A stretch of 62,815 nt of DNA, the filler included, from Pirum gemmata (taxonomy: Eukaryota), in assembly GCA_002812295.1 (NCBI GenBank). It is 17 parts of 17 records of this genome, joined end to end, with 100 filler letters (N's around TTAATTAATTAA, not from the genome) between each part and the next. Parts side by side here need not be neighbours in the genome. Positions count along the whole stretch, not along the records: positions 52,463 to 55,720 come from PDIN01002496.1; 16 more parts are not named here. One strand, written 5' to 3'. Position 1 is the stretch's first letter, and each line of letters starts with the position of its first letter. Shown piece by piece: positions 1 through 62,815 of this stretch. The notes below the pieces were generated by a model. That model had not been told where the DNA came from. It was given only the letters and a program-made list of their open reading frames with translations, and did no database searches. The position numbers were made by a program, and so were the translations under genes.

Positions 1-23975: not shown

Positions 23976-26201
23976 ATTATTATTATTTACATTATTATTA
24001 ATTATAATATATATTAANNNNNNNNNNNNNNNNNNNNNNNNNNNNNNNNNNNNNNNNNNNNTTAATTAATTAANNNNNNNNNNNNNNNNNNNNNNNNNNN
24101 NNNNNNNNNNNNNNNNNAATAAGAATAAGAATAAGAATAAGAATAAGAATAAGAATAAGAATAAGAATAAGAATAAGAATAAGAATAAGAATAATGATAA
24201 TGATAATAAGTTAATAGACGCCCCATTTTATTCCGTAGTAACTCTTGTATTGGTTTTTATTTTGCTTCATTATTCTATTATATAAGTTGATAAAGTGTTT
24301 ATTTTGAGGGATTGTTTTACAATAAGTTTCATGGGTAGTACCAAAACTCTGTGCACCTCTGTACCATAACTTCAATTTCTTAGACCTAAGTATAGGGTTA
24401 ACTAGGATTCAGGTAAGGCCAGTCCGCCAGGAATAGAATTAGCATTAGCTTTTGGGTCAATCTCTCGGTTACTATCTATATCATACAGCGACATCATAGT
24501 GTGAATGTGTAACCTGATGAGACCACTCTGCTTATCTATAACCCTCTATCGATATCATACATGATCATTATGATAGCTCTTTGCTACTAGCTAGCTAGAC
24601 TAGTAGTAGTAGTAGCTACTACTATCTATGATACCTATCGATACTATCGTAGACTAGTTTTAATTTTTTTTAAAAAAAGACTGTCTACTATTTTCTGGTC
24701 TACTGCACTTACACTGACTGCCCAGACTCCAGATTTCATGTGCAGATTTAGTAAATTTCCCCTAGCTAGAGAGCCCAGTGTAGTAGTAAATTTCACTGCC
24801 AATTTTTCCTTACTAAGCTAGCTAGCTAGCTAGCTGTCAAGAATCAAGGTACCACCAATATCAGATAGTCAAATTCCGCTAAGGTGACCTGTGAGATCTG
24901 TGAGTGTGAGATGTACTCGTGAGGTTGTGGAAACTTGTGGCTAACCCTTCTTTATATATATAAAAAATTACTAGTCTATGTGGGTTTTTTCGTAAAATGA
25001 AAGGTATCGAAACTATCGAGTGAAGTTGTGAACTTGTGGTTCTCCCGGTTCTTGGACTAGCTAGCTAGCTAGTAGAGTAGACTATCGGTCAATAGTAGAG
25101 GTCTTTGAACTATCTAGATGGTTAGCTACTACTATGATAGAGCTATCAAGATATCGATAGTAGAGTAACGATATTCATGCTACTATCCATAGCTAGCTTG
25201 AAAGTTGAAAGTTGAAAGTTGAAAGTTGAAAGTTGAAAGTTGAAAGAAAACCTCTACGGCCTGTATGTACGCTATTACTATCATAATAATTATTATGATA
25301 TTACTAGCTAGCTAGCTACTAGTAGCTATGCATTAGCAGAAAGAAAACTGAAAGAAACCAGTATCATAAGAAACAGAAACCTGTCTAAAAAAGAGAAACG
25401 AGAGAAAAAATACCATAATTGGAAAAAATGTGATTTATAGTATTTCACACAATGATCACTCAATGGCCCAGCCGTAATAAAAATATTTTTAGATATTGCT
25501 AAAACCAAAAAAGTATCATATCATACTAAAAAGCATTATATAATGATGAACATGGCTACTAGCTAGCTAGCTAGCTAGCTAACTAGCTGGTATGATGAAC
25601 TATTGATGTAAATTCATGTATGATAATGATGTTGCTATTAGATAGGTCTAGCTAGTAGAGCCTTTGCTGACCAGTTTGCTGACCCCAATGCTGAGTACTA
25701 ACAGTGTAGACCTACTAACTATAGCGTACAGCACGCAGCTGTACGCAGTAAATACTCCTAGCTAGCTAGATAGCTAGATAGATAGTAGATTCCTAGAGCT
25801 ATTCCTAGCTAGCTAGCTAGTAGCTACTACTAGCTAGTAGATGAATATTATTATGATGTGATAGCTATTGATATCACACTCTATAATAATATTCATCTCT
25901 AGCTAGCTAGCTAGCTATAGCTCTAGCTATCATATCATATTATTATATGACATAGTTATCATAATATTATCATATCATAATATTTTTTTAAATATGATAC
26001 ATAATATCGATATCATAAATTCATAATAAATTATGGTTTTTAAAATATAAGATACCATTTGTTTATTTATTAGTATCATTTATTTATTTATTATTATATG
26101 ATATTTATTTATTGTGTGATATTTATATAATTTAATATGATATAATATATAAATAATTTTTTCCTGTATCATATCATAACAATCTTTTCAAATATAGAAT
26201 A

Positions 26202-27547
26202 ATGAATAGCGAAACATCCCTACACAGTGATACATCGATAACGTTCACTAATAATGATGAGGAAAATTCAAACTCTTCTAAAGTAGAAAAGCGCACTTCT
26301 ACTTTAAAATTTTTGTTGTCTTCTTCCAATTTGGAGGACGGTGACGAAGAAGACTCAGGTATATAGATATTTGACTTAAGTTTTAAATTGTATTTTTGCT
26401 AGTTACAACAAGTTAACAACTGTCCCATTTTTTTGTCAAAATCTTAAATCTCTTACATCTTTCACATTTGAAAATTTTCTGTCACTATTTCCGTCTTAAA
26501 TTTGTATGAAATTGTTAAAGCGTGTATTTTAAAAGGAGAATAAATTCAAACAAAATGGTTTGAAAATTCCTTAGTTCATTTTATTTTTTAAAAAAAAAAA
26601 AATAAGATTTTGACAAAAAAAAATAAGAATAGTAATACATTTTAATTTTTATTTTGAGTTTTCTCTTTTGCTTTTTCATTGTTTGTATTATTCCTTTTTG
26701 ATCTTTATTTTAGTACGACCAAATTTCTTTTTACTTTATATAAGGAAAATTTCTTTTTACTTTAAATAAGGAAAATGAAACTCAAGTTTATTGCGATATC
26801 TATTTGATTGCACATTGATATATTTCATTTGCAGTAGTAGTAGTAGTGGTAGTAAGGGTAGTAGTCTATTTGATTGCACATTGATATATTTCATTTGCTA
26901 AAATTTTGTAGGTTCTGATGAAGATTTGAGCGTTTTCCGTGCCCTACCTTCTTTTGGATTAAAAAAAACTGGGATTAGTAAACAAGATGAAACTGAACGT
27001 TTTATTAAATCTGCACATATTCAGCGCATGCCAGTAAGTCCTTTCTTTAAATCTTCACTTTAATTTGTTCATGTGCGAAATTGCAAAATTCGTTTTTTTT
27101 GTATCCAAAAAATTTAGTACTCAATATGTACAATAGTGTAATATACAACTAGCAAAGTAAATTATATATTTTTTATTGTATTACTTAATAAACTTGGTTG
27201 GGACTGGAATTAGCTTAATTTCGTATTAACCATATAATTATCATATATATATCCTGTTCGAATAACTAAAAGTCTACGCTACCTGCAGCAGAAGAGGATT
27301 CTTCTACAACTTTCCGCCGCTTGAAGATAAATACTACACAAGAGGTACTTTTGTTGTTGTTGCTATTGACTTTAGAAGGTGAAGATACATTTTATTAAAG
27401 ATTGAAAATTCACCTGTGCTTAAAAATATCTATTTTTTCCTATATATTTAATAAGATTGCTATCTCAGAGGAACAAGTGGATATAGGGAAATGTCTTTTG
27501 AATTTTTTGAGTTTAAGAAGAGATTATATGAAACAAAGTCTTCAATC
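26202..27547 (+). CDS. AMPD: AMP deaminase, 5' exons (26202-26358, 26912-27033, 27273-27344, 27456-27547), truncated by contig end
   Basis: Four phase-compatible GT-AG exons ending TFRRLKINTTQE|IAISEEQVDIGKCLLNFLSLRRDYMKQSLQS, matching the AMPD N-terminal 'FQRV.I...AL.+R.KYM..S.Q' segment. Missed by the ORF track. Confidence 0.75.
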
Positions 27548-27945
27548 GTATTTACACATTATATAGTAATAACGATTTTTTTTNNNNNNNNNNNNNNNNN
27601 NNNNNNNNNNNNNNNNNNNNNNNNNNNTTAATTAATTAANNNNNNNNNNNNNNNNNNNNNNNNNNNNNNNNNNNNNNNNNNNNAGATTATAACCATCCAA
27701 ATAAATATTCGGAGTGAAAAAATAAATGAAATGCACGATAATATATTTAATTAAGTATCACTTATGTATAGCGATTTTCATTTATTTTGTCATTCCGAAT
27801 GTTTATTTGGTTGGTTATAATTTTTTAATTGTCATTGTTAAATGAACAAATGGATAATAAAATATACTAAATTAAATGAAATGGATTTATATTAATATTG
27901 TATTAATTATAATTTAGTATTAATACTCTTTATTGTATATTTTAT

Positions 27946-28092
27946 GTTAGGGTTAGGGTTAGCTAGGGTTAGGGTTAGGGTTAGGGTTAGGGTTAGGGCG
28001 GGTTAGGGTTAGGGTTAGGGTTAGGGTGGGTTAGGGTTAGGGTTAGGGTTAGGGTTAGGGTTATAACGTTAGGGTTAGGGGTTAGGGTTAGG
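27946..28092. repeat. Interstitial (TTAGGG)n array abutting a truncated family A MITE
   Basis: MITE sequence stops at ...tatattttatg and TTAGGG begins immediately. Confidence 0.9.
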
Positions 28093-28264
28093 ACACGATA
28101 TACTATATTATATTATTATATAAATGCTGACCCTAACCCTTATAAATTATTACTCTTTTAATAATTAAAATTACCTTACCCTTATTCTAATTTTAAAACC
28201 TAAACCTAGCCTTAACAATATTTATAATGATAAACCTAACTTTAATCCTATAGTTACTTATATA

Positions 28265-28368
<104 letters not shown>

Positions 28369-28577
28369 ACTGGTTGTAATAATAGTAGTAGTAGTGGTGG
28401 TTGGGTCTACTACTAGCTAGCTAGATTGTTGCGAAACTACAATAAAAAAGTAAATTTTTAAAAAATGTTCGTAATAAGAATGAACACACGCAGACACTAG
28501 TCTACGCAGACACTACGTAGACTATGATATCAATATAATTATGCGGCACAATATCATCTGTGGCATCATGTGACAAC

Positions 28578-28745
28578 TAACGCCAATTTCCGGTCAAATA
28601 CAGCTTCAAATACCCCTACCTACCTACCCCTCGACTGGTCAAATACAGCTTCAAATACCCCTGCCAGGGCCTACTACCTACCCCTCGGCGTTATCATAAT
28701 AATAATATCATAATTATTTCCAGTCAAATATATACCACCTACCTT
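28578..28745. repeat. Dispersed repeat family F (taacgccaatttcc..caaatacagcttcaaatacc..ctacctacc)
   Basis: Other copies at 29720-29828 (reverse) and 31325-31433. Confidence 0.8.
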
Positions 28746-29102
28746 TTTACACATCACCCAACTTTTTTCTTAAAAAAGTAATATTATTTATATATTAAGC
28801 AGTTAGATAAATTTGGTTTATTAATTTATAATTTTAGCATTTTAGAAATATGTATACATATATAGGCTATTAGTAGACTATATATAGATAGCTACTTTTC
28901 TTTTTTGTAAACTTTTTGTTCGAAAAAACGAGCATTTGAAACTACTAATTATTTCTAAAGATTTATAGACTACTAACTCTACCAATACTCTATCATACTC
29001 TATCTACCAATAGTAATTAGTTTTTCGATAGTTAACAATTTTGTAGTAAATAAGAAGGAATAATGACGTCATTTTATTACATAGCCGACCCTAGCTACTA
29101 GC

Positions 29103-29367
29103 TAACCCTAACCCTATCAGTAACTCAAACAGCCTCTAACCCTAACCCTAACCAGTTCCTAACTCCTAACCCTAACCAGTCCTAACCCTAACCCTAACCC
29201 TAACCCTAACCCTAACCCTCTCCCTTAACCCTAACCCTAATCCTCTCCCCTAACCCTAACCCTAACCCTAACCCTAACCCTCTCCCCTAACCCTAACCCT
29301 AACCCTCTCCCCTAACCCTAACCCTAACCTTAACCCTAACCCTAACCCTAACCCAATCCTAACCCTA
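29103..29367. repeat. Interstitial (CCCTAA)n array
   Basis: Visible directly, with CCCTCT variants. Confidence 0.9.
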
Positions 29368-32300
29368 GGCTAGCTGACATTTTTAGATTCCTACTGAGTA
29401 TCGTGCTTTTTAGTTGTTTTGTCAATATAAAATATAAAATAAATAATACCAAATTAATGCAACATAAATCCATTTCATTTTATTTGGTATATTTTATTAT
29501 CTATTTGTTCATTTAAAAAAGTCGATTTCAATAATATAACCAACCAAATAAATATTCAGAGTGACAAAAATAAATGAAAAAAATAGGACGCTGGAATTTT
29601 TCAGAATTATTTTTGCCTGGAATTTTTGACTAATTTTTGAGTAATTTTTGAGTAATTTTTGTCGTTTAAATTTTTTTTTTTTAATAATCTTGTGGCGCCT
29701 GAATTTGGTTGCTTTTCTGGTCACGTCAAGGGGTAGGTAGGTAGGTGGTATTTGACCAGAAATTAACGTCGAGGAGTAGATAGGTAGGGATATTTGAAGC
29801 TGTATTTGACTGGAAATTGGCGTTACGTAGTATTTTTTCGCTCCCTTGTTGTGTTGGGTATATATAATCGTTTCAACCAACTATAGTGCTTTTCATTTGT
29901 TTTGTTATCATAAAATATACAATAAAGAGTACCAAATTAATACAATATACATCCATTTAATTTAATTTGGTATATTTTATTATCTATATATTGATTTAAA
30001 AATGTCAATTTAAAGATTATAACCCTCCAAATAAATATTCAGAGTGACAAAATAAATGAAATGCACGATAGTGTTATAATGGTTATTTTCTAGTTGTTTG
30101 TTGATTTTTTAGCTAAATATTATGTATTAATAATAATATTATGATAGCTTCATTATTATTTTATTTATTTATTTATTGTTAATATTGTATTGTATATAAT
30201 AATAATATTTAATATACAGTAATATACTTGCTTTATTAATTGAATTATTATAAATTATTGTTGTATATATTAATATAATTTGTTGCTTTTCTAACTAGTT
30301 TTTATTGTTGCGGTAGTGGTGGTAGTAGTGGTGATGATGAAAGGGGTAGGGGTGAGGATAAAGTGAACATGATATCCTGCTTTCTGTTACTTAGATTATT
30401 TATTTGGTACTTTTAAGTTTATAAACGTGGTTATTTTAAATTGAAATATAAATTATTAAACACGCCAAGTTAATTAAATTGTATCAAATAAATTTGATAT
30501 TTTATTACTGCGTATTCTTTTATGACAAAATAACTGAAAAGCACGAATATAATTATTATAGTGGTTATTACTTTTGTTATTTTTATTTTTTTAAAAAAAC
30601 CTTTTTAATATTATTATAATATAATATTATATATATAGTAATATGATACAATGCTTTCTCTTATAGACTAAATCGTTGTTGTGGTCCAGTTTGTCTGAAT
30701 ACATTGCTAAACACTATTTATCTAGTCTATAGAGTATTTATTAGAAAATGAATTTGTTTACTATTTGTTTACTATTTGTTTGTGAATGTTTGAGATCATT
30801 TTCTTACTATTTCCTTGCACTTTTTTAGAGATTACACCGGGTTCCAAATTAAGTAAAAATATTTAAAAACTGATAAAATTAGAAATTAATATACCAAAAT
30901 TATCTAATTTTCACACATATTTTTTTTTTTAAAAAAAAAGTAAAATGTAAAGTCTGATCCTCTTATTTATTTCATAAAAATAACGAAGTCATCGACTAAA
31001 TAAAGCTTATAAGAGTCTTGTAAGTTGCTTTTATCATCATAAATACAATATTAAAAGGGTACCAAATTGATATAATATGAGTCCATTTCATTTAATTTGG
31101 TATATTTTATTATTCATTTATTCATTNNNNNNNNNNNNNNNNNNNNNNNNNNNNNNNNNNNNNNNNNNNNTTAATTAATTAANNNNNNNNNNNNNNNNNN
31201 NNNNNNNNNNNNNNNNNNNNNNNNNNTTTTAAAAAAAAAAAAATTCTTCTTTATGTAGATCTGGTATCATAGAAAAAAAAAAAAGAAAAATAATTCTAAA
31301 GGAAGTAATTACCTTAAAGGTAGCGTAACGCCAATTTCCGTTCAAGTACAGCTTCAAATACCCCAACCTACCTACCCCTTGACGTTAATTTCCGCTCAAA
31401 TACCGCCTACCTACCTACGCCTTGACGTGACGTATTGTTTGAACTCTCCCTAAACCTAAAGGCTAAGTTACCAGGATGTCATTTATAATAAATCATAGAA
31501 AGGCATCACCAAAAAGTCTAAAAATAAAACACCAACGAATGATGATTATGGGATTAACTTTCTAAAAAATATCACATTTTCCAAACTTTTAACGAATTAA
31601 AACTAATAATTAACAAATTTATCCAATTAAAGTTAATTATATACTTAATCCAAAAATAGAAAAATTAAATTTTTATAATTTATCCAATTAAAGTTAATTA
31701 TATACTTAATCCAAAAATAGAAAAATTTTAAATTTTTATATATAATAATTATAAAAAAAAACAAAATAATTGTTATACATAAAAACTGGTTTACAAGTGA
31801 TTTTGTTGGGGTGCGCGGCTCACATCAAAGTTTCTCAATTATTCTGCTTTTTTTAAAAAAAAATCGAGTTTTCGAGCCTTTGCATTAATTAAATAAGTTC
31901 GAAAATTTTAAGCTAACAGTTAAAGTATTCAAGTATATTTATTTATTCATTTATAAACCCGAAAAAATGGAAAAAATAATTTTCGAACAGGGCTGAATTT
32001 CAGCTTTTTTTTTTCGACAGCAGAAATTCGAGTTTTCGGGCTCGAGCAGAATTGGGAGAGGCTTATTTTGCAGACTTCATGCTGCAGAAAACAAGAAAAA
32101 TGTCTATATATAGACTAGTGCTTTTCAGTTATTTTGTCGTCATAAAATATACAATAAATAGTACCAAATTAATACAATATAAATCCATTTAATTTAATTT
32201 GGTATATTTTATTATCTATTTATTGATTTAAAAATGACAACTTAAAGATTATAACCCTCCAAAATAAATGAAAAGCACGATAGACTAGACTAGAGTGGTT

Positions 32301-33763
32301 GATCGAAAAAACGAGTCCAATTTCTAACCGTTTTTACAGCATTTTTACTACAATCTATGACTATTTATTTATTTTGTCACTCTGAATATTTAATTGGAGG
32401 GTTTTAATCTTTAAATTGACATTTTTAAATCAATAAATAGATAATAAAATATAACAAATTAAATTAAATGGATTTATATTATATTAATTTGGTACTATTT
32501 ATAATATTCAGAGTGACAAAATAAATGAAAAGCACAATAGTAGTATTGTAATAGCAATAGTATTGTGCTTTTCATTTATTTTGTCACTCTGAATATTTAA
32601 AAGCTGACATTTTTAAATGAATAAATACATAATAAAATATACCAAATTAAATGAAATGGATTTATATTGTATTTATTTGGTACTCTTTATTGTATACTTT
32701 ATGATGACAAAACAACTGAAAAGCCACGATAGAAATTTAAACACATCTTTACAGCTTTCGATGCGACAATGTTCTGGGTCTTCTAAACTATCTATCTAAA
32801 GTCTTTCTAAAGAACAAACAAACTATCATAAATAATTATATTACAATATTATAATAGCGTATGGTTTTATCGATATGATATTTTAATACAGGTAAGGTTG
32901 TGTAGAGGGTTTTAAAGGGTAGGTCTAAAGGGTCAAGGTTAGGGTCTAGTACTGGTAAAGCCTAGCTAGCTACTGGTGTAAGGGTCTACACTCTAGCTAG
33001 AGAGGTTTTAGGGTTATCTCAAGGTTTAGGGTTAGGTTTAGGTTTAGGGTTAGGGTTAGGGTTAGGGTTAGGGTTAGGGTTAGGGTTAGGGTGAGTTAGG
33101 GTTAGAGACCAGAGTGAATGGATAGGGTTGGGTTAGGAATTAAAAATAGACTAGCCAGCTACTAGCTAGCTAGTGTGTTTCAGTATCATAAGTGTATCAT
33201 ATATGTTTCAGAACTGTTCCCAACCCCCTAACCCCACCCAAGTATTTATTATATTTATTATATTTATTTATGAATAATAATAAATAAAACTATCATAATG
33301 ATATTATCATAATGTCGTGCTTTTCAGTTATTTTGTCGTCATAAAATATACAATAAATAGTATCAAATTAATACAATATAAATCCTATCATGTTTTTCAA
33401 TAGTGTTGTCTAGTTCAAAAACTGAAATAAACGTATGTCATAAAAAATTATTATTATATGGAATATTATGGTTAAAAAAACTAATGTTTTTAATTAATTT
33501 AGTATTTTATACTTAATTAATGTTGTATTTTATATATAATTTTATTATAAATAAATATCAATATGATATTGTAACTGTTCCTTTTTTTTGCTTTGAATGA
33601 ACACTCTTCATTACAATTTTTATTATTGTTATTATCGCTAGTGGTATTAATAGTGGTAGTGGTAGTGGTGGTAGTGGTAGTGGTAGTAGTGGTAGTGGTA
33701 GTGGTGGCAGTGGTAGTGGTGGTAGTGGTAGTGGTAGTAGTAGTAGTAGTAGTAGTGGTGGTA

Positions 33764-33800
<37 letters not shown>

Positions 33801-33969
33801 NAATGAACACTCTTCATTACAATTTTTATTATTGTTATTATCGCTAGTGGTATTAATAGTGGTAGTGGTAGTGGTGGTAGTGGTAGTGGTAGTAGTGGTA
33901 GTGGTAGTGGTGGCAGTGGTAGTGGTGGTAGTGGTAGTGGTAGTAGTAGTAGTAGTAGTAGTGGTGGTA

Positions 33970-34012
<43 letters not shown>

Positions 34013-34707
34013 CAGTAGTAGTAGTAGTAGTAGTAGTGTAGGCCTTATCTATCTTGTCTAGCTAGAGCTATCGTAGCTAGTATTGTCTATAACCTCTCAC
34101 CAGGTCAATCTTTAATTTGGTATACTATACAGTGCTTTTGAGTTGTTTTGTCATCATAAAATATACAATAAATAGTGCCAAATTAATACAATATGAACCA
34201 TTTAATTTAATTTGGTATATTTTATTATCTATATATTTATTTAAAAGTGTCAATTTAAATATTATAACCCTCTAAATTAATATTTAGAGTGACAAAATAA
34301 ATGAAAAGCACGATACTGTTTAAGTGAACTTGTTTATAAAATACAACTTTTTAAGTAAAAAATACCAAATATTAATTAATTAAAAAAGGGGTTAGGGTTA
34401 GGGTTAGGGTTAGGGTTAGGGTTAGGGTTAGGGTTAGGGTTAGGGTTGAGAGTTTTTGACCTATTTGACGATAGGAAATCTATAGCTGGAGACTGGAGTC
34501 GTGCTTCAGGCCCTCACCGTTGTTTCATTTTTTTTACAGGTGTCCCCTTGGCCTAATTGAAGCATGATGTGGTAGACTATCATGGTAGTCCGAATTCTTG
34601 CCGCGGTAGAAACATGTTTTCACGCAGTCTTTTGACTCTTTTCACGCCCACTTTTTTTTATTCTACCAGTAGTCTAGCTAGTTTAGAGGTCCCCTGCCTT
34701 GCCTCTA

Positions 34708-34741
<34 letters not shown>

Positions 34742-34853
34742 NNNNNNNNNNNNNNNNNNNNNNNNNNNNNNNNNNNNNNNNNNNNTTAATTAATTAANNN
34801 NNNNNNNNNNNNNNNNNNNNNNNNNNNNNNNNNNNNNNNNNAGATATCTACTT

Positions 34854-35086
34854 AGTAGGGGTGAGATATCTACTGGAACTTTTTTCGAACAGATGCTTAT
34901 CGAGCCAACCTTAGTTCCGTGTTCTCTTACTAATAATAGCAGGTAAATAGCTTAAAATAGTAAATCTAATTATAGTATATACCAATTAAAGTAACAATGT
35001 TAACATTAATAGTAATAAAGTCATAAAATCGGAAAAGTTCCGGCAGCTGCTCGGTAATAATAAAATGACGTCATCTCACCCCTAAT
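34854..35086. mobile_element. MITE family B copy
   Basis: AGTAGGGGTGAGAT...ATCTCACCCCTAAT; interior very similar to the 36322, 44402 and 55145 copies. Confidence 0.88.
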
Positions 35087-35604
35087 TAGGACTTTTAGTA
35101 CTAGCTAGCTAGCTAGAGTAGTAGCTAGCGTCGATAGTTTTTTTTTTTTTTAAAAAAAACCTATCATAGTAGCTATAGTACTAGCTAGCTAGCTACTACC
35201 TAGCTAGCTAGCAGCCATCATACAACGCTAGCTCTAGCTAGCTATGATATCATAATTATTATGATAGAGTATGATACTATGAGTATGATAGTCGAGTCTT
35301 CTAAGTACTACTACTAGTAGTAGACCCCTGGGCCTATGTTAAATTATTTATCGATAATAAACTCTACTACTAGCTATTATCATAGAAAACAAATATCTAC
35401 AACAAAAGAACAATACAATTACTCTTTTTTATATCGATAGATTATATATTATACAGCAAGTCACAGCCAACTCACAATCAAATCATTAACTTACACCAAA
35501 TTATTATTTTAAAAACATTTTTAATTTAATTAACTATATAACTATGATATAACCTACTGCTCCTCTTTTTTTAAAAAAAGTAAGACCGAGACAGAGACAG
35601 GAAC

Positions 35605-35812
35605 TTTTTTTTAACAGCCAGGCCGGATAAAAATTAGAAAACATTTTTTTTTTTTAGACTTCTTTTCTAAAAATCTTTAATGCTAACTAGCCAAAAACTT
35701 TTAAAAAACTAGCAATTGGTTCATAATAGAGTTTTCTTAGTCAGACGATTTCTAAACATTTGGTAGCACTTTTATTAAAATTGGATTCTTTTGAGATTTT
35801 TGGATTTTGAGC
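35605..35812. repeat. Dispersed repeat family G
   Basis: Diverged second copy at ~36748-36942 (gccggataaaa...attggttcataata...ctttattaaaattgga). Confidence 0.7.
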
Positions 35813-36109
35813 TCATATGGCGGATGTTGCCATCTTTATCCAGTTTGGTAGTTCAAAAAATAAATAAAATAAAATTTCTCTTTTTTTTTAAAAAAAAAAT
35901 TTAGCTAGTATCGATACTACTGACTCGATAGTCCCACAGAGTCACAGACTCCCACTGACACTCTCTACTCTAGCTAGACTAGCTAGTAGCTAGCTAGAAG
36001 CGTCTACCGGCTCTGGCTCTACTCTTTTTTTTTACTTTATTTTTTTTTATATCATATCATATGGCTAATATTAAATGGTGTGGCTAATCTAAAACTAACA
36101 AAAGGACTT

Positions 36110-36175
<66 letters not shown>

Positions 36176-36321
36176 TAACCACAAAGATTTATATTATTGC
36201 AGTGTAGGAGAAAAACCAATAAACGGTAGCTATGTAATTTTTGGAGCTACTGGCTAGTAGGTCTACTCTACTGGTAGCTACCTAGCTAGCCTACCTAGCT
36301 AGCTAAGTCTGTAGCAGACCC

Positions 36322-36554
36322 AGAAGGGGAGAGATATCTACTGGAACTTTTTTCGAACAGATGCTTATCGAGCCAACCTTAGTTCCGTGTTTCTTACTAA
36401 TAAAAGAAGTTAAATAGCTTAAAATAGTGAATCTAATTATAGTAGATACTAATTAAAGTACTAATATTGCCATTAATAGTAACAAAAACCATAAAATTGG
36501 AAAAGTTCCGGCAGCTGTTCGGTAATAATAAAATGACGTCATCTCACCCCTAAT
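36322..36554. mobile_element. MITE family B copy with 8-bp TSD GCAGACCC
   Basis: gcagaccc at 36314-36321 and 36555-36562 flank AGAAGGGGAGAGAT...ATCTCACCCCTAAT. Confidence 0.92.
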
Positions 36555-39500
36555 GCAGACCCTCTCTAGCTAGCTAGCTAGTAGAGCTAGTCTAGCCTAG
36601 TCTAGCTAGCTAGACTCTCTAGCTAGCTAGCTAGTAGAGCAACTCGTAGAGCAACTGAGTAGAACTGAGTAGAGATAGCTAGCTAGCTAGCTAGAGCAAG
36701 ACTACTACTACTACTAGCTAGTAGCTAGTAGCTAGGGAGCAGCTGGCTTTTTAACAATCAAGCCGGATAAAACTGTAGAAAACTTTTTTTTTTTACTTTT
36801 TTTCTAAAACCTTAATTCTAACTAGCCAAATTATTTTTAAAAATTAGCCATTGGTTCATAATAAAGTTTTACTAATCAAACGATTCCTCAAATTTTGGTA
36901 GTACTTTTATTAAAATTGGAGTATTTTGAGAATTTTGGATTTCATTTTTAATAATAGACAGATAATAGACTATGGTAGTAGTACTAGGGTAGTGTAGATG
37001 GTAGTTAGTAGTCAAAAATAATATGACTCAAAATTTCAAAAATGACTCAAAATGACTCAAAAACGGGCTCCCGATGTCCCGAGTGCCCCCCCGTCTCTCA
37101 GGAGTCTCGGCCTCTCCGGGCCAAAAAAACAGCCAATTTTTATTTCTTTATATGAGCTGTACGATTCGTTTATATAGCTAGTCGTTTATCTATTAGTAGT
37201 AGCTAGTCGTTTATCCCGATTATCATAATAATATGTCTTAGAATATATCCATATATACCCATAATGCGACTATATAAGGTGGGAACTTTCAAGGGGTGAA
37301 AAGCTTGGGTGAAAACTGGGTGCTCGGTTGGACTGTGCTAGCTAGCTAGTAGGGGTGAGATATCTACTGGAACTTTTTTCGAACAGATGCTTATCGAGCC
37401 AACCTTAGTTCTCATAATTATCATAATATCAATTATATCATATCTGATAGATGATATTATGATATTTTTAAAATTAATAAATTGATGTACAGCTAACTAC
37501 TAGCTATAGTGCTTTTCAGTTGTTTTGTCGTCATAAAATAAATAATAAATAGTACCAAATTAATACAATATAAATCCATTTAATTTAATTTGGTATATTT
37601 TATCATATATGTATTGATGTAAAAGTGTCAATTTAAATATTATAACCCTCCAAATAAATATTCAGAGTGATAAAATAAAATGAAAAGCACGATAGAGTCT
37701 GGCAGTTCTGCTGTTCCCACTTTTTGTCTGTTATTCTATGTATTTACAAATAATATATAAATATCACATTTATTTGAGAACTTTATTTATATAAATAATA
37801 AATAATAATTCTGTTATTTATAAATAAATGAAAGCTAGGTCATAGTAATAATTATTATTATGATACCAGTAACCAGCATCACCTGCAGAGTGTCATGTCA
37901 TACCACACAAACTTGGTGGAACAAAATTTAAAAAAAGATATGATAAAATATATATCAAAAAATATATTCGACACCAAAAATCTTCCAAAAATCATGCTAT
38001 GAGTTGATTAATTTTTTCAAGTAAAAAAGCGTTATTATAATCACACATTCTAATTACACACTACCAAATAGACTGTGTAACTATTTATATATCTAAAATG
38101 AAGAAAATGGGGTATAGAACTGGTATAGATGGGCTTTTAACCACTCCAGATTTATATTTACATTTTAAAAAATAATTCTGATGGTTGAACAGAAAATCAC
38201 TATAGTGCAGATAGACTTGAATTTGACGTCACAGCTACCAATTAATTTTTTTCGTCACTACGGGATGTAATAACTCGATCTCGGAAAAAATGTTTTTTTT
38301 TTAAAATTTCATAATAATAAATAGGAAAAAAAAAANNNNNNNNNNNNNNNNNNNNNNNNNNNNNNNNNNNNNNNNNNNNTTAATTAATTAANNNNNNNNN
38401 NNNNNNNNNNNNNNNNNNNNNNNNNNNNNNNNNNNAATAATAATACCACAAGGCACAAACCCATCAGTTACAAAGCATCTCACTCCCAAAGCATCTAATA
38501 AAATTAATGTAAAATTGGCCTAGTAAAATTGGCATAATGCTAACTACTTTAATATTTGTGTAAAAATCAATGTTTATTCAAATTTATAATAATAAATTGA
38601 ACCCAACTATACTACGCTGATTAATTAATTAAGCCAACTAAATTAAACAATGATTGCATAACCAAACAGGAGTGTAATAATAATACCATGAGGAACAAAA
38701 CCCTCATGATCAATTACAAAGCATCTTCCAAATTAAAGCATCTAATAAAATTACTGTAAAATTGGCCTAGTAAAATTGGCACCGCTGTCAACTTACAACA
38801 ACACTTGTAATAAAGAGGCTAGGCCCTAGGCCGCTAGGGTTAGAAGTAATAGCTGTTGTAAATTGTTGTTTCTATTTGTTTATCGATATATTAGTAGACT
38901 AGATTATAATTTAATATGCATTACTATTTTTTAAAAATATAAAACACAAAAAAAACAAAAAACCAAAACCAAAACCAAAACCAAAACCAAAACTCTAAAC
39001 AAAACTGTAAGAAAAATCGAAGGGGTCAGTTATTTTATAAAAAAAAATTAATATAAGTAAAAAGATAAAATCGAAATTGTAAAAATAACAATAATAAATA
39101 AAAAAATAAATAATAATTATAAAAAAACTAAAAAAAATGTATAGGTATTAATATTATGATAATTATATAATAAACCAAAAATCAAAGTTTAACAAAACGT
39201 GAACAACAACAACAACAATAATAATAACAACAATAATGATAATATAATAGTAATAATAATAGCAATAGCAATAATAATAATAACAACAACAGCAGCAGCA
39301 GCAGCAGCAGTAGAAACAACAACAATTATAGTAATTATAATATCATAACAACAAAATAACATAAACTCTTCAAAAAATTATAATAAAAAAAGTTATTGAT
39401 ACTGTCGGAATAGAAAATAATACCTAACACATTACTAATAATTAATAACTTATAATTAATTATATATATAAAAAAACTCCTTATTATAATAAAATTATAT

Positions 39501-39617
39501 AATATATATAATTGTATACATATAATTATTATATAATTATAAAATATTTTCTTATATATAATATATATATATTACCATCAAAGTACACTGCTTGGGAATT
39601 CCGAATTTGTAAGCAAA

Positions 39618-39852
39618 ATGTATCAATTTTACAACTTCAATTCAGTATGTATAACAACGTTGGCCTGCTTGATTTTTATACGCTTCTTTAATCGATTAAA
39701 GATCTTTAGTGTCGATCTAGCAAAGGACAGACGTTGCTGCTGGGCTTTTGTAAATTTCATTTTACAAGCAATGCTGGTCATTATTGGTGTACCAGGTTAT
39801 TATTTACTATATTAATCATTATTATTATTATACTGTTTGCTGTAATTTTTAA

Positions 39853-39885
<33 letters not shown>

Positions 39886-40873
39886 ATCAGTTCACTTATT
39901 ATATAATTATACACTTTATGCGATAAAAAGTGATAAATGTGCGAATTCTGGACTTTAGTTTTTATCGCATAAAGTGTCTATAGATATATATACAACCATT
40001 TTTTTGCTATATATATGGAACCAGATGTGGGTCTTTCGGTCCTTGACCATATAATTATATCCATTATTATATATCATTATTACTAAATTTTATTTTATTT
40101 ATTTTTATTGTTTTCAATAATGTTTACATTATTCTTAATTAAAATACTATTAAATATTATATTAATTTAAGTCTGTTGAATTAACCCATATTATCTTTTA
40201 TCGATTTATTATTATCAATCTTTTAGGTTGGTTATCATACAACTGCTACATCACTGAACCCATCGCTACCCCAGCCATGCTCACCACTAAGCATCCAAAT
40301 TATGACGTGACATGTTTTTTAATAAGTGTCATTGAAGGCATAAATTTATTTGAAGACGATTTTACCTTTTCACTGATGATACATCATACTTGCACGATGA
40401 TCGGCTTTATGGCAATCTCGATTATTGGAAGCGTTTATGCTCCTTATTTCGCTGGAGTTATGTTTGTATCAACTGTTTTACAAGATGTGCGAGCTCTTGT
40501 TAAAAATGCTGACCGTTACTTTACTTCACCAAAGTATGAACAAATCTTATTTACTATGTTTCAGTACTGTTACTTATTATTTCGTTGTGTGTTTTTCGTA
40601 CCTGCCATTATAAGATGGGCAAACAATATATTTGTTTGGGTGGTAGATGCAAATTATCCAAAAAGTAATGTTGAAATTTTAGCTGCTATTGGGGGTAGTT
40701 TATGTTTACTGGTTATCACCAGTTTGAACTTTTGGTGGGGGTTTAAAATATTAAAACAAATTCTGTACCCTAAGCTGAAGTATAACAAGATCAATGCTGC
40801 TGATATCCCAACTTTAAAAGCTGAAATTAAAGAAAGAAGAGGGGAAAATAATTTCAGAGCTTCTAAAGGATGA
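39618..40873 (+). CDS. TLC (TRAM/LAG1/CLN8) domain membrane protein, exons 39618-39795 and 40227-40873
   Basis: Phase-1 join in frame; MIHHTC, STVLQDVR, YLLFRC, LNFWWGFKI motifs with several TM helices. Confidence 0.82.
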
Positions 40874-43800
40874 TAATGACGATGATGATGATGGTGAAAA
40901 AGATAAAAGTAGAGGTGATGAAATTGTTGATAGCCATGACTTTAGAGATGATAATATAGAAAATATTAATGGAACTAATACTGTTAACGTTCTTAGTGGT
41001 GATAATGATGATGATGGTGAAAAAGAAAATATCAGAGGCAAAACTGATGTTATTGACAGTGATGACATTGAAGATAATAATATAGAAAATGTAATGAAAA
41101 ATTTAATCGTAATTAAGGGCCAGTAAGAGGAGAAATTAATTTCATCGTCAATGGAGTTATTTTCTTAGCCTTAGAATACGATCCAGTTAACAACAAAAAA
41201 ATAGATTTGAATTCTAATAATCAATATGATCACGGCTTTTTAAAATACTGCTTTTAAAATTGAAACTGTCAGTAAAGTTCACAATGACATTAGCTATCAT
41301 CTGACTAGTACTACTACAGCATTGGATTTTATAAAGCTGTACGTACGCACATTTATTTATCTTTATTTCAACTACAAAACGATCTTATAAAATTGGGAGT
41401 TCGTTAATGAAAAACAAAACAAAACAAAACAAAACAAAACAAAATACAAACCATGAAAAAAAAAACCGTGATAGTTAGTAGTTGGTAGTTGGTATTGTTA
41501 ATAATACCCTATTGTAAGTCAATAAAATTAAAAAATATTTTATTCCATTATGATAATATGATAATATGATTCACATAATCATGTATTACAGGCTTTGAAG
41601 TATTCGAAAACGTATATATATATATATATTACTATTTAAGAATGCAAATAATCAATTTAACGTCTATATATATATAATACGGAATATTTCACATCTGGAT
41701 CCATTAATGTGTGTACATACATATTTTGATTTACTAAAATTAAATTTCAAGTGTGCAGAACCAATATAAATCGCTCGAGAGAACATATCCACATACTCTC
41801 ATATTGCCGTCTTATTCGATATCGATGTGGGATGGGGAGGGGAGGGGTCTGATCAGAGGGAAGGGGCGTAAATTAATAATGGAAGTAATATAAGATTATC
41901 GAAATTACAAATATACATGAAAGATAATNNNNNNNNNNNNNNNNNNNNNNNNNNNNNNNNNNNNNNNNNNNNTTAATTAATTAANNNNNNNNNNNNNNNN
42001 NNNNNNNNNNNNNNNNNNNNNNNNNNNNACAACATTTACTTTGTGCCTCGGTCAAAAAAGTTCGCCATAAGAGTTCTCACCCCTCCTCTAGTAGTAGTAT
42101 AACTCTGCAAGAGCCTGCATAACTTCATTTATATAAGTCACCAACTTCGTAATATTTATGACGCCATTATATTACGTCATTTGATTACGACATATTTATA
42201 TAATTTCTATATGGTTATTACATATTTGGTAACCTTATTACCATATTAGGCAATAACAAATATAATATAATAATAATACTTGAACAATAATACTTTTATA
42301 ATATAATTATATCAATATCAGATATCAATATTATAGAGTAGTCCAGTGAGCTAGCTAGATATAATATTATATTTTTATATATGAAAAGTTCCGAAAAAAC
42401 CCACATCTGGTCCCCATATAAAATGATAGAAAAGCTTATTATAAATATAACATAGACCCCTCTAGCTAGACTATAATAATATTATGTATACATCATTATG
42501 ATGTATGATATAATTGAAGCTATAATTGACTATTATATTATGTTATATTTATAATAAGCTTTTCTATCATAGTACGTAACTATCCTTCTTTTCATTTATT
42601 TTATCACTTAAAATTTTTAAGATTATTTATTTGGCACTTTTAAGTTTATAAACGTGGTTATTTTAAAGAGAAATATAAATTATTAAATACGCCAAGTTAA
42701 TTAAATTGTATCAAATAAATTTGATATAGTATTAACTTGGTATTTATTACTGCGTGTTCTATTATGACAAAATAACTGAAAAGCACGATAATAATTATAA
42801 AATAATATGATAATAGACTGAATGATAGTAGTAGTAAGCTTTTCTGTATAATAAGCTCTTTTTTTTTTGAGGGGGTTTTTTTTTTGCTATGATAGTAGTA
42901 AGAATCAAGGCAATCAGCAAGTTCAGTAACCGTGGTATGGTAGAGTTTATATGTATTGATATAGAGACAGATAAACAGACTAGCTAGCTATCTGATACAT
43001 AGACCTCTCCACACGGTCCACACCATTTACAACAGCATTTACAACAGTGCTACAACCATCGATATTTTACAAGTAGACTATGGTAGAGTCTTATGTATTG
43101 ATATAGACTTTTAATTAATGTATTGATAGAGTCAGATAAACAGACTAGCCGAAGTTTATCGATACATTATTAGACCTAAGACCTCTCGAGTCAACAGCAT
43201 TTACAAATTATGATACAACAGTCTGGCTACAACTTACAAGTTCTAACAATACAAGATGAACAATTTGTTGCTTCTGCAGCTTCTCACTGTTCCAAGACTC
43301 TCAGGTATTGGTCACAAGAAGGGTGCTGACTATCTTATCCTAAATTGGCAATCACAAAAATTCAGAGTGGCTCAACTGTGGCTCAAAAATCCTCAAAAAT
43401 CCCTCAAAAATCCATAACCAGACCAGATAGTGTCAGATTATCAGATAGATAGTCTACTACTGCCCACTGCCCAGTGCGGCAGTGCCCTGTGCCCACCCTG
43501 TGTGACTGTGCCCGCCTTAGTATCATACAGATTCATACTAGCTAGCTAGTAAAACAACAAAACAACAAAACAACAAAACAATCCCCCCCACACAGCTAAG
43601 CTAGAGATATCATAGATAGATGGGTAGATAGACAATCATACAATCACAGACTCTAACTAACTAACTAGATCATAGACTACTAGAGCTATCGATAGCTAGT
43701 CTACTAGTAATACTTATGATTGTATAATGATGGTACGTATAGAATCAGATAAGTAATACATCGATTCCTAGCTACTAGTACAGAGTCCACACCAATAATC

Positions 43801-44186
43801 AGTTCCAGTATCCAACCCAATGTCTACACCAAAAGTCCAAAGAGGATATATCATAATATTATGTGCACTGTAATAGAATGCACGTGGAGTGTTTATTATC
43901 AGATTAACATTATCATGATCATATAAGTTGTTATACAAAAGCTGGTGTGAACAACAAGCAAAATGAACCTCGGGGATTGTTTCTAAAAGCAGGGTTGTAA
44001 CAATACATAAAATGTATACGCATTGTCAACAAATGTGTTTTTACATGATATTATTACGATAATATTATATTACTCTGTCAATTTATAATTAATATTCATT
44101 GTATCATAATGCATGCGTATCTAGGGCTAAAGCACTGCTACTAACTAGTAGTATAGTCTTGCATTACCGATATAGTTGTTCTCTCC

Positions 44187-44325
44187 ATCTTTAATTTGGT
44201 ACTGTTTAAGTGTGAAATTGAACTTTTTTATAAAATAAAACATTAAGTATAAAATACCAAATTGATTAAAACATGTCTGATAGTTTAACCATAACAATAA
44301 TTTGGCATTTTTATTTCAGGTTTTG
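44187..44325. repeat. Dispersed repeat family H (atctttaatttggtactgtttaag...aaaataccaaatt)
   Basis: Reverse copies at ~8205-8357 and ~52060-52160; interrupted copy at 34108-34388. Confidence 0.7.
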
Positions 44326-44401
44326 AACTGGACATTGATATCAACCAAAAACAACCCCTGTGAAAAAATCCAAAAAAAGAGATTAACGTATTGATGCTAG
44401 C

Positions 44402-44614
44402 AGTAGGGGTGAGATGACGTCATTTTATTATTACCGAACAGCTGTCGGAACTTTTCCGTTTAATGTTAATATTATTGCTTTAATTGGTATCTACTATAAT
44501 TATATTTACTATTTTAAGCTATTTAACTGCTATTATTAGTAAGGAACACGGAACTAAGGTTGGCTCGATAAGCATCTGTTCGAAAAAAGTTCCAGTAGAT
44601 ATCTCACCCCTACT
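44402..44614. mobile_element. MITE family B copy (reverse orientation)
   Basis: Perfect 14-bp TIR AGTAGGGGTGAGAT / ATCTCACCCCTACT; TSD not recognisable. Confidence 0.88.
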
Positions 44615-47077
44615 GATAGTACTATGATATGATAACTATGATAGTCTAGCTAGCTAGCTAGAGCTAGACAGTATTACTACAGTATTACTACAGTATTCAG
44701 AGATTCAGAGTGACAAAATATTATGAAAAGCATAAATTCCTGCTGGAGCTAGACAGTAGCTAGACTACTAGAACTACTACTAGCTAGACTATCATCTGAC
44801 TATGAGAGACTATGAGAGTACTATCTGAGAGTACTATGAGTATTATCTAGCTAGAGAGTGGTGATTATTATAACGAAACAGTACAAAACAAACTACAAAA
44901 CGTTATTTAATTTTTTTTGTTTGTGGTTGAATAAAGTATAATCAAGGGAGGAGTTTCAAGAAACTCCTTGATATTATAATACTTACTATTCTTAAAAAAA
45001 TATTTAATAATTATCATAAATTCATTTATTTATTGATACGTACAAAAAAAAACGATTATTACTCTTGTATTAATAATAATAATAATAATGTATAATAATA
45101 ATAATAATATTTATTACTCACAATATAAATATTTTAATATATATATATGATATAATAATCAAAAAAAGGATATAATAATAATTGATTAGACTTTGCCCTT
45201 GTAAAACAAGCACATCCCATGTAGTGAAAGTATATGACTGTCAGTGTCTATCAGTAATAATAGTCTATATTATCTGAAAAGGTGTTTTATAGGAAATTTA
45301 AATCAGTTAATATAGGAGTATAATTGTTATCAAGTATATATACGATATCGATATATATTTGGGATTGTAATTCTTCAATTAATTTTGTTGAAAGTAAATA
45401 TTCATGTATTGTTTTTTTTTAATAAATTGTAATAATAAATAATATAATATTATATTAATAAATAATNNNNNNNNNNNNNNNNNNNNNNNNNNNNNNNNNN
45501 NNNNNNNNNNTTAATTAATTAANNNNNNNNNNNNNNNNNNNNNNNNNNNNNNNNNNNNNNNNNNNNTCACTTTTTTTTCATTCAAACCAGTCACCAATTT
45601 GGAAAGATTTTCCATTTCTTTTTAATTTTATTGGATATTGTATTAAGAACTTCAAATTTTCAAACTTATTATTGGTCAGGGAATTTGGTTTATCATATGA
45701 TATCCAATATTATCCATCCTCTAAAAATAGGCTAAAAATGCACTAGTAAAAATGCAACAATAATAAAATGCAACTGAAAATGCAACGAAAATCAAGCGAA
45801 AATTAAGCGAAAATCAAAATTCAGACGAAAAGCACAGGACGAAAGCACAGCGAAATCCCTAATAGACCGACTAGCTAGCTAGCTCTAGTAGAGTAGAAGC
45901 CGTAGAAACAGTCCTAACTATCATGATGAACAATCCATATAAAGATGTCGGATGATGAAAACACTAAGAAGCTAACACTACCTAAGTTGTAGGTTTGTGT
46001 CAATATAGTTATAAAAAATGTAACAGTATTATAAAATTATAAAAAATATAAAAATTTAAAAAATTTAAAAGTTTGAAGAGGATTTTATTCAATTTTTTTT
46101 TAAGAGCAGAGCTCCTTTTATACCCATCAGCTCCCGGTCAGTCAGCTGTGGGATTGTTTTTATAAAAATTTATAAAAATATAAATTTTCCAAAATTATTG
46201 TTATTTTACTACCTACATCAGACACTAGAGTGACACTAGCTAGCTAGTCTAACCCTACCCGACCCTACCTAACCCCTCACCTCACCTCACCCTCACCCTC
46301 ACCCTGACCCCTCACCCTAACCCCCTAACCCTGACCCCTCACCCTAACCCTGACCCCTCACCCTAACCCTGACCCCTAACCCTCACCCTGACCTAACCCT
46401 AACCTTATAATTATGATGATCCTGACTCATTTGTGTATGCTTTTAATTAAAAATAAAGTATCGATAGTATACGATCGTTAGTTGATGGTGTTATTTTTGA
46501 CATCATTTTGTATTTTGTACCCAACTAAGGGTTAGGGTTAGGGTTAGACATACAATGATATCCACATATTTTTGTTTACACTGACAAAAAAATGTTGGAG
46601 TTTAATTTTAAGGTGAAAGAAAACAAAAACAAAAACAAAAATTAAATAAATAAGTCAAGCAAAATAAATAAACATAAAACTCCTCTAATCAATCAATCAC
46701 ATTACGGTAGACATATTATGGTAGAAGGTTAACCAACTAAGCTGAATCTTAATAATAACATGGACAATACTTGTTACTTTACACATGGTAACTTTTTTAA
46801 AGGTATTTATGGAAAGTAAAAATAAAAATTCGAAATAGATATATATTAACTTAAATTTATCATTTTTTATTATTTTACTATTTTGATTGCCACGGAATGG
46901 AAGAGGTTATCAGTGCAAAACCTAAAATCTATAACCACTATGATTAACTTATTACTTTATGTTATCATTAAAATAATATAGCAATTTATAAAAACAAAAA
47001 CAAACATAATAAGAATAATAAGAACAATAAGAATAATAATAATAATATAGTAACAATAGTAATGACAAATTAACTTT

Positions 47078-48315
47078 TTATAATTCATCTTTTTCAGAAG
47101 CAGCATCATCAGCAGCATCAGCATCATCAGCATCATCAGCATCATCAGCATCATCAGCATCATCAGCATCTTCTTCTTCTTCTACATCATCTTCAAACTC
47201 GGGCTCCTCTTCGATTGGTTCCTCGATATCAATGTCGTAAGTACGACGTACCATTCTTTCGACAAGGCCTGAAAAGTCAGCGGGTTTTTCCAAATCATAA
47301 CCAGATCTTACACGGGCAACATTATATAATACTCTAGCCAAATCTACAGATTCTGGGTCTGCATCAAGAATGTCTGCATCTTTAGCACCCTCGGTAACAT
47401 GTTCTTGAACATTTTCCAACAATTTTTTCACTACTGGATGACGAGCATTGATTTCTAATTTGACTTTCTGGTTCATGTACATACTCGCCATGCCTATTTT
47501 GTTGTTTGTTATTATTTCAAATGTTAATTAAATTATGATATAACTTTTTTTTTGAAATATCTATTATTCTCTCTTTTTTGTTGTTGTTGTTTTTTCTTTC
47601 GTCTATTTTTGCTTTTGTTTCATATATTATTATAAATATATTCGAAGGGTAAAGGGTTAAGGATTAAGGGTTAAGGGATCGACCCAGTGATCTTTTGTTG
47701 TATCATCATTATCAATCATCAATCATCAATCATCAATCAATCATCATCAATCATCAATCATCAACAACATCATCAATCAACAACATCATCAATCATCATC
47801 AATCATCATCAATCATGATCATCATCATCAACCATCATCACCATCTTCACCATCATCAATCATCATCAATCATCATCAATCATCATCATCAATCATCATC
47901 ATCAATCATCATTATCAATCATCACCATCAATCATCATTATCAATCATCATCATCAATCATCATTATCAATCATCATCATCATCATCACGATTACCATCC
48001 TCATCACCCATCTTCCCCTATATAAGAAATTTGATGGATTAGGGGAACAGAAAAAGAACATACAAACAAAAATATAAATATGAAAAATACCTTTTGTTGC
48101 AGCTTGACTCTTTAAAATACGTTGCATTGAACCGGACATACCATAATCTTTCGCAAGAACAGCAAAAGGGGAATCAGCGAGACGGGTAGAAACGGAGCAA
48201 GAGTCAATGTTATCTTTAAGGGCAATTTTCAAGAATTTAGTTAAAGGCTTGAACTCTTCTTCTAAATTATCGATGTACTCTTTTCTCTTGGTGGAATCTT
48301 TACCGACTTTGGTAC
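47078..48315 (-). CDS. HSP90B1: Endoplasmin/GRP94 (ER Hsp90), last two exons (48315-48091, 47493-47078)
   Basis: EEEFKPLTKFLK, VSTRLADSP, SGSMQRILKSQA, KLEINARHPVVKKLL, acidic tail and terminal KDEL; phase-1 GT-AG join. Confidence 0.95.
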
Positions 48316-49133
48316 CTAATTTATGAGATTAAAAAAAAAAAACATACAACGTATAGTCACGTTAGAAAATATAGACGAGGGTTTTTGTTACTAACACTAA
48401 TTTTACTACTAATAACTACTAATAAATACTAATATTAGTAATAGTAATACCAATACCAATACTAATACTAATACCAATACCAATACCAATACCAACTCTG
48501 GTATCAACACTAACATTAAGATGAGTATTAGTATAAAAAACATACAAGAAGTCACGTTAGAAAATATAGACAAAGGTGTTTGTTACGCTGACTAAAAACT
48601 AATACCGATTTTACTACTAATAACTACTAGTAGCAACACCAATACCAATACCAATATCAATACCAATACCAATATCAATATCAATACCAACTCTGGTATC
48701 AACACTAACATTAAGATGAGTATGAGTATAAATACAATATAAATACTAATATAAACTAATATAAATATTATACTACTACTACTACTACTACTACTAGTCT
48801 ACTCTACTACTACTACTGCTGCTAGTCTACTACTACGCTTACTGCTACTACCACTACCACTGCTACTACTGCTACTACTGCTACCACTACCACTACCACT
48901 ACCACTACTACTACTACTACTACTACCACTACCACCACCACCACCACCACTACCACTACTACTACCACTACTACTACTACTACTACTACCACCACTACCA
49001 CTACCACTACCACCACCACCACCACCACCACCANNNNNNNNNNNNNNNNNNNNNNNNNNNNNNNNNNNNNNNNNNNNTTAATTAATTAANNNNNNNNNNN
49101 NNNNNNNNNNNNNNNNNNNNNNNNNNNNNNNNN

Positions 49134-49305
49134 TGAATTAGTAAGGATTTAGTTAATTTACATACTTGTTTTGTTAAGCTAAGTAATGATTATATTAGAA
49201 GTATTTGAAGTATTAGAAATAAGTTTTTGTATAACCCTTTAGTTTCAGTTAATTCTGGAATTATTGGTGGGGGTGAATCTGTAATAGATTTGAGATTCAG
49301 TTAAT
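49134..49305 (+). pseudogene. Probable non-LTR retrotransposon ORF2 C-terminal fragment
   Basis: FVKLSNDYIRSI*SIRNKFLYNPLVSVNSGII; a related copy at ~56705-56772 (minus) has TGG at the stop position, giving IWS..RN, like the L1/Tx1 'IW..RN..+F' motif. Confidence 0.4.
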
Positions 49306-49990
49306 GGGATTATTATTATTATTATTATTATTATTGTTATTATTATTAATTTTTATCTATTATTAATTAAATGGCTTATATCTCCATTGCTATTATATCT
49401 TTTAATTAAGATGATTATTAAGACAGCTATATAACAATATTTATACTTATCATCATCTTCATAGCAATAACATAATATGTTTAATTTATAAATTATTACT
49501 ACATCAATATTTTTGTTATTATATAATTAATGTATATTATTATTATTTAAAAAGTAAATAGGATTTTTTTGGTATTGTTACACACCAACATTGGTATTTT
49601 AATAATAATAATTATTTATTTATTTTTAAAAAAGCACCAGAACTTTCTTTAAATTTTACAAGGGTTAGAGTTAGGGTTAGGTACCAATTATTATTACATA
49701 ATTACATGTCAATATTATTATTGTTATTATATATTATTTATTAAAGAAATTAACATTTTTAATAATATTAGTACTAGTATTAATATTAATATTATCGTTA
49801 TTATTTTAATTAATTAAAAAGCAACAAAATTCTCTACCAATGCTATTTAAATTGTAGGGCATAAACACACGATCAAAGACTTAGTTTATCGTGCTTTTCA
49901 GTTCTTTTGTCATCATAAAATACATTATACAATAAACAGTACCAAATTAATACAATATAAATCCATTTCATTTAATTTGGTATATTTTAT

Positions 49991-50210
49991 TATTTATTTA
50001 TTGAGTTAGGAAATGAAAATAAATCAAAATTTTGTAAAAATAATAATGTTTTGACTGAAAAAGAAAATCATAATTACAATACTATTGTTTGTAAGTTTGG
50101 AATGACAGGGGGTTTAAAAAAAAGAATACAAAGTCATTATCGAAAATATGAAATGCAAAATAAAGAAATAAATTTTTTAAACATTATTTATTTTTTAGAA
50201 CGTCAAGGTA
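49991..50210 (+). pseudogene. GIY-YIG/T5orf172-like fragment of possible giant-virus origin
   Basis: YLFIELG...TIVCKFGMTGGLKKRIQSHYRKY resembles 'Y++.+G...K+G.T..L..R...H...Y'; 5' side fused to a truncated MITE A. Confidence 0.4.
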
Positions 50211-51360
50211 ATATAATTAATTTTTTAATTATTATGATAATAAAAAAAAATATTTTTTAATATTATCTTTCTTTTTATTTTTTATTTTTTCAGATATGTT
50301 TTAATTAATTAGGTATTTTATACTTAATGATGTATAGTGCTTTTCAGTTATTTTGTCACAATAAAATATGCAATAAAGAGTGCCAAATTAATACAATATA
50401 AATCCATTTTATTTAATTGGGTATATTTTATTATCTACATATTTATTTAAAAGTATCAATTTAAATATTATAAACAACCAAATAAATATTTAAAGTGATA
50501 AAATAAATGAAAAGGACGATATTTTATATGCAAGACCACTATAGCGCTTTTCATTTTTTTTGTCATTCCGAATGTTTGTTTGGTTGGTTTTAATTTTTTA
50601 ACTGGCATATTGTTAGATGAATAAATGAATAATAAAATATACCAAATTAAATAAAATGGATTTATATTATATTAATTTGGTAGTCTATAATACTTTTATA
50701 TAAAGTTCTACCAATCTACCCTAGCTAGAAATAGTCTAGTCTAGAAATCTACCAAAATTTAATGTGCTTTTCAGTTGTTTTGTTATCATAAAATATACAA
50801 TAAAGAGTACCAAATTAATATAATTTAATCCATTTAATTTAATTTGGTGTATTTTATTATCTATTTATTAATTTAAAAGTTTCAATTTAAAGATTATAAC
50901 CTACCAAATAAATATTCAGAGTGGCAAAATAAATATATATCATATCGATAATGATGCTACGATAAACTAGGTAGATGATAAAGGGTTAGGGTTAGAGGGT
51001 TAGGGTTTTAGGGTTAGGGTTAGGGTTAAGGTTAGGGTTAAATTCAATATATAAGGTGCCAATGACGTATTAATAATTATAATAAATAATTTTTTTTTTG
51101 GAAAGTCTGTCCCTCTCTTGAGTCTTAACTTTTTTGACATTTTAGGGTGATAAGAATTGGCAAAGTAACACAAATAGTAAGACAAATAATACCATCCTTA
51201 TTATTATTATTATTATTATTTTTTAATTATTTTTAATTTTTAACTTTTTTTATTTTTATTTTTTTTATATATATATAAATTTAATTAATTGTTAAAAAAA
51301 GAGCGTTATTAGCAAAGAGGCATTAGACTAATTAAAATTAACTAGTAACTCGATGTTTAT

Positions 51361-51483
51361 GCATCATGTGACTCTCCGGATTTTAAAAAAATTAAACCAA
51401 TTAAATTAAAAAGCTAATCACAAGCAAACTTTGTTATTGAATTTTTTTTAATTTTTTAAAAAATCTGGAGAGTCACATGATGC
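51361..51483. mobile_element. Small fold-back/MITE element
   Basis: gcatcatgtgactctccggatttt ... aaaatctggagagtcacatgatgc (24-bp inverted repeat, 1 mismatch), followed directly by (CCCTAA)n. Confidence 0.75.
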
Positions 51484-51604
51484 CTAACCCTAACCCTAAC
51501 CCTAACCCTAACCCTAACACTCCCTAACCCTAACCCTAACCCTAACCCTAACCCTAACCCTAACCCTAACCCTAACCCTAACCCTAACCCTAACCCTAAC
51601 CCTA
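51484..51604. repeat. Interstitial (CCCTAA)n array
   Basis: Visible directly. Confidence 0.92.
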
Positions 51605-52478
51605 CTACTTAATTTTAATTAATGGTTTATAATGTTATATTAATATGATTCACTTTCCAATGTGTTTGATTGTTTTATTCTTTTAACTTCATCATCATCA
51701 TCATATCACTCATTTTATTATCAAAAAAATCATCGTATATATAATGCTTTCGTTTTAGCTGATAAATCTTTTATATTAAAATCTGGGTTCATAATATTAT
51801 GTTTAAAATCCTATAATAAAGCTTTTTAGCAGCATCATCATAATATAAAAATAGTTTTTTAAAAAAAATTAAAAATTATTAAAAATTTAAAAAAAAAAAT
51901 AAAAATTTAAAAAAAAAATTAAAAATTTTAAAAAATTAAAAATTAAAAAACGATATTATATTAGTGGCTATCAGATAATATAAATTACTAATAATAGTCT
52001 TTAGAAATTAGAACTGACAGCAAACTTGTAATCGATCTACTAGAGAGACTATGATGTAAAATAAACATACCAAATTATTATTATCGGACACATTTTAATT
52101 AATTTGGTAACTTATAAACAAGCTCAATTATACATTTTAACAGTACCAAATTAAAGATTGCCAACTCTAGGAAGCTTTATGAGAGGCTGATGAGCCTGGT
52201 ATTGGTTGACTATTGGTTGGTAGTTTACAACACATAATGATAATTCCATATATAGTATAATATTCTACATTCCACTAGACAAATTCCACAATATCTACCT
52301 CAGCAAAGGAGGGATGAGATGACGTCATTTTACTAATTGAAGGCTCTGGTACCAAAAGTTCGNNNNNNNNNNNNNNNNNNNNNNNNNNNNNNNNNNNNNN
52401 NNNNNNTTAATTAATTAANNNNNNNNNNNNNNNNNNNNNNNNNNNNNNNNNNNNNNNNNNNNCCTCAGTAATAATAAT

Positions 52479-52510
<32 letters not shown>

Positions 52511-52702
52511 ATGGGTTAGGGTTAGGGTTAGGGTTAGGACTAACTAGACTTTGACTAAACAATATGCTAAATAAAGCTGAAATAAAGCTAAATAAAGTAA
52601 CTTAAGAGGCACACCAGTTTCTAAAGACGTTTTTGCAGACGTTTTTTGAGTTGATGAAAAGCTGATAATTGTTTCTTAATATAGGTGATATAGATGCACG
52701 GT

Positions 52703-52986
52703 AACCCTAACCCTAATTATTATAACCCTAACCCTAACCCTAACCCTAATTATAACCCTAACCCTAAACACTAACCCTAATTATAACCCTAACCCTAACC
52801 CTAACCCTAACCCTAACCCTAACCCTAACCCTAATTATAACCCTAACCCTAAACACTAACCCTAATTATAACCCTAACCCTAACCTTGATCCTGACCCCA
52901 ACCCTAACCCCAACCCTAACCCTAACCTTGATCGTAACTCTAACCCTAACCCTAACCCTACCTAACCTTGATCCTAACCCTAACCA
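52703..52986. repeat. (CCCTAA)n array with recurring TTATAA / ACACTAA / TTGATC variant units
   Basis: Higher-order unit ccctaattataaccctaaccctaaacactaa occurs twice; ends ~65 bp before the Fanzor start. Confidence 0.9.
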
Positions 52987-53049
52987 TAAAAGTAAGAAAA
53001 ATAAAATTATTATAATTAAATAAAAAAAAATTAAATAAAAGTAAAAAAA

Positions 53050-55051
53050 ATGTTACTAAAGTATAATAATAATTTTAATACTAAATAGTAAAAGATGGTT
53101 GCCCAGTAATAATATTATCACTAATCCTTACTTTGCACACTTTAATGACAATGATAAATATCAGGAACCCAAATGATCACATGAACATCCAGACCGAACC
53201 TAATACAAACTTTTATTATGATAGGCATGCTGCCAATTTTTATTACGATAGTAGTGAACAACAACCTTACTTTCTTAATCAATGTAAAGCAGCTAATGAT
53301 TTTATTTATGGTACTAAACAAAATAGATATATATATTAATAATTTATTAAAAACTAAATTTACTAGGGTAGTCAATAGTATAAAATCCAGATTCAATATT
53401 AATACTAATCCACCCAAGAAACAATTTGGATAAAATATTATTAATACAACCAGTCTTTAAGTAAACATCATGTAGTTAAAAGTGCTTGTACTTTTGATTC
53501 CAAGTATAATCGTAATACTTGTGTTTTAGTTAATGATGAGTTATTAAGTAATAGTGAACGAATCCAAAGTATCTTCAAACTAATTAGTAAACTTTACAAT
53601 AGTATTTATAATCGCATGATTTTCTTGTATTGTAAGCAATGTAAAGAAAATCAACAACAGCAACACCACAACAAAGTTCAAGAGTTTTACACTAAAAAAC
53701 AACAATTAATTAATAAATAAACACAAGAAAAAATTAACTAAAACTAACTATAAAAAACTAACTAAAAATCAAAAACGCAAATACAAACAATACTTAAAAA
53801 AGATTAAAACTAAATATAATATTATGTAAAATTTAGTAATCAATATAAATGTAATGTATTTAATGCCGATAACAAAACTAATATGTCTATGATGAGAGAT
53901 TTGAAAAAAGTTAATAATCTAACACGTTATGAAAACATTATTAATACTAATTAAACAATAACTGAAACAATTGAATTTTACTACTTTAGATAGTACTCTA
54001 GATAAAGCTTATGATAACTTAGTTAGTATAATCAAACAACAAAAGACTAAAGAACAATATTTTTTTTAATTTGAAATTAAGAAGTAGAAAAAACAATTTA
54101 ATATTTTTCTTCAAAAATTTTATTATTAATCAACGTGATTATGATAAGCAGAACATAAAAAGATTATTCACTGAATTACAATAACCAGCAACCTGAATCT
54201 GAGTTTTATTTTATTTATAAAAAAAACAACACAAGAAGTGGCACTTAAACTGTAATGTGGAATATGATTTGAAGCAAAGCATCAATAGTAAAATAACCAC
54301 AACAAAAAGAATAGTGGGCAGTGATCATGGTGTTCACGTTCGTAAGTGGTTTGCAACGTATCAATTGAATGATAATATTTATCAACAACATCACTTTAGT
54401 AAGAACCTCAAGAAAAAAATTATTGCTAATAGTAAATTACAAAGACAAGTGAACCACCTCTTTTAAGTTATACCCGAAATTTGAAAAATCGAGATGTTGA
54501 AGAGGATGATTATTATTATTCTTTACAACAATTGTTTACACCTAGTTATAATTACAAAGTACATGATGATAATTATTTTTTTAAAAAACTTAAAAAAGCA
54601 AGAATCGCTAAAGCTAGCTAGAATGCAAAGTAAAGTGTCTAACTAATATGTTAAAAGATGCGCACTACAAGATTGCACGCTGGTTTTTTGATAGTAATGA
54701 TGTCGTGGTTTTAATTTCAGTGAAATGATTAAGAAGAAAGAGAAAAGAAGACGTAGAAAGATCGGAAAGAAAACTGTCAAGGACTTATTAACGTGTGCAC
54801 GTGGTTTCGCTATGTTTAAAGAACGATTAAAAAAGAAGTAGCTGAAAAAAGTTATACAGTTGTTATTGATAGTTATGAACCATATACGTCTAATACTTGT
54901 CGTGAAGGTAAACGAATCACAATCATTGGTAGTAAAGAAGTATTTAAATGTGGATATGAAGAGCTGAAGATATGAAGAGTGTGGTTTAGTTTGTGATCGT
55001 GATGAAAGCTCTGCTTTTTTAAATACTATAGTCATATGCATGTTTGTTTAG
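53050..55051 (+). pseudogene. Fanzor (eukaryotic TnpB-like RNA-guided nuclease), IS607/Fanzor2-like, decayed
   Basis: Frame-hopping translation: RIVGSDHGV(HV)RKWFATY (RuvC-I, D at 54323), MLKDAHYKIARWFFDSNDVVVL, FSEMIKK..RRKIGKKTVKDLLT...FAMFKERLKKK, VIDSYEPYTSNTCREG (E at 54877), GSKEVFKC, CGLVCDRDESSA (D at 55001). Start codon is approximate. Confidence 0.88.
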
Positions 55052-55144
55052 TTTATTAGTTAATTAAACAAAAAAAACCAAACGTTATAGGTAATTCTCA
55101 CCTCCTACATACAAAAAAGAATATGGATAATTGTCACTTATAAT

Positions 55145-55378
55145 AGTAGGGGTGAGATGACGTCATTTTATTATTACCGAACAGCTGCCGGAACTTTTCT
55201 GATTTTATGGTTTTAATTACTATTAATGTTAATTCGTATTACTTTAATTGGTATCTACTATAATTAGTTTTACTATTTTAAGCTATTTAACTGCTATTAT
55301 TAGTAAAGAACAAGGAACTAAGGTTGGCTCGATAAGCATATGTTCGAAAAAAGTTCCAGTAGATATCTCACCCCTACT
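55145..55378. mobile_element. MITE family B, full copy with 8-bp TSD CTTATAAT
   Basis: cttataat at 55137-55144 and 55379-55386; perfect 14-bp TIR. Confidence 0.95.
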
Positions 55379-55412
55379 CTTATAATTTAGGGTAATAATG
55401 TAAAGACACACC

Positions 55413-55614
55413 AGGAGGGATGAGATGACGTCATCTTACTAATTGGACGCTCGGACTAGCGAACTTCCAGAAATTTGCCTAAAGTTACTATAAATAGTAT
55501 AATAAACTCTTTTTAAAGTAACTACTTAAATAGGTAGCTACTAAATAAATAATTACAAATACGAAATATGGTAAGGCGAAACAGGCGAACAACATAAGGG
55601 TTCTCACCCCTCCT
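55413..55614. mobile_element. MITE family C, full copy with 8-bp TSD GACACACC
   Basis: gacacacc at 55405-55412 and 55615-55622; ends AGGAGGGATGAGA / TCTCACCCCTCCT. Confidence 0.93.
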
Positions 55615-56864
55615 GACACACCCTATAAAAAAAACTAAGAAATAGTTTTGAAATTATTCTTGTTTTTTGGGGTCAAGTACATAGTAGAGTATACCACATG
55701 ATAATAAGAGTAACCATAAANNNNNNNNNNNNNNNNNNNNNNNNNNNNNNNNNNNNNNNNNNNNTTAATTAATTAANNNNNNNNNNNNNNNNNNNNNNNN
55801 NNNNNNNNNNNNNNNNNNNNTAATAATAAATAATAATAAATAAATAATAAATAATAATAATAATAATAACAATAACAATAATAGTATAATTTTAGTTCCG
55901 GAAGTTTCTGGACCCCTAGCCTAAGAGACTATAGCTACATAATATTATAGCTACTTTTATTTATCAATTAAACCTAACAAAAGAGGCTCCCAGATGAGCA
56001 TAATAATTTAATAATAATAACAATATTAATAACAGTAATAAAAATTGAAGCTTTTATTAAAAGAATAAAAACAATAATAGCAATATTAATAGTACATTAT
56101 AGCAATTTTTGGTTTTCTAGCAATTGAATGTTTTTGGTTTTCTTGCCAGTTGTAACTTGTCAGCAGTTTCTTGTTAATTAAAGATAGTTATATATAAGTT
56201 TCAATTATATCTAATTATATATTACTACTACTACTACTACCATTACTACTACTACTACTACCGTTACTACTAGTACTACTGCTACCATTACTACTACTAC
56301 TATCATTATTACTACTACCATTACTACTACTACTACCACATAACTATGACCAAAATAAACATATAAACAATAAACAATACAAACTTAATGTTGTGGTCAT
56401 AACCATAATAATAACAACAAAAAAAAGAAAAAAATATACTATTACTTATAAATAATAATAAACCTAACTATATATGATAATAACAATAACAATAACAATA
56501 ACAATAACAATAACAATAACAATAAACTAGGATTGTAACAACAATTCTATTGAAAATCAAACAATACCAATCTACCCCCTTTTGTATAAAGGTATTTTTT
56601 TTGTTATAAAAACAGCAATAATGCGTGTTATTAACAACAACAATAATAGTAATAATAATATTATTGTTTTAATTGTATTGAAAATCAAGCCTAACTTTTT
56701 TTACCTATAATTCCTCATCAATAATTCCAGAATTAACTGAAACTAAAGGGTACTCCAAATACTTCTAATATAACTTATTAACTATATTATTTCTCTTTCT
56801 AATTAAACAATTTTTTGGTTTCATCATTAAATTTTTTCTTGAAAGGAACACAATTAATAATAAC

Positions 56865-56902
<38 letters not shown>

Positions 56903-57080
56903 GGATGACAATATTAATATTAAATGATATAATAACAACAACAACATTCGTACAAATTATCACAACAAAATAACAACAACGTGAATGTTAATTAACATCA
57001 TTCGACAAATGAGTAAAAAACAAAATAATATTATAATAGATTGTGATATTGTTGCTATTGTTCATTAAATTATATTGTCA

Positions 57081-57120
<40 letters not shown>

Positions 57121-58942
57121 TATATATAATAAACAGGATGACAATATTAAATGATAATAGCAAGAACATTCGTACCAATGATCACAACAAAATAAGAACA
57201 ACGTTAATTAACATCATTCGACAAAATTTAATGAGTAAAAACATTAAATTATATAATATAATTGTGTATTAGATTTATATTTCTAGTCACCGAACTTGAT
57301 ATTTGTTTGATTTTTGTTTACCTGGTTTAATCTTTTTTGACTTGTTTCATCTTCATTATGTACATTTATGCTACAATTTGGTTATTGAAATATCATAGCT
57401 ATTAACAATATTACTAGAAAAACCTGATTGATCTAGTTTATGTATCTTTTATTGGCTAACCTTTCAAATGAGAAGCTAACGAACGAATCATGATTTTTAT
57501 TAAGTGCTGACTAAAAACTAAAAAGTAAAAAAAAAAAATAGTAAAAAAATGCTCTTTGTTCTTTACTTGTTATTTTTTTTTCTGGAACTTCTTTCGGCGA
57601 ATTAGAAAAATAAAATTAGATTTATTGAGCTTCATGATAAGCTAAAAAAATAACCGTATGGTACAAAAAAGCTAAAAAGATCCTAAAAATAAAAGTCCTG
57701 CCATTTTTTTTTTAATTCAAATCTATTTTTTAAAAAATACCTATTATGCATCATACATTACTGATGTTCGGAAACTTAAAATTCATAAAAAGTTAGTCGT
57801 TTTTTTAAAAATCGTTTACATTATATTATTATTCATTCTAAAGACTAGACTATCATAATATAGTCATAATAATATGCATCTATCAAAGACTCAAAAAAAA
57901 AAAAAAAAATCCTATGCATAATGATTGAGAACTTGAACTCCTTGGTGACTAGGAGATGTATAAAATTGTTTTGTCATCATAAAATATACACTAAAGTGTA
58001 CCAAATTAATACAATATAAATCCATTTTATTTAATTTGGTATATTTTATAATCTAATTATTAATTTAAAAATATCTATTTTTTTAAAAATATTATAACCA
58101 ACAAAATAAATAAATGTATGCATAGTATGATATCAACACCCAAGGAACATTATTCGCCAGTGAGTCCGTGATGACGCAAGTAAAAATTCGGATCATTAGT
58201 AGGTTAGAACATGTTCGAAAGTTTTGAACATGTACACAAAAAAAAAGGGGAGGAAAAAAAAAAAAATATGGATGGATGATAGTAAAAAAAAGTAGGAAGT
58301 TTTTGCTGTTTGCACCACACCATCCATTATAAATCCATTATAAAACAACTTTTTAGACAGCTTTATCGATACTTGCTATAGTCTACTTGATACATCTTTC
58401 GAGCGAATCAGAAAAAAAAGTATGTAGAAGATACCAAAAGCAAGCAACATTATTCGTCAGTGAGTCAGTAGTGCCAGCACAGTGACGCAAGTAAAAAATT
58501 TGGAATAATTTTTTCGTTTTTATCTCTCTAGATAATTGGTCTGATTATCTGATGCGCTCGTTGGTCTAAATTAGGAATCAAGTGATAGAACTCTGGTGAC
58601 TTCTGGTCTACTACTAATATAGACTAAGTGGAGTAAGTGGACTTCTAGCTAGCTAGTCGATATGTGTTACTATAGTCACTTTATTATAGTGGCTTATATA
58701 TGTGGTCTAGGACTGATAAAGATTGGCCATGATAGTCCTACCTAGTCCTGCTCCGCAGCCCTCGGTCCCTCACTTTTTTAGATTGGCCATGATAGGCCTA
58801 CTACTCACTTTTATAAATAATATTACGCTGAAAAAATAAATAAACACTTTTAACAGGCTAAAAAGGAACCCTCTGTTTAACTACTGGTAGGCAAATTAGA
58901 TTATTATATATAGAAAAAATATCGTATTTAAAAAAAAAGGTA

Positions 58943-58984
<42 letters not shown>

Positions 58985-59772
58985 TTTGTAAGTTCATGAA
59001 TGTACTTTGGTATAAGTTTATAATAATAATTATGATTTGATTCTCGTTCGGTTTTAACTTCTACTTTTCATAATAATAGTTGTAGAAATATTGGTTTTTG
59101 ACTTTTAATAAATTTGTTCCTAATATTATTTATGGCGTTATAGTCTAGTCGTTTGTTATGGAAGTTGTTGGAGTTTTGGCTCGAGTTAGACAGGGTCCCC
59201 AGCGCTCTGAGCTAGTAGGGACTTAGCGAGGATAGCTATCTACAGATATATATCATTTAAAAAAAAATTATAATAATTATTTAATAAAANNNNNNNNNNN
59301 NNNNNNNNNNNNNNNNNNNNNNNNNNNNNNNNNTTAATTAATTAANNNNNNNNNNNNNNNNNNNNNNNNNNNNNNNNNNNNNNNNNNNNTAATAGTAATA
59401 GTAATAGTAATAGTAATAGTAATAATGGTTATAATAGTAATAATTGTAATTGTAATATTTTTTAAAACATAGTAGTAACAATAATAACAATATTTTATAT
59501 TATAACAACCCACCCAGCCCAGCAAACCCCAGTTTTAATATGAAGAGACGGGGGGAATGACCACGCTTCTTATTTTTGGAAGCCGTTACGATTGGAGTGG
59601 GTGGGGGCTATCAACCGGTTAGGGTTAGGATAGTATAGAATGGGGGTGGGGGGTGACCACGCCTCTCATTTTTGGAAGCCGTTGTGGTTGGAGTGGGGTA
59701 GTGGGTAGGGGTATCAACGAACTAGGCTGAGGGTAGTGTAGGATAGGGGGGTACGTACTTTCTGGACTGTCC

Positions 59773-60220
59773 CTGGGAGATATGGGTAAACAGAATCGAA
59801 TCAAGCAGCTCGATCCTAATTATTAAATAGTGACAATTTTGACATGATGTTCTCTTTTTTTTCGAGTTTCAAGTTTTTTTTTTTATGAAATTTCTAAGAA
59901 TTTTCAAGAATTTTTTAATGAAATCTAAAGTGAGTCAATACTTAGAAATTAGATCGAAAAATTTCGAACTAGTTTCAATTCGATAGTTTTTCCCGCATCT
60001 CCCTGTGTGGAACAGAGGGGTATTTTTTAGTATTTTTTTTTTTTATTAATTTTTACTACCTGGGAGATGTGGGAAAAACCATCGAACCGAGACTAGTTCG
60101 AAATTTTTGAAATTTTTCGATCCAATTTTATGTATTGACTCACTTTTGAAACTCGAAATTCAAAATGCTCCCTATTTAATAATTAGGATCGAGCTGTTTG
60201 ATTCGATTATGTTTTTTTCC
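59773..60220. mobile_element. MITE family D: one full copy (59773-60005) plus an inverted partial copy (60060-60220)
   Basis: Ends gggagatatggg / cccgcatctccc; shared interior aatcgaatcaa.cagctcgatcctaattattaaatag; partial copies at 8598-8700 and 3579-3676. Confidence 0.8.
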
Positions 60221-60695
60221 AAAAGATAGTTTTTGAAATTGTAGGCATTAGTGACGAGTGAGTTTCTGCTTTGCCTTGCATAATTGTAGGTAGGTTGGAG
60301 TGGTGGTAAATTTATTATTTAAAAGTATGCTTAAGGACATGCAAAATACCTGATTGAAATATATATATTTCAAATTCAACTCGTATCTTATTTTTTCAAT
60401 GGAATTGTTTTTTCTCCTTTTTGGTACCCTTTTGAAAAAAGACTTGCCAAATTATTTTAAATTTATTGATTAATTAATTGATAAATTTTGATATTTTTTA
60501 TATTTATTAGTTTTTATTAAAAAACACAGATTTTAAAATTCGAATTACCAAACAAATACCAAAGGGACATATAATCAATATTAAATGCATCAAAGTTAAT
60601 ATGATTAAAAAATCGTCAATATTATTTAATAAATTATTATTATTATTATTATTATTATATATCTTTTTTCAAACTCGTATTATTTATAATAAACA

Positions 60696-60888
60696 TCATT
60701 GAACTAAGGAAGTAGTTAATAATGGTAACGTAACAATAAGGCAAACCACAACAACTATAGAACCATAAAATGTATGCTCGAAAAACCCAACTATGACCGG
60801 TTGATGGGTTTTCTTGTTTTTTTTGGGTGTAGAAACACTACTATTATTATTATTATTATTATTATGTTGGGAATTATTACTAACGGTG

Positions 60889-60969
<81 letters not shown>

Positions 60970-62681
60970 TTAGGACTAGTTTCACTCATACTACCCACAA
61001 CTGTATTACTAATCTCATTATTATTATAGCTATTATTACTATTATTATTATTATCATGATCACAATCAATTTCAGGCTGAGAAGTTTCTCTTATTAAAGT
61101 TCCATATATAATAAGCTGTGTAATTGATCCATTTGGGGTTAACGCACCTCCTATACCAGCCACAACGGCCACAAAAAAGTAAGTTTGATTCTGACTAACG
61201 CCATTCACAGCTAGATTGACAACTTGCGGAGCTAAAATAAACACAGCAGGTACATTGGACACTAATTGCACATAAGCTAAAATAATGATAGTCAAAAAAA
61301 TCATTGGCCCTGCTTCTGTAACTGATATATAGGGTTCAACAAGGTTAAAAAACCAGATTGGTACTCCGGTATCAATGAAAGCTTGCATAGTTACAAAAAT
61401 ATACATTATGTAATAGACCACGTGATGGTGAATTGAAAGCGAGATTAAACTATGGAAATCTTGTCCAGCAAGAACTAGAGCAATGACAGCCCCGCTAAAA
61501 GCAACAAGGCCAAATTCCAAATTAAAAAAATAGCAAATAATGACTGCTACAATGACGAAGTAAATATAATACTGATAAAATAAGCGTTTTAAGAACTTAA
61601 ATCGTTTGCTAAGTTTGGATTCTGAGGAAGAGGAAGAAGATTTGATGGGCTTGATTATTTTTTCTTCTTCGTTGTAAACAGTAAAAGTATTAATTGAAAT
61701 GGGTGTCTCGAGGTTTTGACCGGACGACACCGAGGACATTGGGTGTGAATTTTTTTGTCTTAAACTATTATTAGTGGAGTTGATGCTAGGAAGAGGTTGT
61801 AATTCCACATTTTCATGAATACACTCGGGTTTGCTTTTTTCATTGTTTGCATTAGCGTTAGCATTATTACTACTGCTACTACCACTATTCTGGTGATTAC
61901 TTTCAATTCTAGCTACGTTATCACCATCAACATTGGTTGATTCGGCTGTAACAATTAATTTGCGATAAAACATAATCAAACATACAAACAAACTTAGAAA
62001 GACATTAATGACCCATATTACCACTACTCTCGAAAAAAAGAAAGAAAATGACATACCTGTATCGTTGGCCTCACCAAATAAAACTACTAAAGTATTCCCA
62101 GGATTTCCAACTGGGGTTAGAAAACTACCAATGTTACAAGCAATCGACAAACCAATGCTATAAGCTTTTAAGTCTAAGTTATGTTTTTTACTGTAATCGA
62201 TGGTTGGTTTAGCTAAGCCTAACGCTGCAGTATCCCAACCCAAAAACGCAGCATAAACTGTCGTAAATAGGTATAAGCTTGCAAATTCTAATAATTGGTA
62301 TTTAGCTTTTCCACCTTTATAATCACCATTTTCATTACGAACTAAGTTAAAGATAAAGCTGTTGAAAAACTTTGAATGCAAATCTGCTCGTGTTTCCAAA
62401 AAATACACAAAAACCATGTTACCAATAACCACAAATAATAGCGGTAAATTACAACCAATTACATTGTACACTGTTTCAACTTTAATTACAACAAATATTA
62501 CCATTAGCGTACCAGCAACAAGGGTGGCACCAGGCCTCCCAACCCAATTATAACGTGATTGCGAATTATTAATAATTAAAAACAAACAGAACCAGATACA
62601 ACCGACAACAACCTTGTATGTATTGCTGTTAATGCCTTCTGGCATTTCTATGGCTGCACAGCCTGCTATTTCGAGTCCCAT
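60696..62681 (-). CDS. ArsB/NhaD (ion-transporter superfamily) permease, Lsi2-like
   Basis: VGRPGATLVAGTLMV, CNIGSFLTPVGNPGN, LVSNVPAV, GGALTPNGS correspond to Lsi2/ArsB-family motifs; multiple TM helices; intronless with poly-S/N inserts. Confidence 0.85.
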
Positions 62682-62784
62682 GTTTTATTGTTTTATAGTT
62701 TTATTGTTCTTTGTTTGATTTTGTTTGTTTTTGTTTTGTTTTTTGTTGTTTAACAAAGAGTTACAAAAAAATCATAACCTTTCT

Positions 62785-62815
<31 letters not shown>

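What the first reader, a model, noticed from the sequence alone, without database searches (positions are those of the whole stretch)
53050..55051. Hidden Fanzor (TnpB-type RNA-guided nuclease) locus, invisible to the ORF track
Seen: in correct order and spacing, a 'LYNSIYNRMI' helix, 'WHLNCNVEY', RuvC-I 'GSDHGV..R', 'KDAHYKIARWF..NDVVVL', 'RKIGKKTVKDLLT..F.MFKERL', 'EPYTSNTC', zinc-finger cysteines (one changed TGT to GGT) and RuvC-III 'DRD'. Known: loss of the canonical RuvC-II Glu with use of the Glu before YTS is the rearranged site of IS607-type TnpB and Fanzors, which occur in giant viruses and scattered eukaryotes. At ~660 codons it has a long N-terminal extension, and no serine recombinase is visible on this piece. 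Several C-terminal lesions are removable small duplications (54612-54620, 54639-54646, 54964-54979), so that part can be reconstructed. Inference: this genome hosts or hosted a divergent Fanzor family and intact copies may exist elsewhere.
Basis: partly seen in the sequence, partly recalled or inferred. Interest (0 to 1): 0.9.

Follow-up and report, generated by a model that had tools for sequence, protein, structure and literature searches.

The report
Dead Fanzor2 gene with intact sibling
A small scaffold of a eukaryote, likely a single-celled relative of animals, carries a broken copy of a Fanzor2-type gene (a known kind of transposon enzyme, predicted here to have cut DNA under RNA guidance), and public data hold an unbroken 642-residue relative that could be tested directly.

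Summary
All nine named motifs lie in order on the + strand over three frames. The locus (about 53016-55051) is a pseudogene: it aligns end to end with an intact 642-aa public protein, P0002 (458 of 626 aligned residues identical), through 18 frameshifts and 4 stops. P0002 has the full Fanzor signature (DPG, Pro at the usual RuvC-II Glu, shifted Glu, C4 zinc finger, RuvC-III Asp); its only solved-structure sequence match in the family and best fold match is mimivirus Fanzor2 (9B0L). A 207-aa gene model from the ichthyosporean Pirum gemmata is a third member (77% identical), so the host is probably an ichthyosporean; my searches found no paper placing Fanzor there. The trio forms a long branch, at most 31% identical to other Fanzor2-like proteins sampled. 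No serine recombinase is in the window. A weak terminal-repeat-like word follows the stop and resembles the ends of neighbouring 8-bp-TSD MITEs, but no left end or TSD is seen, so the carrier element is unresolved. Guide RNA and activity are untested. The three duplications named are real but are only 3 of 18 frameshifts. Verdict: new, divergent member of a known kind.

The parts
53016..55051 (+). Fanzor2-type pseudogene, collinear with all 642 aa of P0002; 18 frameshifts, 4 stops; ends at TAG 55049-55051
   Evidence: 458 of 626 aligned residues identical
53016..53560 (+). N-terminal extension (about P0002 1-170), starting with a Lys-rich stretch (9 of first 16 residues K in P0002; possible nuclear signal, inferred); homology to the ApmFz2 N-terminal domain not shown
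53560..54070 (+). REC-like helical region incl. LYNSIYNRMI helix and a long Lys/Gln-rich helical stretch (P0002 about 170-330)
54070..54310 (+). WED-like strands incl. WHLNCNVEY
54317..54334 (+). RuvC-I: Asp codon at 54323 kept; DPG changed to DHG (CAT at 54326)
54460..54600 (+). Family-specific acidic insert of about 40 aa between RuvC-I and RuvC-II (Asp-to-Glu spacing 182 in P0002; 120-176 in 103 others)
54696..54720 (+). Usual RuvC-II position: codons deleted here; Pro538 (YPSF) in P0002 and P0001
54877..54982 (+). Shifted catalytic Glu (54877) and zinc finger: Cys 54898, Gly 54907 (Cys in relatives), Cys 54949, Cys 54980
54995..55003 (+). RuvC-III DRD, Asp codon at 55001 kept
55043..55072 (+). 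Predicted 11-bp hairpin across the stop codon, in the region where a guide RNA scaffold would lie; folding not better than shuffles
   Evidence: z -1.36 to +1.5
55096..55109 (-). Terminal-repeat-like word resembling the MITE ends (one extra base); candidate right end, unproven
   Evidence: 15.2 bits; 3 other non-training sites in the window reach 15
55145..55378 (.). MITE-like element A, 14-bp terminal inverted repeats, 8-bp target duplication CTTATAAT; neighbour, link to the Fanzor unproven
55413..55614 (.). MITE-like element B, related ends, 8-bp target duplication GACACACC
52705..52987 (+). Degenerate (TAACCC)n array directly upstream; such arrays are in 8 of 17 scaffolds, so probably unrelated

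Best explanation
The locus is a dead, heavily frameshifted copy of a Fanzor2-type gene whose intact form (represented by P0002) is predicted to be an RNA-guided DNA nuclease likely carried by a transposon that lacks its own transposase. Shown: homology over the whole length, the decay, the rearranged catalytic signature in the intact relative, absence of a serine recombinase in the window. Inferred from characterised Fanzor2/TnpB: the protein would load a guide RNA made from the 3' end of the gene plus the element's right end, with the flanking host bases as guide, read a short motif beside the target and cut DNA with Asp411/Glu593/Asp629, most likely at empty donor sites so that repair restores the element (this last role is recalled from TnpB work). 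The element would be moved by a transposase encoded elsewhere; which kind is open (rough split: inverted-repeat element like the neighbouring MITEs 0.35, IS607 derivative 0.3, other 0.35). This copy cannot make the protein.
For: Piece 54820-54969 finds P0001 (79% identity, E 5e-14); P0001 finds the stop-free 642-aa P0002 (E 1e-97). P0002 aligns over the whole locus at 73%. P0002 keeps D411-P-G, P538, E593 with six residues before C600, C600/603/617/622, D629, the Fanzor signature of bioRxiv 2023.08.09.552727. Sequence search of PDB: 9B0L (mimivirus Fanzor2) is the only family hit for P0001 and P0002 (E 1.3e-11, 6.3e-10). Pfam Cas12f1-like_TNB above cut-off. Atlas top three clusters are TNB-domain proteins, 85-100% viral (0.96-0.97). 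Model (pLDDT 61.9): top PDB match 9B0L by Foldseek (E 4e-13; SpuFz1 2e-4) and VIA (Z 18.3, rmsd 5.2, 377 aligned); top viral matches are giant-virus proteins. RuvC half matches 47 of 47 shifted-Glu viral/phage proteins at E 1.7e-23 to 0.016 but 0 of 11 Fanzor1-like ones (E 0.5 or worse). Scaffold shares MITEs and TAACCC arrays with other scaffolds, so it is host DNA.
Against: NCBIfam TnpB models match P0001 below cut-off (55 of 100 bits; IS607 model 29 of 350). Single window pieces give only weak Pfam hits (best E 0.041). The model was built on an alignment of Fanzor2-like proteins, which biases the fold ranking; 238 of 642 residues have pLDDT under 50. The N-terminal 200 aa do not match a profile of 75 Fanzor2-like N-termini (211 of 300 shuffles score as well). 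The tree gives no firm sister group. No guide RNA signal: folding no better than shuffles, no Rfam match of note. Source organism and flanks of P0002 are unknown.
Confidence: 0.88

Rival explanations
1. Remnant of a canonical IS607-Fanzor2 element or of an integrated giant virus: the serine recombinase and viral genes lay beyond the scaffold end or were deleted.
For: Nearest fold and feature matches are giant-virus proteins; 23 of 47 viral and 51 of 65 metagenome loci sampled carry a TnpA; only about 550 bases lie upstream, over half of them simple repeats.
Against: TnpA profile finds nothing in the window's six frames (best E 0.89); no close relative in viral contigs; flanks are host-type repeats and MITEs; PMC11244446 reports no reliable giant-virus hit in the Pirum gemmata genome (passage), which bears on this only if the host is that species.
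Confidence: 0.25
2. The family was domesticated or lost cutting: P0002 is a single host gene with another role (binding, regulation) and the window copy is a decayed duplicate.
For: Long stem branch (1.85 changes per column), unrecognisable N-terminus, a family-specific insert; only one intact ORF found.
Against: All three catalytic residues and four Cys are kept in P0002; at least three copies at 74-82% identity, two apparently decayed, is the pattern of a transposon family.
Confidence: 0.07
3. It is a Fanzor1, or an independent transfer of a bacterial TnpB (or a contaminant).
For: Length of 642 aa is in the range of the Fanzor1-like set (616-638 aa); the test of a P0002+Fanzor1 clade did not finish.
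Against: No sequence match to SpuFz1 in PDB at E up to 1, to 11 Fanzor1-like proteins or to their profile (-47.6 bits); it has the YPSF...RKI.KKTV pattern shared with the Fanzor2-like set; no close relative among prokaryote genomes; best phage and plasmid hits are 27-34% over under 30% of the length.
Confidence: 0.05
4. The breaks are assembly or sequencing errors and the gene is intact in the cell.
For: Most frameshifts are net insertions (15 of 18 by the alignment; locus about 107 nt longer than 642 codons) and reads could not be examined.
Against: Breaks come with 27% amino-acid divergence, loss of a zinc Cys and of the DPG Pro, in-frame inserts and multi-base duplications; other scaffolds of the window hold clean 661- and 895-codon frames.
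Confidence: 0.02

Closest known systems
ApmFz2, Fanzor2 of Acanthamoeba polyphaga mimivirus (L79, PDB 9B0L; PMC11832414)
   Same: Best sequence and fold match; same domain order and rearranged triad (its Asp324/Glu467/Asp501 correspond to Asp411/Glu593/Asp629 of P0002 by the alignment); N-terminal extension with a basic start.
   Different: 642 vs 520 aa, 16-18% identity in the fold alignments; extra helical stretch and a 40-aa acidic insert; N-terminal domain homology not shown; no IS607 TnpA beside it; only 58 bases from stop to the candidate end, against about 200 conserved bases in the mimivirus element (PMC10530073 passage).
Fanzor2* of molluscs and Chloropicon (bioRxiv 2023.08.09.552727)
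   Same: Nuclear, single-gene locus without TnpA; a possible inverted-repeat-type end just after the gene.
   Different: Both ends and target duplication not shown; the candidate carrier family makes 8-bp duplications, versus 4 and 5 bp reported. No mollusc or Chloropicon protein was in my tree.
Pro-Fanzor IS607 TnpBs of cyanobacteria and their phages (e.g. OR578706 protein, P0003)
   Same: DPG, Pro at the usual Glu, shifted Glu, C4 finger.
   Different: 29% identity over 23% of the length; forms its own supported clade apart from this family.
Fanzor1 (SpuFz1, PDB 8GKH; ghost loci, PMC10432273)
   Same: Similar size; DPG and shifted Glu; multi-copy with decayed copies.
   Different: No sequence match; weaker fold match; no similarity between the 3' tail and the MITE ends beyond the terminal word, so ghost-type loci are not supported.

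Membership tests
Fanzor (both types) | RuvC-I DPG motif | tested here: met
   P0002 and P0001 GSDPG; window copy DHG by point change
Fanzor (both types) | Catalytic Glu shifted to six residues before the zinc finger, usual Glu absent | tested here: met
   E593, C600, P538 in P0002; Glu codon 54877 in window; usual position deleted in window (definition)
Fanzor (both types) | D-X(125,275)-[TS][TS]-XX-C4 finger-X(5,50)-RD motif (PMC3627910) | tested here: met
   P0002 D411...T596-S597, four Cys, R628-D629; window keeps 3 of 4 Cys
Fanzor (both types) | Encoded in a eukaryote or eukaryotic virus | tested here: met
   Scaffold shares MITEs and TAACCC arrays with scaffolds carrying histone H1, Hsp90, MYND genes; a window protein is in EukProt
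Fanzor (both types) | Guide RNA from the 3' end | tested here: inconclusive
   Folding z -1.36 to +1.5 on one decayed copy; no second DNA copy to align
Fanzor (both types) | RNA-guided DNA cleavage | not testable with these tools
   Needs a bench assay with P0002
Fanzor2 | Closer to ApmFz2/pro-Fanzor than to Fanzor1 in sequence and fold | tested here: met
Fanzor2 | Falls in the pro-Fanzor/Fanzor2 clade of a tree | tested here: inconclusive
   Nested among shifted-Glu proteins with SH-aLRT 84-92, no starred group holds it; no curated eukaryotic references; AU test unfinished
Fanzor2 | N-terminal RuvC-R/thumb domain | tested here: inconclusive
   No profile match; VIA alignment to 9B0L alone extends back to model residue 113, in a low-confidence part
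IS607 element | Serine recombinase TnpA beside the gene | tested here: not met
   None in the window; scaffold ends about 550 bases upstream
Fanzor2* (TIR/TSD carrier) | Inverted repeats at both ends and a target duplication | tested here: inconclusive
   One weak right-end word; no left end or matching 8-mer upstream in the scaffold
Fanzor1 | Match to Fanzor1 sequences | tested here: not met
   the Fanzor1-like set was picked by a recalled motif

The most novel reading that the evidence does not exclude
An independent capture of a deeply diverged Fanzor2 by an 8-bp-TSD inverted-repeat transposon family in an ichthyosporean: the element ends at 55109, is moved by the transposase that moves the abundant neighbouring MITEs, uses a very short 3' guide-RNA region, and P0002 is a still-active nuclease with its own N-terminal domain, the first from this branch of animal relatives.
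Probability: 0.2. Interest if true: 0.65.

Novelty: new member of a known kind. Interest (0 to 1): 0.42.

Why it matters
The copy in the window is dead, but it leads to a natural, stop-free 642-aa Fanzor2-like protein with all catalytic residues that has no close relative in the collections searched, so no reconstruction is needed to test it. It probably extends Fanzor to Ichthyosporea, a lineage not named in the two census papers' text or searchable supplements, and adds a long-branch member with an unrecognised N-terminus and a RuvC insert, useful for editing-tool prospecting and for the question of how Fanzor2 leaves IS607 for eukaryotic transposons. It does not change the picture that Fanzors are widespread and often decayed.

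Tried and rejected
Single window pieces against PDB, Pfam (best E 0.041) and NCBIfam: nothing significant. Alternative genetic code considered and dropped: the breaks are mostly frameshifts, and long frames elsewhere read with the standard code. Single-sequence fold of P0002 failed (pLDDT 37). No whole genome was held and no reads were seen, so copy number, ends, expression and small RNAs remain open. The 1.84-billion-protein search never ran. Close relatives: none in viral contigs or prokaryote genomes; these are exact-word scans. The metagenome scan used YTSKTC, which this family (YTSNTC) would not match, and covered 16 of 64 parts, so it is no test for close relatives. Ghost-locus idea: 3' tail versus four MITE ends gave only low-complexity alignments. 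Telomere-targeting idea: arrays are in 8 of 17 scaffolds. Rfam: one weak PreQ1 match below its cut-off, taken as chance. Atlas on residues 1-290: first hits unnamed, TnpB-N-terminal-type families at 0.90-0.91 with low shared-feature counts, a lead only. AU test for a clade with Fanzor1 unfinished after two runs. Trees used 68 of 106 distinct rows after a 65% identity cut, then 62 after dropping 4 long rows and the 2 decayed copies.

Full report
Setting. The window is 17 unrelated scaffolds of about 3.5 kb joined by N spacers; the finding lies on the scaffold 52463-55720 (28% GC). Other scaffolds carry histone H1, Hsp90, a MYND finger and a citrate-transporter-family gene, so the host is a eukaryote. 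No whole genome was held and no reads were seen.

Observation. All nine motifs are present in order on the + strand over three frames. Single pieces are too short to score (best Pfam E 0.041 to the TNB domain). The piece 54820-54969 found one protein among 14 candidates, P0001, a 207-aa EukProt gene model from Pirum gemmata (79% identity). P0001 found one longer protein among 465 candidates, P0002, 642 aa, stop-free, known only from Logan contigs (3 contigs, longest 2403 bp). tblastn of P0002 covers 53084-55048 with combined E 3e-105 and nothing else in the window at E under 1. A frameshift-aware alignment spans all of P0002 from 53016 to 55048, with 458 of 626 aligned residues identical, 18 frameshifts and 4 stops; 100 shuffled queries reach at most 26.6 bits. 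A profile of 112 shifted-Glu proteins that holds no family member (though 65 were picked for likeness to P0002) puts its top four six-frame hits in this locus and scores the X-marked read-through at 69.3 bits against at most -13.9 for 200 shuffles.

State of this copy. Asp 54323, Glu 54877 and Asp 55001 survive; DPG is DHG, the second zinc Cys is Gly, and the codons at the usual RuvC-II position are deleted. The three named duplications coincide with breaks; overall 6 of 17 breaks tested sit at tandem duplications versus 151 of 1077 control positions. The copy is a pseudogene. P0001 lacks the N-terminal 390 aa and two internal stretches and is probably a gene model on another decayed copy (inference). 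Pairwise identities are 74-82%; P0002 has the shortest branch (0.08 versus 0.12 and 0.21), as expected for an intact member.

What the intact protein is. P0002 has D411-P-G, Pro538, Glu593 six residues before Cys600, Cys600/603/617/622 and Asp629. This is the signature given for Fanzors and pro-Fanzors, present in under 1% of TnpBs in that data set (bioRxiv 2023.08.09.552727; first seventh of the text and passages seen; supplements closed). In PDB the only family hit by sequence is mimivirus Fanzor2 9B0L. Pfam TNB passes its cut-off; NCBIfam TnpB models match P0001 below theirs. Atlas nearest clusters are TNB proteins of mostly giant viruses. The RuvC half matches all 47 long shifted-Glu proteins taken from 120 viral and phage loci (E 1.7e-23 to 0.016) and none of 11 Fanzor1-like proteins picked by a recalled motif. 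A model built on 39 sequences (pLDDT 61.9) ranks 9B0L first by Foldseek (E 4e-13; SpuFz1 2e-4) and VIA (Z 18.3, rmsd 5.2, 377 residues); the alignment used biases this ranking. In trees the three family members group at 100 on a stem of 1.85, inside the shifted-Glu set and apart from the cyanobacterial-type clade, with no firm sister; P0002 is at most 31% identical to any other row. The N-terminal 200 aa match no profile of Fanzor2-like N-termini, so the RuvC-R/thumb domain of ApmFz2 (PMC11832414, first two of five parts seen) is not shown. The Asp-to-Glu spacing of 182 exceeds the 120-176 of 103 others, owing to an acidic insert.

Carrier element. A TnpA profile from 94 ORFs finds nothing in the window, whereas 23 of 47 viral and 51 of 65 metagenome loci have one; the scaffold ends about 550 bases upstream. 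Downstream lie two MITE-like elements with related terminal repeats and exact 8-bp target duplications (55145-55378, 55413-55614); 15 such ends occur in the window. A word at 55096-55109 resembles these ends with one extra base, in right-end orientation, 44 bases after the stop and too close to the gene to close a normal MITE. It scores 15.2 bits, reached by 0 of 97,290 shuffled positions but by 3 other non-training sites of the real window; it was noticed after the fact, and no left end or matching 8-mer lies upstream. So a Fanzor2*-type carrier, as described for molluscs and Chloropicon, is possible but unproven. The tail does not resemble the MITE interiors, unlike the ghost loci of SpuFz1 (PMC10432273, passages). 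RNA folding of the tail shows an 11-bp hairpin over the stop but is no better than shuffles.

Mechanism. Shown: a decayed copy of a gene whose intact relative has every residue of the Fanzor2 active site. Inferred from ApmFz2 and other Fanzor2s (PMC11832414; PMC10530073 passages): a guide RNA from the 3' end, a short target-adjacent motif, cutting by the RuvC triad, nuclear import by the Lys-rich N-terminus. Recalled, not from a call: TnpB-type nucleases cut empty donor sites and so preserve their element. Transposition would rely on a transposase elsewhere.

Host and novelty. The host is probably Pirum or a near ichthyosporean: the closest named member is from Pirum (151 of 197 residues identical to this copy), and one of four window proteins looked up is in EukProt with its name withheld. 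This is not proven, and the source of P0002 is unknown. Searches for Fanzor with Ichthyosporea, ichthyospor and EukProt gave 0 papers; in a six-term search the 25 listed of 168 papers never mention Fanzor; ichthyosporean genus names are absent from the searchable supplements of PMC10530073 (2 files) and PMC10432273 (9 files, one picture PDF unread). Fanzor2 is already reported in fungi, molluscs, choanoflagellates and giant viruses, and Fanzor2 in IS607-type elements since PMC3627910 (passages). PMC11244446 found no reliable giant-virus hit in the Pirum genome (passage). No close relative appeared in viral contigs or prokaryote genomes.

Verdict. A real, dead Fanzor2-type gene; a new, divergent member of a known kind, made worthwhile by its intact natural relative and probable new host lineage. 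Interest 0.42.

Noticed in passing
window 8018-8173, 34854-35086, 36322-36554, 44402-44614, 55145-55378, 55413-55614; single ends at 37348, 42087, 52307: Abundant MITE-like family (150-235 bp, at least two subtypes) with terminal repeats AG[T/G]AGGG[G/A]TGAGA; exact 8-bp target duplication at 2 of 4 copies checked; often beside (TAGC)n runs. Transposase not seen.
   Followed up: partly
window 53016-55051: Lesions are biased to insertions (15 of 18 frameshifts; net about +107 nt), several being 4-nt tandem duplications, and some in-frame inserts look palindromic (near 54797, 55037), hinting at a slippage- or footprint-prone genome.
   Followed up: partly
8 of 17 scaffolds, e.g. 52513-52538 and 52705-52987: Telomere-like (TTAGGG)n/(TAACCC)n arrays are common inside scaffolds, sometimes head to head.
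   Followed up: partly
window 20610-23297 (+): Intronless 895-aa frame with an N-terminal membrane anchor, no Pfam match at E 0.001; looks like a multi-domain glycosyltransferase (by eye); singleton cluster in EukProt.
   Followed up: partly
window 13459-14856 (+): 465-codon open frame with no Pfam match, strand-rich, possibly a propeller-like protein.
   Followed up: no
window 19811-20299 (-): Linker histone H1 with a winged-helix domain (Pfam E 4e-22).
   Followed up: partly
window 60696-62681 (-): Intronless 661-aa CitMHS-family transporter with low-complexity inserts.
   Followed up: partly
L004 2479-4156: IS607 TnpA overlapping, in another frame, the N-terminal part of a 512-aa pro-Fanzor in a phage-like contig.
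   Followed up: no
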